From Candidatus Poribacteria bacterium (GTDB taxonomy: Bacteria > Poribacteria > WGA-4E > WGA-3G), in the NCBI GenBank assembly GCA_965205015.1, contig OZ242029.1, forward strand, positions 5,312,001 through 5,376,000: a stretch of DNA of 64,000 nucleotides. Direction: 5' to 3'. The notes under the pieces were generated by a model that was not told where the DNA came from, searched no databases, and worked only from the letters and a program-made list of their open reading frames with translations. Positions within the stretch are counted from its first letter, which is position 1. Every line of letters begins with the position of its first letter. Positions 1 through 64,000 of this stretch are shown here, in pieces. Position numbers and translations under genes: made by a program.

Positions 1-175
1 ACCGGAGTGCTGCAATCGTCCATCCTGTAGTGCGTGAGCGGTTTCGGCTTGTAGCGTTGCCCAAAATCGCCCTTCGTGCTGTCTTTTGCTGCATCGTAGG
101 TTATCAATCCGGTTTTGATTTGTTTGAGCAACCCAACGATTTTTGGGGCCATGTTTGCTTTTTTTATGCGGTCTA

Positions 176-367
176 TTACAAATTCAAGATGTTCGTCCCT
201 AACATCGAATTCAAGGTATTGGAAGGTGGAACATACTTTCTGCCTTTCCACTTTTCTTCTGATTCGATCTTTTTTACATGTTCAAAAAAGGCGTGCACGT
301 CTTTGAATTGGGAACTATACTCTTCCTTGATATGATAGCATTCTTTGAGAATAGGATCGGGTTTCAT
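176..367 (-). CDS. Small hypothetical protein (MxxDPI-type small protein; possibly a gene fragment)
   Basis: 63-aa ORF with GAGG RBS upstream; an overlapping open frame continues off the window start. Confidence 0.4.
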   Translation of the reverse strand: MKPDPILKECYHIKEEYSSQFKDVHAFFEHVKKIESEEKWKGRKYVPPSNTLNSMLGTNILNL

Positions 368-553
368 AAATTTACCTCAGTAAGTTCCGCGTGCATGTTC
401 ATACCAAAGCTGCTGAGTTAATCGCTGACGAGTGGCTGTTGTAGCATCTCGCTTGAGGCGCACGGCTAAATAGCTAATAACTTAGGTATATTAGTCTTGG
501 ATTGAGAGGGAGGGTAGGGCGAGGCATGCCACCGCGCCCTACAGAATTACAAA

Positions 554-1483
554 TTAAGCGTGTCGAGGTCCCATCGCAAGGGTAGGATCGTCACCAAGAT
601 TTTCGAGGAGCCATCCACGGAGCGGCACATCGTCTTCGGAAGGGACGTAGCGCCCGTTATTTCGGGTAGCGGCACCGAGCAGTTGTCGTCGGATTGGATC
701 GCACTTTTCATAGAGAGGTTCGACCGTCATTTCATCTTTGGGACGGATCCAACGGTAGCCGTAGCCGTAGAAGAGTGCCTTCCGGGTCATTTGCGAGTTG
801 TTTGGACTCCGCGAGTGCCAGAGCCGTCTATCGAACAGAACGGCGGTTCCGGGTTCCACGCAGACCGGCATTGCATCGTCAGGCACATCGTCTGCCGTGG
901 CTTCGCGCGGGTCGCGACTGATCTCGGACATTGGAACATCCATATCCGACTTCAGATGGCTGCCCGGACGGATATAGAAGTTGCCGCGTCCCGGTTCAGA
1001 GACATCTGTGAGGAAATATGCCACTTTCAGGGACAAACGCGGTCGTGGCTCGGTTTCCAGTTCGATGTTAACGCGTCCACTGTCTTGGTGCCATTCCAGC
1101 CATCCTTCCCCCGCTTCTGCATCCGGTGCGGCTGGCGGTTTAACGTGCATGTGGGCATGGTATAGATAGATATTCCATCCCAAAATTCCCCAGACTTTCG
1201 GTAACGTCGTGGGCAGATCAACGAGGTTCAGGAGCGCGTCGTCGGCCCCTAAAAAATCCGACCACCCCCAGTGTGAGTCGGGTTTTGCTCTACCCGAAGC
1301 GAGTGCTTTGTTGTGCAACGTGTCCACGGCGTGGACGAGGTGTTCCCGCATTTCAGGAGAGAGTGCGTTTGGCACGTATAGATAACCATTCTTTTCGAAG
1401 TGGGTGCGCTCCTCTTCTGTAATGAGGTGCGGCAGATACTTCTCAGGCGAAGCTTGCATGCCCATCTTAAGAATTTCTTTCAT
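554..1483 (-). CDS. Phytanoyl-CoA dioxygenase (PhyH) family Fe(II)/2-oxoglutarate enzyme
   Basis: F..NGY N-terminus, WHQD (HxD) motif, PGSH, LWH distal His; AAGGAG RBS. Confidence 0.9.
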   Translation of the reverse strand: MKEILKMGMQASPEKYLPHLITEEERTHFEKNGYLYVPNALSPEMREHLVHAVDTLHNKALASGRAKPDSHWGWSDFLGADDALLNLVDLPTTLPKVWGILGWNIYLYHAHMHVKPPAAPDAEAGEGWLEWHQDSGRVNIELETEPRPRLSLKVAYFLTDVSEPGRGNFYIRPGSHLKSDMDVPMSEISRDPREATADDVPDDAMPVCVEPGTAVLFDRRLWHSRSPNNSQMTRKALFYGYGYRWIRPKDEMTVEPLYEKCDPIRRQLLGAATRNNGRYVPSEDDVPLRGWLLENLGDDPTLAMGPRHA

Positions 1484-1553
1484 GGTAAATTCTCCTTGGC
1501 TGCGCCGTTACATTTCTAACGAATTGGGCGCGACTCTGCAAACATGGGAGCGA

Positions 1554-2417
1554 TTACCGAACAAACTCCGCGAGGAATTCGCGTGAGCGGCGCAGACCGT
1601 CCGATTCTGCTTCCCACGTTCGCCAATACCGGTAATCTTCAAGTTCTACGCTGACAATGCCATCAAAACCCTCGTCTTCCAAGCGTTGAACCACTCTCAG
1701 CCAATCCACTATCCCATCGCCAGGGATGGTATACCGCCACCAATCTTCACCGAAACCTTTTGCAGATTGAAGGCTCGGTCCCAAATTGCCGTGTAGGTAG
1801 AGTGCCTCTTCGTCGAAGGCAGTGTCCTTCCCGTGGACGTGTTTGACGTAGGGTGCGAATTCGTTCAGTGCCCGTAGATAGTCGATACCGATTCTGACGA
1901 GGTGTGATGGATCGTAGTTGAGGCCTAATCCCGGGGAATCACATTCCGCGAACATCGCACGCCACATCTCCGGTGTGCAACCGAGAGCAGGATAGGCGGG
2001 ACCCGAACCGGGCCATCCCTCTACCGCGATGGTTACCCCTTTAGCGGCGGCGAATTCGGCGATAGGGGGGATAGTTCGTTTCCAAATCTCAAAGTTTTCT
2101 GCTCTGCCGAGACTGGCATCTTCTGGCACAAAGACGCAGAACATGATGTGAACGTCGTTGTCAGCCGCGGCTTCAATGGCAGCTTTTGCTGCCGAAGCAC
2201 CGGCTCTCTGTTTAGATTTTTTCGTGCTAAGTAGGTCGCTGACACCGGGGAGATCCGCGCTTCCGATCACAAGGCCGGCATCTCTCGCCGTTTGGACAAT
2301 TTCAGGGGTCGTTTCTCCAATGTCAACGGCTTCAAACCCGTTATCCGCACACCAGTTACAAAAATCTGCGAAGGGCAGTTGGCGTGCGGTCCCGGGAATT
2401 CGTAATCCTATCTTCAT
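1554..2417 (-). CDS. Sugar phosphate isomerase/epimerase (xylose isomerase-like TIM barrel)
   Basis: IAVE, NYDPSH, HVHGKD, PGDG, SVELE metal-binding motifs. Confidence 0.85.
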   Translation of the reverse strand: MKIGLRIPGTARQLPFADFCNWCADNGFEAVDIGETTPEIVQTARDAGLVIGSADLPGVSDLLSTKKSKQRAGASAAKAAIEAAADNDVHIMFCVFVPEDASLGRAENFEIWKRTIPPIAEFAAAKGVTIAVEGWPGSGPAYPALGCTPEMWRAMFAECDSPGLGLNYDPSHLVRIGIDYLRALNEFAPYVKHVHGKDTAFDEEALYLHGNLGPSLQSAKGFGEDWWRYTIPGDGIVDWLRVVQRLEDEGFDGIVSVELEDYRYWRTWEAESDGLRRSREFLAEFVR

Positions 2418-2501
2418 AAACTCTCCTGGAATATATTATGCGTAGCATAGACTGTTAGTCTGTGCGTTCGTCCACAATCCCACGCCTGCAACAAGGTAAA
2501 A

Positions 2502-3725
2502 TTAAAAGCCCATGAGGCCACAACATCGGCGGCAAACGGGCATGGGACCATCATTACTCACGGACTTCCGGAATTTCATCGCCTTCTGGTTGTTCCACAT
2601 ATCGACAACCTTGTCCGTCTTGATATTACCGATAATGTAGTCGTGGTAATCGCGGCAGAGACTGACATCACCGTTGCTATCGATCTCCATCGTCATGTAG
2701 ATGCTGATACACTGGTTGTACCCGAAGGTTTGGTTGTGATCGGTGTAATAGCGTTGGATTTCACCGCGTGTGTTGAGCCTCGGCATCATAATAGGGGGAC
2801 AACGTTTCTGTTCGTCGGAGATACTTTCCATCTCTTCAAAGCGATCCAAGATGGCACCGTGATCGAAGTCTTTCCACGTGCCTATCCAGCCGTAGTGCGT
2901 TTGCGGTTTGAACCCGAAGCGTTTCTCGAAATCTTCTGTGTGTTCCTGCGCCGATTGAGAATCAATCCACCACGTCAGATAGAAGATTTGCGCGTCTGCG
3001 TATTGACTCGTGAATTTATAGAGGTCTACGACAACGTCGATGTTATACATCGTGACGCAGCTGAGGGGAATAATATAAGGAAACTTTATGTTCCGTTTCT
3101 CTTTTGCTTCACTCAGCGTTTCTAATGCAGCCTTGACATCTGTAAAGTTGTCGTAGTTTGGCGTTAGCCCTGGACGTTGTGTATTGTGAATTTCCTCATT
3201 CGGTCCATCAACACTCAAATAAACAATTTTACAGGTTTCCAGAATATCGTCGGCGCGCCTCGCAACGTTGGTCGCGTTACTGACGAGGGATATCGGCATG
3301 CCTCGTTCTTTGATGTAGTGCATCAATTCGATGATGCCCGGATAAAGCATCGGTTCACCGCCCCAGATGTACCACACTGGGGACCAGCCTGCATCCACAA
3401 TCTGATCCACAAGGTTTTTATACACTTCAACCGGAACCTCGCGCTGCTTCAGCTCTTTCATGGACTTCCCGAGCAGGTATCCGTTATCCCCCCATTGTCC
3501 ACAGGAATGGCACCGGAGGTTGCACATATCGGTAATACGGAGACTCACCAGTTGGATCGCGTCGCCTCTACCGTGTTTGGCACCGAGTGGGTGTCGCCAG
3601 TTAAAACTTTCCTTGGCGAGTTGATAGCGAACGAACTTGCTGGAAGTATCCCAATCTTCCGACATAGCACTGGCGAGTTCATTGACAAAAAATCGTGGTG
3701 AGATTCGACTACGTAGTGCCATCAA
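2502..3725 (-). CDS. Radical SAM protein with C-terminal SPASM/twitch domain
   Basis: CNLRCHSC (CxxxCxxC), GGEP, and a C-terminal Cys cluster (CISIY...SLC...VCRRCC). Confidence 0.9.
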   Translation of the reverse strand: MMALRSRISPRFFVNELASAMSEDWDTSSKFVRYQLAKESFNWRHPLGAKHGRGDAIQLVSLRITDMCNLRCHSCGQWGDNGYLLGKSMKELKQREVPVEVYKNLVDQIVDAGWSPVWYIWGGEPMLYPGIIELMHYIKERGMPISLVSNATNVARRADDILETCKIVYLSVDGPNEEIHNTQRPGLTPNYDNFTDVKAALETLSEAKEKRNIKFPYIIPLSCVTMYNIDVVVDLYKFTSQYADAQIFYLTWWIDSQSAQEHTEDFEKRFGFKPQTHYGWIGTWKDFDHGAILDRFEEMESISDEQKRCPPIMMPRLNTRGEIQRYYTDHNQTFGYNQCISIYMTMEIDSNGDVSLCRDYHDYIIGNIKTDKVVDMWNNQKAMKFRKSVSNDGPMPVCRRCCGLMGF

Positions 3726-3756
3726 TGCTCCTTTATGCGTTATGAGTTATCAGTAT

Positions 3757-4173
3757 TTACGATTCGTCTTCTGGTTTTACGAGTCTAAGTGCCGCGGAAT
3801 TCATACAGTAACGCTTCCCCGTTGGCGACGGTCCATCGTTAAAAACGTGTCCGAGGTGTGCGTCACACCGGCTACAGACGACTTCGGTACGCGGCATGAA
3901 AAAGATACTAAAATCCGATTTCGTCTCAATGGATTCTGGGGAGACAGCATCCCAAAAACTGGGCCATCCTGTTCCCGAATCATACTTGGTTTCGGAACTA
4001 AAGAGCGGACTTCCACAGCAAATACAGTGATAGGTGCCTTTCTCTTTGCAATCGTGGTATTGCCCTGTAAAGGCGCGTTCGGTCCCTTTCTTCCGGGTGA
4101 CCTTAAATTCTTCCGGGGAGAGTTGTGCTTGCCATTCCTTTTCCGATTTTATAACTTTTTCGGTGTCTGCCAT
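3757..4173 (-). CDS. msrB: Peptide methionine sulfoxide reductase B
   Basis: [31 protein letters not shown]; start placed at the ATG of MADTEK after GAGGGG. Confidence 0.96.
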
Positions 4174-4364
4174 TTTTATTCCCCTCATGACCGTAGTGGG
4201 TTTCTTGTATGAATACTGTATCATATCATAAAAAAAAAAGCAAACGCGTTTTAAAGTGGCGGGTGTGTAAATATTTCGTTGACGGTCACGATTCGGAGAG
4301 TGCTTTTACCGTGTGTTTCTTGTAGGAGGGAACTCTGATTCCCAACTCTTGAACTCATTTGATA

Positions 4365-5222
4365 CTATTTTCTTATCAGCATCTTCCGTGTAACCGTGAA
4401 TTCGCCTGCGGACAATGTATAGAAATAGAGGCCACTCGCCACAGGTTCACCGAAGGTATTCCTGCCATCCCAATACACCGCACGAGATTTACTTTGATAT
4501 ACGCCCGCGGGTCGTTGTCCTATATTTAAACTGCGGACCAGCGTCCCATCTACATACCTATGGCGCACACCAAGGGCGAGGTGAATGCCATCTGGACTCC
4601 ACGCCACCGCAGTGGGCCCCAAAGACTGCTCATCCCCCAATGCTAACGAGTCGTATTGTGGAGTGCCCACCAGTTCCGGGTACTCGTGCGGATAGAGCAA
4701 CTCATCCCCTCTCCTGGCTCTCCCCAGTCCTCCGCGCCATATACATAGGTAACTCCCAGCACTCGCAAGGAGATACCCCAATGACTCGTAGGCGAGATCA
4801 GAGGGATTCCCTGGATAACCGTGATCGGCGGTTCTGATATCCCCCAACCAAACGCCATCGTCCGAACGGCGAATGCTAATTCCGTGAGGGCTCCATGGAT
4901 CCTCCCATAGTCCCGCATTATGGGCAAAGGTAGAAGGATCGGACGCGGGAATAGCAATGGCGTGGATGGGAAAGCCGAGATTCTCTTCCCAGAGTAAATC
5001 CCTGTGAACCGACCTAATGGCGCTCACACGAAGCATGCCATCATAACCGCCACTGATGAGCCTCGCGTGATCTATAAACGCCATTGAAACAACCCCATCC
5101 GTATGTGCCTCAAACACGGGAAAGGCTTCGTGGATAATGGTAGTCTCTGAGTAGACTTGGATAGGTGTTGTCAACAACACGCATAAGAGGAGTGCTGATG
5201 TAGAAAAAACATGTTTGTTCAT
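4365..5222 (-). CDS. Secreted WD40-repeat protein with a truncated FlgD/T9SS-like C-terminal domain; possibly internally deleted
   Basis: Signal peptide; WD40-like HTDGVVSMAF..LISGGYDG and AVAWSPDG; tail YWDGRN..GEPVASGLYFYTL..RKMLIRK. Confidence 0.65.
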   Translation of the reverse strand: MNKHVFSTSALLLCVLLTTPIQVYSETTIIHEAFPVFEAHTDGVVSMAFIDHARLISGGYDGMLRVSAIRSVHRDLLWEENLGFPIHAIAIPASDPSTFAHNAGLWEDPWSPHGISIRRSDDGVWLGDIRTADHGYPGNPSDLAYESLGYLLASAGSYLCIWRGGLGRARRGDELLYPHEYPELVGTPQYDSLALGDEQSLGPTAVAWSPDGIHLALGVRHRYVDGTLVRSLNIGQRPAGVYQSKSRAVYWDGRNTFGEPVASGLYFYTLSAGEFTVTRKMLIRK

Positions 5223-5259
5223 AAGGAAACTTCCACTTCTGAATCGCTGGAAAACCAGA

Positions 5260-6477
5260 CTAAAAATTCCGTTTTGGTTTTACAGTCCCTAAAACCCGAC
5301 ATTTCGTCGCCGACAAAATTTCATATCGTACCCCGCCCCACGTAATTTTGCGTTGGAATACCGCATACAGGGCGTTGATACCGCCGAGAAATAGTGAAAC
5401 TGAAGCGACATAAGAGGTTACGCCGATTGTCTCCCGCATTTTTGGCATTTCGCGGAGCCATTGTGGCAAGTTTCTGGCGTAGATCCTATACCCAAATGCT
5501 TCCAGAAACGGGATAAAAATAATCGGTAGTACCCCTTCACGATAGAATAGGAATGGAATCACTCCAAATACACAAAGACCTTTCGGTAGAAGCACAATGA
5601 GACTCGCGAGCCACTGCTTCCAAAGTCCCATGTGCAGTGTCATAATCAGCTGTCGATTCGTAAATTCGACGATCTGGTGCCATGTGCGGTTGGACGTGCG
5701 CGTGACGGCTACGCAATCTGGGACGAAGTGGACCTTGTGTTTAACATCTTTCATTGCCAAGGTCGTATTATGATCTTCGATAGTTGCCTCTTCCCAACGT
5801 TGAAGGATACGTGCCTTCTCGAGCATCTCACGTCGGAAGGCATTAGAACCGCCCCATACCATTGACAGCGGATGATCGCCTTGGAAACTCATCTGGAAGT
5901 TTACCCAAATGGCTTCCACAAGAGATGGGAGATTCCATGTTTGTGGGAAATAGAACCGTCCGCCCACGGTTGTCCCTATGTCTGGTTCTTGGAGTGGATT
6001 TACAAGCAGGGTTAACCAATCCTCTCGGATATCAACATCGGCATCTACAAACGCAATAACTTCGATATCGTCTGGGAGTTTTTCTATGGCTGTCATGAGG
6101 TTCTGCACCTTTTGTGAGCGGGGCAGGTTGTTTTCAACGATATTCGGTGCTAATAAGACGTGCGAATGCGGATGCGCGTCAGCAATTTCGCACAGATGGG
6201 GGTAGGAGACATCGTGTCCTACGTCCGCTTTCTGATGTGTGACGAAGAAGACTTCATACTCACCCGCATAAGTTTGATGCAAGAGTCCTTTGGCGTGTGC
6301 TGCTGTGTCGGCATCCCATCCATAGTGCGGTGCGATGATTGCCACCTTTGGGGTATAGGTCGGTCGATCTGCCTTACGTTCACGGCGAGCGTACCGAAAG
6401 GACCGGCTAATAATCAGCAGTTCGATGATAACAAAAAAGTAGGCGGTTACGATAATATACGTCTGCATAGCGTTCAA
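5260..6477 (-). CDS. GT2/GT21 glycosyltransferase (ceramide glucosyltransferase/HpnI-like)
   Basis: N-terminal TM helix, KVQNL, FVDAD (DxD), WGGS, IED, RQ, C-terminal TM helices and ITWGG. Confidence 0.8.
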   Translation of the reverse strand: MNAMQTYIIVTAYFFVIIELLIISRSFRYARRERKADRPTYTPKVAIIAPHYGWDADTAAHAKGLLHQTYAGEYEVFFVTHQKADVGHDVSYPHLCEIADAHPHSHVLLAPNIVENNLPRSQKVQNLMTAIEKLPDDIEVIAFVDADVDIREDWLTLLVNPLQEPDIGTTVGGRFYFPQTWNLPSLVEAIWVNFQMSFQGDHPLSMVWGGSNAFRREMLEKARILQRWEEATIEDHNTTLAMKDVKHKVHFVPDCVAVTRTSNRTWHQIVEFTNRQLIMTLHMGLWKQWLASLIVLLPKGLCVFGVIPFLFYREGVLPIIFIPFLEAFGYRIYARNLPQWLREMPKMRETIGVTSYVASVSLFLGGINALYAVFQRKITWGGVRYEILSATKCRVLGTVKPKRNF

Positions 6478-6508
6478 TTTGTAGGGGCAGCCCTTGTGGC
6501 TGCCCTGC

Positions 6509-8488
6509 CTATTTCGGCATCCGAAGCCGTGTCAGTGTTGTTTTCAGTTTCGGAATGAGTTCCGCATTGAGCAGAAAGATTAAATTCGGTTCGTGTTGAA
6601 GCCGTGCGTAAAAACGTCCGGATGCCTCTGTCTGGTTTCCAACTTGTAAGGTATACACCTTCTGGTTTCGCAATTCGACGGTAATTTGGAGCTGCGGGGC
6701 ACTGAAGCCTGTAACCGCATCAGTCTGTAGGGACGGGGTTTCCCCATCCGTCCGTACAAATGTGTCTGTCCTCAGATCGTCGAGTTCGTAGATGATAGCG
6801 TTAACTTCTGTGTTGTTTGCATTTTCTTTCACCGGCGAGGTGAGTCGCCAGTTCGTGCCGAGGCGTTGGCAGGTCAGCGATTCTTCTCCGTGCAAAGTGA
6901 GTCGAATCGCATCGTCGATGTGGAAGTTAAGAACCTGTTTATCTCTTAACCATGCCGCACCGAGCGCAATCTTGTCGATTAAGGTACGTCCGACGCGGAC
7001 GACTTGATCGGATTGCTCGGCTTTAACATAGACGGTTCCGTCTGTGGTGTCGTTTCCAATGTGTAGTACCGCTGGTTTTTCCTGACCCCGTTGCGTAAAG
7101 GCGACCTCAATTGACGGCGACGCTAAGCCGTAGGACGCCAGGTTCGCCGCAGGATCATCGACGAAAGCAGCCGCTTCGAGGGAATCTACGCCAAAAATCA
7201 GATCGTCCACCGCTTTCGCATCTGCTTTCATTTTCCCCGTCGGTGTTTGTAATTCCCATGTGTTATCATAGGTTTTTGTGCAGACAGTTGTCTCCTGACC
7301 CTGTTTCGTTCTTATAAAAATGGCGATGCGAATCGTATCTGTCCGTTGAAAGTCTATAATCCTTTTATCTCGCAGATCGAAAACAGATGTATTGAGAAGT
7401 CTATAGATGGCATCGCTGACCGTATAGATAGCGTGTTGGTGAACGGATTTAACGTAGACGTGTCCCGGAGTTCCGTTTCCTGGCGGGACTTCTGAACCGA
7501 TGTCAAGTGCGTAGGTGTTATTTCCATCTGTCAATTCTATCTGGATGCGCGGGGTCTTCAACCCGGTCTTTTCTAATTGCGCTGGGGTCTTCGCGACGGC
7601 TTGGTCGGCTTCAAATGTTGACACTTGCAATAGATGCAACTCCGAAAGAATATTCTCAATTTCTTGGGGATCTGCTTTTGCTTCGATTGGGTGTGTGATG
7701 CGCCATGTACCGTCTCGCTTTTCGCAATGAAGGGTTTTATGGGCATCAGCCGTCGGCTTTCGGAAACCATCAGCATTTGGCTGGAAGGCTGGAAGGCTGG
7801 AAGGCTGAGTATTCCCGCTTCCATCCTTGCTATCTTCCATGCTATTCTCTTGCTGACCGCTGACCGCTGACCGCTGATTGCTATTCCCACTTCTATCTCC
7901 GAATGTGAGCTGAATGTTGGACACCGTTTCCGGGTTGAACTTAATAACCGACCGGTCGCGAAGGTCTGTCGGAGATTTCGTCAGATCGTCAAGCGCACTG
8001 GATTCGATCAAAAAGATATGTGCTTGGGATTTTTCTTTGGCATAGACAGAAAAATTAATCGCTTTTTTACCGATAGAAAAGGTCGTTGCCGCTGCGGATG
8101 CCTGTTCTGTCCAAAGCGAAAGTGTGATGGTCGGTGTATCCAGTCCATACTGCGTCAACGCCGTTACCTCAAGCGTCTGCTTGACGCGTTTATTGAGGAT
8201 GTCATCTAACATTTGGTTCACTTTTTCACCGTTTGCATCTGCCTGAAATGGGCTTTTGAGTTGCCAGTTCCCCGTTGCGTCTTTTACCAATTTCAGATCT
8301 TGATACGCTGGATCGGCGAACGTGACTTCCATCTGTTGGACCTTTTCTCGCGTGATACCGTAAACCTGATGGATCGGCGGTTTTTCATTTGTTGATGTAT
8401 CCTCTGGCGATTGCTGGAAGAATAGGAAATACGCGCCTGCAATGCCTGCGAGGAGAACTATGATGATAAGGGTCGTCCTGAAATTCAC
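6509..8488 (-). CDS. DUF4340-repeat protein of a Gld-like ABC system, carrying an in-frame repeat insertion
   Basis: Repeated W.L..P...AD / YGL..P / LRD units; overlaps the stop of the gldG-like gene. Confidence 0.8.
   Translation of the reverse strand: MNFRTTLIIIVLLAGIAGAYFLFFQQSPEDTSTNEKPPIHQVYGITREKVQQMEVTFADPAYQDLKLVKDATGNWQLKSPFQADANGEKVNQMLDDILNKRVKQTLEVTALTQYGLDTPTITLSLWTEQASAAATTFSIGKKAINFSVYAKEKSQAHIFLIESSALDDLTKSPTDLRDRSVIKFNPETVSNIQLTFGDRSGNSNQRSAVSGQQENSMEDSKDGSGNTQPSSLPAFQPNADGFRKPTADAHKTLHCEKRDGTWRITHPIEAKADPQEIENILSELHLLQVSTFEADQAVAKTPAQLEKTGLKTPRIQIELTDGNNTYALDIGSEVPPGNGTPGHVYVKSVHQHAIYTVSDAIYRLLNTSVFDLRDKRIIDFQRTDTIRIAIFIRTKQGQETTVCTKTYDNTWELQTPTGKMKADAKAVDDLIFGVDSLEAAAFVDDPAANLASYGLASPSIEVAFTQRGQEKPAVLHIGNDTTDGTVYVKAEQSDQVVRVGRTLIDKIALGAAWLRDKQVLNFHIDDAIRLTLHGEESLTCQRLGTNWRLTSPVKENANNTEVNAIIYELDDLRTDTFVRTDGETPSLQTDAVTGFSAPQLQITVELRNQKVYTLQVGNQTEASGRFYARLQHEPNLIFLLNAELIPKLKTTLTRLRMPK
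7744..7883. repeat. Nested palindromic repeat inside the DUF4340 coding sequence
   Basis: Outer TCAGC.. / (GCTGACC)x3 arms; inner (GGCTGGAA)x3 / CTTCCAT arms. Confidence 0.7.
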
Positions 8489-10080
8489 GCGTCCTCTCCT
8501 TTACGACGTTGCCACCAAACGATAAGCCCAGCAATAAAGACGATTGAAGGTATCAGGAAGACAGATGTTATTTGCACTAAACGAATGTCGTGAACGCGCA
8601 TTTGGCGCAGCGTTTGCCCCTGTAAGTCGATAGGACGGATCGCGATGAGATCCTCCTCTAAGGTCAGCCAATTGATTGTAGAGAGAAAGAGGTCGCGGTT
8701 TGCCTCTCGAAAGGCTGCGTTCACTGCGAAATCTGAGTCCCCAAAAACGACGATTCGAGTCGGACTGCGTGAGGCGTTCCCATCGCCATTTTGCTCCATT
8801 TTTTGTTCAGCAGCAACGGCGACAGATACCGGTGGAGGCGTGTCTGTACCGGGCGTGTAGGTAAACGATCCGCTGAAAGTGCCGTCCGTGTCGCGCTGCT
8901 TTTCGCCCCAGCTCTTCCCTGTTCCCCCAACGGTTTTGGCAAGCGATTTGACGCTTAGGTTCGAGGCTCTATCTGCTATGGGTGTGACAGAACGGGTCAC
9001 GGGGAATGCGACAAGATCCCTCATGACCCGCGTGATCTCGTGTAATTCAACGCCTGGTACCGGTGCCCTGGGTCCGAACAGCGGCACAAAATGGGTTTCG
9101 TCAATGACGAGATCGTTTCCTATCGCGATTCCCCATTTTCTCATGAGTCTAACGAGCCCTCTATTTACATCTTCCGCAGAGGCTACCGACGGATCGAGCA
9201 TCAAAAACAATTTTCCGTTACGCTTTAAGTATTTTGCCACGATGTCAATTTCAGTGCGCGTTAAAGGGTTTTTGGGACCAGCAATGACGAGCAACTCACA
9301 ATCTGCTGGAATGTCCGGTTCCGTCAAGAGCGAGAGGGAAAACGCAGCATAGTTCTGATTCTCTAACTCTGTTCGCACTTCACTGTATCCCTCATTATTG
9401 AGGTCAGTGATTTCATGTTCTTTGTGGCCCACAAGGAAGTAGACTTTTTTCGTTTCGTCTCGGATGAGTTTAAGAATCGCGCTCGTGAATTTTTGCTCTT
9501 CAACAGTGGTGACTTTTTCGTATCGGTCTTCGCTGTCGAAAATGATGGTTCCATCGTATCGCAGTTGATACTTGTTGCTCAGTTGAAGGTCTATATACGG
9601 ATTTTTAAATGAAAAGGTCAAAAAGTCGGTTTCACGCTGGTACAATTCTAAGATATCTTTGGCACGAGTCGCTGACTGTGAGGTGTCGTCGCTGAAAAAC
9701 GCTATGACCCGGACTTCCTTTTTAAGGTCTCTGAGAACCGTCTTCGTTTGTTCCGAAAGCGTATAAAGTTGCAGCTGCGTTAAGTCAATTTGTTTATCAA
9801 ATTGCCGGATAACAATGGCATTGACAAAAACCAAAATGCCGATAACGCCAACGATACTCAAGGCGACGTTCGCTCCGTAACGCGCTTGGCGACTGATGAA
9901 GAAATTCATGAAGTCCGTAAATCGCAAGCGTGCGAAAATAGCGAGTGAGACAAGCGCGAGCAAGAGGCAGACCCAAAAAAAGAGTCTCGCTTGGAACACC
10001 CAACTGGCAATCGCAATAAAACTGAAGATGAGCGTTAGAAAACCGAGGAGTGGACCTGTAACCCTTTTGTTGGCTTTCAT
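8485..10080 (-). CDS. GldG-like ABC-type transport auxiliary component
   Basis: DLT...YTLSEQT, YFLVGHKE, LVIAGP, VFGDSDF, NWL, C-terminal TM ending WWQRR. Confidence 0.85.
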   Translation of the reverse strand: MKANKRVTGPLLGFLTLIFSFIAIASWVFQARLFFWVCLLLALVSLAIFARLRFTDFMNFFISRQARYGANVALSIVGVIGILVFVNAIVIRQFDKQIDLTQLQLYTLSEQTKTVLRDLKKEVRVIAFFSDDTSQSATRAKDILELYQRETDFLTFSFKNPYIDLQLSNKYQLRYDGTIIFDSEDRYEKVTTVEEQKFTSAILKLIRDETKKVYFLVGHKEHEITDLNNEGYSEVRTELENQNYAAFSLSLLTEPDIPADCELLVIAGPKNPLTRTEIDIVAKYLKRNGKLFLMLDPSVASAEDVNRGLVRLMRKWGIAIGNDLVIDETHFVPLFGPRAPVPGVELHEITRVMRDLVAFPVTRSVTPIADRASNLSVKSLAKTVGGTGKSWGEKQRDTDGTFSGSFTYTPGTDTPPPVSVAVAAEQKMEQNGDGNASRSPTRIVVFGDSDFAVNAAFREANRDLFLSTINWLTLEEDLIAIRPIDLQGQTLRQMRVHDIRLVQITSVFLIPSIVFIAGLIVWWQRRKGEDA

Positions 10081-10083
10081 GTT

Positions 10084-10809
10084 CTATCTCCATTTTGAGG
10101 ATTCAATGGACTTGAACGTCGCAAATAAGCAGACGCATGTGAAACTGACGTAGTAAATAACATCTTTCAAAAGGATGATACCGCGTGAGAAATCTCGGTA
10201 GTGTTCAGGGAGTGACAGGTAACTCAGGAACTTCGCTATCGGTCCACCACGGGCTGAGAGCGCACCGATCACCCATAGTGTGATGAGGATCCCGAAACTC
10301 GTCAGCGCGGCGACGAGTTGGTTTTTACACATTGACGACATCAGCACGCCTAATGCCAAGAACGAGAAACTGATTAAGATGATACCGAGATAACCGCTGA
10401 TCAGGAGTCCACTGTCCAAATAACCGAAACGTTGGGTGAGGAGTGGAAACAGCAGCGTCAAGCCAAGCATAATAAGCATCAAAGTGCAGCTCGCCAAAAA
10501 TTTGCCGAGTACCACTTGACCATCTGTGATCGGAGACGTCAGGAGTAGTTCAATCGTTCCCGATTTCCGTTCTTCCGCAAAGAGTTTCATCGTCAACACC
10601 GGCGTAAAAAAGAGTAAGACGGTCGCCATGTTCCCGAAGAGTGTTTCCATCACGTATCCGCCCGTCCCGCCGACGTTACTCGCACCGATAAGCAGGATGG
10701 AGAACAGAAAGCCCGAAATCGCTATAAAAACAAAACAGACGAAATAGGCGATCGGTGAGACGAAATAGGTATAGAGCTCTTTTGTGCAAACGGCAAGAAT
10801 ATTTCTCAT
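10084..10809 (-). CDS. GldF-like ABC-2 permease
   Basis: KELYTYFVSPIAY, TMKLFAEERKSGTIELLLTSP, GKFLA; start set to MRNILAV. Confidence 0.9.
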   Translation of the reverse strand: MRNILAVCTKELYTYFVSPIAYFVCFVFIAISGFLFSILLIGASNVGGTGGYVMETLFGNMATVLLFFTPVLTMKLFAEERKSGTIELLLTSPITDGQVVLGKFLASCTLMLIMLGLTLLFPLLTQRFGYLDSGLLISGYLGIILISFSFLALGVLMSSMCKNQLVAALTSFGILITLWVIGALSARGGPIAKFLSYLSLPEHYRDFSRGIILLKDVIYYVSFTCVCLFATFKSIESSKWR

Positions 10810-10864
10810 TTTTTTATTCAGGCACCAAGCGTAAAAATAAGCAATTGGGGCATTAGTAGTCTTT

Positions 10865-11620
10865 CTATGCACCTCTCGCAAATTGCTTCCGTACCTTCCC
10901 CACAAAGAAGGGACCGAGCGATTCAATGTATTTCGTGGTCTGCTCTGTCTGACGCATATCCTGTATCAAACGCGATAACGGATGTAAATCGGGACCGACC
11001 AATCCGATAACGAATTCATTGTCATTCGTATCTAATCCGAAGCATGAGAGTCGGATGTCGCTTGCGTATCCACCCGCGGCATAACTGCGACCGAGCATAG
11101 CATGTTCACCTAAAATCCTGCCACGTTCACGGTGTTCAAGGCGATAAAATTCGGGGTTTCGGCGCAACGGATACCAAATCGCCCATGGAAAATCAGGGCT
11201 GAGGGCGTTTTGAAGAGGCCTGTTGAGGAGCCACTCCTCCAAATTGGGTTCTCTACCACTCGCATAGGTTCGACCTGTCATGGTCATTTCTGGACGATAT
11301 GACAGTTGAGGCGCGTCCTGTGCCTTTACGAGTAGACTTCGTGATTCCGCCATTAGCATCGCTGGATCTTCTGCGATGAGAAGCACTCCGATCCCTGTCG
11401 GCTGGTTTAGATCGTCGTATAGGACTGCGTTTAGACTTCCCTTCTCAAGTATCTTAGTGATAAGTCTGTGGTCGAAGCACTCTTTAAAAACATGTAGTTG
11501 AAAGAACAAACGCCGGTCGCTAACTTGTGGTTTTCCATTGATGGGCGCGCCGACCTCTTGGATGTCCGGGGGTTCAGGACGTTGCGGTCTCTTCTGTTCG
11601 GTGTTCATAATCTTAGTCAT
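10865..11620 (-). CDS. Chlorite dismutase-family protein, probably coproheme decarboxylase (ChdC/HemQ-like)
   Basis: WYPLRR, EHAMLGRSY (proximal His), FGLD, MR.TE.T, GPFFVG. Confidence 0.8.
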   Translation of the reverse strand: MTKIMNTEQKRPQRPEPPDIQEVGAPINGKPQVSDRRLFFQLHVFKECFDHRLITKILEKGSLNAVLYDDLNQPTGIGVLLIAEDPAMLMAESRSLLVKAQDAPQLSYRPEMTMTGRTYASGREPNLEEWLLNRPLQNALSPDFPWAIWYPLRRNPEFYRLEHRERGRILGEHAMLGRSYAAGGYASDIRLSCFGLDTNDNEFVIGLVGPDLHPLSRLIQDMRQTEQTTKYIESLGPFFVGKVRKQFARGA

Positions 11621-11633
11621 TAGTTTTGAGAGA

Positions 11634-11737
11634 TGTCAGCCGGCAGTCGGCATCGCGGTGAGATGGGTCAGTAAAGAGATTTTCGTTTAACAAACGTCTC
11701 TTGTGACTGACAACTGGTAACTGACAACTGACAACTC
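11634..11737. repeat. Intergenic heptamer-armed palindromic repeat
   Basis: GTCAGC..GTCGG..GTCAGT arm versus (CTGACAA)n arm around AAGAGA..TCTCTT. Confidence 0.6.
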
Positions 11738-11738
11738 T

Positions 11739-13304
11739 TCAACCTTTTGTGGTGTACGATTCACGAATCCACGCTTCGAGGACCTGATCCGGATTTTCCA
11801 AAACAGCCTTTGGAAAGGTGAATGTGGATTGTCCGGTGTTCTGCTTAATTAAGTTCAACCCGTGCTGATAACTTCCCAGAAGTTGATCGCAGACCTGCTG
11901 AACTGTTTGTGCGTCTGCAATCGCACGTTCGCAAATAAGCGCAGTCGCTTCATCGTCAAACTGAATTTGCAATTGATGTTCTGTGTAGAACTGTGCTTCA
12001 TACCGGCGAACCTGTTCGTACATCACAGTTCTGCGGTTGTAGTCGGGTTCTTCGGTAATTCGTTTTAATTCGGCATCCGGGGCATCGACAACTTCAGCAG
12101 TGACGACGAATTCTTCAACACCCGTGGAGGGGAGTTCAAATTTATAGTCGCGCAAAACCTTTTCACAAACCGTCATTAAGGCACGCGCCCCTGTTTTTTG
12201 TTCAATGGCTTTTTCAGCAATCCGTCGTAAACCGCAATCTGAAAACAGTGCCGTGATGCCATACGCTCGAAAGGCGTTTTCGTATTGCCGGATAATGGAA
12301 CCTTCGGAGTGTTTTAGGATATAGAAGAGGTCATCGACACCGAGTTCCGTGCAAATAACGTGTACAGGGAGCCGTCCAATAAATTCAGGTTCAAAGCCGA
12401 AGTCGATAAAGTCTTTCGGTGTAACGTTCTCGAAGTACTGTGCTGTGTCATCGGTTTGACTCGTAATCTCAGCGTTGAAGCCAATTTTGCTTTGATGCAT
12501 GCGTTTCTTGATAATATCTGCGATACCGGTGAACGCACCGCTGATGATGAAAAGAATGTGCCGTGTGTTGATAACCTCTTTCTCGACTTTGCCGCTTTTC
12601 TGAAATTCCATGGCGGCACGCATCTGTGAGGCGACATCGTTTCCGCTACGCAGGTCGACTTCGGTTTCCTCCATCAATTTAAGGAGTCCAATCTGCACAC
12701 CGCGTCCACTCACATCACGTCCAATAATATTTGGCGGTGTCGCGATTTTGTCCGCTTCGTCGAGATAGATGATGCCGTATTGTGCCAATTCGAGATTGTC
12801 TTCGGCTTGGGTTACCAGTTCACGGATTAAGTCGTCAACGTTCGCACCGACGTAACCGGTTTCACTGAATCGGGTCGCGTCTGCTTTGACAAACGGCACA
12901 CCGATGAGTTTAGCGATGTGTCGGATGAGATAGGTCTTACCGACGCCGGTCGGCCCGAGCATGACGATGTTCTGCTTAGAGTAATCGGCATCCGCAGCAG
13001 TTGGGTCCTCATGGCATTCCCGGACGTGGTTGTAGTGGTCGCAGACGGCGATAGCGAGTGCCTTCTTTGCCTCGTCCTGTTTGATGACGTATCGGTCAAG
13101 ATATTGCTTAATCTCCCTCGGTTTGAGGTCGAACTTCAGATCGAAGGTTTTTTTCGGCTCAAGGGCTTCTTCTTCTGCTTCAGACGCGGGTTCGCCGGCA
13201 GATGCGTTAATTAAACGGACGCTCCCGCCGTATTTCTGTTGTACGAATTCTTGGAATTCTTTTTCAATCTCTTCGGGTGTAGGTATCTTCTTATTTGTGT
13301 TCAC
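11739..13304 (-). CDS. ClpX-like AAA+ ATPase lacking the N-terminal zinc-binding domain
   Basis: GPTGVGKT, GYVG pore loop, LDEADK, RDVSGRGVQ, IGF loop, PEFIGRLP, TGARAL. Confidence 0.85.
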   Translation of the reverse strand: MNTNKKIPTPEEIEKEFQEFVQQKYGGSVRLINASAGEPASEAEEEALEPKKTFDLKFDLKPREIKQYLDRYVIKQDEAKKALAIAVCDHYNHVRECHEDPTAADADYSKQNIVMLGPTGVGKTYLIRHIAKLIGVPFVKADATRFSETGYVGANVDDLIRELVTQAEDNLELAQYGIIYLDEADKIATPPNIIGRDVSGRGVQIGLLKLMEETEVDLRSGNDVASQMRAAMEFQKSGKVEKEVINTRHILFIISGAFTGIADIIKKRMHQSKIGFNAEITSQTDDTAQYFENVTPKDFIDFGFEPEFIGRLPVHVICTELGVDDLFYILKHSEGSIIRQYENAFRAYGITALFSDCGLRRIAEKAIEQKTGARALMTVCEKVLRDYKFELPSTGVEEFVVTAEVVDAPDAELKRITEEPDYNRRTVMYEQVRRYEAQFYTEHQLQIQFDDEATALICERAIADAQTVQQVCDQLLGSYQHGLNLIKQNTGQSTFTFPKAVLENPDQVLEAWIRESYTTKG

Positions 13305-13377
13305 GGTTGTGTATTACCTCTATTAATATAATCCAACTTTCTACTTGCAAGATTTTAGCAATGAAACCTGTATCTTT

Positions 13378-13442
13378 GTAGCATAAACTGTTAGTTTGCG
13401 CACGGAACCCGTGTCTTCGTAGCGTGAACTGTTAGTTTGCGC
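13378..13442. repeat. Tandem GTAG-type REP pair
   Basis: GTAGC(A/G)T(A/G)AACTGTTAGTTTGCGC x2; further copies at 2442-2465 and 29921-29944. Confidence 0.8.
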
Positions 13443-13466
13443 ATGGATGGGAAACCGAACCTAAAG

Positions 13467-14507
13467 TTAAGGGGGACTACTTGTAAGTTCACGACGGACA
13501 ATTTCAGTCCCAGCTACCATCGCTTCCAGTTTCGCGGCAGCCGCCCACCGCGCAGTTTGACTGAATCCACAATCCGGTGTGATAGACAATTTTTCGGGAC
13601 GCACGTGCTTGAGTGCTTCCCGGAGCAATGCTGCGACATCCTCCGGTGTTTCTACATAATAGTTTTTGACATCGATGAGTCCTGCAGCAAGTTCTTTATC
13701 GTTCGGAAACTCGCTCCACAACCCGATTTCTGCCATCTCTCGGTTTGCGAATTCCAGTGCGAGTTGATCGAAAGCTGCGTCCAAAATATACGGAAAGAGC
13801 GGACGATACGAACGTTTACCGACGGCTCTGCCACGGTAGTTGCCGAAACAGATGTGCAGTCCAATCTTTGCAGAGACACCTTCAACGGTGTGATTGAAAA
13901 GTTTGACGAACGCTTCAGGACGATCCGGATAGACGGCGTAAGAGGGTTCGTCTAACTGTATGAATTCTGCACCAGCAGCGACGAGTTGACGGAGTTCTGT
14001 GTTGATAATCTCCGCACAGGCGTAGGCGACTTCAAGGCGTTCTTTATAAATGCCACCCGTCTGAATCCGTCCAGAGAGCGTGAATGGACCGGGACATGTC
14101 ACCTTGAGCGGTTTCGTCGCCTCGTTCTTCGCGAATTCAAATTCCGAGAGGATACCGAGCCCGTCGGGAGCCGAGAGCGGAACGGAGGGCAACCATTTGC
14201 CGCGTTGATCGTGTCCGTCGGGTCCGTGCGTTCTGGGAGCCGGGAGTTGTTCTAAGCCAGTGAGCCGTTCATAGAAACCGAGAACGAAGTCTTGTCGGCG
14301 CATCTCACCCTCTGTGACGATATCAATGCCGGCGCGTTCTTGGTCTGCGATAGCGGCGCGCACTGCGTCGTCGAAGGTTTCGTTAATGTCGGTTTCCCCG
14401 AGTTCTCCACGTCCGATTGCTTCTAACGTAACACACAGCCAACTCGGTGGTGCGTAACTTCCGATAGTACTGGTGGGTATCAAAATGTCCGTGTCTGTCA
14501 TTAACAT
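13467..14507 (-). CDS. Cobalamin-independent methionine synthase II family protein (MetE catalytic domain only)
   Basis: IGSY, EGEMRR, GPFT, IQLDEP, HICFGN, PDCG zinc ligands. Confidence 0.9.
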   Translation of the reverse strand: MLMTDTDILIPTSTIGSYAPPSWLCVTLEAIGRGELGETDINETFDDAVRAAIADQERAGIDIVTEGEMRRQDFVLGFYERLTGLEQLPAPRTHGPDGHDQRGKWLPSVPLSAPDGLGILSEFEFAKNEATKPLKVTCPGPFTLSGRIQTGGIYKERLEVAYACAEIINTELRQLVAAGAEFIQLDEPSYAVYPDRPEAFVKLFNHTVEGVSAKIGLHICFGNYRGRAVGKRSYRPLFPYILDAAFDQLALEFANREMAEIGLWSEFPNDKELAAGLIDVKNYYVETPEDVAALLREALKHVRPEKLSITPDCGFSQTARWAAAAKLEAMVAGTEIVRRELTSSPP

Positions 14508-14552
14508 TCCTCTGTTTTTTGCATAAAATGCCTTTGGTAGTCCAATGTATCT

Positions 14553-16103
14553 TTATTCCCCAACGTTTGCGTAGAAGAACGGTGGCATCGTCAAGGCAAC
14601 GACATCGTCTTCCCCAGAGATTTCACGCGCCATCGCAAGGGCATCATCTAAGTTGCGCGCCCAGTCAACACCGAGCCGTTGCGCCACCCTCGGTTCCTTG
14701 GGACCCACGAGGATTACCTTCGCGAGGTATTTCAGTGGATACGTCGCCCAATACCAGACAGTGAACGGATGGAAACCGTGGTGCGCGAACTTGTTCCGAT
14801 AGCAATCGATTAAGTATTCGTCCTTTGCGTATTTTTCCTGAAACTTCTGTTGCATCTCAAACGGTTCCGTCGTTTCAGCGAGCACCTCATCGTAAAATTG
14901 CTTATAGGCGACGTGATACTCTTCATGAAAGATTTCGTATGTCGGGTTCATGATGATAACCACACCGTTCTTTTTGATGATGGGTTTATTATAGAACCAG
15001 TTGAAGACGTAGCCTAAAATATCGCTCACCACTAAAACAGGGTTGATACGCGCATCGACGGCGTAGGGACTCATATCGGGAAGCCCAAAGACTAACGTAC
15101 TGAACTGCCGCGGGATGTCTATTGCCAACTGATCTTTCATTGACGCTAACGTTTTCGCGTGAACGGCATCGATGTCGCCTGTGTTAACTTGTATCGGTTC
15201 GTAGTCCGTCTGCACGCTCTTAAGAATCTGGTAACGCAGCGATTCGGGCAGCAGCGATAGGGTCGCTGGTGTGAAGGTTTTCAGCACTTTCTCTACGATG
15301 TTGCAGTCGCGGTTCGGTTTCCCGACGTAGCGCAGATGAAATGGGTAAATCGCACCGTTCATTGCCGCTTCAAGTACCAAGATCGGTGTCTCTTTCTGAA
15401 TGAGACGGCTCATCCGTTCGATACAGGCGTGCATGTGCGAACCGTCGGGTTGCATGACGTGTGGACTTTCTGCTGTCATGTGCGGCGAGTGGTGCGGTGC
15501 TATAGAGTTATAGGTACCGAGACCCACCGCGACGGATTTATGTCCACCGTTGAGTGGAATCTGTATCATGTCAACATAAATCACCAGATCGGATTCGAGG
15601 ACTGCCTTATCCGTCTCAACGATTTCGTTTTTCTCCGTGTGTCCTACGTAGGCAATCTGGTCGGCATCCTCTGCATCGAAATTTCGGAGTTGATGCGGAT
15701 AGAACTCGTCCATAATGTCTTTTCCGAGCATGTAGGCGAGTTCATGTTCCTTCATCTTTCGATGCAATGCGACGGCACACATCAGCTGGATGTTCTTTTT
15801 CTCCACGCCGTAGTTATAGAGCATCTTCAGAAGCGTCTCGATCATGATTTGCCGCATATCCGGCTTTTTGGTGGCGGGAAAGGGTTGGCAGTTATCGTCA
15901 AACAGGATAAGCACTTTAGAATTGCCGTTGACGAGTTCGCGTAACGGCGGCATCGCAAGTGGATTTTCAAAGGCACGCTGTGTGTGTTCACTCAGGGCAT
16001 CGCGCTTGATTCCCGGCAGGGGTGGTTTCGCGTAGTAGACCTCTGAGTTATCCGGCAGTTTCGCGTTGATGAGATGATTTCCGAAATAAGTAAAGTATTT
16101 CAT
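14553..16103 (-). CDS. Lactate racemase (LarA/DUF2088) domain protein
   Basis: AFENP..MPPLRE, DD..P, ALHRKM, GGHKS motifs of LarA homologs. Confidence 0.8.
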   Translation of the reverse strand: MKYFTYFGNHLINAKLPDNSEVYYAKPPLPGIKRDALSEHTQRAFENPLAMPPLRELVNGNSKVLILFDDNCQPFPATKKPDMRQIMIETLLKMLYNYGVEKKNIQLMCAVALHRKMKEHELAYMLGKDIMDEFYPHQLRNFDAEDADQIAYVGHTEKNEIVETDKAVLESDLVIYVDMIQIPLNGGHKSVAVGLGTYNSIAPHHSPHMTAESPHVMQPDGSHMHACIERMSRLIQKETPILVLEAAMNGAIYPFHLRYVGKPNRDCNIVEKVLKTFTPATLSLLPESLRYQILKSVQTDYEPIQVNTGDIDAVHAKTLASMKDQLAIDIPRQFSTLVFGLPDMSPYAVDARINPVLVVSDILGYVFNWFYNKPIIKKNGVVIIMNPTYEIFHEEYHVAYKQFYDEVLAETTEPFEMQQKFQEKYAKDEYLIDCYRNKFAHHGFHPFTVWYWATYPLKYLAKVILVGPKEPRVAQRLGVDWARNLDDALAMAREISGEDDVVALTMPPFFYANVGE

Positions 16104-16172
16104 TTAAACGGGATAACTCGCTTCTTGCGACAGTTTTAATTGATGTTCTGTATGGCTTGTAATCACCAATTT

Positions 16173-16201
16173 ATTTTAGCATAATTTATGGGAATGTGCA
16201 A
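16173..16201 (-). promoter_or_regulatory. Sigma70-like promoter for the larA-like/metE-like genes
   Basis: Minus strand TTGCAC-N17-TAAAAT with extended -10 TG. Confidence 0.55.
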
Positions 16202-16243
16202 ATTTATTTATCAGAATTAGGCATTTCATACTGTCTATTATGC

Positions 16244-16259
16244 GCAAATTTCGTGCCAG
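16244..16259 (-). promoter_or_regulatory. Sigma54 (-24/-12) promoter
   Basis: Minus strand CTGGCACGAAATTTGC matches the TGGCAC-N5-TTGC consensus. Confidence 0.65.
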
Positions 16260-16295
16260 GCTGGATAGGTATTCCACTGATATTCTTGGCAAAAA

Positions 16296-16344
16296 TTGCC
16301 CCGAATAGGGCAAATCTCATTTCAAATTGCACGAAATAGGGCAG
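16296..16344. promoter_or_regulatory. Pair of palindromic sites, candidate enhancer-binding-protein sites
   Basis: TTGCCCCGAATAGGGCAA and TTGCACGAAATAGGGCAG, about 31 bp apart, upstream of the sigma54 motif. Confidence 0.5.
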
Positions 16345-16468
16345 GTTCGGGAGATAAGAATTTACGGATGAAATGAATTGAATATCGCTTGGGAGATGGA
16401 TGGTAGGTGAACGCGTTCGTCGGGCATCTCTCGCAGGATTTCAAGATTATCGCCGAAATAGAGTTTGT

Positions 16469-16996
16469 TCATGGTGAATCACTTTGAAGTGGTGGTAAGT
16501 CCGATTCACTAAAATCAAGCGTGAAAGTCCTGGAATATTCTTTGCCTTGTAAGTCCTCGTAAGTGACATCAATATCAATTGGCACTTGGCTCAAATCGAC
16601 GGATTCAGTTAACCGACTGACTTGATTACGCTCTATTTTCTGTCCAGGGGCAAGGAGTGCAATTCCCTTATTAAGAAATCCAATCTGATTAAGGGGTATG
16701 CCTCCGTGAGGCGTGAAATCAATGGGGACTTCAAACTTGATTTTACGGGCAACTCCTGTACCTACGTTTTCTACACAAAGTGTGGCCACAGTGATTTCAA
16801 AAATGCCTTGATTTAACTCTCTCTCACTTACAAGACCACTGATTACCTTCTCGCGAAGTAGATAGACTATAATTTCAGGTTTGTTGGCAGTATCTACGAG
16901 TTTCCTCGTCAGATAGGCGTACCAACCTGTGATGATCACCAGCACAAAAGTCGAAATTACAGTAAGCGCGCCACTGTTGTCATTCAACCACTCCAT
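16469..16996 (-). CDS. Hypothetical membrane-anchored protein
   Basis: N-terminal TM helix (LTVISTFVLVIITGWYAYLT), ENVG.G.A motif, beta-rich C-terminus; AT-rich. Confidence 0.7.
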   Translation of the reverse strand: MEWLNDNSGALTVISTFVLVIITGWYAYLTRKLVDTANKPEIIVYLLREKVISGLVSERELNQGIFEITVATLCVENVGTGVARKIKFEVPIDFTPHGGIPLNQIGFLNKGIALLAPGQKIERNQVSRLTESVDLSQVPIDIDVTYEDLQGKEYSRTFTLDFSESDLPPLQSDSP

Positions 16997-17002
16997 TATG
17001 CA

Positions 17003-17236
17003 TTAGATCTCCATGGCTATATTCTTCACTTCGCTCCGAATGACAGAATCTGTTTCTCGGTTAACGACGCGAAACTCAATCTGAATCTGACCATTTTCAT
17101 CGGCATAACGGAGGATGTTGGGGTCATTGACGTTAACCTGCATATACTCGTTGACATAACATTCCACAACGATGGGTTCATTCCTGTCGTTTGGATATGT
17201 TATCTTTACATTTTTATGGAATTGTTGTTCGTTCAT
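17003..17236 (-). CDS. Hypothetical protein (77 aa)
   Basis: ORF with AGGT RBS, tightly spaced to the next gene. Confidence 0.55.
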   Translation of the reverse strand: MNEQQFHKNVKITYPNDRNEPIVVECYVNEYMQVNVNDPNILRYADENGQIQIEFRVVNRETDSVIRSEVKNIAMEI

Positions 17237-17248
17237 TTGTTATACCTA

Positions 17249-17344
17249 CTATAGAAGCTTAACAATTATGGCAGCAACGATGCCGGTAACAGTTACAGCT
17301 ATTGTTACAGTCCACTGCAAGCATTTTTCTAATCTGTTTATCAA
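17249..17344 (-). CDS. Putative small hydrophobic peptide or gene 3' fragment ((L)INRLEKCLQWTVTIAVTVTGIVAAIIVKLL)
   Basis: Read manually; single TM-like stretch; stop is followed directly by the RBS of the next gene; start (TTG or ATA) uncertain. Confidence 0.35.
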   Translation of the reverse strand: MINRLEKCLQWTVTIAVTVTGIVAAIIVKLL

Positions 17345-17394
17345 TTCTTCAGCGTCAAAACTCCGTCCTTTAGGTCGGAGATGTAGACGCTGCT

Positions 17395-18402
17395 TTAGGA
17401 GTATCTAAAGTTGAGTTTTCTCAAAACCTGATAGGTATTCGGTTTAGCCGTGAGAATAATCTGTTTGCTGCTGTGAATTTCACTCAGGGTCAAGCATCCT
17501 TTTTGATGTCCTGTGACGCGTAGAAGTCCTTTTTTAACATGCCTCACTAATGTATTCTTCGCAACACCAAGACAGGTCGTGCCTCCATAACGAGGGCGTT
17601 TGCCACCTTTCTGTGGATTCTGTCTGTGGAGTTCACGCCTGCGTATCGGTATTGGCGATATACAGAAGATTGAAATATTGTCCACAATCGGGTTGCCTCC
17701 GACTATCTGATATGATAGGCACCAACTATCGACACAATGTGCCTCAAACGTCTCTGATAGTTTATGCGACGACTTCTTGAGACCTAATCTATCTCGTATC
17801 TCCTTTGTTTCCCACCCTTGAAAGGTTCGTAGGTGCCAACGCTTCTGAACTTCAGCGTAGAACCCCTGCTTACCCACTTCCAAGGGACTAAAGGATTTAT
17901 TCCACTTTTTCGCATGTTCTATCGTCCGTGCTTGAATACCCTCAACACATACATGTGTGATTGGATACAGTTTGGATAACCACTGTAGTATACGCAACTT
18001 CCACGCCCATCTTGCGCGTGTGCCTGCGGGGATACGGTCTTTGTTGGCAAGCCGATTCGTCCGATTCTTTCTATTCGGACACTTACGCGACCGACGACCT
18101 CTCCGCAACTCACGACGCTTTTCTATCTTCTTACCGACTTTGTTGTGTGCATCCGCTTGCACATTCAGATATGTATGGGACTCACTTTTAACCGTAAAAC
18201 CCTCTTTCTTACTGCCAGGGTCTACGCCTACAGCAATCTCTTGCTTGTAATAGCGTTCCCGCACTTCTTTGTTAAGCCTGATACAGAAAATACCATTATT
18301 CCAATAAGGCGTGGCTTCTCCACTTTTAATCAAATGCCTTGCTACGGGGGGAATGGTAGGCATTAGGGGTATATGTTGCCCCATCCAGATCACGGTATCC
18401 AA
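17395..18402 (-). CDS. isrB: IsrB RNA-guided nickase (RRXRR family; PLMP, RuvC, bridge helix, no HNH)
   Basis: PLMPT, RuvC-I GVDPGSK, Arg-rich RRELRRGRRSR, RuvC-II VCVE, RuvC-III AHCVD; about 335 aa with no HNH insert; start uncertain (18402, 18384 or 18363). Confidence 0.85.
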   Translation of the reverse strand: MDTVIWMGQHIPLMPTIPPVARHLIKSGEATPYWNNGIFCIRLNKEVRERYYKQEIAVGVDPGSKKEGFTVKSESHTYLNVQADAHNKVGKKIEKRRELRRGRRSRKCPNRKNRTNRLANKDRIPAGTRARWAWKLRILQWLSKLYPITHVCVEGIQARTIEHAKKWNKSFSPLEVGKQGFYAEVQKRWHLRTFQGWETKEIRDRLGLKKSSHKLSETFEAHCVDSWCLSYQIVGGNPIVDNISIFCISPIPIRRRELHRQNPQKGGKRPRYGGTTCLGVAKNTLVRHVKKGLLRVTGHQKGCLTLSEIHSSKQIILTAKPNTYQVLRKLNFRYS

Positions 18403-18683
18403 GAGGAATCAGACTTGGGGAGCATCCGATACATCGTGTTGGCTACCACGCCAAGATACCATGATATTTTACTGTAGTCGATGGTTTATAGTAAAGTTTA
18501 GAATTAATTAGACACTTTAAAGAGGCGAGGATACAATCCTCGCCAGCGGCGGAGAGGATTGTTTCGCTAAGCAACTGTCTACATATTTTTCGACTTTACT
18601 ATAACTTGTGAAGTGGACGATTGGTATACGCTTTGCACAAGCCTCGTCCTTTAGGACGAGGTCACTGACAATACTCTTTGTTA
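18370..18683 (-). ncRNA. Putative IsrB omegaRNA (5' guide + scaffold), interrupted by a MITE
   Basis: Scaffold starts GTCAGTGACCTCGTCCTAAAGGACGAGGCTTG; later GGCGTGGTAGCC and GGATGCTCCCCAAGTC...GATGGGG blocks resemble omegaRNA scaffolds; boundaries approximate. Confidence 0.7.
18489..18601. mobile_element. 113-bp MITE with terminal inverted repeats and TA target duplication
   Basis: TA[TAGTAAAGT...ACTTTACTA]TA; internal GGCGAGGATACAATCCTCGCC palindrome. Confidence 0.7.
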
Positions 18684-18688
18684 AGGAC

Positions 18689-18718
18689 ATAGTAACATAC
18701 CCTCGCGTGGATTGTCAA
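18689..18718 (-). promoter_or_regulatory. Sigma70-like promoter reading into the omegaRNA
   Basis: Minus strand TTGACA-N18-TACTAT with TG extended -10. Confidence 0.6.
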
Positions 18719-18731
18719 CGAAAAAATTATA

Positions 18732-20708
18732 TCAACCGGGCAACAAACGATACCCGATGCCGGTCATGAGTCCAACAACGATCCAGATACCGCCGATGAA
18801 GCACTCGCCTAATACAATCCCTAACACAAAAGGACGGAGTTTGCGGTAGAGGGTAACGCCCCCGAACTTCAGAACAGTGTATTTGAATAGCCAACCGATG
18901 AAGAATGAACCCCAAAAACAGAAGGACGCATAACTCGTTATCAGGAGGTATCCGATCGGATGCAGTTTCCACCAGAGATAATGATGTCGCATCCAGAGCA
19001 TTCCGAACATCGTGGCACCGCCGAAGATGAACGAACCGAGCCGTTCCAATTCAATGCCGGTTGGATTTTGGAGGATGCTCGTGAGGCGGGTGAACGGGAC
19101 GGTTGTAGAGATCATATAGGTCCAGTGTTGCAAGTTCACTGCACCGTGCGTATAGGCAAGGTCTAAGGACGTATAGTAAGAGACTCCCATCGCCAAAACG
19201 ATTGCGATCCCCATCGCAAGCAGAAACGGTCGCTGCTTGAGACGGAGCGGTTCCGCGAGTTTGAAGTTGTTCATCACGCCCGGCATCAGGATTTCCCGCA
19301 TATCGAACATCAAGACGCGTTCGTATGCGACCAGGGTCCAACTCGGCGCGTTCACACGAGAACTGCCGAACAACGTAATCAGGAATTCACCCGGTAGGAA
19401 GGAGTAGATGATAAACAGCAAGCCACCGTTCGCAACCATCCACGTTCCGACCGTCGTTATGGCGAGGAAAATCCCGAGCATCACGAGTGCCACCCACACA
19501 CTCATCCCTGCCAGCCTACATATCAGGGTCAGTAGCAGGATGCCAACGATTAAGCCACCTACCGCCCAAACGTAAGGTAGCGGTTCGTTGGAATCATCAC
19601 TCACCCGTTTCCCAAAAATGGTAGCGAATGCCCGACCGAAGTGACGTTTGCCGATGAAGAGGATGAATCCGATAAAGACGAGCAGCCCACCCATCTGTTG
19701 ATTCTGGTGGAAGTTCCACTGATTCACTTTCGAGCCTGTCGCGTAGATAAGCACCGTCTCCATCTTTCCGAGCAGGAAAAAGAACCAGAAACTAAACGAG
19801 ATTTCGAGGGTCAGCAGATAGACGATAGCGACGATCGAGGGATAGATAAACAGATGCACCGTGGGCCACCACCCCAGCGCGGAGAGCGGTTTTTCGGTGA
19901 AGAATTGGGCAATCGGGAAATCGAGAGGCGGCCTCGGAAAGGCTGGGAAGTACGAATGTAGGCCTCTCAAGCCGTGCAATATAACCGGCAGCATGAAACC
20001 GAACCACATCAGCCGCGATTTGAAGAACCGATTCAATAAGGCACCCCCTGAAGGGGATTGCAACATCTCCTGTGGCAATTGAACGATCGGAAATGTGAAG
20101 CGTTCGTGTTCTACCCACTGCTTGCGGAGGAGCACTGTCCAGCAGATGGTAACGAAATAAAAAATCAGGACAAACGCACTCCACCCGACAATCGGCTTCA
20201 ACCATGCCCGCCACGGGATCGAATCGCCTTCCGGTAATTGTTCATAAAAATAGAAAACTGCTTTCGGATCTTTTACGATCATCCAGTCCGGAAGGTGCTG
20301 ATGAAAGAGGGTGATCCACTCGTTTTCGGCGGTTGCGAAGTAGACTGGACTGACAGCGAGTGGGACGAGGTATCGCATCAGCCCCGAGGATGGGATACCC
20401 GATGCGACCACCATCATCCCCCAGATAATGAGGAGTTCGCTACCTTGCAATTCGATGCCGGGTTTCAATCTTTTCAGGAGCACATTGACACTCAGGACGA
20501 AGACCAGCATTACGAAGACAACGGCGATCGGCAAGTGGTTTCCGGCAAGGTAGGTGCTGCCGACGTGGAAATCGTTATACGGAGTGGCGAAGCATTGGCA
20601 TATCACCCCACCCATACCGATGAGCACACTCCGTAGGGTGAGTCCAGTGTGAGCAGGATAGGGGGTTTGCGGAAAATTTTGGGGATGAGATGTGGCTGGA
20701 GATGTCAT
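18732..20708 (-). CDS. Large polytopic membrane protein (DUF6785/DUF6784-like, putative transporter)
   Basis: Many TM helices; ATAENEW, LRKQW..ER..FP, WW.LHPIGY, PF.LG...GE. Confidence 0.75.
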   Translation of the reverse strand: MTSPATSHPQNFPQTPYPAHTGLTLRSVLIGMGGVICQCFATPYNDFHVGSTYLAGNHLPIAVVFVMLVFVLSVNVLLKRLKPGIELQGSELLIIWGMMVVASGIPSSGLMRYLVPLAVSPVYFATAENEWITLFHQHLPDWMIVKDPKAVFYFYEQLPEGDSIPWRAWLKPIVGWSAFVLIFYFVTICWTVLLRKQWVEHERFTFPIVQLPQEMLQSPSGGALLNRFFKSRLMWFGFMLPVILHGLRGLHSYFPAFPRPPLDFPIAQFFTEKPLSALGWWPTVHLFIYPSIVAIVYLLTLEISFSFWFFFLLGKMETVLIYATGSKVNQWNFHQNQQMGGLLVFIGFILFIGKRHFGRAFATIFGKRVSDDSNEPLPYVWAVGGLIVGILLLTLICRLAGMSVWVALVMLGIFLAITTVGTWMVANGGLLFIIYSFLPGEFLITLFGSSRVNAPSWTLVAYERVLMFDMREILMPGVMNNFKLAEPLRLKQRPFLLAMGIAIVLAMGVSYYTSLDLAYTHGAVNLQHWTYMISTTVPFTRLTSILQNPTGIELERLGSFIFGGATMFGMLWMRHHYLWWKLHPIGYLLITSYASFCFWGSFFIGWLFKYTVLKFGGVTLYRKLRPFVLGIVLGECFIGGIWIVVGLMTGIGYRLLPG

Positions 20709-20734
20709 AGAAGGCGTGTATCAGTCGATTAAGA

Positions 20735-21958
20735 TCAGTGCCGTAAATCAAATACTGTTTTCACTGTAGCAGTTTTTCCCGTGTTCAGGGCAGTTTGGAT
20801 AGCATGTTTGTAATCTCGCAATGGAAAGAGCGTGCTGACCAGTGGACGCAAATGCGATTCCATCTTTTGAAGGAGACGCATACCGAGTGTGAAGGTATGA
20901 ATCTGTTCGTTGTTGTGGGTTTCGAGTCCATATGTATAGGCACCCGTTACGCGCAGTTGTTTATACCAGATCGAAGTCCAGTCAACGTTTTTCGGGATTC
21001 CCGGCATACCGACCAAGATGACTTCACCACCTGCACGGGTGAAACGGAGCGCGTCGTCTATGGTGACGCTGGAGCCGATGCAGTCGAAGGTAACGTCCAC
21101 ACCCCCAATCAATACCTGTTGTCCCAACTCCGGTTGATGCGAAGTCGCGCCTGTGCGTTCACAGAACGCGGCATATCGATCGCTGTTCGGTGATAGGATG
21201 TCATCCGCGCCGAGTTCGTGTGCCAATTGCTGTTGATGCGGATATTTGGCGAAGATAATGATTCGGTTGCGGTGTCCGAGGATCCGGAGTGCCGCGACGG
21301 TGAGCAATCCAATCGTGCCACCCCCGATGATACAGATAGTCGCTGTCCTATCGGATGGAATTTTCAGAACGCCGTGTAGCGCACACGCAAAGGGTTCGAG
21401 GAGCACCGCGGTTTCATCCGAAATAGCGTCAGGAACGGGATGAAGTTGCGATGGGTGTGCGAGAACGTATTGACTCCATCCGCCACCTGTATCGCGGCAA
21501 TAGCCTGTTTGAACCCCCGCAGAGATGTCTCCTTTTGTGATGTTTTCACAGTTGGCGAAACGTTGATTTCGGCATTGATGACACGGTGGCGAAATCCCTC
21601 GCACTGGACACGACAGTGCCGGTTCGATTACCACCCGTGTGCCGACGGGGAACCCCTCCACCGCAGCACCCGTCTCCGCGACTTCACCAACGATTTCATG
21701 TCCTAATACAAAAGGCGTCGACGTGAACGGCGAAAAGTAGGGACTCCCTTTCGCAGTGATTGTCGCTAAATCGGAGCCACAGATACCGCTGAGTCGGGTT
21801 CTGACTTTGACCCATTCAGGCGTTGGCAGTTGTGGCTCCGGAATATCAACGAGACGCGTGCAGGAGAACGGAGACGTATAAAGGCTTCGCCACCGTTTTC
21901 CAAGGTAGCGCATTGCCAGATAACGCGGGATGCTTTTGGTGTATTGAATCGCTTCCAC
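20735..21958 (-). CDS. Zinc-dependent alcohol dehydrogenase (MDR) family protein
   Basis: GICGSD, GHE, structural Zn cysteines, GGGTIG. Confidence 0.9.
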   Translation of the reverse strand: MEAIQYTKSIPRYLAMRYLGKRWRSLYTSPFSCTRLVDIPEPQLPTPEWVKVRTRLSGICGSDLATITAKGSPYFSPFTSTPFVLGHEIVGEVAETGAAVEGFPVGTRVVIEPALSCPVRGISPPCHQCRNQRFANCENITKGDISAGVQTGYCRDTGGGWSQYVLAHPSQLHPVPDAISDETAVLLEPFACALHGVLKIPSDRTATICIIGGGTIGLLTVAALRILGHRNRIIIFAKYPHQQQLAHELGADDILSPNSDRYAAFCERTGATSHQPELGQQVLIGGVDVTFDCIGSSVTIDDALRFTRAGGEVILVGMPGIPKNVDWTSIWYKQLRVTGAYTYGLETHNNEQIHTFTLGMRLLQKMESHLRPLVSTLFPLRDYKHAIQTALNTGKTATVKTVFDLRH

Positions 21959-21967
21959 AGTGCTATA

Positions 21968-23161
21968 TTAGTTCGCTTCTGACTGATAATACGCCGTCAA
22001 AATCTCCGCGACTTCGGGTCGTGAAATTTCTGGGGGGAGGGGTTCGCCAGCGGCGAGCATCTCACGCAATTTTGTCCCAGAGATCTCGAAATAATCGTCT
22101 GCATCGTGCGGGTAGTCGCGCATCATGATGATTTTATTGCGCTTTTTGCTCCATACGGTGAAATCACCACGGAAGATACCGATTTCGAGTGCGTCTTCAG
22201 GGATTGTGTCGAAAATCTCCTGTGCATCGAATGCGCCGTAGTAGTCGCCTGCGCCTGCGTGGTCGCGTCCGACGATGAAGTGCGAGGCACCGCAATTCTG
22301 ACGGAAGACGGCATGGAGGAGTGCCTCTCTCGGTCCAGCATAGAGCATATCGAACCCGTAACCGGTGATAGAGACGGTATTTTCAGGGAAATAGTGTTCC
22401 ACCATCGTACGGATGCAAGCATCACGAACAGCAGCGGGAATGTCCCCAGGCTTTAGCTTACCGAGAAGCATATGAATGAGAATACCATCGGCATTGACTG
22501 CCTCTTGTGCGATTTTGCAGAGTCCCTCATGGGCACGGTGCATCGGATTCCGTGTCTGGAAAGCGACGACGGTGTCCCATCCGCGCGCAGCGATGTCTTC
22601 ACGAATCTCGACGGCTGTGCGGAAGGTGTCCGGGAAATCTTCTCGGAAATAGGAGTAGTTCAGTACCTCGATCGGACCTGAAAGGACATTGTCTCCGACA
22701 TTTGCAAAAGCCGGGACACCTGGGTGCGCAGGGTCAGTCGTTCCAAAGGTCTTTTCAATGAGGAGTTGTTTCTGTTCTGTTGAGAGTGTCTCGATTGCCG
22801 AAACCTTCATAATAGCAATCGGCGGGTTGCCTTCGACGTTCGGATCGCGTAGCGCAATTCTATCGGCGTTCTTTACGGTATCCGTAAGCTGCTCCGATGG
22901 GACGATGTTCATCACGGGGACGGGCCAGAAGAGTCCGTTCGACAGTTTCATATCTGTTGCGACGCTCGTCGCTTCAGCGATATTCATATAGCCCGTAAGC
23001 GGCGTAAAGTACCCTGACGCCAGCATAACGGCTGATGCAGCGGCACCTGAAGATAACAGGACAGACGGGAGTTGCTCCGCCTCTTGAGTGAGTTCGGCAC
23101 GTTGTGCATCATCCGAAACGTAAAGCGGTTTTAAGGTCTCGGCTCCATGGGGTTTAATCAT
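21968..23161 (-). CDS. sat: Sulfate adenylyltransferase
   Basis: AFQTRNPMHRAHE, YAGPREA..HA..RQN.G, GRDHAG, ISGT. Confidence 0.95.
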   Translation of the reverse strand: MIKPHGAETLKPLYVSDDAQRAELTQEAEQLPSVLLSSGAAASAVMLASGYFTPLTGYMNIAEATSVATDMKLSNGLFWPVPVMNIVPSEQLTDTVKNADRIALRDPNVEGNPPIAIMKVSAIETLSTEQKQLLIEKTFGTTDPAHPGVPAFANVGDNVLSGPIEVLNYSYFREDFPDTFRTAVEIREDIAARGWDTVVAFQTRNPMHRAHEGLCKIAQEAVNADGILIHMLLGKLKPGDIPAAVRDACIRTMVEHYFPENTVSITGYGFDMLYAGPREALLHAVFRQNCGASHFIVGRDHAGAGDYYGAFDAQEIFDTIPEDALEIGIFRGDFTVWSKKRNKIIMMRDYPHDADDYFEISGTKLREMLAAGEPLPPEISRPEVAEILTAYYQSEAN

Positions 23162-23190
23162 CTGTTTCTAACATCTCCTTACTTAATAGT

Positions 23191-25290
23191 TTAAAAAATT
23201 TGTTCGACTGTACAGCCGTTCCAAATCCAAAAATGGTTTTTGTTGTTCCAGTCATCTTCGGGACGCACCCGATCTTTGGGGGTAAAGATGACTTGAGTGA
23301 GGGAACCCTCTGTGATTTCTACTGTATAGGTGTGTTGAAGCACGTCATCGTCTTCTGATATTGTCAAGTTCTTAAGGACTCGCGTCCCGTTTGCTAATAG
23401 ATTGAGAGTATGCGTGGCATTTCCTCTTCCAGCGAAGGTGTTGGTTACGCGGTAGTTTCCATTGGGCAGATCGATTTTAAAGGCGGCATCTTCTTCACTC
23501 CAGACGGCATCCCGTGCAAGCTCTGTTTTATTTCTGTTGCCTCGGTAGCCTTCGTGTGGGGATCGCGTGTCCCATCCGAATTTACCGCTCTGATATTCTG
23601 TATTCGGTCCAATAGCATGATGGTCTAAGGCGGTTGGACTGCCGTTGGGTTGCATGTCGAAATGGATTATCAAGTTGCCTTCATCCGTTTTGTCCCACAC
23701 ATCGAGCATCGGTCCCGAGGTCCGCTTTTTTCTGTAGATCTGGAGGTGTTCCGTTTCGTGAATAATTTCATAATTGGCGGTTTCCCTGCGGAATGCCTCC
23801 GTATCGGGTGGATACCATGCGATGAAATAGTCTATAGGTGCGTTCTCATTTTTGCGGTTTACCGGAAAATAATTGAAGGCGGCTTCGTAGTTTTCGAGAT
23901 GTCCCACGTCATTCGCATATACGCCGTAAAAGGCGGTGGAGTGTACAAACGGTGTGACGTATTTAACTTCGTTCTTCGAGATCCATTTACCCGCGTCCTT
24001 GTCGTAGTGTGCAAACGAGGCTTCCGATTTGTGCCAACCTGAACTGCGATGCCTAAAATTTGTATGCGGTTCTATCAGGTGTGTTCCTGATACGAGTTCA
24101 GTAATTTCTGAAGAAATGCGTCCGTGGTCGTAGGCAGTTATGCCACAGTGGATGAAACTGAAAACGATGAGGGAAGCTGTAAGCACGTAGCGAGGGAGTT
24201 TGTCCATGTTCGGAATTAACCATGCCGCCAACATCAACAGGATATAGAGATGAATCCGATCATTAATCCAACCGCCGGGTCCGTAGCTCCACGGAGCCCG
24301 AATGAACATGTAGGTAAATAGAAACGCGATCACTAAGAAGGCATCCGTCTGTTTCAGCCATTCCTTTCGATGAATTCGGTAGCCGATAGAGACAACGATT
24401 GCCACGCCTAACACAGCGAGTAGGAAATAGTTGACCGGAACGTGCCAGTCAGTGAAATAGACTATGGATTTAATGCCTAAGAAGTACTCCCAAACCCATT
24501 CCATGCCGCGATGGTTTCCTTCTTGATGCTGTTTCATGCTCTGCAGATAGTACTCTGTCAGCACAAAATACATCGGCACCATGTAGAGGAAGGAGCGAAA
24601 AAGCGGCTTAAGGCTAACGGCAAACTTTTGAAACACTGCGGGGGCACCTCCATTGCGTGCCTGCCACGCGGCTGCTACGGCAGGAGCACCCCACAAACAA
24701 CTGATTGCTACGGAGATTGCTAAGACGATGAGACCATAAGAAGCGATATGCGACAGATAGGTAAGCAGCAACAACACATAAAGTCCAATGAGATGCTTTA
24801 CTTGGATGTTGTCCTTATGCTTCCACCAGAATCCGAAGCTGAAGAAGAAGAACGAAATGCTCAGTTGGAAGTTGTAAAACCCCATGTAGAGCAGGTAGTT
24901 GTAAGCGAAAGGGAAACCGAGCCAGGCATACACATACTGCCCTTTTTCACCTCTGTGGACAGCATTGAGAAAATAGAAGAAAGCGAACGGGACCATGCCT
25001 ATCGCGATTGTCAGGAAGACCTTCTCGGCGATGACAGGGGGGAACACATACAGAAATGCTGCCAACATAATGTGAGACAGCCAATTCGGGAAGATCGTTA
25101 TATTCAGTTCCCACGCATCCCGCATCTTATAGTTTTCGTGTTTCCCATATTCCTTTAGCACCAAACCGTTGTAGACGTGGCTTGCACCGTCTTGCGAGGG
25201 GAAGTATGCAAAGATCCAGAGCGGGAGAATGTGGAGTAACAACAGCACCACAAATAGATGTTTCCACGACAAATTTCTCCAATTAAACAT
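23191..25290 (-). CDS. Multi-TM membrane protein with a soluble C-terminal beta domain (possibly GT-C-like)
   Basis: PSQDG..H near the N-terminus, about 11 TM helices, C-terminal beta-sandwich-like region. Confidence 0.6.
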   Translation of the reverse strand: MFNWRNLSWKHLFVVLLLLHILPLWIFAYFPSQDGASHVYNGLVLKEYGKHENYKMRDAWELNITIFPNWLSHIMLAAFLYVFPPVIAEKVFLTIAIGMVPFAFFYFLNAVHRGEKGQYVYAWLGFPFAYNYLLYMGFYNFQLSISFFFFSFGFWWKHKDNIQVKHLIGLYVLLLLTYLSHIASYGLIVLAISVAISCLWGAPAVAAAWQARNGGAPAVFQKFAVSLKPLFRSFLYMVPMYFVLTEYYLQSMKQHQEGNHRGMEWVWEYFLGIKSIVYFTDWHVPVNYFLLAVLGVAIVVSIGYRIHRKEWLKQTDAFLVIAFLFTYMFIRAPWSYGPGGWINDRIHLYILLMLAAWLIPNMDKLPRYVLTASLIVFSFIHCGITAYDHGRISSEITELVSGTHLIEPHTNFRHRSSGWHKSEASFAHYDKDAGKWISKNEVKYVTPFVHSTAFYGVYANDVGHLENYEAAFNYFPVNRKNENAPIDYFIAWYPPDTEAFRRETANYEIIHETEHLQIYRKKRTSGPMLDVWDKTDEGNLIIHFDMQPNGSPTALDHHAIGPNTEYQSGKFGWDTRSPHEGYRGNRNKTELARDAVWSEEDAAFKIDLPNGNYRVTNTFAGRGNATHTLNLLANGTRVLKNLTISEDDDVLQHTYTVEITEGSLTQVIFTPKDRVRPEDDWNNKNHFWIWNGCTVEQIF

Positions 25291-25319
25291 ATTTTCCCTC
25301 CGATACAGGGGAGCACAGT

Positions 25320-25988
25320 CTAAGTTTGTACGTTCTCTCTAAAGTAGAGGCAGTGCTCCGTCAACGAACACCGGTCACATAACGGCTTTCGGGCATCACA
25401 AATTTTTCTGCCGAAATAGATCAGGTTTATATGGAACGGATACGCCTTATTCTCCGGCACAATCGGTGGTAACAGTTGATGTGCCTTCTCCGCGCTGCAA
25501 TTCGGTGGAATCAGACCGAGGCGTTTGGAGATTCGCAGGATGTGTGTGTCAACTGGGAAGACCTCCCGACCGCACGCGAAGGAGAGCGTAACGGAGGCGG
25601 TTTTGATACCGATACCTTTGTGTTGACACAGGAATTCTAAGGCTTCCTCCGTTTCCATATCGTGCATAAACTCCAATGAGAGTTCACAGTGTTCGGCTTT
25701 GAGCCAAGTGAGGAAGTTTTTGATAGTCCGGCTTTTCTGTTCTCCGAGTCCGACAATCCGTATCGCTGCCTCTATCGCTTTAACATCGGCGTGCAGCACA
25801 TCCTCCCATGTTGGAAAGCGATCTTTCAGCACGGCATACCCCTTATCGCGGCTAACGTCTGTCGTATTTTGCGATAGAATCGTTAGGATAAGACATTCTA
25901 ACACGTCTCCTGCGCCTTCACGGGTCGGTACGCCGAATAAATCTTCCAGGGCTTCTGATATAATTTCCGCTTTCTGCTGTAATTCCAC
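25320..25988 (-). CDS. nth: Endonuclease III (HhH-GPD) family protein
   Basis: ILSQNT, GIGIKTA, PVDTH, C-x6-C-x2-C-x5-C; GTG start chosen because the ATG at 26021 overlaps a TATAAT -10 box. Confidence 0.85.
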   Translation of the reverse strand: MELQQKAEIISEALEDLFGVPTREGAGDVLECLILTILSQNTTDVSRDKGYAVLKDRFPTWEDVLHADVKAIEAAIRIVGLGEQKSRTIKNFLTWLKAEHCELSLEFMHDMETEEALEFLCQHKGIGIKTASVTLSFACGREVFPVDTHILRISKRLGLIPPNCSAEKAHQLLPPIVPENKAYPFHINLIYFGRKICDARKPLCDRCSLTEHCLYFRENVQT

Positions 25989-26126
25989 TCGTTCTCTTCC
26001 AAGATATTCTGTTTTTAACATTATACCACAAACAAAAAAAATAGCAACGCCATTTTACAAATGGCAGAGCGATCCAGTTCTCCGGTGGGAGGGAACTCCG
26101 ATTCCCGACAATATTGGCGATCGCCA

Positions 26127-28013
26127 CTAAAATAGAAAACGATACATCGGTGTATCGAGTGTAACAGCGAGGAGACTCCAAAACGCACCGATCACGAACT
26201 CACCGAGCACAATGCCGAGGAAAAACGGAACCGCTTTCCGATGCAAGTGGAGTCCACCGTATTTCAGCACAAGCCACTTCAGCAGCCATCCGACGAAGAT
26301 TGAACCTACCATCGGGTTAATCGCCCAACTGCCAGAGATAGCGTAACCGACTGGGTGTAAATTCCACCAGATGAATCGCATCCGCATCGCAGCGAGGAGT
26401 AACGTCAGGACGAATCCAAACGATGCGAAACCAATCGCAGGGATGTCTGGCGGCGCAGCGTAGGTGAGCCAAGTCTCTAACCGATTAAAAGATTCTCGTC
26501 CGAATCCTGAGAAACCGCCCTCCGAATAATACATGGAGAGATATGCCCAAAATGAACCGAGCGCGCCTAAGACAGACGCCAGCATCATGAGAAGTGAAAA
26601 CCGTCGTAGCGGAATGTTGGCACCCTCCGCCAATTTAAAGCCTTCAAGTTGATGCGGCATGGCGTGTGAACGGTGGGCGCGGTTCAAACAATAGAGATAG
26701 GCGAAACCGGTCAAATTCACGGCTCCCAATCGGCGAATACCTAACAAACGCGGCAACATTTCATCGGGTCCAATAAAATGCAAGTCGTGCACGGGTGAAC
26801 CGAGCTCCGCACGTAAACGGGTAATCGCCATTGCAATCGCGAACCAGATGGCGAAGTAGACGATGATAATCCAAAAGCTCATGCCCATCTTGAGGCAGAA
26901 TCCGATGATGAACGCCGAGGCACCGAGAAATCCGAGGACGATCAGGCGGTATGAAATAGGTTCGTCTGGCTTTGGGGACACGAGTTGCTGTAGAACCCCT
27001 TTCAAATAGCGTCGGCTCATCCAGATCGCCACGACACACAGTCCGAGATATGCCCCGTGGGATTGTTCAGCTTCGTAAGGGAAACGCGGCAATCCGCGCC
27101 ATCCGGCGATAACCCCTAACAACCGTTCCGCTCGCCAGATTAACCAGAATGCCCAACAGGAAAAGGAGAGATCCAGCGGTATAAAGAACGAAAGCCCTAC
27201 ACCGAATGGGAAGACACCGAGCGGACTCCAACCGATACCGCTCCACGGACGCTCTGTGAAGATCTTTCGCAGATCGTATAGTTTCCCGCCGAGACTCGGA
27301 ACCGCAGGAAATAGGAAGTTTAACCCATTGATGATGTCGATTGAGACACCGATCGAAAGTCCGAGCCACATCCACGGGGAACGGAAGAAATTACGGGTCC
27401 GCGTTGTCATCTCAAAAGGCAGTTGAATGATAGGGTAACTGAGCCGTTCCGATTCGACCCACTGCTTCCGAAAGATCAGACTCAGGCAGAGCATGACGAG
27501 GTGGATAGCGACCAAGAAAAGCGTCCACCACAAGATCGCCGGGAGCCATGCCGTCAGGTAACGCGATTCATAGATACTCGCGAACCCGTGGTAATATCCC
27601 TCAAGCACACGTTTATCGCTGACAGCTAACCAGTGTGGGACGTGCAGATGGAAGAGGTTTGCCCAGTCGTTCTCCGGTGTTGCGAACCAGTGGGCATGCC
27701 CGATAATCGGCATAAGGACGAGAAAACGATCTACACCTGCAAGTCCTGCCCCTACTGAAATGCAAGTGTAGATGACGAGCAATTCAGCGCGGTTCAGCGC
27801 AAGCGCGTGATGCAAACGGCGCAAAAGGAGTCCGATGCCCAGGAGGATTAAAATGGTGATAACGGCGTTGTAGAAAAGCGAGACCTGCGTCGGACTGCCA
27901 CCGCCCCGGATAATGGAGGCGGACACCCACCAACAGTTGGCAGGCACTAACACGCAGATAAGGAAAATAGTGAATGGCCGAATTCTGAGATCTTTGGTCG
28001 GAACGGTGTTCAC
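26127..28013 (-). CDS. Large polytopic membrane protein (DUF6785/DUF6784-like), paralog of 18732-20708
   Basis: ATPENDW, FRKQW..ER..YP, WW.LHPVGY, PFFLG...GE. Confidence 0.75.
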   Translation of the reverse strand: MNTVPTKDLRIRPFTIFLICVLVPANCWWVSASIIRGGGSPTQVSLFYNAVITILILLGIGLLLRRLHHALALNRAELLVIYTCISVGAGLAGVDRFLVLMPIIGHAHWFATPENDWANLFHLHVPHWLAVSDKRVLEGYYHGFASIYESRYLTAWLPAILWWTLFLVAIHLVMLCLSLIFRKQWVESERLSYPIIQLPFEMTTRTRNFFRSPWMWLGLSIGVSIDIINGLNFLFPAVPSLGGKLYDLRKIFTERPWSGIGWSPLGVFPFGVGLSFFIPLDLSFSCWAFWLIWRAERLLGVIAGWRGLPRFPYEAEQSHGAYLGLCVVAIWMSRRYLKGVLQQLVSPKPDEPISYRLIVLGFLGASAFIIGFCLKMGMSFWIIIVYFAIWFAIAMAITRLRAELGSPVHDLHFIGPDEMLPRLLGIRRLGAVNLTGFAYLYCLNRAHRSHAMPHQLEGFKLAEGANIPLRRFSLLMMLASVLGALGSFWAYLSMYYSEGGFSGFGRESFNRLETWLTYAAPPDIPAIGFASFGFVLTLLLAAMRMRFIWWNLHPVGYAISGSWAINPMVGSIFVGWLLKWLVLKYGGLHLHRKAVPFFLGIVLGEFVIGAFWSLLAVTLDTPMYRFLF

Positions 28014-28273
28014 CCTCTTTCAAGAAATAACTTTAATATTTTACATCATTTTTTGACTTCAGGCAACATTTTTTACAACTGGGGCTGGACAGCCTGCGAT
28101 CGTGCTTCAGAAACATACCGAATCTCTCGTCAATTTGATTGTTTACTGAAGCGGGGTGTGCTATAATCAAATAACAATCCCGCAAGGAAGCATTAAAAAA
28201 ATTAAACCCGTAGCCCGTAAGCGTAGCGGAGGAGTTTTTGCTTGGGCATTTTTTCAGATATACACAAAGGCAC

Positions 28274-29914
28274 ATGAAAGTTCTAATTTCCCTGACCGAC
28301 CCGCAAGGAAAAAATAAAAAAATCATTTTCATCAGCCTAATCATTCTTATTGGGGTTATCATTTTGCTATCCATTCTCTATCACCGGACCGCGCTGTGGG
28401 AACCGGAACAATATCTTATCGCGCTCCTTCCGAAATCCCCGATTTGCTATTTGACACTCAAGGAATTGAGAGGCTTGGTAGAGACCTTTAATCGCAGTGA
28501 GTTGGGGAAGCAGACTGCTAAGATGCCGATTCTCACTGAGATTCAAAAGCAGCGATGGTGGAAACAACTCGTCTATCAGAAGCAGCTCTGGGAATACGAG
28601 ATGGGCGGTAAACTCGACCTGAAGACGATCACCGGCTATTTTGGCGAGGAAGCCGTTCTCGCACTGTATCGACGTGAAGGAAAACTCTCGTTTCTACTTA
28701 TCACCGCACTGGGGGCACAGGAGAAACTGAGTATTGAAGCGATTACGGCAACGGATGCAATCAACCCAAGATACGAACGGATTCAAACCGATTACAACGG
28801 ATTCACGATCAACACGATCATAGGGTACCCACGCAATTTTAGTTATACCTTCATCGGAAAAATTGGCATCTTAACCCTCGATCCCGTGTTATTGGCTGAG
28901 ACGGTTGACCTCTATAGCGGACTTTCTGGGACAAAAAAGCAAGGATTTCTCGCTGAGCATCCCATGGCGGTGGATATACAGGAGGATTATCACCAGGACA
29001 AAAGCACTGGATATGTAGATGTGCAGCAGTTTATACCGCTGTTCGATACTATGCGTTCCGATGCGCTTGCTAAACAGATTTTGGGGGTGTTTGGGGATTC
29101 AGGCTCTTGGGCGTTTAGCAACCGATATGAAGAAGGTGTGATTGTGTCACGCCATCGGTTCCGAAGCAGTGTTGACCCCGGTCGTTCTGATCTTACAACT
29201 GCGAATGACGCGAAACCCTTCCTTGCTTTCCCCGAACGCACTGCCTTTGTCGCTACGCTTCCCATTCTGAAACAGATGCAAGGACTCTTTGGCGATATCG
29301 ATCTCTCTCAAGTTTTGGGCACGGACTTAACTGTTCTGTTAGTTGCTCCCGATCCGGGTGAAGTATCGGTTGTGCCTTCGTTGGTTTTGCTGGCGCAGGC
29401 GAAGGCGCCCGAGGTCCTAAACGAGGTTTTGCGAATCGTGAAGCACGGAAAGCCCACGATTGCGGGTAAACCCCTCGAATTCTTGGAACCGCAGGATTAC
29501 AAAGGGATAACGCTGCAACCCGTGCGACTTCGTCTCAATTTTCTGTTAGCGGTTACAGGTGGATATGCAATCGTTAACGACTCTTTCGTTTTGGGGACAA
29601 CACTGGCGGGTTTGAAGTCTGTGATTGATACGACCACAGGCAACGCCTCTGTCTTGCAGGATATAGCGTTCTCCGCAGATGCAAGTGGTGTTCAGGCGTT
29701 CATTCAGCCGGAGTTGTTTGTGCCGGAATTGAAACGTTTCCTTCCGATCATAACGGTGCTCCTTTCTCTTTCAGGACAGAAGTTGGACCCGACAGTGACG
29801 CAGCATATCACAGAAAACCTCTTTCCACTGGCGTCTCTCGGTCCGATTACTGCTGAAATGCGTATTGGCGAGCACGGCATGGATACGGAGGTTCGGATCG
29901 TTTTAGAGAAGTAA
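28274..29914 (+). CDS. Hypothetical membrane-anchored protein (DUF3352-like)
   Basis: Long ORF with N-terminal TM helix; ATG after AAAGG. Confidence 0.65.
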   Translation: MKVLISLTDPQGKNKKIIFISLIILIGVIILLSILYHRTALWEPEQYLIALLPKSPICYLTLKELRGLVETFNRSELGKQTAKMPILTEIQKQRWWKQLVYQKQLWEYEMGGKLDLKTITGYFGEEAVLALYRREGKLSFLLITALGAQEKLSIEAITATDAINPRYERIQTDYNGFTINTIIGYPRNFSYTFIGKIGILTLDPVLLAETVDLYSGLSGTKKQGFLAEHPMAVDIQEDYHQDKSTGYVDVQQFIPLFDTMRSDALAKQILGVFGDSGSWAFSNRYEEGVIVSRHRFRSSVDPGRSDLTTANDAKPFLAFPERTAFVATLPILKQMQGLFGDIDLSQVLGTDLTVLLVAPDPGEVSVVPSLVLLAQAKAPEVLNEVLRIVKHGKPTIAGKPLEFLEPQDYKGITLQPVRLRLNFLLAVTGGYAIVNDSFVLGTTLAGLKSVIDTTTGNASVLQDIAFSADASGVQAFIQPELFVPELKRFLPIITVLLSLSGQKLDPTVTQHITENLFPLASLGPITAEMRIGEHGMDTEVRIVLEK

Positions 29915-29975
29915 TTCGCTGTAGCATAAACTGTGAGTTTGTGCCATTTCGGAAAAGATACAGGAGGTTTTTACA

Positions 29976-30323
29976 ATGGAAAAAGACACACTCGAAACCA
30001 TTGCCCAACGTTTAGATCGGTTGGAGAAAACCGTCGCAGAGATGAATCAGAAACTCTCTTCGCTTGTTGAAAAACCAGCGCCGGATGTTCCAATGGGTCC
30101 CGAGGCAAGAGCAAAGATGAGGGGAGCTGAGGCACTAAGAAATAATAAGCAAGATGCACATCTTGCCAAGGAAGCCTTAGACAGGATATTTGAAGAAATG
30201 GGGATTCCACCTGATTTCGATCCGGGTTCTATTGAAGACCTCCGCGAAAGTATGAGGCAAAACGGTATTCGTGCTGAGGATAACGAGTTTAGTCGTGCAA
30301 TTATCGAAGAACGGGAGAAGTAA
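29976..30323 (+). CDS. Hypothetical protein with N-terminal coiled coil
   Basis: AGGAGG RBS; RLDRLEKTVAEM heptads. Confidence 0.7.
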   Translation: MEKDTLETIAQRLDRLEKTVAEMNQKLSSLVEKPAPDVPMGPEARAKMRGAEALRNNKQDAHLAKEALDRIFEEMGIPPDFDPGSIEDLRESMRQNGIRAEDNEFSRAIIEEREK

Positions 30324-30378
30324 CCGTAACCCAGAAGTGGATTCACAACAGATACTCACAGATTGGATAAGTTAATAT

Positions 30379-31431
30379 ATGGAAACAAAGATTGGTATCG
30401 GCATCATCAGTTTCGCACATGGACACGCCAACGCATACTGCAGCCAGATGCAGACGTTTGACGATGTTGAACTCATCGCGTGCTGGGACGATAACGTTGA
30501 ACGCGGAGAAGCCGCGGCAACGCAATACGGCATGCGTTACTCGCCGCACCTTGAAGATATTACCAGTCATCCGGAGATTCACGCCGTTATCGTGACGTCT
30601 GAGACAAATCGACACGCCGAGATGGTGGTCGCAGCAGCATCGGAGGGGAAGGATATCCTCTGCCAAAAACCGATGGCGCTCACCTTGGAAGATTGTGATC
30701 GCATTGCCGAGGTCGTCGAGAAAACGGGTGTGAAATTTATGATGGGTCATCAGATGCGGCGCGATCCAGCAAACATTGCGATGAAAGAACTCATTGACAA
30801 CGGTGTTCTCGGTAAAATTGGGGTCCTACGCCGCCGACACTGCATTAACGCCCTGTTTAGCGAAGCCTTCGTAACCGGACCCAGCCGCTGGCACATCGAT
30901 CCAGAGAAGAACATGGGGATGTTCATGGACGATGCCTCTCACGCAACCGATTTTATCCACTGGATGCTCGGTAAACCGACAAGCGTTATCGCTGAAATTG
31001 ATAACATTTTGACGGATGTTGCGCCTGATGATACGGGGTTGGCTGTCTATCGGTTTGCGGGTGGAGAGATGGCGATTCTGCTGAATACATCCGTTACACT
31101 CGCCGGTGAAAATACAACCGAAATCTACGGCGATGAAGGCGTGGTCATTCAGAACTATGGCGATGCACCCTCATGCAATATCCCCCGTCCCGCAGATGCT
31201 GTCGCACTTAAGTTGTATACGCGTGATGAACCCTTATGGAAGGATCTGGGTATCCCAATCCCGGCGGGTCACGGCGAACGGATTGGTGGGGTGCCTCGAC
31301 CGTTTATTGACTGTCTGAAGAACGGGACGGAGTCCGATGTGACGGTGGAAGATGGACGCGTTGCAGTAGAGATGATTTTGGGGGCATACCGCTCGGCACA
31401 GGAGGGACGGCGCGTCACGTTTCCATTATAA
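30379..31431 (+). CDS. Gfo/Idh/MocA oxidoreductase
   Basis: Rossmann N-terminus, CQKPMA, D..SH..D. Confidence 0.9.
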   Translation: METKIGIGIISFAHGHANAYCSQMQTFDDVELIACWDDNVERGEAAATQYGMRYSPHLEDITSHPEIHAVIVTSETNRHAEMVVAAASEGKDILCQKPMALTLEDCDRIAEVVEKTGVKFMMGHQMRRDPANIAMKELIDNGVLGKIGVLRRRHCINALFSEAFVTGPSRWHIDPEKNMGMFMDDASHATDFIHWMLGKPTSVIAEIDNILTDVAPDDTGLAVYRFAGGEMAILLNTSVTLAGENTTEIYGDEGVVIQNYGDAPSCNIPRPADAVALKLYTRDEPLWKDLGIPIPAGHGERIGGVPRPFIDCLKNGTESDVTVEDGRVAVEMILGAYRSAQEGRRVTFPL

Positions 31432-31458
31432 AAAATGGCATTGTATAATACCTGAACC

Positions 31459-32193
31459 TTATGGGCTGTTGCGCCGCATGATGCTCAAAATCTGACCCGT
31501 CATGCCGCTATCAGAGGGTTGCGCGGCGAGAAACAGTGCCGATGCCACAACCTGCTCCGGCTCTTTCCACGGATCGCTTTCTGCCCTGAAGGTCCCCGCA
31601 TTTTCCCATGAAGCTCTTGAAAGTTCGGTTTTCACAGGACCCGGAATAAGAACATTCGCGATGATGCCGTCCTGCCAAACCTCTTCAGCGATCGCTTGGG
31701 TCAACCCATGCAACGCCGCCTTTGAAGCGCAATAGACACTGAGGTTCGCATGTCCAACCTGTCCCATACCGGAACCGACATTGATGATATTTCCGCTGCC
31801 CTGCTGTTTCATGATCGGCAACGCTGCACGACAGCAACGCACAACACCCATCACATTAATCTGCCACCCCTGTTCCCATTCCGCGTCTGTGCTATCCAAA
31901 AACAGACCTCGCGGATTGATACCGGCATTGTTGACAAGGATATCTATCCCTCCGAACCGATCTACGGTTTGCTGAACGAGGTTTTCCACTTCCGTCTGGA
32001 TACGCAGGTCGGTTGGTACGGTAAGCACTTCCCCACCCAGCTCGGTTATTTCTGCGGCGACTGCGGCGAGTTGTTCGGTACTTCGCGCGGCGATGACAAG
32101 CCGTGCGCCTTCAGCGGCATAGGCGATAGCAATGGCTCTGCCAATGCCGCGCCCGCCACCTGTGATAATAGCGACTTTATCTTTCAGTTGCAT
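31459..32193 (-). CDS. Short-chain dehydrogenase/reductase
   Basis: TGGGRGIG, NNAG, YCASK. Confidence 0.92.
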   Translation of the reverse strand: MQLKDKVAIITGGGRGIGRAIAIAYAAEGARLVIAARSTEQLAAVAAEITELGGEVLTVPTDLRIQTEVENLVQQTVDRFGGIDILVNNAGINPRGLFLDSTDAEWEQGWQINVMGVVRCCRAALPIMKQQGSGNIINVGSGMGQVGHANLSVYCASKAALHGLTQAIAEEVWQDGIIANVLIPGPVKTELSRASWENAGTFRAESDPWKEPEQVVASALFLAAQPSDSGMTGQILSIMRRNSP

Positions 32194-32248
32194 GATTGAT
32201 TCCTTCTGTCGATTCTTCAACCCCGTAGGACGGTCATCTCTGTAGAAT

Positions 32249-33064
32249 TTAGTTTGAGCGGTGCCACATATTCATGAGGCGTGCGAGTTGCCCGCGACTT
32301 GCCTTAATTTTCCGCTCTAAATCTTTGGCGAGCGTCGTCAGCAGATCTGTCCCCGTTTTTTTCGCGGTTTCTACCTGTTGTTTCAGTTGATAGGTGCGTC
32401 CTGCCTTGAGGCGGTTTATCTCAAACCGCAATTGGCTCGCGGCTCGGTTCAGCCTTCCCAGCTCTGTATGTAATGCTTTTCGTTTCTCAGTGGCTGTTTC
32501 TTCAGGGACATGGAGTTCTGTTTCACCGAGGCTTAACCGCTCTAAGGTCTCAATATCTTGTTCGTTATAGGCTCGGTTGATGAGCGGCATCAGTTGTTCT
32601 TGTCGTTCCTCTTCCTTGACATCCATAGCCTTGTCTGGATGATACCGTTTGGCGAGTTTACGGTAGAGGTCTTGTAGGTGTTTCGCTTTGGTATCAGGGA
32701 GTTTGTTCTCTGGAGGCGTTGGTTCTGATTCATTTACCGCTTCGTAGGCGTCAACACGCGCACGACTTGCCCTGAAACAGGATTCCACCCGCGCTTCTAT
32801 CTCTTCTTCACTCACGTTTTCTCGACGCAGTTGCAGGCGGAGGCGGTACTCCTTCATTTCAAGTTCAACTTTGTCAAGTTCGAGGTAGTGTCGGCTAATA
32901 TGTGCGTTGTAGCGTCGCTCAAATACGTCAACTTCTGACTTGAGCGTCTCGATTGCTATGGTAAGTTCTTCTACCTGCCTCTGTCTCGCTTCAATAGCCT
33001 CCAAGAGTCGGGCTGTTTCCTTTTCATCGGTGGTATTGACGTGAATTAAGGCAGCAGGTTTCAT
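32249..33064 (-). CDS. Coiled-coil protein with an internal J-domain-like segment
   Basis: LYRKLAKRYHPD...INRAY flanked by coiled coils. Confidence 0.75.
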   Translation of the reverse strand: MKPAALIHVNTTDEKETARLLEAIEARQRQVEELTIAIETLKSEVDVFERRYNAHISRHYLELDKVELEMKEYRLRLQLRRENVSEEEIEARVESCFRASRARVDAYEAVNESEPTPPENKLPDTKAKHLQDLYRKLAKRYHPDKAMDVKEEERQEQLMPLINRAYNEQDIETLERLSLGETELHVPEETATEKRKALHTELGRLNRAASQLRFEINRLKAGRTYQLKQQVETAKKTGTDLLTTLAKDLERKIKASRGQLARLMNMWHRSN

Positions 33065-33190
33065 AGGAATGTCCTATAGAGCTGACAAAGATCGGTTGTG
33101 CAAACGGGACATGGCATGAAGGTGTCCGAGTTTACGAAAATCTATGACCGATGCGCGGCGGGAAACCGCGCCTACGCGTCTATCTGCAAA

Positions 33191-33550
33191 CTACTTTTTC
33201 CGGTAGGTAATACGTCCCCTTGTAAGATCATAAGGGGAGAGTTCTACAGTTACCTTATCGCCCGGCAAAATTTTGATAAAGAATTTGCGCATTCTGCCAG
33301 AGATATGTGCGAGAATCTGGTGCTTGTTTTCTAATTCCACACGGAACATCGCGTTGGGTAACGGTTCCACAACAGTGCCTTCGACCTCTATTTTATCGTT
33401 TTTAGAGGGCGTTTGTTCCGCGTTTTCAGCTTGAGGTTCCGTATCCACGTTGACATCGGCATCTCGTCGTTTTTTAGATTTCGACTTCCGTTTGGGGTTA
33501 GCCGGCCGCCCCTGCCGTCTTCTTGTATTTCCTGAAGGTCTGCGATTCAC
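33191..33550 (-). CDS. infA: Translation initiation factor IF-1 with N-terminal extension
   Basis: [55 protein letters not shown]; AAGGAG RBS before the GTG start. Confidence 0.92.
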
Positions 33551-33588
33551 TGTATAAATCTCCTTGTTACGGACACCAGGGTCCGCTA

Positions 33589-34380
33589 TTATTCGTCTTC
33601 AAAACTAAAACGTTTGTTTGCTTCAACAACCAGTTCTTGGAAGTAAGACGTAGCGAGTTCCAATTGCGTTTCAGCATCCGCTTTGTCCGTACTCGTTGAA
33701 ACAAGGTCGACCGGCATCGTCTCTCCATCCGCTTTACGGAGGGCAACGTATGCCTTTAGATAAACATCTGGGTAGCGTTCCATCACCTTCTGCATCAGCG
33801 GTGAAACTTCGGCTTCGAACATATTGACGTGAACCCGCGTCGTTGTAATTTCGGCGCGGTAACGTGCTGCGATTAAGGGTTGAATATGCGTTTCAAAAAT
33901 TGCCTTCATTTCGCGGGGTGGCCCCGGCATCATCATGATTGTAGAAGACTTGTGTACCACACTGATGCAAGGGGCCCATCCTGCGGGGTTCTGCAAAACG
34001 ACAGCCGTTTCCGGCACAGTCGCCATTTTTGTCAGTGCTTCGCTGATCACATCGTTTTTAGACATCTCACGGCGTTTCCGATATTCAGCGATAGTTTCTG
34101 CGTTCACCACAGGTTTCATGCCGATGAGTGAAGCGACCACTTCAACAGTCATATCGTCGGGTGTCGGACCGAGTCCGCCTGTCGTGAGAATCAGCGATGT
34201 TTCCCGTTCTATTGCCGAATCCAATGCCTCGGACATCTCCTCGCGGTTATCGCGTAACATTGTGACGCGCCGGAGTTCGCCACCAATCTGAAGGATTTGC
34301 TGTGCAATCCAGTGGGCATTGGTGTCCTGAATCTGCCCAAGTACTAACTCCGTGCCGATCGAAAACAGTTCAATTGCCAC
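33589..34380 (-). CDS. CinA-like molybdopterin-binding domain protein
   Basis: [32 protein letters not shown]. Confidence 0.88.
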
Positions 34381-34394
34381 GCTATTCTCCTTGT

Positions 34395-35435
34395 TTATAG
34401 CACCTGTTTAAGAAACTCAAATGCGCCGACACCGTGGAAGCTATGGCCTGCCTCGAAGACTTCAAGGTCCAATTTGTCTTCAGCCCCGAAGCATTTATAA
34501 ATTGCTTTTGCCTCGTTAACCGCAAAGCGGGTGGCTTCAATCGGAAAGATCGTGTCTTCCGTGCCGGATTCAACGAACATCGCGCGCGGTGCGATCAACC
34601 CGGCGATGTCGTACATTTCTGCATATTGTAACACATTTGGTATATAATTGTCTATACAATGGCTAAGGCTCAGGATACTGTCCCGAAACGTGTTGAAGTA
34701 ACCGCTCACAACAGCCGCCTGAACGCGTTCATCAATTGCAGCAGTGAAAAAAGTGGTTGTGCCACCGCCGGAAATTCCCATCACACCGATGCGGTTCATA
34801 TCGACCTCCCGGCGCGTTGCCAAATAGTCAAGGGCGCGCATAGCATCGTAAACCCGCCAACCGACCATTGTATGCCCTAAAAGTAAGGCGGCACCCGCGC
34901 TCGGTTGACACGAGGAACTCCCGCCACCCTTCTCATGAGCGATAGGATCCCGTCGGTGCCCAAACCCGAATTGCTCAATCGCAAGCACAGTGTACCCGTT
35001 TGCCACACACTGGAGCGCGAAGTCGTTCTGATAGCCGCCATATTCTGCTCGCATGGCACCGTCTTCCTCAATTCCGACGATGTCATCTACGCCGCGCCCG
35101 TGACCCGCTAAACAGAGAATCGTGGGTTTCGGGGTTGAATTCTCGAGCGGTTTCGGAGAAAGGAAATATCCGAAAATATTGGCGTGTGGACGACTCTGAA
35201 ACTGCACCGTCTCGCGGGAGTAGGTTGGGAATTCGCAAGTATCCAGAATTTCTGCTTGTAGGTCGCATGTTTCCTGTGGAAAACCACCAACTAATTCGAT
35301 AAGTTTTGCCCGTAGGTCGCGCTGCCAGGCTTCCGCTTCTGCGATACTCGTCGCCTGAAACGCCAGCTGGCGCGGGGTTTCCGCATATAACTGATGCGAA
35401 AATGCTAATGTATCTCGTTCCTGTTCATAATACAT
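34395..35435 (-). CDS. Alpha/beta hydrolase (dienelactone hydrolase / acetyl xylan esterase-like)
   Basis: GHG, GISGGG nucleophile elbow, C.DNY.P, D..F, GH; start set to MYYEQ. Confidence 0.85.
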   Translation of the reverse strand: MYYEQERDTLAFSHQLYAETPRQLAFQATSIAEAEAWQRDLRAKLIELVGGFPQETCDLQAEILDTCEFPTYSRETVQFQSRPHANIFGYFLSPKPLENSTPKPTILCLAGHGRGVDDIVGIEEDGAMRAEYGGYQNDFALQCVANGYTVLAIEQFGFGHRRDPIAHEKGGGSSSCQPSAGAALLLGHTMVGWRVYDAMRALDYLATRREVDMNRIGVMGISGGGTTTFFTAAIDERVQAAVVSGYFNTFRDSILSLSHCIDNYIPNVLQYAEMYDIAGLIAPRAMFVESGTEDTIFPIEATRFAVNEAKAIYKCFGAEDKLDLEVFEAGHSFHGVGAFEFLKQVL

Positions 35436-35520
35436 TCTTTTAATTTTCCTTGCGGTTCGGTAAGCTAAGTTTGAAAATCTCAACCCCTTATTGACAGCAT
35501 CCCTACAAAGATTTATCGGA

Positions 35521-36783
35521 TTATTCATTCAACAAATTTAAGACCAACCCTGTTGCCATCTTCGGATAGAAGTAGGTGGATTTCTGTGGCATTGTCGAGC
35601 CTGCCATAGCCACATCTAAAACCTGTTCAACGGGGGTCGGGTTCATCAGAAGTGCGACCCGATCTGTACCTTCTTTCACGTGTGCAATGGCATCATCTGC
35701 ATAGGCGGTGTAACTGATGTGTTCCGCCACTGTCTCAATTTGGAATAGATTTTTGATGAGGGTTTCTTGAACAAGCGTTACATCCAATTGGTTAGCCGTC
35801 ATTGAATGTGGAATCAACAACCGGTAAGTATCGTCTGCTGTGTACATGCCAACGGCAGGGGCTTTCCCTCTCATCGTATCTAATTTTGCCATGAGATTCG
35901 ACTGTGTGTCAATTTCATGCACCGCAAACACCTCTATCAGTTTAGCGATAGCGTGTCTGATCTGATCTGCCTTGAGGTTAGACAGGAGTCGATGAATTGC
36001 TAAGACTGCCAAACCCGGTGCTTCCATTCTGACAAGGTTCACCATCATGTAATTGTAACCACTGGAGGCGCCGTCTGAGGTCTTCTGAACCATTTCGTCT
36101 CGAAAGGCGAGAGCGGTTTCATAACGATGATGTCCATCGGCGATCAGGAGCGGTTTTTCTGAGAAGCGTGCCTGAATTTCGCTATTGCGTTCTGCGTCGT
36201 CTAAACACCAGAGGTGGTGCGTACTGCCAAAAGTTTCCGGACAGTCGATCTGGGGTTGATTTTCATCGGTGAAACTATTCATGATCCGTTCAATATCCCC
36301 GGCAGGATCGGCGTAGAGAAGGAAGATCGGGCTGAGATTGGCGTGACATTCCCGCATGAGATTGAGGCGATCCGCCTTCGGTCCGGCGTGTGTTTTTTCG
36401 TGGGGTAGGACCACCCGATTTTCAAAGGGTTCCAGTTTCACGAGGGCTATTAAGGCACGGCGTGTATAGTTTTTCCCATCAGGGGCATTAAAAGACTGAT
36501 CGTAGATGTAATACCGGGGTGTTGCGTCTCGGACGAGGGTGCCGTCTGAAATCCACTGCTGCATGCGTACGGCGGCGCGTGTGTACTGGTTCTCATCGTC
36601 AGTGTCATTCTCTTGCGGTTGGCTTAAGATTAAGCGAATGATATTGGCGGGATGGCGTGCCTCTAAAGCGATCCGTTCATCGGATGTGATGACATCGTAA
36701 GGGGGGGCGATGACGTTCTCAATGCTTTTCACTTGGGTCGCGTTGTAGCGTAAGCCTCGAAACGGAATAACTGTTGTTTCCAT
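35521..36783 (-). CDS. DUF1015 family protein
   Basis: PFRG, APPYDVI, PHE.T, IADGHHRY, MPQKSTYFYPK. Confidence 0.9.
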   Translation of the reverse strand: METTVIPFRGLRYNATQVKSIENVIAPPYDVITSDERIALEARHPANIIRLILSQPQENDTDDENQYTRAAVRMQQWISDGTLVRDATPRYYIYDQSFNAPDGKNYTRRALIALVKLEPFENRVVLPHEKTHAGPKADRLNLMRECHANLSPIFLLYADPAGDIERIMNSFTDENQPQIDCPETFGSTHHLWCLDDAERNSEIQARFSEKPLLIADGHHRYETALAFRDEMVQKTSDGASSGYNYMMVNLVRMEAPGLAVLAIHRLLSNLKADQIRHAIAKLIEVFAVHEIDTQSNLMAKLDTMRGKAPAVGMYTADDTYRLLIPHSMTANQLDVTLVQETLIKNLFQIETVAEHISYTAYADDAIAHVKEGTDRVALLMNPTPVEQVLDVAMAGSTMPQKSTYFYPKMATGLVLNLLNE

Positions 36784-36796
36784 GGAACTCCCTGGG

Positions 36797-37726
36797 TTAA
36801 TCCCATAATCTTGTGCTGAAATAGCGCTCGCCGAGATCATTAAAGACTGTGACGATAACACCTTCCTGCATTTGTTGGGCGACTTTGTAGGCACCGTAGA
36901 GATAGCCACCCGAAGATTGTCCGACGAACCACCCCCGTCGTGCGAGTCGACTGCACATTTCGTGGGCATTTTCAATCGTCGCAGGAATCCGACAATCAAT
37001 CACCGATTCGTCCAAGATTTCTGGAACGATGTCGTCTGGATGTCCGAGCGGTTTAAGGCCTTCAATACCGGGAAACGCCTCTGGTGAAATGGAACAGACT
37101 TGAATGTCTGGGTTATAGTTTTTAAGCCGCCTGCCGACACCCGTGATAGTGCCACCCGTCCCTACACCTGCGACAAAGTGCGTGACTTTCCCACCTGTTT
37201 GGTTCCAAATTTCGACACCTGTTGTTTCATAATGGGCGCGCCAGTTGTTGTCATTTTCGTATTGCGATTTGAAGAAATACCGCTCAGGATCCGATTCGTA
37301 ACGCCGATCAACTTCCCGTAACGCCTCGTCGTAACCGAGAATAGCATCTGTATAGATAACGTCTGCACCGTGTGAGTGAATACGTTTTTTTCGTTCCTCG
37401 CTGGCATTGTCTGGGATCACGAGTTCAACTTTATAGCCGAGTGTGGCACCTATCATGGCGTAGGCGATCCCGGCGTTGCCGGAGCTGGAATCGAGGATAA
37501 CCTTTTCTCGTGTGAGTTCCCCCGATGCAATCGCCTCGGTGAGCATTCTTAGGACAGGTCGGTCTTTGATTGAACCACCGGGGTTGTAGGTTTCCACCTT
37601 CGCGTAGATGTCAACATTCGGCAACTCGTTTGAAAAGAGATCTATTTTGGCGAGCGGTGTCTGTCCGATTATCTGAAGTAGTGGATAGTCTGAAAGATTC
37701 ACCTTTCCAGGCTTTCGCTTGCTCAT
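36797..37726 (-). CDS. PLP-dependent cysteine synthase (CysK/CysM family)
   Basis: NPGGSIKDR, SSGNAG, GTGGT, RYFS. Confidence 0.92.
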   Translation of the reverse strand: MSKRKPGKVNLSDYPLLQIIGQTPLAKIDLFSNELPNVDIYAKVETYNPGGSIKDRPVLRMLTEAIASGELTREKVILDSSSGNAGIAYAMIGATLGYKVELVIPDNASEERKKRIHSHGADVIYTDAILGYDEALREVDRRYESDPERYFFKSQYENDNNWRAHYETTGVEIWNQTGGKVTHFVAGVGTGGTITGVGRRLKNYNPDIQVCSISPEAFPGIEGLKPLGHPDDIVPEILDESVIDCRIPATIENAHEMCSRLARRGWFVGQSSGGYLYGAYKVAQQMQEGVIVTVFNDLGERYFSTRLWD

Positions 37727-38379
37727 GGAGTGTTGTTTATCCTACCTTTGGTGTTTTTTGTAGCGGTTGAAGCTATTTTTAGGCGTTCGTCCAATAAGCG
37801 TTCCATATAGGTCCGTGCGGCATCTCCTGTTAATTGTCCATTGAGGATAGATGATACTTCAAATTCGGCTAACCTCACAGTTGGATTGAGACCGTTCAAC
37901 GGTGGTAGCCAGTCTCGGAACGTATCGAAGAAAGCGCGTTGCGCAGCACGACCGTTGGCATACGGAAAATCCGCTGTACGCCGCCGAAACCGATCCGGTC
38001 CTTTTGCGAGTGCTGCCACGTGATGTTGTTGGCAAAACTGGCGGTATTTCTGCGACTCGTAAGCGAGTGGGATGTTCGCTGGATAAAACCGGAAGGTTTG
38101 CTCTCGATAGTGTGTAAAATGTTGAAGTTCATCAAATTCAAAGATAAAGTGATACGGTTCTGGGAAATAGGCATCGGGGATCAAATAACCGTCAGCTTTT
38201 GCTGTTGTATTTTCCCAGTCCCCTTTTAACTCAGTATAGAGCACCATCACGGCATCGTAATGCTCACCGAAATCTTTGGACCGTGGTTTATTACAGAGCC
38301 AATCAAAGTGGGTGCGGCGTTCTGCGGTTATTCCCAAGACCTCTTCTACCAGTGCGATGATACCAACCTCTAACCGCAT
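37723..38379 (-). CDS. Hypothetical protein, possible PD-(D/E)xK-type nuclease fold
   Basis: PDAYF...FEFDE.QHF motif; stop overlaps the cysteine synthase start. Confidence 0.55.
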   Translation of the reverse strand: MRLEVGIIALVEEVLGITAERRTHFDWLCNKPRSKDFGEHYDAVMVLYTELKGDWENTTAKADGYLIPDAYFPEPYHFIFEFDELQHFTHYREQTFRFYPANIPLAYESQKYRQFCQQHHVAALAKGPDRFRRRTADFPYANGRAAQRAFFDTFRDWLPPLNGLNPTVRLAEFEVSSILNGQLTGDAARTYMERLLDERLKIASTATKNTKGRINNTP

Positions 38380-38402
38380 GCAGATCCCCTCGGTTCCCTT
38401 CT

Positions 38403-38491
38403 GTAGGGGCAGCCCTTGTGGCTGCCCTACGCCTTGTAGCAGCCCTTGTGGCTGTCCTACGCCTTGTAGCAGCCCTACGCCTTGTGGCAGC
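38403..38491. repeat. Degenerate tandem array of a GTAG-type REP palindrome
   Basis: GTAGGGGCAGCCCTTGTGGCTGCCC plus shorter copies; an identical unit lies at 6481-6505. Confidence 0.8.
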
Positions 38492-38510
38492 TCCGTAATT
38501 TATATCAATT

Positions 38511-39317
38511 TTAGACAGGCGCGATGTCGAGATCCTTCAGTGTCTCCCCATTTGTTGCGCTAATTAAACTCGCAAGGTAGTCGCGATCGCGTTGGAGGGC
38601 TTCCAATTTGTTATCACCGTGGACGAACTCTACTTCTAAGTATCCATTGTATCCCGCTGCGCTCAGCGTTTCCACGATTCGGGTGTAATCTACCACACCG
38701 TCTGCGATGGGACATCCTTTCCCGGTTTCGTCAAAATTTTGGGCGTGGACGTTTACGATATGTTCAGCAAGTTTTTCAGCGGCGGTATGTGGTTCGTCGG
38801 CATCCGAACGGGCAAGGGGTTGATAATAAGTTTGCAGTGAAGGCACGCGAACCCCTTCAATCGCCTCCAAGATGCTGGCGACACTGTCGGTGAGATGGTT
38901 ATTGTGCATTTCCAGTCCAAGTCGAATATCTCGGAAATTTGCCCATTGTGCGAGGCTTACCAATCGGAAGAGAATCAGGCGTTTATCAGAAGGCGTGATG
39001 GATTTCGAAGGACCGCCACCAGACCAAATTCTGACGAGATCGGTGCCTAATTCATGCGCGATTTTGAAGGCTTCTTCAAAATGTTGCTGGTGTAGATCCA
39101 TTAACGGTTCTACGTATGAACCGAACGCTGAAATCGACAATCCTTTCCGGTGCGCCATATCCTTGACATTCTTGACGTAATTTTCGTCGTAATCCGCTGG
39201 GAGGTGAGGTGGTTTTCCCCAAATTTCGATGCCATCAAAGCCATAATCCGCCGCTATGTCGATAACCTCTTCCAACGGTTTTTCCTGAAAGGCGATGGTG
39301 CATAAACCTAATTTCAT
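38511..39317 (-). CDS. Sugar phosphate isomerase/epimerase (TIM barrel)
   Basis: GFDGIEIWG, LEMH, VH, DG.VDY, EVEF. Confidence 0.85.
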   Translation of the reverse strand: MKLGLCTIAFQEKPLEEVIDIAADYGFDGIEIWGKPPHLPADYDENYVKNVKDMAHRKGLSISAFGSYVEPLMDLHQQHFEEAFKIAHELGTDLVRIWSGGGPSKSITPSDKRLILFRLVSLAQWANFRDIRLGLEMHNNHLTDSVASILEAIEGVRVPSLQTYYQPLARSDADEPHTAAEKLAEHIVNVHAQNFDETGKGCPIADGVVDYTRIVETLSAAGYNGYLEVEFVHGDNKLEALQRDRDYLASLISATNGETLKDLDIAPV

Positions 39318-39468
39318 CGTTTTTCCCCTATATCCTATTGCTGTATAAATTAGGATACCACAGGTATAAACGGATTGCAAGAAAAGTTTTCGATAGTTCC
39401 AGAGACATTCGGTTTTAACCCTATAGGGGTGGCATCTACAACCTTTGACAAAATATTGACACCCCCCT

Positions 39469-39497
39469 TGACACAGTTTAGCAAATCAGTTATACTT
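39469..39497 (+). promoter_or_regulatory. Sigma70 promoter for modABC
   Basis: TTGACA-N17-TATACT. Confidence 0.65.
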
Positions 39498-39556
39498 GTC
39501 AAGTGTTTTTTCGGATTGGAGAGACTCTTAAATTGTGCTACAGGTCGTCAGAGATA

Positions 39557-40336
39557 ATGCAGCGAGGCGTTAAATTTCTCACCGCAATTAGTTTAGTGTT
39601 CACTCTGTTTTCGGGGTGTGCAACAGATAAGCAGAAACCGATCGAGTTAAGTATCTTCGCTGCTATCAGCTTGACGGACGCACTTGGTGAAATTGGGGCA
39701 GCGTTCACAGCGGAAAGTGGAATTAAAATTTTTTACAATTTCGCCGCATCTACGACCTTACAACGCCAACTCGAAAAGGGGGCGACAGCCGATATCTTTA
39801 TCTCTGCAAGTCCGCGCCAAGTCGTTGTCTTAGAAACGAAAGGACTGATTGAAGCCGAGAGTCGCCGTGATGTGTTAACCAATCGGTTAGTGCTTGTCTC
39901 TGATGATACCGAGAAGATTTCTGTAGAAACGCTTGCTAACCTTGCAGCACCTGAGATTTCGAGAATCGCGATTGGGCATCCAAATATAGTGCCTGCTGGC
40001 GCTTACGCGAAAGAAGCCTTGACGCATTTTGGAGTATGGGAGACGTTACGCCCGAAGTTGATTTTCGGTATGGATGTCCGCGCCACGCTTGCGTATGTAA
40101 CCGCCGGAAATGCGGATGTAGCGATTGTGTATAAAACCGACACAACGCTAACCCGACACATAAAAGTGCTTTATCAGTTACCACCTGAAGCATATACGCC
40201 GATCATCTATCCTGCTGTCGTCATGAAGAAGAGTCTCCGAAAACAATTGGCGCGTAGATTTATGACATACCTACATTCAATGGAGAGCGGTGAAATTTTT
40301 GAAAAGCACGGATTCACCTTTCTGGGACCAAAATGA
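39557..40336 (+). CDS. modA: Molybdate ABC transporter substrate-binding lipoprotein
   Basis: Lipobox FSGC, AA.SL, AS..L..Q...GA.AD.F.SA, VPAG.YA, VY.TD, I.YP. Confidence 0.93.
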   Translation: MQRGVKFLTAISLVFTLFSGCATDKQKPIELSIFAAISLTDALGEIGAAFTAESGIKIFYNFAASTTLQRQLEKGATADIFISASPRQVVVLETKGLIEAESRRDVLTNRLVLVSDDTEKISVETLANLAAPEISRIAIGHPNIVPAGAYAKEALTHFGVWETLRPKLIFGMDVRATLAYVTAGNADVAIVYKTDTTLTRHIKVLYQLPPEAYTPIIYPAVVMKKSLRKQLARRFMTYLHSMESGEIFEKHGFTFLGPK

Positions 40337-40998
40337 GGATTACCCCCGCCGAAGTTGCTGCCCTCTCTTTATCTATAAAAGTTGCCTTGTTCAGTCTTGT
40401 TATAATGTTGCCACCGGGGTTATGGGTCGGTTGGCTACTGGCAAAACGGACATTTCCAGGGAAGACGTTCCTAAATACGCTGGTGATGTGTCCGTTGGTG
40501 CTACCGCCTATCGTCAGTGGATATTTACTCCTGATTCTATTCGGAAAATACGGATTCATTGGTGGATTTATCTATCAAACTTTCGGCATAGAGATCGTTT
40601 TTTCTCAGTTAGCTGTTATTATTGCCGTCTCGATTATCTCATTTCCACTGTTGGTCCGTGGTATTGTGACAGGAATGGAGTCTGTTCCATTGGAGCTTGA
40701 AAGTGCAGCACGGACGCTTGGCGCCTCGCCATTCAAGGTGTTTTGGACGATAACATTTCCACTCGCACATCGCGGAATTATCGGTGGAACGATCCTCGGT
40801 TTCTCCAAAAGTCTGGGTGAATTTGGTGCCACGATCATGGTGGCAGGAAATATTCCCGGCAAAACCCAAACCATGGCGTTAGCGATTTTCAGTGCTGTAC
40901 ATCTCGGGGAGGATGCCTCTGTCTATCGGTTAGTGTTTATTTCAACCGTTGTTGCTTTCATAGCACTCTGGTTAACGGAACGTTTTACCCTCCGATAG
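40333..40998 (+). CDS. modB: Molybdate ABC transporter permease
   Basis: PLVLPP.V.G, ESAARTLGA, GEFGAT..AGNIPGKT. Confidence 0.95.
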   Translation: MRITPAEVAALSLSIKVALFSLVIMLPPGLWVGWLLAKRTFPGKTFLNTLVMCPLVLPPIVSGYLLLILFGKYGFIGGFIYQTFGIEIVFSQLAVIIAVSIISFPLLVRGIVTGMESVPLELESAARTLGASPFKVFWTITFPLAHRGIIGGTILGFSKSLGEFGATIMVAGNIPGKTQTMALAIFSAVHLGEDASVYRLVFISTVVAFIALWLTERFTLR

Positions 40999-41154
40999 AC
41001 GCGCTTTTTATAGAAGATCCTAAGTGTCAATTTTAGAAAAAACGCGTGCTAAATTGACTGGCTATGGTGCGGCTTGTAACCTCACCGGATATGGTTATGA
41101 AATTAAAGATGATGCTACAAAGTGGCAACTCACATGATATAAAGGGAGAATGAT

Positions 41155-41424
41155 ATGGATTGGGGAATAGGTTTCGTTGTTATTATCGCCGTGGCAGGTG
41201 TGCTACTGGTTTGGTATCTATATCGACGTTCCAAAAATGAAACCACTGAGAATACAGAGGAACCGACAGACAATGCTGACGACGGCTATGAAGATTTGCT
41301 TTTAACAGGTCTAATGCTCGAAGAAATCTATGAGGACGATCAGAATGCATCTGACGATCAGGATGCTGACGGCTATGATAATGGATTCGACGGGGGTTAT
41401 GATGACGGTGGGGGATTAGAGTAA
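41155..41424 (+). CDS. Small membrane protein with acidic, Gly-rich tail
   Basis: N-terminal TM helix, Asp/Glu/Gly-rich C-terminus; GGAG RBS. Confidence 0.65.
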   Translation: MDWGIGFVVIIAVAGVLLVWYLYRRSKNETTENTEEPTDNADDGYEDLLLTGLMLEEIYEDDQNASDDQDADGYDNGFDGGYDDGGGLE

Positions 41425-41435
41425 TAGGGGTTGCT

Positions 41436-42509
41436 ATGACAGAGAGTCCCAGAATCAAACTCGATTTTCGCAAACGCCTCGGTCGTTTCATCTTGGAGGT
41501 CAATTGCACGCTGGAGGCAAAGGTTTCGGCATTTTTAGGCGTGTCTGGAAGCGGTAAAAGCACGCTCCTCAATTGCGTTAGCGGCACGCTGACCCCAGAT
41601 GAAGGCGAAATCGTTTTTGGCGAAGAAGTCCTTTACGCATCCGCCTCAAAAATTAATCTACCGCCTGAAAAACGACGCTTCGGCTATGTTTTTCAAGAGG
41701 GCTATCTATTTCCGCATCTCACCGTTGCCCAGAACATCCGATATGGACAACCGAATTCACGAAAATCCTCAGCCGCGATAGATGTTCTCGAAATCACCGA
41801 ACTGCTTCAGCGGTATCCCAAGGAACTCTCTGGCGGCGAACGTCAACGGGTTGCTGTCGCACGCGCACTCGCCATGGAACCTCGGATGCTGCTGATGGAT
41901 GAGCCACTCGCTGCGCTTGATGACGCCCTAAAAGATCGAATTATACCCTATCTGCGCCACATTAAAGACGCCTTTGAGATACCGATCCTGTATGTTACCC
42001 ACGCCTTTTCCGAGGCGATGGCACTTGCTGACGAAGCCTTCCTGCTCGCCGATGGCGTCATCGTGGCGAGTGGTGAACCCCACCGATTGCTAACTGCCCC
42101 TTCCGCCATGCCCATCGCACAATTGACGGGGGTCGAAAACATTCTATTCCTTTCTGTAACGGCTACGGACAAGGCACGCGGTTTGACTGCATTGGACATC
42201 GGAAGTCAATCTCTTATGATACCTTATGTCGATGTTGAAGTGGGGGAGGTTGTTCCGGTCGCCATCCGTGCTGAGGATATTATTATCTCGCTTGAACCCA
42301 ATATCTCCGTGAGTGCGCGCAACATATTACCCGGAAAAATCCAGGATCTCGATGTCAAAAGCGAACGCACATGGGTATCCATCCTCGTTGAACGGCATCA
42401 CCTCGCCGTGAAAATCACACACGAAGCGCGAGATCAGCTGCAATTGAGAGAAGGCTCAGAGGTCTACTGTGTGATTAAGGCAAGTGCCATCAATCTCCTC
42501 TGGGATTAA
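41436..42509 (+). CDS. modC: Molybdate ABC transporter ATP-binding protein with TOBE domains
   Basis: GSGKST, LSGGE.QR, MDEP, SARN..G, IKA. Confidence 0.94.
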   Translation: MTESPRIKLDFRKRLGRFILEVNCTLEAKVSAFLGVSGSGKSTLLNCVSGTLTPDEGEIVFGEEVLYASASKINLPPEKRRFGYVFQEGYLFPHLTVAQNIRYGQPNSRKSSAAIDVLEITELLQRYPKELSGGERQRVAVARALAMEPRMLLMDEPLAALDDALKDRIIPYLRHIKDAFEIPILYVTHAFSEAMALADEAFLLADGVIVASGEPHRLLTAPSAMPIAQLTGVENILFLSVTATDKARGLTALDIGSQSLMIPYVDVEVGEVVPVAIRAEDIIISLEPNISVSARNILPGKIQDLDVKSERTWVSILVERHHLAVKITHEARDQLQLREGSEVYCVIKASAINLLWD

Positions 42510-42514
42510 TTTCT

Positions 42515-42626
42515 GTAGGAGCGAGTTGTGTGCGCGATGCTGTAGCGTAGGAGACCGTTAGCCTGTGCCTATCGGTGGTTTCTGTAAGAGCGAGTGTTTT
42601 TGACAGGGGTTTCCCGTGCTCGCGAT
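42515..42626. repeat. Cluster of three REP-like palindromes between convergent modC and coaE
   Basis: GTAGGAGCGAG..., GTAGCGTAG...TTAGCCTGTGC, GTAAGAGCGAG...CTCGCGA; related copies at 48841-48887 and 13378-13442. Confidence 0.65.
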
Positions 42627-42629
42627 TCT

Positions 42630-43271
42630 TTACTTCTGAAGCTGCTCCCAAAGTGCATCCACCTGCCTGTGAAGTGCTTCAAGCGTCCCTTCGTTCTCTA
42701 TAACAACATCCGCATACTTAACTTTCTCCGTGACCGGCATCTGCGAATCAATCCGCGCTTGAACTTCGGATTCCGTAAGCGGTCTTCCCTGCGCAACACT
42801 ACGTTCTAACGTGCGTCTCAGCTGCGTTTCCGCTGATGCCGTCACAACAACAATCAGATCGACGGTATCATAAGCCCCCGCTTCAATGAGGAGCGGGGCA
42901 TCCAGTAGCACGACGCACGTCGGGTCTTCCCTGACGAGGTGGCGTGCCTGTCCCCGTGAGCGTTCAATAATCAACGGATGCAAGATACTGTTCAAACGTT
43001 CCCGGGCGGCTTTATTCTTAAAAACGATGGCTCCCAGTTTCTTCCGACTCACATCCCCGGATGCTTCGAGAATATCCTGCCCAAACGCCTCCGTCAGTTT
43101 ACCAATAACAGGACTATCCGCCTTGAGGAGTTGATGTCCGATTTCATCCGCATTGATCGGGATCGCACCCTTCTCCGCAAGAAGGTCCGAGACGGTCGTT
43201 TTTCCGCAAGCAATCCCGCCTGTAATCCCAACGATGATGCCGCGTGCGCGGTGTGTTGTTGCTGTTTCCAT
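42630..43271 (-). CDS. coaE: Dephospho-CoA kinase
   Basis: GITGGIACGKT, AD, LN.ILHP, DAPLLIE, RIDSQ; TTGACA-N17-TAGACT promoter just upstream supports the start. Confidence 0.95.
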   Translation of the reverse strand: METATTHRARGIIVGITGGIACGKTTVSDLLAEKGAIPINADEIGHQLLKADSPVIGKLTEAFGQDILEASGDVSRKKLGAIVFKNKAARERLNSILHPLIIERSRGQARHLVREDPTCVVLLDAPLLIEAGAYDTVDLIVVVTASAETQLRRTLERSVAQGRPLTESEVQARIDSQMPVTEKVKYADVVIENEGTLEALHRQVDALWEQLQK

Positions 43272-43426
43272 AATCTTGAGTCTATACCACGCGGTAAAAT
43301 TTGTCAATGCCTCCCCTGTAGGCGGGATCTCCGAATCCCGACGCCTCCAATTTCAATTGACACCCATAACCTTTCCTGCTACGATGTTAACCACTACATC
43401 TATTTCATTCGGAGAGGGAAGATTTC

Positions 43427-44257
43427 ATGGGAAGATTAGAGGGTAAAGTCGCAATCGTAACGGGTGCCGGTAGAGGGCATGCCGAGGCAGTCGCAAGACG
43501 CTTCGCCGAAGAAGGAGCCGCGGTCTCTATCTGTGATGTGATGCCAGTCCAAGAATTAGAAGCAAAAGTCGGTTCAGAAATTAGAGCCGCCGGTGCGGAC
43601 GTCATCTGTTTTGAGACCGATGTTTCAAAAGAGGAGCCCGTCAATGAGATGGTCGCCGCAACCATCGAAAAATTCGGCACCGTCGATATACTCGCCAACG
43701 TCGTCGGCATTGCGGGACCCACGAAGGATGTCTGGGACATGACTTTAAAAGAATGGAGACACACGCTTGAGGTCAACCTCGACTCGCTGTTTATCTGTTC
43801 CAAAGCCGTCCTACCGGAGATGATCCGCAAGGAATACGGGAAAATCATAAACTTCAGTTCTGGAACCGGCAAACAGCCACTTTCGCACAGAGCACCGTAT
43901 GCGACCTCGAAGATGGGAGTCATCGGTTTCACGCGCACACTCGCTGCCGATGTCGGGCGTTACAATATCACCGTCAACGCCATCTGCCCGGGCTGGCATG
44001 TGGAGCGAAGCCTTGAACTTGCAAGGGGCAGGGCTGAATACATGGACAGACCCTTTGATGAAGACGCATTACGGGAGCGTTACCAACAGACAAACCCCAA
44101 AAGCGTTATCGCCGGGAGATGGTGTTCGGATGAAGGCTACAGCGATAAAGGCTCAGGGTCTGAGGATGCTGCGGCATTAGCAGTCTTCCTCGCGTCGGAG
44201 GATTCGGCGAACATGACAGGTCAAGACATCAACACCGGTGGCACGGTGATGTGGTAG
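43427..44257 (+). CDS. Short-chain dehydrogenase/reductase
   Basis: TGAGRG, YATSK, NAICPG. Confidence 0.9.
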   Translation: MGRLEGKVAIVTGAGRGHAEAVARRFAEEGAAVSICDVMPVQELEAKVGSEIRAAGADVICFETDVSKEEPVNEMVAATIEKFGTVDILANVVGIAGPTKDVWDMTLKEWRHTLEVNLDSLFICSKAVLPEMIRKEYGKIINFSSGTGKQPLSHRAPYATSKMGVIGFTRTLAADVGRYNITVNAICPGWHVERSLELARGRAEYMDRPFDEDALRERYQQTNPKSVIAGRWCSDEGYSDKGSGSEDAAALAVFLASEDSANMTGQDINTGGTVMW

Positions 44258-44279
44258 TTGTCAGGAGGTAAATTACATT

Positions 44280-44678
44280 ATGAAAATTAGAGTAACCGCC
44301 ATTTTTGTTCAAAATCAGGAAAGTGCGTTAAAATTTTATACTGAAAAATTGGGATTCGTTAAGAAGCGGGACATTCCCTTAGAAAATGGTGACAGATGGC
44401 TTACGGTAGTCGCAAAAGAAGAACAAGACGGGCCTGAACTTTTGTTAGAACCATTATCTGATAACCATGTTGGACCCGCCAAAACGTATCAAAAAGCTGT
44501 ATTTGATGCAGGGCTTCCATATACCCAATTCAGTGTGGAAAACGTTCAGGCAGAATATGAGCGATTAATCAACCTTGGCGTCGAATTCAGTGTAGAGCCT
44601 ACTAAGATAGAAACAACAATTTTTGCTATTTTCAATGATACTTGCGGAAACAATATTCAGATCGTAGAAATTGAGTGA
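44280..44678 (+). CDS. VOC/glyoxalase family protein
   Basis: ALKFYTEKLGF, RWLTV, F.DTCGN.IQ. Confidence 0.9.
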   Translation: MKIRVTAIFVQNQESALKFYTEKLGFVKKRDIPLENGDRWLTVVAKEEQDGPELLLEPLSDNHVGPAKTYQKAVFDAGLPYTQFSVENVQAEYERLINLGVEFSVEPTKIETTIFAIFNDTCGNNIQIVEIE

Positions 44679-44692
44679 GGAAGGTTTAATAA

Positions 44693-45658
44693 ATGAAACA
44701 ACTCACGCAAGCTGCATTTCAGAGAGCAAAGAACTTTATAATGGATCAGGGGAGAGCGTTGGACCAAAGGCGTTTTGAATTCCATTTTGAAAATGAATCC
44801 GCTGATGCCGTCCTTGCCGCGCTATCACCCTATCAAAACGACGACGGTGGCTTTGGGCACAGTCTGGAGCCTGACATCAGAACACCTGCTTCGTCTGCGA
44901 TTGTGACCACGATAGGTTTCCAGATTCTCAGGGAAATTCAGGCACCTGCAAGTCACATAGTGGTACGGAAGGGAATCCAATATCTTATCGACACCTATGA
45001 CGAATTCCAGCAGGTATGGCACATCGTTCCACCTGAAGTGGACGAGGCACCGCACGCCCCTTGGTGGAATTACGAGAGTACTACCGAATCTTTCGGTCAG
45101 TTTCTGGTCAACCCCCGCGCTGAGATTGTCGGATATTTGCACGAATTTAGCGATGGCGTGCCGACGAAATTGTTGAACACATTAACCGCCTCCGTCCTGG
45201 AGCATCTGGAGTCCCTACCCGATGAAATGGAGATGCACGATGTCCTCTGTTGCGTCCGGCTTGCGGAGACAGAGGCGCTGCCGAATACGGACAAGGTCTG
45301 GACGAAACTCGCCCGAGCGGCGACGCAGGGTGTTGCCCGGAATGTGGAGCAGTTGACCGGCTATGTTCTCAAACCGCTGTGGTTAGTACCCTCTCCAGAA
45401 TCACCGTTAGCTCTTGGTCTTAAGGAGGAAGTAGAGATGAACTTGGACTTTGAGATCGAACAGCAGGGTGAGGATGGTTCTTGGTCCCCAAATTTCTCTT
45501 GGGACGATCAATATCCAGAGGCGTGGCAAACAGCGAAAAAAGAGTGGCAATCCAGGATCACGGTCGAGACCCTGAAAACGTTGAAGGATTTCGGTCGCAT
45601 TGCGCAAGAAGTTGAGACAAACGCAGCGAAATCCAATGAAACACGCGATCTATCCTGA
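44693..45658 (+). CDS. Prenyltransferase/squalene oxidase repeat-like alpha-toroid protein
   Basis: YQNDDGGFGHSLEPD, HAPWW, QGEDGSW. Confidence 0.75.
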   Translation: MKQLTQAAFQRAKNFIMDQGRALDQRRFEFHFENESADAVLAALSPYQNDDGGFGHSLEPDIRTPASSAIVTTIGFQILREIQAPASHIVVRKGIQYLIDTYDEFQQVWHIVPPEVDEAPHAPWWNYESTTESFGQFLVNPRAEIVGYLHEFSDGVPTKLLNTLTASVLEHLESLPDEMEMHDVLCCVRLAETEALPNTDKVWTKLARAATQGVARNVEQLTGYVLKPLWLVPSPESPLALGLKEEVEMNLDFEIEQQGEDGSWSPNFSWDDQYPEAWQTAKKEWQSRITVETLKTLKDFGRIAQEVETNAAKSNETRDLS

Positions 45659-45779
45659 GAATCCTTGAATCCTGAAAATCCCGATTCAGACAATTAACCG
45701 AAAATTACCGCTTGACATCCTTCCCAATTTCTGATAGAGTAGAGAGTGTGATTTAAAAAATGGAAGGAGCAAAAAATAA

Positions 45780-46817
45780 ATGGCACAAGACACAATTCGA
45801 GTCGGTGTTATCGGTGCGGGTGGCAACACAACCTCACGGCATATTCCCGGACTCCAAGCCATTGATGGCGTTGAGATCGTCGGCGTCTGCAATCGGAGTC
45901 AGGAATCCTCACAACGGGTGGCAGACCAGTTCGGTATCCCGAAGACCTACGGCAATTGGCAGGACGCGATCGCCGATGCGGATACCACTGCGATTGTTAT
46001 TGGAACATGGCCCTATATGCACTGCCGTGCGACAATCGCGGCACTTGAAGCGGATAAGCACGTGATGTGTGAGGCGCGAATGGCGATGAACGCCAGAGAA
46101 GCGCATAAGATGCGAGAGGTATCACGTCAGAAAACACATCTCATCGCGCAGATCGTCCCGTCGCCGATGACGCTGCGAGTCGATAAAACGATAAAGCGCC
46201 TTATCGCCGAAGGGTATATCGGGGATGTGCTGGCTATAGAAGCACGCGCAGGCGGCGCGTTTCTCGACAGCGAGGCACCGCTCCAGTGGCGACAGGATTT
46301 TGACCTCAGCGGGCTTAACATCATGAGCATGGGAATCTGGTATGAGGCGTTGATACGGTGGGTCGGAGAAGCGACGCGGATCATGGCGATGGGCAAAACC
46401 TTTGTCAAGATGCGTCCGGATGCCGACGGCGTGATGCGCGCTGTGCGGATTCCTGAACATATCGATGTCGTTGGGGATCTTGAATGTGGCGCGCAACTTC
46501 ACATACAGGTTTCTAATGTCGCGGGGTTAGCAGGCGCACCGGAGGTTTATGTCTTCGGCAGCAATGGAACTTTTCGTTTTTCTGGGAACCGACTTTACGG
46601 TGGACAGAAAGGCGATACTGAACTCACCGAGATCGATATTCCTGATTCAGAGGCTGGTGGGTGGCGAGTCGAGGAAGAATTTGTCAATGCGATTCGCGGC
46701 GGGGAGATCATCACGCACACCGATTTTGAGACGGGTGTGAAATATATGGAGTTTACGGAGGCAGTCACGCTAAGTATGCAATCGGGGAAAGCAATTACTT
46801 TACCGCTACATATTTAA
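45780..46817 (+). CDS. Gfo/Idh/MocA oxidoreductase
   Basis: GVIGAG, KHVMCEARMA. Confidence 0.9.
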   Translation: MAQDTIRVGVIGAGGNTTSRHIPGLQAIDGVEIVGVCNRSQESSQRVADQFGIPKTYGNWQDAIADADTTAIVIGTWPYMHCRATIAALEADKHVMCEARMAMNAREAHKMREVSRQKTHLIAQIVPSPMTLRVDKTIKRLIAEGYIGDVLAIEARAGGAFLDSEAPLQWRQDFDLSGLNIMSMGIWYEALIRWVGEATRIMAMGKTFVKMRPDADGVMRAVRIPEHIDVVGDLECGAQLHIQVSNVAGLAGAPEVYVFGSNGTFRFSGNRLYGGQKGDTELTEIDIPDSEAGGWRVEEEFVNAIRGGEIITHTDFETGVKYMEFTEAVTLSMQSGKAITLPLHI

Positions 46818-46868
46818 AAAAGATTGCGGCACAGCGGAGTATACCTACTACCTTGGAAGGAGCGACGT

Positions 46869-47411
46869 TTGACACTCGGAGAGCTTTTTAATCTTTGTCA
46901 GGATATTGAACTGCGGCAAGCGAAACTCTATGCTTCTCTCTCATTACATTTGGGAAGTGTTGACGAACGGATCGCACGATTTTGGGAACAGATGAGCACG
47001 GAAGAGTGGCAGCACTACATTCTCGTGGATTTCGGACGTTCTTTGTGCATTGATACATTTGGAATTGATTCGCCTGTGACGGAGGTATCCGATGTCCCGG
47101 TTCATCAAATTACGGACGCCCTGGATGCACACGAACAGAAGATCGGTAGTGGGGAGATTTCGCTCGATGAAGCCTTTGAGATTGCGATCGCAATTGAGGG
47201 AAGTGAGGCGGATACTATCTATATGTATCTCCTCTCTATCATGAGAAAGGCAATCGAGCAGAGCGATCAACCCTATCTGATCGACCGGATTGTGCAGGTG
47301 GAGAAGGACATGGTGTCACACGTAGATGGGTTGGTCAAGGCGACACAGAGATTTGCGAAGGATAACGACCTGATTCGGAAGGCACATCGTCTAAAAGCAG
47401 AACACGGTTAA
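46869..47411 (+). CDS. Ferritin-like (rubrerythrin-type) protein
   Basis: E...LY, EEWQH, IEGSE, H; TTG start after AGGAG. Confidence 0.65.
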   Translation: MTLGELFNLCQDIELRQAKLYASLSLHLGSVDERIARFWEQMSTEEWQHYILVDFGRSLCIDTFGIDSPVTEVSDVPVHQITDALDAHEQKIGSGEISLDEAFEIAIAIEGSEADTIYMYLLSIMRKAIEQSDQPYLIDRIVQVEKDMVSHVDGLVKATQRFAKDNDLIRKAHRLKAEHG

Positions 47412-47451
47412 ACTCTGGGAAAGGTTGTAACCTCGGTGCAATGGATAGGCA

Positions 47452-48408
47452 CTACGAGTGCTGCGCGTTGCACAAGAGGTTCCCTGCTTGCGCACACGCG
47501 ACCTGTTCTAACTGTAAAGTGGTGTGGTTGATACCAAAGTGGGTCTTCAGTTCCGCGTTAATCTGTTCGATGATCTGGTCAGGGGCTAAGGTTGTATTTT
47601 CGTCGACCACAACGTGTGCGCTCAGTGCTGAATAGTTAGAACAGAGCGACCAGGTGTGCATATCGTGGACCTCTTTGACGGGTTCTAAATTGCGGAGATG
47701 TGTCGCAACGGTGTGCGCGTCTGCATTCCGCGGCGAGTTTTCAAGCAAGATATGCACGGCTTCTCTTGTCACGTTCACCGCGCCGAAAAGAATAATCCCA
47801 CCGATAAGGAAACTCAGCAGCGCGTCAATCGGGTGCCATCCTGTCCAGAAGATAATCGCGCCTCCGACAACGACCGCGACTGAGGAGAGGGTATCCCCTA
47901 TCACATGGAGCATCGCACTCCGCACGTTGAGATTGCCGTGCCACTCCTTGTTACTACCACCGTGCAGCTGCCATAAGATGATAAGGTTGCCTACGCATCC
48001 GAGACACGCCACAATAAACATCCCTGTCACTTTTATCTCTGTCGGCGACAGGTACCGTTGGTAGGCTTCGTAGAAAATCCAGCCGGAGATCCCGATAAGC
48101 GACACGCCATTGACAAAAGCCGCAAAGACTTCTGCGCGATGATACCCGTAAGTTCGAGAGGGGGTCGCCGGACGTGTCGAGAGATAAATCGCCAGCCAAC
48201 TAATCAGTAGCGAGAAGACATCCGACATGACATGCACCGCATCGCTTAACAGTGCCAGACTCCCCGACCAGATGCCGCCGATGAGTTCGCCGAGGAAGAC
48301 GCAAAACGTGATAAGCACAGCGAACTTGAATTTCTTCTGGAGATGTGTTTGATGGCTATGTGTATGTCCATCGCCAGGGTCGTGATGGGCGTGACTGTGA
48401 TTGTGCAC
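47452..48408 (-). CDS. Cation diffusion facilitator (CzcD/ZitB-like)
   Basis: His-rich N-terminus, SLALLSDAVH..SD, YGY.R.E, LN.RSA.LH..GD, HD.H.W, HTTLQ.E; GTG start after GGGAG. Confidence 0.92.
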   Translation of the reverse strand: MHNHSHAHHDPGDGHTHSHQTHLQKKFKFAVLITFCVFLGELIGGIWSGSLALLSDAVHVMSDVFSLLISWLAIYLSTRPATPSRTYGYHRAEVFAAFVNGVSLIGISGWIFYEAYQRYLSPTEIKVTGMFIVACLGCVGNLIILWQLHGGSNKEWHGNLNVRSAMLHVIGDTLSSVAVVVGGAIIFWTGWHPIDALLSFLIGGIILFGAVNVTREAVHILLENSPRNADAHTVATHLRNLEPVKEVHDMHTWSLCSNYSALSAHVVVDENTTLAPDQIIEQINAELKTHFGINHTTLQLEQVACAQAGNLLCNAQHS

Positions 48409-48475
48409 AGCGTCTCCCTTTAAAAGTAGTAGGCACACGCCGTTGTGCCGAAACGCTACTATGGTTCGTTTGCTT

Positions 48476-48787
48476 CTAATCGGTGGACGTGCTCTTGGAT
48501 TCGCTACTTGTATCGGTTTTCGTTTCTTTTTTCTCGCCTTTATCCGATGACGTGCTTTTGCCTGATGACTCGCTTTTATCCTTCTTCGCTGATTCTTTAT
48601 AGCCGTCACTTCGGTAGTCTGTAATATAGAATCCGGAGCCTTTGAAAATCAATCCTGCACCTGCTCCGATGAGCCGCTTCACCTGACCACTGCACTCTGG
48701 ACATTCCTCGATTGCGGGAGCGGTAATGCCCTGAAACCGCTCGAATCGGTTGTCGCATGCGAGACACTTATACTCGTATGTGGGCAT
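48476..48787 (-). CDS. FmdB family zinc-ribbon protein
   Basis: MPTYEYKC..C, CPEC, FKGSGFYITDY, Ser/Lys-rich tail. Confidence 0.92.
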   Translation of the reverse strand: MPTYEYKCLACDNRFERFQGITAPAIEECPECSGQVKRLIGAGAGLIFKGSGFYITDYRSDGYKESAKKDKSESSGKSTSSDKGEKKETKTDTSSESKSTSTD

Positions 48788-48993
48788 ATAGAGTTATCCC
48801 CCTTTTGGATGTATTTTGCGGACAAAACTTCTTTTTCCATGTAGGAGCGAGTGTTTTTGCTTGGGTATTTCCCCACGCTCGCGACCTCTGACTGTCGGAA
48901 TAAAAAGGTTGTTGATAAAAAGATCGTATTCTGATAAATTTTAATCGTTCCACGTACGAAAGTCAAGCAAATTTTTTCGCATTGGAGTTTTTT

Positions 48994-50352
48994 ATGTTTC
49001 GCCTTCCTATTGATTCTGAGAGTTTCCCGCTCGGCAAGGGACCGATGGTCATGCTCATTCTGTTTCTTGTCTCTACGCTTTTCATCTTCGGGCGTTCCGA
49101 GGAGGCGGGTGAGAAGCTCGAATTCTGGATTTTCGCCAACACGCACTACGAGGAATACCAAGCACGCGTGCCTATCTTTGAGGCGCAGAATCCAGGGGTT
49201 AACGTCCAACTCATCAATTTCGGCGGCACGATGCATGATAAACTCCTCGCTGCAATGTTGTCCAACTTCGGTGCCCCCGATCTCGTTGAGGTTGAGATTA
49301 CATCCATCGGTCGGTTTCTCAAAGGGGCAATTGACGAAGTCGGCTTTGTTGATCTCCGTCCACGTTTGGAGCGTGAAGGGTGGATGGAGAAGTTGGTTGT
49401 GAGTCGGTTCACCCCCTGGTCCTACCGGGGTCGGATTTACGGCATTCCACACGATTTACATCCCGTCGTACTCCTCTACCGAGATGACCTCTTTAAAGCC
49501 GCTGGTGTTGAGATGACAGAGGTTGAGACATGGGATGACTTCATCGCTGCCGGAAAGAAAGCGACACGCGATCTCGATGGTGATGGTAGAATTGACCAGT
49601 ACGCAATCGTGTTAGACCGACGCACGGAGAGCGACTATTTCAGTCTACTCCTCCAACAGGGCGGGGGATTTTTCGACGAAGCGGGCAACGTCATTATCGA
49701 CAGTGAACTTGCGATTGAGACGTTGGAATTTTTCACGGCGTTGTTCAATGAACATAAAATTGCGACCCCGGTGTACGGCACATGGCACGGCGATCCGAGT
49801 AATTTTGCCGCGATGCAGGATGGCAAGATTCTCTCTATTCTCTCACCCGATTGGTACGTCGGTATTCTCAAAAGCCAGGTGCCGCAGATGTCTGGTAAAT
49901 GGAAGGCGATCAGCATGCCGGCGTGGTATCCCGGTGGTAGGCGGACCACGACGCGCGGTGGCACGATGATTGGGATTACGAAGCAGTCCAAAAACCCAGA
50001 TCTCGCATGGGAAGTCCTCAAGTTTACCTATTTTGACAGACCCGGTCTTGTCAACCGATACGAGACGACCCGAATTATTCCGCCGCTTAAATCGGCATGG
50101 GATGCACCTATCTTTAAGGAGCCTGATGTCTACTTGGGGGGACAACCGCTTGGCGAGCTGCTTATCGAACTGGCACCTGATATGCCGCCGCGTTATCAGA
50201 ATCCGTACTGGTCAGAGGGGGCGGATCTGCTCAACGATGCAATTTTCGCGGCTGTCACCGAGAAACAGACACCCAGAGAGGCATTAACCGATTTGGCAGA
50301 GAAGGTCCGAGCACTGATTGCCAAAGACAGGGGTAGATGGGGAGACATGTAG
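48994..50352 (+). CDS. Carbohydrate ABC transporter substrate-binding protein
   Basis: APDL, YGIP.D....LLYR.DLF..AG, TWDDF, GG, AW..L. Confidence 0.85.
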   Translation: MFRLPIDSESFPLGKGPMVMLILFLVSTLFIFGRSEEAGEKLEFWIFANTHYEEYQARVPIFEAQNPGVNVQLINFGGTMHDKLLAAMLSNFGAPDLVEVEITSIGRFLKGAIDEVGFVDLRPRLEREGWMEKLVVSRFTPWSYRGRIYGIPHDLHPVVLLYRDDLFKAAGVEMTEVETWDDFIAAGKKATRDLDGDGRIDQYAIVLDRRTESDYFSLLLQQGGGFFDEAGNVIIDSELAIETLEFFTALFNEHKIATPVYGTWHGDPSNFAAMQDGKILSILSPDWYVGILKSQVPQMSGKWKAISMPAWYPGGRRTTTRGGTMIGITKQSKNPDLAWEVLKFTYFDRPGLVNRYETTRIIPPLKSAWDAPIFKEPDVYLGGQPLGELLIELAPDMPPRYQNPYWSEGADLLNDAIFAAVTEKQTPREALTDLAEKVRALIAKDRGRWGDM

Positions 50353-50530
50353 TTTCTCAAGCGGCATTTCTTGATAGAACTTTAACCTAAAGTCCTTAGC
50401 ATTGAGACGGCGAAGTATTTAAAAGGTCGTCCAGAGAAGGGAGTTTGAAACGAAGTGGAAAGCGGTTCTCCGGAGAGGAACCTGAAAACCCTAACCTACC
50501 TGACCGAACCGCAAGGTAAAATTAAAAATT

Positions 50531-51430
50531 ATGAGAAGAAAACGCACAACGAACCTGTTTTGGAACCAACAACAGAAAATCGCTCCCTATCTTTTTATCG
50601 CTCCATTTTACCTGCTGTTCGTCATTTTTATGGGCTATCCGCTCATTTCGTCGCTCGTGATGAGCCTTTATGAAATGCGTGGGTTCCAAAGTCGGATATT
50701 TGTTGGCATCGGTAACTTCACGGATCTGTTCCGAGACCCAATCTTCTGGAAATCGCTAAAGAACACTGCCTATTTCGCCGCAGGCACCCTCACCCTCCAA
50801 TTGCCGATTGCCTTATTGTTAGCGATTCTGCTTAACTCCAAGTTTGTCAAGGGGAAGAATGTCCTGCGTCTCGCCTTTTTCGCACCCGTCCTCGTCGCCG
50901 GTGTCTTCGTTGCGATTATTTTCAACCTCGTCTATGATCAACGGGCGGGCTTAGTTAACCAGGAATTCGTTCTCTTTGGCAAAGAGATCGGTTGGCTGAA
51001 TGAGGAGAAGTATGTGATGCCAGCAGTTATCCTCACCGGCGTTTGGCAATGGGCGGGGTTCAATATGATCTATTTTTTGGCGGGGTTACAAGGTATCCGA
51101 CAGGAGTTATATGAAGCGGCAGCGGTCGACGGTGCGAACTGGTGGCAGGCGTTCCTCCATGTCACACTCCCATCTTTGCGACCCGTGATAGCCTTCGTTT
51201 TCGTCGTTTCCATGATAGGCTCGCTCCAACTCTTCGACCTTCCGTTCATTTTAACGAACGGCGGTGAACCCGCGGATGCCGGCTCGACGATCGTCATGTA
51301 TCTCTACAAAAACGGGTTTCAGTTCATGCGTCTCGGCTATGCGGCGACAATCGGATGGGTGCTGTTTTTCATTATTGCGGTTATCTCAATTGTCCAACTG
51401 AAATTGCTCGGTATTTTCCGAGATGAATAG
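50531..51430 (+). CDS. Carbohydrate ABC transporter permease
   Basis: YLFIAP, VG..NF, LAGLQ.I..ELYEAA.VDGA (EAA motif). Confidence 0.93.
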   Translation: MRRKRTTNLFWNQQQKIAPYLFIAPFYLLFVIFMGYPLISSLVMSLYEMRGFQSRIFVGIGNFTDLFRDPIFWKSLKNTAYFAAGTLTLQLPIALLLAILLNSKFVKGKNVLRLAFFAPVLVAGVFVAIIFNLVYDQRAGLVNQEFVLFGKEIGWLNEEKYVMPAVILTGVWQWAGFNMIYFLAGLQGIRQELYEAAAVDGANWWQAFLHVTLPSLRPVIAFVFVVSMIGSLQLFDLPFILTNGGEPADAGSTIVMYLYKNGFQFMRLGYAATIGWVLFFIIAVISIVQLKLLGIFRDE

Positions 51431-51490
51431 GAGTAAGCACACGCCGTTGTGCCGTCAGGATAGGAGTAGGCACACGCCGTTGTGCCGTCA
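51427..51490. repeat. Two-copy direct repeat (33-bp period) of a GTAG-type REP
   Basis: ATAGGAGTA(A/G)GCACACGCCGTTGTGCCGTCA x2; same core at 48429-48450. Confidence 0.8.
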
Positions 51491-51508
51491 ACTCTGGAAG
51501 GAAAAACT

Positions 51509-52216
51509 TTGAAAATACTACCCGCCATCGATCTACGCGGTGGCAAGTGTGTAAATTTAGTGCAGGGTATCGCGTCGCAGGAGACGATCTTCTCGGACGC
51601 ACCTGTGGAAATGGCGTTGCGATGGCAAGCCGAGGGGGCGGAATACTTGCACCTCGTGGATCTGGATGGCGCGTTTCAGGGTGAATCGGCGAACCTCCAC
51701 ATCGTCAGCGAAATCGTAGCTGCGCTTGAGATTCCTGTCCAGCTGGGCGGTGGTATCCGCAGCATGGAGCAATTAAAAGCGGTTCTGGCGTTGGGCGTGG
51801 ATCGCGCCATTTTAGGCACGGTTGCACTCAAACAACCGAGTTTAGTAAAACAGGCGTGTACCGAATACGGCGCGCGTGTCACCGTCGGCATTGACGCCAG
51901 AGATGGAAGGGTCGCCACGGACGGGTGGTTAGAGGTCTCCCAAAAATCTGCTGTCGAATTTGCCGTAGAGTTATCAGACGTCCAAACGCTTATCTACACC
52001 GACATCAAAAGCGATGGCATGCTCAAGGGACCCAATGTTGACGCAACCGCTGATATGATTGATGCCGTATCTGCGGATGTAATTGCTTCGGGTGGGGTCA
52101 CGTCGCTGGCTGACATTAAGGCTTTGAAGCAGATCGGTGCCAGCGGCGCGATTATCGGGCGCGCGCTATATACCGGTGACCTCGCGCTGTCGGATGCGAT
52201 TGCTACCGCGCGTTAG
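51509..52216 (+). CDS. hisA: ProFAR isomerase
   Basis: PAIDL..GKCV.L.QG, HLVDLDGA, GGGIR, TDI..DGML.G, ASGG, GRALY. Confidence 0.95.
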   Translation: MKILPAIDLRGGKCVNLVQGIASQETIFSDAPVEMALRWQAEGAEYLHLVDLDGAFQGESANLHIVSEIVAALEIPVQLGGGIRSMEQLKAVLALGVDRAILGTVALKQPSLVKQACTEYGARVTVGIDARDGRVATDGWLEVSQKSAVEFAVELSDVQTLIYTDIKSDGMLKGPNVDATADMIDAVSADVIASGGVTSLADIKALKQIGASGAIIGRALYTGDLALSDAIATAR

Positions 52217-52243
52217 AGAAACATAACTTGGGTAGATAGAGTA

Positions 52244-53410
52244 TTAGAGATCACCCACGCCAGTCACAACGCCGAATCCGATTCGCCCCCCCATCTTTTT
52301 TACTTCAAACCGTGTGCCAACCTCCATCACCAAGGGTAGATCAAGCGTAAGAGAGACGTGTGCATAAGTCCCTGGTGTAAAAAGCGAAAGTCCTTGCGGA
52401 AGTTTTAGATGCGCTGGCATGTCGATACCCCATAGATAGATATCAGGTCTGTCGTTTTCGATGAGCGGGATATGTGTCCCGCTCTCTTCGTGTGTCAGCA
52501 GATAGATGAGCGCCGTAAATTCGGAATGTGATTTGACGGTCTTTGGGGCGCAAAGTACCTGTCCAATGGACAGCCAGTCGGGTTCGGATTCGACGCACAC
52601 TTCATCTTCCTGTATGCTGAGAACCCGCGTTTTAATCCTGTCCCCTTTACCCACAATGTCCACTGCTTGTCCGACAGCGAGGTGTCCCTGCACAATATCG
52701 CCACGGACGGATACGCTTTCTTTGGTTTCCTCAGTGATTTCATGGATCGGCATGATAAGCGGTAACCGGGCGGTATCCACAGGCGCAGGCATTGCCCGAT
52801 TCATGGCGAAGATAAGGTCAACAATCGGTTGCCACTGCGTGGAGGTGATACTGTGTCCCTTGTAGGTTAATGCCTTGCCCGCGTCTCCAACGGTTATTGG
52901 GGTGGTCTCTTCATTCCAGCCACACGCGTTCAGAAGTTCTGCCATCTCCTGTTGGCAAATGTCTATGAGTTCATCGTCATTCGGGATACCACCTGTGTTC
53001 AGAAAGGAGAGCACTGTCGGGAGGTGCATCTGGCTGGCAAGACGGAGATGTGCTTCGGAATCAGGTGTGATCCCCTCGACCGCATTTACGATCCAAATCG
53101 CGCCTTGGATTGCAGGCGAACCGCTGACCAGCATTTTGACAACGTCGATGTGTGTCTCGCAATCGATGTGAGTATAAAGTTTACCGCTGGTTTCATACGA
53201 TATTGCGCGGTAGGTGATGCCAACCCCTTCTCGGATGGGGTGACTGGTCGGGGTTTGTGCCTCAAAGTCGCCATCTCCGTTGGTATGGATCGCACCGATT
53301 CTCGCGACAACTTTCGCTATCGCCGTTGTCAACGTTGTTTTGCCGTGTCCATCCGCACCGAGGGTACAGATAGGCAACCTGTTATGTGTATTTTCTTTTC
53401 GCTCTGTCAT
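52244..53410 (-). CDS. Divergent EF-Tu-like protein with degenerate GTPase motifs
   Basis: Collinear with all three EF-Tu domains: GHGKTTLT.AI, GIT, Y.HIDC, DELI, GQVL..P, YLL..E.G.H.P, RF...G.GVV. Confidence 0.85.
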   Translation of the reverse strand: MTERKENTHNRLPICTLGADGHGKTTLTTAIAKVVARIGAIHTNGDGDFEAQTPTSHPIREGVGITYRAISYETSGKLYTHIDCETHIDVVKMLVSGSPAIQGAIWIVNAVEGITPDSEAHLRLASQMHLPTVLSFLNTGGIPNDDELIDICQQEMAELLNACGWNEETTPITVGDAGKALTYKGHSITSTQWQPIVDLIFAMNRAMPAPVDTARLPLIMPIHEITEETKESVSVRGDIVQGHLAVGQAVDIVGKGDRIKTRVLSIQEDEVCVESEPDWLSIGQVLCAPKTVKSHSEFTALIYLLTHEESGTHIPLIENDRPDIYLWGIDMPAHLKLPQGLSLFTPGTYAHVSLTLDLPLVMEVGTRFEVKKMGGRIGFGVVTGVGDL

Positions 53411-53566
53411 CTCTTTTCTCCTGATCGATGTAATTTTTTTTCAATTTCCATTTCATTGTAGCATAAAATCAGGAATTGGGCAATAAAGGAAAAACTTGCC
53501 AAAGGGGCTAATGCGTGTTAGACTATTAACACTTACGGCTTAGTCCAAAACTCCGAAAATAAAAAA

Positions 53567-54073
53567 ATGTCAAACCAAAAAATCTATCAACGTAGCAAAC
53601 TTGCATCCATCCTTCAGCAAGCGAGAGCAGACGGCACCGTTGTTGTCACCACCAACGGTTGTTTTGATGTCCTACATTTGGGGCATCTCCGTTACCTTCA
53701 GGCAGCGCGTCAACTTGGGGATCTGCTCGTAGTAGCAGTTAACAGTGATAGTTCAGTCCGACACCTCAAGGGTGAAAACCGTCCACTCGTTCCTGAAGAG
53801 GAACGCGCGGAGATGCTCGCCGGGTTGGAATGCGTCGATTACGTCGTCATCTTTCCAGAGTTAACACCCATCTCCTTGCTTTCTGAACTCAAACCGAATA
53901 TCCACGTTAAAGGTGGCGACTATCAACTCGAACAACTCATCGAGAGGGAGGTCGTTGAGGCAAATGGTGGTCAGGTGATCGTCGGTTTGAACGTGCCGGG
54001 GAAGTCCACAACCCATCTCATCGAAGTGATATGTGAGCGATATAAAGGCACTGGTGCCGCAGACACGCCGTAG
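53567..54073 (+). CDS. D-glycero-beta-D-manno-heptose 1-phosphate adenylyltransferase (RfaE domain II-like)
   Basis: TNGCFDVLHLGH, NSD.SV..LKG..RP, KGGDY, STT. Confidence 0.9.
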   Translation: MSNQKIYQRSKLASILQQARADGTVVVTTNGCFDVLHLGHLRYLQAARQLGDLLVVAVNSDSSVRHLKGENRPLVPEEERAEMLAGLECVDYVVIFPELTPISLLSELKPNIHVKGGDYQLEQLIEREVVEANGGQVIVGLNVPGKSTTHLIEVICERYKGTGAADTP

Positions 54074-54123
54074 GGCAATTTTAGAATTAATAATGAGAGC
54101 ACTGAGGAGGCAATCATAACACA

Positions 54124-55494
54124 ATGCAGATAAACGATTCATTACGTCCCGCCGACCTAAAGCCGCAGATTGAGAGACTTTTTGAATGCTCAGGTCAAAA
54201 GATTTTAGCGATAGAAGACACATGGTCCCCCGAAAAAGGAACCCCCGTTTTTACCGTTGCTGGCACCTACACAACGCGCGGCTGGACCGAGTGGACACAA
54301 GGGTTTCAATTCGGCGCCGCGATCCTTCAATTTGATGCCACCGGCGATGCGCAGTTCCTTGAGATCGGTAGACGGAACACGATTGAGAAAATGGCACCCC
54401 ATGTGACACACATCGGTGTCCACGATCACGGTTTCAATAATGTCTCTACCTATGGTAACCTCCGGCGTTTGATGCGTGAGGATGTGATTCCGTGGAACGA
54501 TAGCGAGATGGATTTCTATGAACTCGCACTGAAAGCCTCCGCTGCCGTGCAGGCGAGTCGCTGGACGCGCATTAGTGATGGGACAGGATATATCGCTTCC
54601 TTCAACGGACCGCATTCACTCTTCTCAGACACTATCCGGTCTTTGCGAGCTTTAGGACTTGGGCATACCCTCGGCGCCGTGCTAATGGGTGAGGGGGATG
54701 TCGCTATCAGTCTGCTGGAACGTTTGCTCCAACATTCGCAGGCCACTGCAAACTATAACGTTTATTACGGCGAAGGACGTGATGCATTCGACCTGCGTGG
54801 ACGGGTGGTGCATGAATCTATCTTTAACACGAACGATGGAAACTATCGTTGTCCAAGCACGCAGCAGGGGTATTCACCCTTTACAACGTGGACCCGCGGG
54901 CTGGCATGGATTGTTACGGGGTACGCCGAGCAACTTGAGTTTTTTGACACGCTACCTGCAGATATGCTTGAACCTTACGGTGGATATGAACTGGCGACAG
55001 CACACATGCGCAAAGCCGCGGAAGCCACTGCGGATTTCTATATTGAGAACACAGCACAAGATGGGATTCCGTATTGGGATACCGGTGCGCCCGGTTTAGC
55101 AGAACTCGGCGATTATTTAACAGTCCCCGCGGATCCCTATAACGATCTTGAACCTGTGGATAGTTCCGCCGCGGCGATTGCGGCGCAAGGCTTGATTCGA
55201 TTCGGCAACTATCTCAGAAAGCATGGCGAGTCGGAGGCTGGAGATTCCTATTATCAAGCAGGTTTAACGGTCGCGAAGACGCTCTTCGCTGAACCGTATC
55301 TCTCTGAATCCGATACGCATCAAGGGTTGTTGTTGCATTCGGTATATCACCGTCCGAATGGATGGGATTATGTGCCGGAGGGCAGGAAGATTCCGTGTGG
55401 CGAGGCTTCCATGTGGGGGGATTACCATGCCCGCGAACTCGCAGTCCTCTTATGGCGGGAGATAAACGAAAAGCCGTATTTGACGTTTTTCTAA
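54124..55494 (+). CDS. Glycoside hydrolase family 88-like protein
   Basis: WTQGF, HDHGF, TWTRGLAW, PYWD, DSSAAAI, WGDY. Confidence 0.85.
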   Translation: MQINDSLRPADLKPQIERLFECSGQKILAIEDTWSPEKGTPVFTVAGTYTTRGWTEWTQGFQFGAAILQFDATGDAQFLEIGRRNTIEKMAPHVTHIGVHDHGFNNVSTYGNLRRLMREDVIPWNDSEMDFYELALKASAAVQASRWTRISDGTGYIASFNGPHSLFSDTIRSLRALGLGHTLGAVLMGEGDVAISLLERLLQHSQATANYNVYYGEGRDAFDLRGRVVHESIFNTNDGNYRCPSTQQGYSPFTTWTRGLAWIVTGYAEQLEFFDTLPADMLEPYGGYELATAHMRKAAEATADFYIENTAQDGIPYWDTGAPGLAELGDYLTVPADPYNDLEPVDSSAAAIAAQGLIRFGNYLRKHGESEAGDSYYQAGLTVAKTLFAEPYLSESDTHQGLLLHSVYHRPNGWDYVPEGRKIPCGEASMWGDYHARELAVLLWREINEKPYLTFF

Positions 55495-55547
55495 TAATGA
55501 TCTTCCGTTTGTAGTAGGACGATTCATCGCCCGTAGGAGCAACAACA

Positions 55548-56999
55548 ATGAGCAAAATACGAGACACACAGCACTCCAAGGTCGAAATCGCTGTCAAGAA
55601 TTTTGGTCCCATTGCCGAAGCCAACATTGATCTGCGTCCGCTGACGGTGTTTGTTGGTACCAGCAACACAGGGAAAACGTATTTCTCAACACTAGTCTAT
55701 GTACTACATAGTATCTCCGGGGGGTTCGCTCCGTTTCCTTTGCAAAACCTTACTAATGCTTCCTTAGTTTCTGTAGACCGTGAACTTAAGAGAAAGTACT
55801 TTTTTTCAAGGCATCCTGAAGAGAAAGAGGCAATAAGGATACTACTTGAGGCAACACGAAAGGCCCTTGAAAAATTGATAGCAAGTCGTTCTCCATTCAA
55901 GTTTTCGGATCTCCCCGAAGTGTTGCGCAACCACCTACAATCAAATCTCACAAGCCCTGAGGTTATTCGCACTGAGCTCAATCGCTGTTTTGATTTTAAA
56001 TCGCTTTCAGACCTGATACGGTTTACCGATAGTTTCCATTGTAAGATGAAGGTTTCTCTAAAGGTAAGTGCGAAAAATCAAGAATGGTGGAACTTCAATA
56101 TGATAACCACCAAATCAGACCTCGTCGTGGACGGCGCAGTCAATGCTGATTTGGTACTTACGCCTGAAGATGAGGTTTTATGGAATTCAACGCCTAATGA
56201 TGAATTCACTGACTATGCCCCAAATGGTCGAAGAAGGTATTATTTGCCAGCCTCTCGCAGCGGCATCATTCAAAGTCATCGGATCATAGCAAGCTCCCTT
56301 ATGGAGCGAACTATTAGGTCAGGCGGTCCGGAAATTCCGACGCTTTCATCGGTGGTTGTAGATTTCATGAAGCAACTTCCTCTTTACGAGGAAAGTGAAT
56401 CTAATGACACAATACTTGCTATTGCCGACGCGATAGAATCAGAGGTGTTAGCGGGAAAAGTAATCGCAAGACCTTTACTGAGCGGCTATCCGGAGTTTTT
56501 CTATCAACCGCACGGAGCAAAAGCGGAAATTCGCTTAAATCAAACTTCCTCAATGGTATCTGAACTTGCTCCGCTTGTTCTATTTCTGCGAAGTCTTGTT
56601 CATCCTGGGGATACGCTTATCATCGAGGAACCGGAAGCACATCTGCATCCCGGTGCCCAAGCAGACATGGCAGTTATCCTCGCTCGCTTGGTCCGCGCGG
56701 GCGTAAGAGTAATCATAACGACCCATAGCGATTGGCTACTTCAGGAAATCGAAAATCTGGTTCTCGAGGGACTATTAGAGGAAGATACCGATGAACTTGC
56801 AAGTTGGTTGTTACCGAAAGAGGTCGGCGTATGGCATTTCCAAAAGGACGAAGCAGTAAAGGAAATTCCCTTTAAACCCAGAGAAGGCCTCTCTCCAGAG
56901 GATTATGAGGATGTTGCCGAAGGACTTTACAACCGCTCTGTGAATCTCCAACAGAAATTAGAGAAACAGGCAGGTAACAGCGAACGTGAACCTGCATAA
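55548..56999 (+). CDS. ABC/AAA_15-type ATPase (defence/TA-associated type)
   Basis: NFGPI, GTSNTGKT, PASR, IEEPEAHLHP, TTHSD. Confidence 0.85.
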   Translation: MSKIRDTQHSKVEIAVKNFGPIAEANIDLRPLTVFVGTSNTGKTYFSTLVYVLHSISGGFAPFPLQNLTNASLVSVDRELKRKYFFSRHPEEKEAIRILLEATRKALEKLIASRSPFKFSDLPEVLRNHLQSNLTSPEVIRTELNRCFDFKSLSDLIRFTDSFHCKMKVSLKVSAKNQEWWNFNMITTKSDLVVDGAVNADLVLTPEDEVLWNSTPNDEFTDYAPNGRRRYYLPASRSGIIQSHRIIASSLMERTIRSGGPEIPTLSSVVVDFMKQLPLYEESESNDTILAIADAIESEVLAGKVIARPLLSGYPEFFYQPHGAKAEIRLNQTSSMVSELAPLVLFLRSLVHPGDTLIIEEPEAHLHPGAQADMAVILARLVRAGVRVIITTHSDWLLQEIENLVLEGLLEEDTDELASWLLPKEVGVWHFQKDEAVKEIPFKPREGLSPEDYEDVAEGLYNRSVNLQQKLEKQAGNSEREPA

Positions 57000-57480
57000 C
57001 GTTCTTGAGGAGGTTCGACAGTGGGTAGGCAATAGAATAGCAACATCCTATATCAAAGAAGGATGTCGTGTCTCTATGGCTAATATACCATCAGCGCGCG
57101 TTGTGTTGGACGTAGATCGTGCGTTTCCAACGGACAGAGCAAGGACAAACCAATGCGATTTTGTTCTCTTCTACATTGACACTACCCAAAACAGACTCGT
57201 CGGGGTTCCAATGGAGCTTAAAAAAGGCAGCGTTAATGCATCAGAAGTGATTGCCCAGTTGCAAGAAGGCGCGCGCATCGTTGATAACCACACGCCACAT
57301 GATGTTGAGATGGATCTTGTTTTTCTTCTGGTCCACGGTGCTGGTATGCATAGAAGTCAGCGAAACCGACTTAGAACTGCCAGAATCAGGTTCCGAGGCA
57401 CAGAATTTCCGATTAATACGGCGCGATGTGGTCACCAAGGAAACTTAGCACAAGCTTTAGCAAAGTCAACGAAACGTTGA
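56986..57480 (+). CDS. Hypothetical protein overlapping the ATPase, possible PD-(D/E)xK nuclease
   Basis: CDF...MELKKG...QL motif; start overlaps the ATPase 3' end. Confidence 0.6.
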   Translation: MNLHNVLEEVRQWVGNRIATSYIKEGCRVSMANIPSARVVLDVDRAFPTDRARTNQCDFVLFYIDTTQNRLVGVPMELKKGSVNASEVIAQLQEGARIVDNHTPHDVEMDLVFLLVHGAGMHRSQRNRLRTARIRFRGTEFPINTARCGHQGNLAQALAKSTKR

Positions 57481-57532
57481 CTTTCTGTATGTGGGAATTG
57501 GATCCACCTGTTTCATTTTCTGGTTTTCTCGA

Positions 57533-58507
57533 TTATCCCTCAACCCGTTCAACCTGTCCGGTTTCCAACGAGCGATTCGCGGCAAGCGTAACGGCAAGCG
57601 ACTTGACAGCATCGGCGTAGGGCGCAATGACCAATCCTTGGTCGTTGGCTTCAACTGCTCTGATGAACTGCTCAACCTGTCGGAAGTAACCCGCCTCCGT
57701 GCCGGTGTAGTCGATCGCCTCACCGCTGATTTGTCCACGCAACCCGAGGTCGAGCGTGAGTTTGAGATAGAAGTCGTCACCGACCAACTCGGCTGCGAAA
57801 TGGTCGTGTGCGCGGGCGACACAGGTGCTGGTGATACTGCCTACCGCGCCACTGTCAAACTGCATATTGCAGACGGTACACTCCTCAAAATCAGCGATCC
57901 CCTCAGAAACCCCCTTGATCCCGTAGGCGTGAACATTTGAGACATCCCCGAGGAAGTAGCGAATGAGGTCGAAAACGTGGGTCGTCTGCTCGACCATCTG
58001 TCCGCGCGAGACCTCATATTTTCCCCACCACGGATGACCTGCACCCATTCTTGTAAGGAACCGTCCGATCCCCATTGTGAGTTGCCGATCGCCGACCAAT
58101 TCCTTTGCTTTCGCTGTAATATCGCTATAGCGCGCCATATAACCGACCTGGTTAATGACGTTGGCGGTAGCAATTGCATCGCGAGCGTATTGCGCGGTTT
58201 CCAAATCCTGTGCGACGGGTTTGGCGACAAAGACCGCTGCGCCAGATGCCGCCGCGTCGGCAACCTGCGTCGTGTGTGCACCGGGTGGGATGCAGATGAA
58301 GACGACATCCGGTTTTTCTTTCTGTAGCATCTCATTGTGGTCGGTATATGCCGTCGCATTTTCTTCATCGGCGATAGATGCGACGCGTTCAGCATTTATA
58401 TCACAGACTGCCGCAATGGGGCGTTCAAGTTGTCCGAGGCTTTGGCGGTAACTTCTGGTGATACCACCAACGCCGATAAAGGTAATTTTCAAATTCTGTT
58501 CATTCAC
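57533..58507 (-). CDS. Gfo/Idh/MocA oxidoreductase
   Basis: IGVGGI, VFVAKP, EQTTH..D; GTG start after AAGGAG. Confidence 0.9.
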   Translation of the reverse strand: MNEQNLKITFIGVGGITRSYRQSLGQLERPIAAVCDINAERVASIADEENATAYTDHNEMLQKEKPDVVFICIPPGAHTTQVADAAASGAAVFVAKPVAQDLETAQYARDAIATANVINQVGYMARYSDITAKAKELVGDRQLTMGIGRFLTRMGAGHPWWGKYEVSRGQMVEQTTHVFDLIRYFLGDVSNVHAYGIKGVSEGIADFEECTVCNMQFDSGAVGSITSTCVARAHDHFAAELVGDDFYLKLTLDLGLRGQISGEAIDYTGTEAGYFRQVEQFIRAVEANDQGLVIAPYADAVKSLAVTLAANRSLETGQVERVEG

Positions 58508-58569
58508 GCGGTTTTTCTCCTTGGTTTCCAATAAATTGACAGATCAATGCTGAATACTCAGATCAGTTC

Positions 58570-59208
58570 TCAAATCTTATCTCGAAAATAACAGAAACTG
58601 GGTGACGCGTTTTTGTCTACATTCATATGTGGAGTGATTTTCTGTGCCCAAATTGATTTTTCTCTGCCAACTGCTTGTTTGTCTTTCTTTTTTAATGCCC
58701 TTAATCCACCTGTGAATACTGCCTCAGCCAAAAGTTCCCACGTACCACAAATAGAGTCGTTTTTGTAGTTATTTATCACATTATCTTTGGCTTTTGGGTA
58801 GGATGCCTTGATCGCCGGAATATCCCCAAGAAACCACGCTTCACCCTCTTCCACAGCGATACAAAACCGAGTCTCTATTTCAGGATTACACGCATTCAGC
58901 AGATCGAGAAGTTTTTGACGAAATGTTTTCAGACATTTATTGTCTAAATCGCAAACTACGATTAAAACTGTTGAGTGTCTGGCAGGATTGCTGGCATATG
59001 TCTTTCCATAACCTTTAAGCAGTTCGGGCAAACGATCCAGCAAAATGCGATTACGTGCTTCGGTGCGACTCTTGAGGTTTTTAGGAATGCGACCAACTCC
59101 TCGGTAACTAATAACCCTATACGTATGTTTTCTTCCAATAATCTTGGGCATTAAAATATCAAGTGTTTTCTTGCCTGATTGGTCTTCAACAAGTATCTCA
59201 AAGTGCAT
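58570..59208 (-). CDS. DUF4276-like protein (TOPRIM-like)
   Basis: ILVED, VVCDLD, EEGEAWFLGD, N.SPSF. Confidence 0.75.
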   Translation of the reverse strand: MHFEILVEDQSGKKTLDILMPKIIGRKHTYRVISYRGVGRIPKNLKSRTEARNRILLDRLPELLKGYGKTYASNPARHSTVLIVVCDLDNKCLKTFRQKLLDLLNACNPEIETRFCIAVEEGEAWFLGDIPAIKASYPKAKDNVINNYKNDSICGTWELLAEAVFTGGLRALKKKDKQAVGREKSIWAQKITPHMNVDKNASPSFCYFRDKI

Positions 59209-60498
59209 TCATGGCCTCGGATCAAGATAATCACTGTACCAGAGTCCGCCTAATGGCAAACCTTCTTCGACGAGGTTGTTAACGAGTGGATCTTCGTTTG
59301 CTCGACGAATTTTGGAGAACCCGTCTTCGCCTTTTTCGAGGATCCAGACCTCTTTCGGGTTTAACGCATCAACAAAATATGGTTGGTGCGTCGTAATAAA
59401 AACTTGCGAACCCCCCTTGTGTCCAGTCGCGTGTTCACGAAATTCGATGGCGAGAGTCTCCAAAAGTTTGTGATATAAGCCGTTTTCCGGTTCCTCAATG
59501 CAAATAAAGGGAGGCGGTGTTGGGTCTTCAAGCATCAGCAGATAGGCGAATACTTTGAGGGTTCCATCGGACATCTGTTGTGCATAAAAAGGATCTTGAA
59601 ATCCTTTGTCGTTGAACTTAAGTAATAGCCTGCCGTCACTGGTTTTTTCAGTGTCAATTTGATCTATTCCAGGTATTTTATCGGCGATTTTTTTTAGAAT
59701 TGTGTGGAAACGCTGAGGGTGTTCGCGCTCCATAAATTGCACAACATTACCAAGGTTGTCGCCGCGGGTATTGAGGTGTTCTTGAGGACCAGCAAGCGGC
59801 AGACTACGTGCTGCATCCGGGGTAAAGTAACTGAGATACCATCCCTCAATGAACCGACGAAAAGCGGAGATTCGAGGATGTTGCTTCAATGCTCCAATTG
59901 TAGCGATACCGAGTTTACGCGGGTCACTCAAATCAATAGTCTCTGTTTCTCCAGATTCCTCTGCTTTTATGGATTCCAGAAATGTCAGAAATGATTGTAA
60001 GTCCTCAATCGCTTCATCAATTTGGTGTCCTGAGTGATCTCCTTTCCATGCCACACCACTACCATTATTCAATATCAGAAAAGAGAAGGGCCACCCACGC
60101 TTCTGCCCCTTTCGTCTTTGTCGAAGACGTTCCCGAAGGACATAAGGACGTCCGAACCCATCTGCTGTAATAGCAATTTGGTATGTAATGGGTCTGGCGT
60201 TTCCGTGTTCTCTGTAGTATATATCAAATTCAATAGGATCTGTCGTTCCGTGAGTCCGCATTTTGTCAATACCGCCTCGCCCTCGTGCGTCGCATGCTTC
60301 TTCAATATTATTGAAGTTGAGAGCATCCGCAAGGAACCCGAAAGCATCAAATAGAGCACTTTTGCCAACGCCATTCTTTCCGATTACTGCTGTCATAGGA
60401 GTAAGTGCTTCTATTTTCTGTTGGTTCCACAAGCGACCGAGCGTCACATCCTTGAGAACCCCGAAATTTCTTACCCTGAAACCTTCTAATCTGGCCAC
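59209..60498 (-). CDS. AAA_21/ABC-type ATPase
   Basis: GKNGVGKS, MSDGT, IEEPENGL, TTHQP. Confidence 0.9.
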   Translation of the reverse strand: MARLEGFRVRNFGVLKDVTLGRLWNQQKIEALTPMTAVIGKNGVGKSALFDAFGFLADALNFNNIEEACDARGRGGIDKMRTHGTTDPIEFDIYYREHGNARPITYQIAITADGFGRPYVLRERLRQRRKGQKRGWPFSFLILNNGSGVAWKGDHSGHQIDEAIEDLQSFLTFLESIKAEESGETETIDLSDPRKLGIATIGALKQHPRISAFRRFIEGWYLSYFTPDAARSLPLAGPQEHLNTRGDNLGNVVQFMEREHPQRFHTILKKIADKIPGIDQIDTEKTSDGRLLLKFNDKGFQDPFYAQQMSDGTLKVFAYLLMLEDPTPPPFICIEEPENGLYHKLLETLAIEFREHATGHKGGSQVFITTHQPYFVDALNPKEVWILEKGEDGFSKIRRANEDPLVNNLVEEGLPLGGLWYSDYLDPRP

Positions 60499-60666
60499 GT
60501 TACGATCTCCATTTTCATTTCTGCGGATATCAAAACAAGTTCTCGGTTATTGTAGCACATCTTGCGTTATTTTGAAAATTGAAATCCTTGGATTATGGCA
60601 TAGGATCGAAGGTCGGACGAGATGTTTCAGTCTGCCTCCACGCTCGGGTTGATTTGAGAATCAGTT

Positions 60667-63600
60667 TTAATCGTCTGCAGGAACTGCAACACTTGACAAT
60701 TCTTCGTCTGAGACGGGACGGAAGCGTGCTTCTGGGTTTTTCAAAACGAGTCTACGAAGGTCCGTTGTGATGGCATATAATCCCGGCATCACGAACAGCG
60801 TCATCAATGTTGCAACGGCGAGTCCGAAAATGATCGTATACGCCATCGGCATCCAGATAGGCGACTTACCACCTAACCCGATTGCCATCGGAATGAGTCC
60901 GAAAATCGTCGTCACCGTGGTGAGAACAATTGGACGCAATCGGAGACTACTGCCTTTCAGAATAGCGTACCACTTGTTATACCCCTTTTCTCGGTATGTG
61001 TTAATGAAGTCGATAAGAACAATTGAATCGTTCACCACAATCCCCGCGAGTGCGACGATACCAAACATCGCGACGATACTCAGCGTCGCATTGGAAAGGA
61101 GGAGGCCAATCATCGCACCGATCATACCGAATGGAACAGCAAACATAATGATAATCGGTTGTATAAACGACCTGAATTGTGCACCCAATACGACATAGAT
61201 GAGCAATAACCCAACAATGAACAACTTCCACAACTCGGAAAAGGATTCTGTAATTTCATCAAAAACCCCTCGAAAATCGAGTTGGTATCCCGGATACAAA
61301 GATTCTATATCAGCAAATGCGCTGATGAGCGATTGATTCACTTTAAAGGCAGTCGTCTTTTCTCTATTTACCGAGGCATAAACCGTAATTGCCCGTTCTC
61401 CCTCGAATCGATGGACATCTGCGTATCCCTTTTTCTCCACGATGTCCGCAACATCCTTGAGTGGAACAATCGCACCGGTGGGTGTTGCGATCAAGAGGTT
61501 ATTAAGTTCAGCAAGATTTGTAAGTGTGTCCTCCTCATATTTGACGATGACATTAATCGCCTCGTCTGCTTCACGATAGGTTGTCGCTTTAGCCCCGTCA
61601 ATCGCTGTCCGAATGGTTTGTGCAACCTGAAACGTCGTTAATCCATATTGATATGCTTTCTCCTGATTCAAGTAGATGTGCAGTTCAGATTTTCCGATGC
61701 TGAAGTCATCTCGGATATCGTAAACGCCATCTATCTGAGATAGAGCTGTCTTAAAAACGCCAGTGAGTTCAATTAGATTCTCAAATCTCGGTCCTTTTAC
61801 TTTGACGCTCACATCTGCTACTTGTGGTGCCCCCCCGTCCTGTGTGACGAAACTCAGCCGCTCAATTCCGCTAATGGTTGTGGTTTTCGTCCGTAGGTCT
61901 GCGATGATCTCATCCACACCACGGGTGCGTTCTTGCTTTGGTGTGAGCTCGACGATTACCTCTCCTAAATTTGAGCCGTAGGTAACACTTCTTCTTACCA
62001 AACCTGACATAAATGTGTGTAAACCGACATTGCTGACGACCGCATCAACTTCAGTTGATGGAAGTCCTTTAGCCATCTCTTCAATTTGGACAATTACTTC
62101 TGTTGTTTCCTGTATTCCGTAGGAAGGCGGCATTTCGGCTTGGACATAAAATTGTGGGAACTCTTCACCAGGGAAGAGTTCCCTGTCAAGAATAAAAAAT
62201 GCCCCGATGCATGCAACCAATCCGAAGAAGAGGACACTCCCTACAAACGCATATCGGTGTCGAATGGTTATTTTCAGGATTCTAACATATCGGTTCCGAA
62301 TTAATTCAAAAAACATGGCAAACCACACGAAAAAGCCGACAATGCGGACACCGAGAGTGAAACCGCTCGGAGACTCGGTTCGGAGATTTTCAAGCCTGCT
62401 GCGTCCTGTGCGAATTTTGGTTCTTCCCCATTCAGCGACGTGTGCTGGTAAAATTACGAAGACTTCAAAAAGAGAGGCTATCAACACCAGAATCGCCATA
62501 ACCGGCACGATCCGCATAAACTGTCCAGTAACACCTGACATAAACATCAACGGTCCAAAAGCACAGATTGTCGTCAAACTTGCCGCTACAACGGGCCAAC
62601 CGACCTCTTCCGCCCCACGAATGGCGGCAACTTTCGGTGATTCGCCTGCCTCAATATGCCGGTAGATGTTCTCTATGACAACGATAGCATCGTCAACAAC
62701 GATTCCAACGACTAAGATAAGCCCAAACAAGGAGACACCGCTGAGTGTATAACCAGTAATGGACATAAACCAAAATGTTGCCATGAACGCCACCGGTATG
62801 CCGAGTGCTGCAAATAGGGCATTCCGCCATCCAATAAAGAGAAGGAGCATTAGCACAACAAGCACCAAACCGAAAAACGCATTTGTTTCAAGAATTCCCA
62901 ATCGTTCTTTGAGAACAACGGAATAGTCATTAACAACCGTCAACTCAGCACCTTCAGGGAGATTCATTCTCCGATTGTCGACTAATTCTCGAAGTTTAGC
63001 AACTAATGCAATTGTGTTTCCTTCAGTCTTCTTTTGCACGCTCAGGCTAATCGAAGGTTGTCCATCAAGTCGCGATAGCGTTCGCACCTCCTCGTAGGTG
63101 TCAGAGATCGTTGCAACATCTTTCAGACGGAGAAGCGTCCCTATCGACTGAACTGTGATGAGAGTTTCGCCAATAGTGTCTAAATCGGTGAATTCTCCCA
63201 TCGTTCGGATCATGAATTCTGTGCCTCCCAGTTCCATTGTGCCGGCGGGGAGATTCAAGTTGTTTGTTCCCAGCGCGGTAATGACCGCTGAAATTGGGAG
63301 TTGATATGCCTTCAATCGATCCGGGTTCACCTCAATCCATATTTCCCTCTCACGGAGACCCGCCATTCGGACAGAGGCGATGTTTTTGATGCCCGAGATT
63401 TCATCTTTGAGATTTTCAGCAATATCCCGCATCTGCGTTTCCGCAATATTTCCACCTACAACAATCGTCAAAATAGGAAAACCAAATGAGATATCAAATT
63501 CTTCGACCCTCGGATCATCTAAAATCTCCTCTGGCAACGCATTTACCTGCTCAACAGCGGTGCGTAGGTTTTCAAGTTCCTTGTCAAAATCCCGGTCGCT

Positions 63601-63897
63601 TATCTCCTCAAAATCGACAAAGATAACAGAACGCCCCTCTGAAGAGTTAGAAAACAATAATTCAACTTTGTTGACGTCCTCCTCAATAGCATCTTCAATA
63701 GGAGCAGTGACAAGCTTTTCAACTTCTTCTGGGGATGCTCCGGGATATAACGTTGTCACAACTGCGCTCTGTACTGAGACTTCTGGGGTGAGTTCCCGCG
63801 GTAGGTTCATCCATGCGTACACCCCAAAAACGATGATTATAATCATCAAGAGATTCGCTAAAACAGGATTGTTTACGGATATTTTGGGGATGGACAT
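60667..63897 (-). CDS. RND efflux permease (AcrB/AcrD/AcrF family)
   Basis: YPGASPEEVE, GIVVDDAIVV.EN, GIVVNDSIVL, RLRPI.LT. Confidence 0.95.
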   Translation of the reverse strand: MSIPKISVNNPVLANLLMIIIIVFGVYAWMNLPRELTPEVSVQSAVVTTLYPGASPEEVEKLVTAPIEDAIEEDVNKVELLFSNSSEGRSVIFVDFEEISDRDFDKELENLRTAVEQVNALPEEILDDPRVEEFDISFGFPILTIVVGGNIAETQMRDIAENLKDEISGIKNIASVRMAGLREREIWIEVNPDRLKAYQLPISAVITALGTNNLNLPAGTMELGGTEFMIRTMGEFTDLDTIGETLITVQSIGTLLRLKDVATISDTYEEVRTLSRLDGQPSISLSVQKKTEGNTIALVAKLRELVDNRRMNLPEGAELTVVNDYSVVLKERLGILETNAFFGLVLVVLMLLLFIGWRNALFAALGIPVAFMATFWFMSITGYTLSGVSLFGLILVVGIVVDDAIVVIENIYRHIEAGESPKVAAIRGAEEVGWPVVAASLTTICAFGPLMFMSGVTGQFMRIVPVMAILVLIASLFEVFVILPAHVAEWGRTKIRTGRSRLENLRTESPSGFTLGVRIVGFFVWFAMFFELIRNRYVRILKITIRHRYAFVGSVLFFGLVACIGAFFILDRELFPGEEFPQFYVQAEMPPSYGIQETTEVIVQIEEMAKGLPSTEVDAVVSNVGLHTFMSGLVRRSVTYGSNLGEVIVELTPKQERTRGVDEIIADLRTKTTTISGIERLSFVTQDGGAPQVADVSVKVKGPRFENLIELTGVFKTALSQIDGVYDIRDDFSIGKSELHIYLNQEKAYQYGLTTFQVAQTIRTAIDGAKATTYREADEAINVIVKYEEDTLTNLAELNNLLIATPTGAIVPLKDVADIVEKKGYADVHRFEGERAITVYASVNREKTTAFKVNQSLISAFADIESLYPGYQLDFRGVFDEITESFSELWKLFIVGLLLIYVVLGAQFRSFIQPIIIMFAVPFGMIGAMIGLLLSNATLSIVAMFGIVALAGIVVNDSIVLIDFINTYREKGYNKWYAILKGSSLRLRPIVLTTVTTIFGLIPMAIGLGGKSPIWMPMAYTIIFGLAVATLMTLFVMPGLYAITTDLRRLVLKNPEARFRPVSDEELSSVAVPADD

Positions 63898-64000
63898 CGC
63901 GATTAGATTTGGCTGTGTGAGGTTGGAATTTGGTATTAATCTACAGATATTTTGGCTGTAAAGTCAAAAAGTGTATAAGGCGAGGTCAGCAAACCTCGCC

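Follow-up and report, generated by a model that had tools for sequence, protein, structure and literature searches.

A 113-bp MITE has inserted into a TTAA in the linker of an IsrB omegaRNA of Candidatus Poribacteria, and the central TA of this target has been duplicated. Comparison with related genomes shows the MITE to be an internal-deletion-type derivative of an insertion sequence of the IS630 family. The account that we favour as a whole, at a probability of about 0.8, is that this IS630-type MITE hit the omegaRNA linker by chance in a decaying copy of a selfish element. The stretch of DNA analysed comprises 64,000 nucleotides and is referred to below as the window; all coordinates are given in its numbering. 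The locus is a clean, well-bounded case of a selfish element lying inside the guide RNA of another selfish element. Its analysis also maps a previously undescribed IS630-derived MITE family, with its likely parent insertion sequence, in Poribacteria, and provides a covariation-supported secondary structure for a clade of compact (~190-nt) IsrB omegaRNAs that is abundant in sponge symbionts.

The target of the MITE is an IsrB mobile element, for which the following extent and coding region were distinguished:

17338..18669, minus strand: likely extent of the IsrB mobile element, from the guide/scaffold boundary to about 57 nt past the stop codon
17395..18363, minus strand: IsrB open reading frame, 322 codons from the ATG at 18363 plus a stop codon; RRXRR/PLMP-RuvC protein with no HNH

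Conservation with other IsrB loci begins at position 18669; in the 3 of the 80 loci with a match at the other end, homology stops at 17336-17338. The open frame on the minus strand spans 17395-18402. Its product matches Pfam family PF14239 (RRXRR; E 7.8e-28) and PDB entry 8dmb, IsrB of Desulfovirgula thermocuniculi (DtIsrB; E 2.4e-33), while the NCBIfam IscB model is matched at positions 8-156 of 314 only, i.e., in its N-terminal half. The RRXRR domain, the IsrB match and the lack of an HNH domain together identify the product as an IsrB-type OMEGA nickase. A protein search yielded 4125 relatives among 7390 candidates, the best of them 92-93% identical and, where named, assigned to Candidatus Poribacteria. 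Scanning of genomes gave 292 encoding stretches, from which 80 loci (L001-L080) were retained, all in Poribacteria MAGs and often several per genome.

The element is neighboured by a DUF6785/DUF6784 gene and, on the other side, by two unannotated frames followed by a gene with a Lar_N domain. The genes flanking it are 87-88% identical to those of two related genomes, G003 and G002, and no IsrB or omegaRNA was found at the orthologous site of either. In G003 the counterparts of positions 18730 and 16353 are only ~35 nt apart and 16354-18729 has no counterpart, and in G002 the site holds other sequence, including MITE copies. The absence of IsrB from these sites indicates that the element arrived after the divergence from those two species.

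The secondary structure of the omegaRNA was drawn by eye on 30 insert-free homologs (alignment A2) and then pair-counted against shuffles and slid controls. The RNA is composed, in order, of the guide, a 7-bp stem (S1), a hairpin with a UAAA loop (SL1), a composite pseudoknot hairpin (SL2), a 6-nt linker and the return strand of S1. The corresponding parts of the window copy are:

18366..18669, minus strand: IsrB omegaRNA scaffold, interrupted by the MITE; block from GTCAGTG (18669) up to the start codon
18663..18669, minus strand: ascending strand of stem S1, GUCAGUG; helix 1, A2 columns 1-7 with 80-86, 4 of 7 pairs changed on both sides
18642..18661, minus strand: SL1, CCUCGUCC-UAAA-GGACGAGG; helix 2, with compensatory changes in 7 of 8 pairs and present in the predicted folds
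18605..18641, minus strand: SL2, CUUGUG...CACAAG with an inner helix; helices 3-5, loop UACCA pairing with the UGGUA loop of SL5
18477..18483, minus strand: descending strand of stem S1, CAUCGAC; mismatched with the ascending strand at a single A-C position

Across the 30 homologs, 90.9% of the cells are paired and 30 of the 51 pairs have changed on both sides. None of 500 shuffles reached any of the measures, and the slid controls were paired at 35-43%. The loop-loop pseudoknot of the adaptor, between SL2 and SL5, is 89.7% paired, with the base pair of columns 49 and 119 split between A-U (13) and G-C (13). Covariation also supports another pseudoknot, which involves the 3' region. The first-pass annotation, made from the letters of this copy, had paired CTTGTG with CACAAG and GTCAGTG with CATCGAC; both prove to be covariation-supported helices, the second with the mismatch listed above, whose C is also found in one of the 30 homologs (L005).

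The helices were assigned to S1, SL1 and SL2 of the DtIsrB guide adaptor by topology. The omegaRNA of DtIsrB (PDB 8DMB) shares the order guide, S1, SL1, SL2 and descending S1, the two pseudoknots, and a 3' end abutting the start codon. It is 262 nt long, compared with ~190 nt for the Poribacteria scaffold, which implies fewer peripheral stem-loops in the latter, and, unlike the DtIsrB locus, the window copy is interrupted by 115 nt (the 113-nt MITE and a TA) and its gene is truncated at the 5' end. No omegaRNA family was returned by an Rfam scan of 17000-19200. The MITE occupies the UUAAAC linker that leads from SL2 into the descending S1 strand, within the guide-adaptor region and at the end of S1 away from the guide.

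The MITE and the two copies of its target duplication are located as follows:

18487..18488, no strand assigned: left TA copy of the target duplication, with T 18486 the left half of TTAA
18489..18601, no strand assigned: MITE of 113 bp, TAGTAAAG...CTTTACTA; imperfect TIRs of ~30 nt, non-coding
18602..18603, no strand assigned: right TA copy of the target duplication, with A 18604 the right half of TTAA

Read in order, the letters are T at 18486, TA at 18487-88, TAG...CTA at 18489-18601, TA at 18602-03 and A at 18604. The MITE ends carry a perfect 12-bp inverted repeat, TTATAGTAAAGT (18486-18497) and ACTTTACTATAA (18593-18604). The window contains this 12-mer twice, where 0.13 occurrences are expected (two were reached in 1 of 100 shuffles), and the arms as a whole extend to 32 nt at 78% complementarity. 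An internal hairpin, GGCGAGGAT/ATCCTCGCC, occupies 18524-18544. The perfect repeat, the 113 bp bracketed by it, the TA duplication and the hairpin are all present where the first-pass annotation had placed them. That annotation had also reported related sequence at 63957-64000 and at about 54071-54092, and these relatives turned out to be chance matches. In blastn-short searches the former yields a 13-nt match of 92% (63958-63970; E 21) and the latter a 12-nt match (54080-54091; E 0.34). A profile built from 14 MITE copies of other genomes recovers in the window only 18486-18603 (E 2.8e-37), with 63958-63977 at E 30 and 54071-54092 absent at E <= 100. Identity with a CRISPR repeat was rejected too, the Rfam match (CRISPR-DR31) scoring 23.6 bits against a gathering threshold of 35 (E 0.04), as a single copy inside the MITE hairpin.

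The empty target site is preserved in the homologs. Excision of the MITE together with one TA gives ...CACAAGTTAAACCATCGAC..., which is uninterrupted in 11 of 11 aligned homologs, all of them reading ...CACAAGT-TA-AACC... without a break and with a single TTAA at the site. In a blastn comparison of the minus strand of 18760-18364 with the 80 loci, many loci gave two HSPs, 18670-18602 and 18488-18366, which adjoin in the homolog with a 2-nt overlap corresponding to TA. After excision in silico, one HSP spanned the junction in 54 of the 80 homologous Poribacteria loci, so the earlier statement that removal of the insert restores the scaffold is upheld. An nhmmer profile of the 30 homologous omegaRNAs gave a single near-full-length match of 181-200 nt in 76 of the 80 loci; two of the other four had partial matches (one cut by a contig start) and two had no match. 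The sole split omegaRNA is that of the window, with model positions 1-73 at 18669-18597 and 67-189 at 18488-18366. Alignment with MITE-free copies thus reveals empty sites, and in the homologs the segment is no native helix.

Relatives of the MITE were detected at E <= 0.01 in each of five related genomes (15, 43, 46, 3 and 42 matches), including near-full-length copies, 10 in G002 at 90-97% identity and one in G005 at 93%. The 27-nt MITE end occurs 37 times in G002, versus 0 for the reversed control. Apart from small variations, the 13 other copies all start with ...TA-TAGTAAA and finish with TTTACTA-TA.... They are flanked by TA at both ends in 12 of 13 cases and by TTA...TAA in 10 of 13. 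For IS630/Tc1-mariner elements, Feng and Colloms (2007; PMC2170065) give TA as the regular target, duplicated upon insertion, and the ascription of the TA duplication to elements of this kind agrees both with this rule and with the flanks of the copies.

The likely parent is a 914-bp element of G002, represented there by 12 identically scoring DDE_3 matches; five further aligned copies are 99.9-100% identical to the reference copy. Its orfA product belongs to PF01710 (HTH_Tnp_IS630; E 2.5e-24) and its orfB product to PF13358 (DDE_3; E 1.3e-32). The transposase is split into frames of 118 and 166 codons around an A-run, which suggests frameshifting. The ends of the element read TTATAGTAAAG..., with TTA...TAA flanks in all 6 copies. 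They share their outermost 11 nt with the MITE, and by hand count 23 of 29 positions agree overall on the left and 25 of 32 on the right; in a copy of the MITE subfamily (L088), the first 29 nt are those of the left end of the IS. An IS630 element matching the MITE would carry ends of the TTTAGAATTAATTAGAC type. Multiple copies of the MITE and an IS630 element with matching ends are therefore both found in related genomes, e.g., in G002, while a tblastn search of the 64-kb window revealed no encoded IS630 transposase. Two further groups of candidates were rejected: (i) TIR-only matches in G005 (L102 and L110), which have no adjoining transposase and look like other short elements with a common end, and (ii) other IS630-type matches in G003 (L113-L121), whose ends match no further than 10-11 nt.

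With its TIRs, its TA duplication and an autonomous relative sharing the termini of a short, non-coding MITE that is multi-copy in related genomes, the system resembles ISY100 and its MITE derivatives within the IS630 family. It differs in that the present MITE and IS appear to prefer TTAA, as indicated by the flanks given above. The partner is distinguished by its length of only 914 bp, by having come to light in a related genome rather than in the organism of the window, and by an inner repeat that differs from that of the window MITE.

The window copy is the only interrupted omegaRNA among the 77 full-length ones profiled (76 homologous loci and the window). A degenerate pattern of the left junction, applied at 0 mismatches to 175 Poribacteria genomes, matched 5 times in 4 genomes and never in an omegaRNA; the left-junction 17-mer at <=2 mismatches matched about as often as its reversed control. 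Three near-matches to this junction (L153-L155) contained no omegaRNA. The right-junction pattern gave 88 matches in the same 175 genomes (1-2 mismatches, none exact), of which 25 were retrieved, none with an omegaRNA, and the other 63 were judged by their matched strings only. In a metagenome collection, 48 exact matches to the left-junction 17-mer were obtained, none with an omegaRNA, nor was one present in any of 75 further loci (L081-L155), which include all 30 retrieved loci of MITE copies. By eye, the TTAA is present in the linker of most of the 30 aligned homologs; a target so widespread yet so rarely struck argues against a hot spot. The earlier suggestion that the linker is a natural insertion-tolerant site, or that such insertions are a route to silencing, finds no support, because a single interrupted case is known (one of 77 omegaRNAs, with no second found in the 175 genomes) and the same IsrB copy bears two further lesions.

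In the literature searched, mainly journals outside subscription, we met no description of a MITE lying in an omegaRNA or in another guide RNA of an RNA-guided nuclease. Nested insertions and intragenic bacterial MITEs, as treated by Delihas (2008; PMC2229807), are similar in that a mobile element lies inside a mobile element, and dissimilar in their target, which in the window is a structured RNA that guides a nuclease.

Two lesions of the IsrB copy had not been recorded in the first-pass annotation:

18361..18368, minus strand: junction of a deletion of ~55 nt, which brings the omegaRNA 3' end ...ACCCC directly up against TA-ATG-CCT (M-P-T)
17938..17940 (by arithmetic, from M at 18363), minus strand: D142G codon beside the RuvC-II glutamate (motif E-D), Gly against D in 120 of 120 homologs

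The missing ~55 nt, present in 7 of 7 aligned homologs, contain a ribosome-binding site of the GGAG type, the native ATG and 13 codons (consensus MFVPVKSKxGxxL). Between position 189 of the omegaRNA profile and the MPT codon, all 76 loci have 53-100 nt, whereas the window has 2 nt. Other properties of the copy form a counterpoint to decay. The IsrB frame is open over 322 codons with ordinary conservation: of the 142 columns with a conservation of 95% or more, 2 deviate from the consensus, a number equal to the median for the 121 sequences. The positions of the RuvC residues are kept, D48, E141, H209 and D212, which we take to be the four canonical catalytic residues, aligning with invariant columns. 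The flanks of the omegaRNA are well conserved and the pseudoknot partners intact. The terminal hairpin that holds the Shine-Dalgarno sequence is contacted in DtIsrB by the PLMP domain, according to the sections of Hirano et al. (2022; PMC9581776) on which we draw.

In the IsrB element, the nickase gene directly follows the omegaRNA gene. The history that we propose would begin with the insertion of this element. The MITE would have been moved by cut-and-paste into the TA of the linker by a transposase of the IS630 type (HTH plus DDE) acting in trans. The IsrB copy would then have acquired three lesions, named here without implying an order: the MITE in the linker, the ~55-nt deletion and D142G. 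The MITE insertion is most likely a chance event with no adaptive role in an IsrB copy that is losing its function. On this evidence the locus is best read as an ordinary case of insertional damage to a decaying copy, of modest biological significance. A small chance is kept that the RNA still works, given its predicted foldability and the peripheral location of the insert.

In the transcript, the insert would form a long imperfect hairpin and turn the three-way junction of S1, SL1 and SL2 into a four-way junction in which the native helices could still form. The 307-nt RNA with the insert was predicted to fold at -99.4 kcal/mol (z -6.3), with S1, SL1, SL2 and the 3' helices formed and the insert as a separate long hairpin. 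The insert alone gave -39.7 kcal/mol (z -7.1), and the RNA excised in silico -58.1 kcal/mol with the same native helices. Both the MFE and the centroid fold retain S1, SL1, SL2 and all 3' helices despite the insert; these folds are thermodynamic predictions with pseudoknots and protein left out. The earlier proposal that the insert loops out and leaves the scaffold foldable is therefore consistent with the folds obtained with and without it, as a matter of prediction.

These folds bear on the alternative that survives best, which we nonetheless regard as unlikely: that the insert is tolerated or exapted, its hairpin serving as a fourth helix of an omegaRNA that would assemble with its own IsrB or, in trans, with an intact paralog. 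Besides the retained native helices and the very stable hairpin of the insert alone, this reading is favoured by the open, ordinarily conserved IsrB frame and by the fixation of the insert in two samples whose right flank differs at 8 of 525 nt. Distal parts of the guide adaptor are also dispensable in relatives. SL1 of DtIsrB can be deleted with nicking persisting (Hirano et al. 2022; PMC9581776), and OrufIscB keeps its activity when GAAA takes the place of 42 nt in its guide-adaptor hairpin (Kannan et al. 2025; PMC13180657). Given these tolerated deletions, the distal position of the insert, the open frame, the kept RuvC positions and the conserved omegaRNA flanks, the locus may have been hit only recently or may still be partly active. 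The engineered guides (DtIsrB delta-SL1 and the 42-nt cut in OrufIscB) are alike in concerning the same distal region, the guide-remote end of the repeat/anti-repeat-like stem, but they are working deletions or small designed inserts, whereas the window holds a transposon addition of ~115 nt beside SL2, an essential part of the RNA in DtIsrB. Against tolerance, a helix of ~50 bp at the base of SL2 may clash, since SL2 of DtIsrB makes contact with the heteroduplex of guide and target and the pairing of its loop with SL5 is indispensable (PMC9581776). The 12-bp terminal stem would moreover consume linker nucleotides, the copy lacks a ribosome-binding site, start codon and 13 codons and carries D142G, and no second interrupted omegaRNA was found among the 77 profiled or in the 175 genomes.

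That the MITE-bearing omegaRNA is still a working guide with a fourth helix, used by IsrB or possibly by a paralog in trans, is in our estimate improbable. If it were, the locus would be natural proof that the SL2/S1 linker accepts ~115 extra nt. The linker is also the topological point at which crRNA and tracrRNA of Cas9 separate, and such an RNA would then be a plausible intermediate from a one-piece to a split omegaRNA. Aptamers have been placed in the tetraloop of the Cas9 sgRNA, and the SL2/S1 linker would, if the interrupted RNA were functional, be a ready graft site for aptamers on IsrB guides.

Less probable still is a regulatory capture, in which a promoter or terminator of the MITE would rewire expression, for instance by driving the IsrB mRNA once its own signals were lost, or split the omegaRNA into a 5' guide piece and a 3' scaffold piece. 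One promoter-like site was noted outside the scaffold, immediately upstream of the guide position:

18689..18718, minus strand: sigma-70-like promoter match, TTGACA, 18 nt, TACTAT, with TG before; 10 of 12, a consensus match only

Two weak promoter-like matches (9 of 12 each) straddle the MITE ends on the omegaRNA strand, at 18612-18585 and 18495-18466, and the split point would coincide with the division of crRNA and tracrRNA discussed for the origins of Cas9 in the part of PMC9581776 used here. Nevertheless, these are weak consensus matches in a scanned region that yielded 6 such matches overall against 1.1 expected, a terminator scan found no terminator-like site in the insert, and the arrangement occurs once.

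A native, lineage-specific expansion helix with no transposon involved has next to no probability: the segment does fold as a clean hairpin leaving the junction, and omegaRNAs do gain and lose peripheral stem-loops (as stated in the part of PMC9581776 considered here), but all 76 full-length homologous omegaRNAs lack it, and it is flanked by a duplicated TA of a pre-existing TTAA, has copies 90-97% identical at many unrelated sites in other genomes and ends like the IS630-family element; moreover, none of the 75 further loci, the 30 with MITE copies included, has an omegaRNA.

An assembly artefact was considered on the basis of Logan contigs of four runs aligned to 17300-19100. In run X1, possibly that of the source sample, the MITE forms a 118-nt unitig at depth 896, ~14 times that of its flanks (~65), which is a hint only of multiple copies. 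The X1 contigs cover 18396-18513 at depth 68.5 and 18576-19100 at depth 63.6, with 0 differences from the window and with flanks at ~65. In X3, a run of another study, the contigs cover 18374-18513 at depth 88 with 0 differences and 18576-19100 at depth 75 with 8 differences. No contig skipping the insert was found in the four runs, although rare variants are dropped from contigs. Thus a repeat-induced chimera is practically negligible as an explanation: in these samples the MITE is indeed repeated at high depth (896 vs ~65 in X1) and repeats do cause misjoins, yet contigs from the runs of two studies bridge both junctions at flank-like depths of 64-88, and a TA duplication with exact restoration of the homologous sequence is the trace of a true transposition.

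A 312-nt contig of X1 and X4 matches 18374-18488 with 13 differences and continues as the empty-like SL2 strand of a paralog, which indicates that insert-free paralogous omegaRNAs coexist in the X1 and X4 samples. The window RNA could also act in trans with an intact paralog, and a MITE-free paralogous omegaRNA is present in the X1 sample. In X1 and X3 alike, the contigs run colinear with the window across 18340-18425, and the ~55-nt deletion is therefore shared by both samples.

The IsrB gene of the window differs at its 5' end and at single residues from its homologs, as the following features show:

18361-18368, minus strand: deletion junction, ~55 nt missing by comparison with 76 homologous loci
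17938-17940, minus strand: codon 142 of IsrB, Gly, from the homolog comparison

The ~55-nt loss, which relative to these loci occurs in the window only, has removed the Shine-Dalgarno sequence, the native start codon and the first 13 IsrB codons, and has joined the 3' end of the omegaRNA to the Met-Pro-Thr (MPT) codons at which the frame now starts (ATG at 18363). Through the fusion, the frame continued from upstream by chance gives ...IPLMPT, by which a PLMP-like motif is re-created. In three homologous IsrB loci of Poribacteria MAGs (L026, L033 and L060), the omegaRNA end lies ~100 nt from the MPT codons, compared with the usual ~58 nt. Position 142, which adjoins the RuvC-II glutamate, is Asp in all homologs (120/120), and W167G of the window protein is likewise uncommon (W in 117 of 121 sequences).

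The MITE that splits the omegaRNA gene was compared with its copies in other loci, and its most conserved part is internal:

18524-18550: inner hairpin of the MITE and the bases after it, with copies in loci L081-L110

Across diverged subfamilies, conservation of the hairpin and the following bases GGCGAGGATACAATCCTCGCCAGCGG is the highest of the whole element, exceeding that of the sub-terminal repeat regions; the likeness of the hairpin region to a CRISPR repeat is weak (E 0.04, below the Rfam threshold). Copies in the related genome G002 (L081, L086, L091, L096, L100, L104 and L108) share 94-97% identity with the window copy, while the host genes beside the element share just 87-88% between the two organisms. 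This difference suggests either recent activity of the family from a conserved master copy or transfer between species. G002 also carries a compact element of the IS630 family:

L112, 1456-2369: IS630-family element, 914 bp, present at 11 further places in G002

Its transposase is encoded in two frames (118 and 166 codons) whose overlap falls on nine successive A (~2003-2012, coding strand), an arrangement that suggests programmed frameshifting.

MITE-like insertions occur beside a corresponding gene in two related genomes, and open frames neighbour the IsrB element of the window:

L102, 1405-1532, and L204, 594-664 and 1831-1925: MITE-like elements
16469-17236, minus strand: two open frames of 175 and 77 codons

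The MITE-like elements, with the same ends as the MITE, occupy the spacer downstream of an orthologous or similar DUF6785/DUF6784 gene in G005 and G002, and this spacer seems to be a collector of insertions. The two frames separate the IsrB element from the Lar_N gene; a Pfam search gave no match for either, and neither is present at the orthologous site of the related genome G003.

Matches to the omegaRNA profile were unusually long in two loci, and a promoter-like sequence was found in the window:

L205, 2013-2239: long omegaRNA-profile match
L040, 990-765, minus strand: long omegaRNA-profile match
18689-18718, minus strand: sigma-70-like promoter match (TTGACA, 18 nt, TACTAT, with TG)

Both long matches span 226-227 nt over 188 model positions, a surplus of ~37 nt. 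L205 may be a standalone omegaRNA carrying a small insert, since only ~460 nt precede the next conserved gene. The good sigma-70-like match lies in flanking DNA, directly upstream of the expected start of the omegaRNA guide.

Follow-up and report, generated by a model that had tools for sequence, protein, structure and literature searches.

A phylum-wide EF-Tu paralog of Candidatus Poribacteria as a candidate pseudo-GTPase

Introduction

Few proteins are as conserved across life, or as thoroughly studied, as EF-Tu, and to our knowledge bacterial surveys record virtually no divergent descendants that work outside translation. In eukaryotes, Ski7/Hbs1-like adaptors are paralogs within the EF1 family of translational GTPases that keep the fold and serve as adaptors instead of carriers of tRNA or factors.

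For bacteria, the available sections of a 2015 survey of translational GTPases (PMC4342817) name actEF-Tu as the only clearly distinct EF-Tu-like subfamily and describe it as a condition-specific, antibiotic-resistant translation factor, i.e., a working elongation factor. Our literature searches returned no description of an EF-Tu paralog family in Poribacteria, and the available passages of a 2026 preprint on a sponge holobiont proteome refer to EF-Tu in general terms only. The original prediction that the gene analyzed here belongs to an undescribed family agrees with these sources.

Here we examine a window of 64,000 nucleotides from a Candidatus Poribacteria bacterium (contig OZ242029.1), and all coordinates below refer to this window. 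We find that it encodes an EF-Tu paralog that falls in no characterized subfamily.

Results

An intact gene with conserved upstream signals

The paralog is encoded on the reverse strand at 52244..53410 (P0001) and is recognized by its ORF translation and by Pfam and TIGR00485 profile matches; the predicted 388-residue frame is intact, running from an ATG to a stop codon with no internal stop. The proposed AGGAG Shine-Dalgarno sequence lies 7 nt upstream of the ATG (53418..53422, reverse strand), and a GGAG-type motif precedes the ATG in all ten aligned ortholog upstream regions, in three of them at a shifted position. A sigma-70-type promoter, also as proposed, is found at 53455..53483 on the same strand, with a −35 element TTGCCC, a 17-nt spacer and an extended −10 element TGcTACAAT, matching consensus at 9 of 12 positions with a TG preceding the −10. 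The chance level of such matches is high (3 seen versus 2.1 expected from shuffles); in the orthologous upstream regions, the −35 TTGC and the extended −10 TGnTAyAAT are invariant in 10 of 10, where the flanks have diverged.

A three-domain EF-Tu fold far below the EF-Tu score

The paralog scores 213.1 bits against the TIGR00485 EF-Tu equivalog, below its curated cutoff of 522.4, and 213–219 bits across EF-Tu profiles with cutoffs of 449–522; the canonical tuf products of ten Poribacteria genomes score 715–732 bits on TIGR00485. The cutoffs of other EF1-family profiles are likewise unmet (SelB, 33.5 of 242 bits; EF-1alpha, 33.9 of 540; CysN, 22.1 of 336). Identity to the organism's own tuf is ~30%, and residues 4–385 align to positions 5–394 of the 396 in the EF-Tu profile, so that the expected collinearity with EF-Tu domains 1–3 extends from end to end.

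An AlphaFold2 model (pLDDT 91.6, pTM 0.88) superimposes on solved EF-Tu structures with TM scores of 0.83–0.88 and keeps the three-domain architecture. Domain 1, a degenerate G domain (residues 1–205; 52796..53410, reverse strand), is modeled mostly with pLDDT >90 and carries a GTP_EFTU match (residues 13–182, 3.7e-19). Domain 2, a trimmed beta-barrel (residues 206–290; 52541..52795, reverse strand; pLDDT 92–95), gives no Pfam GTP_EFTU_D2 match and is modeled with 7 strands, compared to 10 in the tuf control. Domain 3 (residues 291–388; 52247..52540, reverse strand) matches GTP_EFTU_D3 over residues 291–385 (1.8e-12).

The paralog model resembles open EF-Tu forms, and we considered whether the protein is locked in an open, GDP-like shape. 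Canonical tuf modeled from the same 64 sequences is also open, with TM scores of 0.94–0.97 to GDP forms and 0.56–0.58 to GTP-analogue forms, and the open shape of the paralog is therefore uninformative. Complex predictions that paired the paralog with EF-Ts from a related genome scored 0.01 and 0.02 against a mark of 0.32, with a shallow EF-Ts alignment (16 rows ≥90% identical), and give no answer on binding. Both proteins are acidic (pI 5.2 for the paralog and about 4.6 for tuf), and charge is uninformative.

Degeneration of the G motifs and of the tRNA site

We compared the G motifs to those of Poribacteria's own tuf, using HMMER and MAFFT alignments. The P-loop reads GADGHGKT (residues 18–25; 53336..53359, reverse strand) in place of GHVDHGKT, with the GxxxxGKT signature intact and a third residue that is free among orthologs. 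DCETH (residues 83–87; 53150..53164, reverse strand) is the remnant of DCPGH at G3, with Thr replacing the DxxG glycine and the His present; some orthologs have N or Y in place of this His. At G4, NTGG (residues 138–141; 52988..52999, reverse strand) replaces NKxD, which is NKAD in Poribacteria tuf, and its last two positions are free in clade A; at G5, GSAL has become GDAG. These four replacements are as originally read, while the reading of G2 as RGITI changed to VGITY is right in part: the GIT is present, but in both alignments it is offset from the canonical GIT by two residues toward the C terminus, which puts Gly at the column of the canonical switch I Thr. The complete G1–G5 set is absent, with G1 kept, Gly in the switch I Thr column, DCET at G3, NTGG at G4 and DAG at G5. 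By these alignments, the gamma-phosphate-sensing glycine of G3 is lost in the paralog, as are the guanine-recognition residues of G4 and G5 in the window's clade.

The predicted gap in domain 2 is real, but measures a net 14 residues relative to tuf and not 17. Its junction is at Q266/E267 (52610..52615, reverse strand), the tuf segment that spans it in the MAFFT alignment is MFKKSLNEGQAGDN, and part of the aminoacyl/A76 pocket region is gone. At 15 tRNA-contact columns, the window protein keeps 3, substitutes 9 and lacks 3; we take the labels of these positions (amino acid pocket, A76, 5′ phosphate and T-stem) from the EF-Tu:Phe-tRNA literature. On these literature-labeled contact positions, the aminoacyl-tRNA binding site appears mostly lost. 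The score of 213 against 522 bits, the missing G3 glycine, G4 and G5, the 14-residue deletion and the 3 of 15 tRNA contacts all favor the earlier view that this is no working elongation factor.

A single-copy family under purifying selection across the phylum

Genome-level counts refer to related Poribacteria genomes reached through loci. With a calibrated family profile, 157 of the phylum's 175 genomes return a match at paralog level and 13 return hits at tuf level only. Each of ten complete genomes contains a single tuf, a single paralog and a single match of SelB size, SelB being a separate gene in paralog-bearing genomes. Among the best 150 representatives from a library of 1.84 billion proteins, the family profile outscores that of tuf for only 8 clusters, and the named family members are all Candidatus Poribacteria; a search of the ESM Atlas returned nothing but EF-Tu-type clusters. 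In these searches, the family is found only in this sponge-associated phylum.

Median omega is 0.095 in clade A (579 pairs) and 0.086 in clade B (168 pairs), compared to 0.03–0.08 for tuf in the same genomes, and the constraint is similar in domains 1, 2 and 3 (0.109, 0.091 and 0.096, respectively). Across most of the phylum, a single copy of the paralog persists alongside normal tuf; purifying selection acts on each of its three domains, and it is vertically inherited and slowly evolving. The degenerate G motifs and the domain-2 deletion could be taken as marks of a decaying or neutral tuf duplicate, which the original prediction pictured as limited to one strain. The frame is nevertheless intact in every complete family gene examined, the in-match stops reported being gene ends only, and an omega of about 0.09–0.10, a conserved promoter and the presence in 157 of 175 genomes refute such decay, leaving its probability practically nil.

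The family is monophyletic with support of 100/100. In a free tree it does not group with Poribacteria tuf, and a constraint that joins the two is not rejected (p-AU 0.75), with a log-likelihood 22 higher; the paralog probably derives from the Poribacteria tuf lineage, a placement that these trees permit.

A stepwise series of motif loss

The clades differ in how far the motifs have degenerated. Basal clade C retains NKID, an NKxD motif, together with GSA; clade B has NKAE at G4 in 18 of 19 sequences; and in clade A G4 is scrambled (NTGG, NTDG, NTRN, NPRN, NTRD and others). The G3 glycine is missing from 28 of 30 tabulated family rows, with two clade D relatives ambiguous. The GK-T of the P-loop is present in every listed clade A and B pattern and also in clades C and X, while position 3 of the loop varies in clade A (T/D/P/S/L/H/A). 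Clade D (G065–G068, four genomes) has GxxxxGKT deleted; it is nested within P-loop-bearing clades with support of 100/99, and its omega of 0.176 indicates that purifying selection persists without the P-loop. The family reads as a stepwise loss series from sequence comparison, with C near canonical, B partly degenerate, A apparently without base recognition and D without the P-loop. Because its branch is very long (1.03) and its omega higher, clade D may have shifted in function and be a poor guide to the window's clade.

An alternative, in line with the original suggestion of altered nucleotide use, is that the paralog is an atypical NTPase, with a P-loop that binds and hydrolyzes nucleotide at relaxed or altered base specificity (for example ATP, or any NTP) in a cycle serving a new task. 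In its favor, GK-T is constant beside a variable neighboring position, and it is accompanied by a Thr/Ser column near switch I kept in clades A and B, by the switch II His in most members, and by NKAE in clade B and NKID with GSA in clade C. Set against this, the glycine that contacts the gamma-phosphate is absent from nearly all rows, N or Y replaces the catalytic His in at least 7 of 53 clade A sequences, as Q or S does in two additional A-group rows, G4 is without constraint in clade A, and clade D remains under purifying selection with no P-loop at all. We consider an atypical NTPase unlikely. The GK-T in all inspected sequences outside clade D does argue for a continuing role of nucleotide or phosphate in those lineages, and makes such an enzyme conceivable there.

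Gene neighborhood and partners

At 43 syntenic clade A loci, the neighbors are hisA (41/43), two ABC-transporter genes (41/43 each), a cytidylyltransferase gene (31/43) and a 456-residue ORF (31/43). The contexts of clades A, B, C and D are four mutually unrelated ones, and gene neighborhood offers no functional clue. M20 peptidases beside the clade B and C genes were considered as a shared neighbor and rejected, since at 29% identity across 123 residues the two are not orthologous.

The original prediction included a decoy or guard role, in which an EF-Tu mimic would absorb or sense toxins, phage proteins or antibiotics. EF-Tu is a known target or cofactor of toxins, complexes with Tse6 and CdiA are among the PDB matches, and a variable, defense-like ATPase cassette lies ~2 kb from the paralog. 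That cassette is present in only 19–20 of the 43 loci, however, with two genes between, and no PADLOC-DB 2.0 family matches the paralog (E ≤ 0.01). Defense genes typically turn over fast and are patchy in occurrence, in contrast to the single-copy, vertically inherited and slowly evolving paralog; the tuf supposedly imitated is only ~30% identical, and the pockets recognized by antibiotics and toxins are lost. The decoy role finds no support here and is highly improbable.

A ribosome-associated, tRNA-independent factor would instead occupy the ribosomal factor-binding site, or dock on a protein in the A site, with no GTP hydrolysis; it could act in hibernation or translational control, much as canonical EF-Tu(GDP) does with Balon on hibernating ribosomes. 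Conservation of the full three-domain shape at equal constraint per domain is consistent with this, and 8rdw, EF-Tu(GDP) with the hibernation factor Balon, is among the PDB matches, a lead that is no evidence for the paralog itself. On the other hand, none of the four clade contexts links the paralog to a gene of hibernation or translation, and its surface is only ~30% identical to that of tuf; we regard this role as distinctly improbable.

Discussion

We find that the paralog keeps a GTPase fold and has lost residues for sensing, specificity and hydrolysis (the G3 glycine, G4 and G5, with the P-loop in clade D), as pseudoGTPases do. Our preferred reading, which we hold to be somewhat probable, is a neofunctionalized EF-Tu-fold pseudo-GTPase that serves as a binding module or adaptor, a role reached by elimination. 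Such a protein would neither deliver aminoacyl-tRNA nor cycle as a GTP switch, and would instead bind a protein or RNA partner constitutively, probably through family-specific conserved positions such as Y183, W193, W279 and W327, the GxGDRIKT strand and FE.KKM. Where the P-loop is retained, as in most lineages, it may bind a phosphate or nucleotide that acts as a cofactor for structure and not as a timer. Since clade D has lost the P-loop and yet conserves the protein, the core job of the family would be independent of nucleotide, and the original suggestion of a nucleotide-independent scaffold gains support from this P-loop-deleted lineage under purifying selection.

A broader proposal, to which we give a little less than an even chance, is that the family represents the first case in bacteria of a translational GTPase giving rise to a family of pseudoenzymes. 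The family would have arisen by an early duplication of Poribacteria tuf and been inherited vertically, losing gamma-phosphate sensing first, guanine recognition next and the P-loop in one lineage, under purifying selection throughout, to perform a nucleotide-independent job on a Trp-rich conserved surface; it might be an adaptor to the ribosome or to a protein that grips EF-Tu.

A phylum-wide, strongly selected paralog without a GTP switch or tRNA pocket suggests that bacteria, too, can put the EF-Tu fold to a new use, in parallel with Hbs1 and Ski7-type factors in eukaryotes. The latter belong to another domain of life, are of independent origin and have extra N-terminal interaction regions that are absent from the paralog. 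Both the stepwise series and its P-loop-less clade D are new here, and clades C, B, A and D provide natural intermediates for studying the conversion of a GTPase into a pseudoenzyme. Because these proteins are small, look soluble and raise no toxicity concerns, biochemistry is feasible even though Poribacteria are uncultured.

Of the described systems, canonical EF-Tu shares with the paralog its three-domain collinearity (TM 0.83–0.88) and the GxxxxGKT P-loop; it differs in having the G3 glycine, NKxD, SA and a full domain 2, and 12 of its 15 tRNA contacts are changed or deleted in the paralog. The pseudoGTPase examples in the available text of PMC12490416 are small-GTPase-like eukaryotic domains, whereas the paralog is a full three-domain bacterial translational GTPase. 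The class i domain of AAGAB described there resembles it in keeping a GTPase fold without G-motif residues and in being used for protein-protein binding; clade D would fit this class, which is incompetent in both binding and hydrolysis, while the window's clade differs in keeping the P-loop. A Myxococcus EF-Tu-like "GTP-binding protein" (P0128 cluster) is likewise an EF-Tu paralog confined to one lineage, in which G3 (DPPSH) and G4 (NKWR) are degenerate, but it scores higher on the tuf profile, falls outside the clade and has a full-length domain 2. Finally, actEF-Tu, or Streptomyces EF-Tu3, is, like the paralog, a lineage-restricted, divergent extra tuf that has escaped gene conversion; as described in the sections of the literature available to us, it is set apart as a working elongation factor, in contrast to a paralog that has lost residues of both the switch and the tRNA site.

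The paralog gene is intact and has a conserved promoter

We find that the EF-Tu-like paralog is encoded on the reverse strand (52244..53410) by a 388-aa ORF with an ATG start and no interruption, with an AGGAG ribosome-binding site 7 nt ahead of the ATG, both as originally predicted. The proposed promoter, TTGCCC-N17-TACAAT with a TG before the −10 (53483..53455, reverse strand), is also present; a 9-of-12 match alone says little, since three such matches were found against 2.1 expected from shuffled sequence. In an alignment of 10 orthologous upstream regions, from loci whose encoded proteins are 64-90% identical, the flanks have diverged but TTGC (−35) and TGnTAyAAT (extended −10) never vary, and this conservation marks the pair as a real promoter by phylogenetic footprinting.

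The gene is solitary, with hisA converging on it and a cytidylyltransferase-like gene pointing away from it. Synteny holds within the window's own clade A, the surroundings are wholly different in clades B, C and D, and a neighborhood comparison finds no gene family shared between the clades. Next to the locus, 31 of 43 clade-A genomes conserve a 456-aa ORF (54124-55494, forward strand) that is 84-96% identical and has no Pfam or PADLOC match. At 55548-57480 (forward strand), a 164-aa ORF overlaps that of a 483-aa ATPase (AAA_15/AAA_21); of the 43 clade-A loci, syntenic in other respects, only 19-20 have this pair, often at just 44-55% identity where their neighbors are at 85-95%. The best PADLOC matches of the ATPase are PD-T4-4_A (2.8e-36), PDC-M47A (1e-31), NsnB and AriA, the smaller ORF weakly matches PDC-M47B (0.002), and the pair looks like a variable two-gene defense cassette.

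The paralog is under selection and specific to Poribacteria

Pairwise NG86 comparisons give a median dN/dS (omega) of 0.095 for clade A (579 pairs at dS 0.05-1.5, 53 sequences) and 0.086 for clade B (168 pairs, 19 sequences), and 0.03-0.08 for tuf, the canonical EF-Tu gene, in the same five genomes. Constraint is equal across domains 1, 2 and 3 of the paralog (omega of 0.109, 0.091 and 0.096), and omega is 0.176 at dS 1.19 for the two most distant of the clade D sequences compared. A profile of 34 family members, with a calibrated tuf score of about 294 bits, places 157 of 175 Poribacteria genomes at paralog level (best E-value 3e-107 or better) and 13 at tuf level only (2.4e-76 to 3.6e-93); the paralog was not found in the other five, which have no profile match. 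Most non-carriers fall in one block of the genome list, within which only G017 and G018, two clade C genomes, carry the gene; as non-carriers are MAGs, absence is not proven. A decaying duplicate, limited to one strain and evolving neutrally, is refuted by an omega of about 0.09-0.10 and by presence in 157 of 175 genomes, and we give that reading practically no credence.

A homolog search with the window protein returns 333 matches, the best 120 of which are 80-96% identical, with organism names that are all Candidatus Poribacteria. Genome scans yield 32 loci, 31 titled Poribacteria and one "uncultured bacterium", and a scan with P0122, a 51%-identical clade B relative, yields 44, comprising 43 from Poribacteria and one Chitinophagaceae canonical tuf. 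No family member outside Poribacteria was found among the best 150 representatives from a 1.84-billion-protein library; the family profile outscores the tuf profile for only eight of these clusters, several of them fragments, and the named members of the sole full-length named cluster are Poribacteria. Each of ten complete genomes (10/10) encodes a single canonical tuf (715-732 bits), a single paralog and a third matching protein of 642-673 aa, which we read as SelB. Given this SelB-type factor (GTAGHVDHGK[TS]...; e.g., loci L121 and L122) in all ten, Poribacteria probably decode selenocysteine.

GTPase motifs and the tRNA-binding site are altered

NCBIfam EF-Tu models cover the window protein end to end (residues 4-385) at 213-219 bits vs. 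cutoffs of 449-522, with far lower scores for SelB, EF-1alpha, CysN, EF-G and other models, and EF-Tu accounts for all of the top PDB sequence matches. Pfam reports GTP_EFTU (3.7e-19) and GTP_EFTU_D3 (1.8e-12), and the D2 domain was not detected. Relative to the canonical tuf of Poribacteria genomes, the predicted motif changes hold for G1 (GHVDHGKT to GADGHGKT, Walker A pattern intact), G3 (DCPGH to DCETH), G4 (NKAD to NTGG) and G5 (GSAL to GDAG). The G2 change, read as RGITI to VGITY, is only partly right, as in HMMER and MAFFT alignments alike the paralog GIT is displaced downstream by two residues from its canonical counterpart.

The proposed domain-2 gap is real, with its size revised to a net 14 residues in the window protein (tuf MFKKSLNEGQAGDN). 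At 15 alignment columns, taken as aminoacyl-group, A76, 5′-phosphate and T-stem contacts on the basis of the EF-Tu:Phe-tRNA literature, three residues are kept, nine substituted and three deleted. The deletion site (window residue 266/267, about 52610-52615) is an indel hot spot in the family alignment (rows L045, L060, L062, L116 and L117). Clade B and some relatives carry acidic, low-complexity inserts there, variable and about 10-25 residues long, and L117 has another, distinct one of 10 residues immediately ahead of the site. Columns at least 90% conserved but different from tuf (35 family rows, D included) are distributed across all three domains: C15, L17, I38, G39, P54, S75, G76, C152, G164, Y183, W193, Q241, D251, G256, R258, W279, K290, H313, N319, D320, W327, G365, E369, K372 and M373.

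GTPase motifs are lost stepwise

Judged from its motifs, the family is a stepwise loss series, which is a new result. Grade C (G017, G018 and metagenomic P0123) has G1 GH[FL][GA]HGKT, G3 DCV[ND]H, G4 NKID and G5 GSA, and retains the [IV][ED]DVF pocket residues. Relatives L105 and L106 (genomes G071 and G069) keep the P-loop, with G3 D[SG]ESH and G4 NKAD or NEVD, as does grade B, the clade of P0122, with G3 DG[LM]SH and G4 NKAE in 18/19. Grade A has GK-T in every listed pattern, G3 DCET plus H, N or Y, and a freely varying G4, NT[GDR][GND]. In grade D (four genomes, G065-G068), GxxxxGKT is deleted, G3 is DFPTS or similar, and G4 is IDQP. The G3 glycine is missing in 28/30 tabulated rows, and loss of gamma-phosphate sensing is thus, as read from these motifs, the oldest change.

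An IQ-TREE analysis (57 rows, LG+C20, SelB outgroup; ultrafast bootstrap/SH-aLRT) splits the family from all tufs at 100/100, with C basal and the non-C clade at 100/100 on a stem of 1.09. Clade D is monophyletic (100/100, stem 1.03) and sister to the P-loop-bearing L105+L106 (100/99), so P-loop loss was secondary and a single event; support for how the B, D and A groups branch relative to one another is only 14-31. The deep branching of the paralog (G017; G066 group; B genomes; A genomes) looks compatible with what tuf shows in these genomes, with one shallow difference, G005. The family does not group with Poribacteria tuf in the free tree; the best tree joining them lies 22.4 log-likelihood units above a quick free search and is not rejected (p-AU 0.751), making a tuf duplication within the lineage plausible.

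Structure model and proposed function

An AlphaFold2 model of the window protein (64-row alignment) has a pLDDT of 91.6 and a pTM of 0.88, with a confidently folded domain 2 of seven strands vs. ten in a Poribacteria tuf control model. Foldseek places open, GDP-type EF-Tu structures on top (TM 0.83-0.88). We do not take this shape as a property of the paralog or as evidence on it, since the tuf control, modeled from the same sequences, is open as well (TM 0.94-0.97 against GDP and 0.56-0.58 against GTP-analogue structures).

The paralog has the EF-Tu fold, is maintained by selection and is confined to one phylum. By sequence it lacks the residues for GTP sensing, aa-tRNA binding and, in clade A, guanine recognition, and a nested lineage dispenses with the P-loop entirely. 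We somewhat favor a constitutive binding or adaptor module, for which nucleotide, where the P-loop survives, would be a structural cofactor at most. An atypical NTPase, best argued from the GK-T kept outside clade D, seems unlikely, and a ribosome factor that works independently of tRNA more doubtful still. A decoy role, suggested in the original prediction, is very improbable; we found no support for it, and a PADLOC search with the paralog protein gave no match.

Comparison with known EF-Tu-like proteins

By score, motifs and tRNA-site residues alike, the paralog does not qualify as EF-Tu proper, which fits the prediction that it would not be a working elongation factor. By sequence it fits the pseudoGTPase concept. 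In keeping with a proposed undescribed family, full-text literature yields no description, a supplementary-table listing remaining possible, and actEF-Tu is the only distinct bacterial EF-Tu-like subfamily named in the accessible text of a 2015 survey of trGTPases (PMC4342817). By features, the closest ESM Atlas cluster has 77 members, is named "GTP binding translation elongation factor family protein" and comes mostly from Nucleocytoviricota; it, too, has no Pfam D2 call and is a lead only. A Myxococcus cluster (P0128) comprises 396-aa EF-Tu-like "GTP-binding proteins" with degenerate G3 (DPPSH) and G4 (NKWR) motifs and a full-length domain 2; all seven organism-named members (7/7) are Myxococcus, and the eighth has a JGI product name only. 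This cluster lies outside the Poribacteria family and points to repeated origins of degenerate EF-Tu paralogs.
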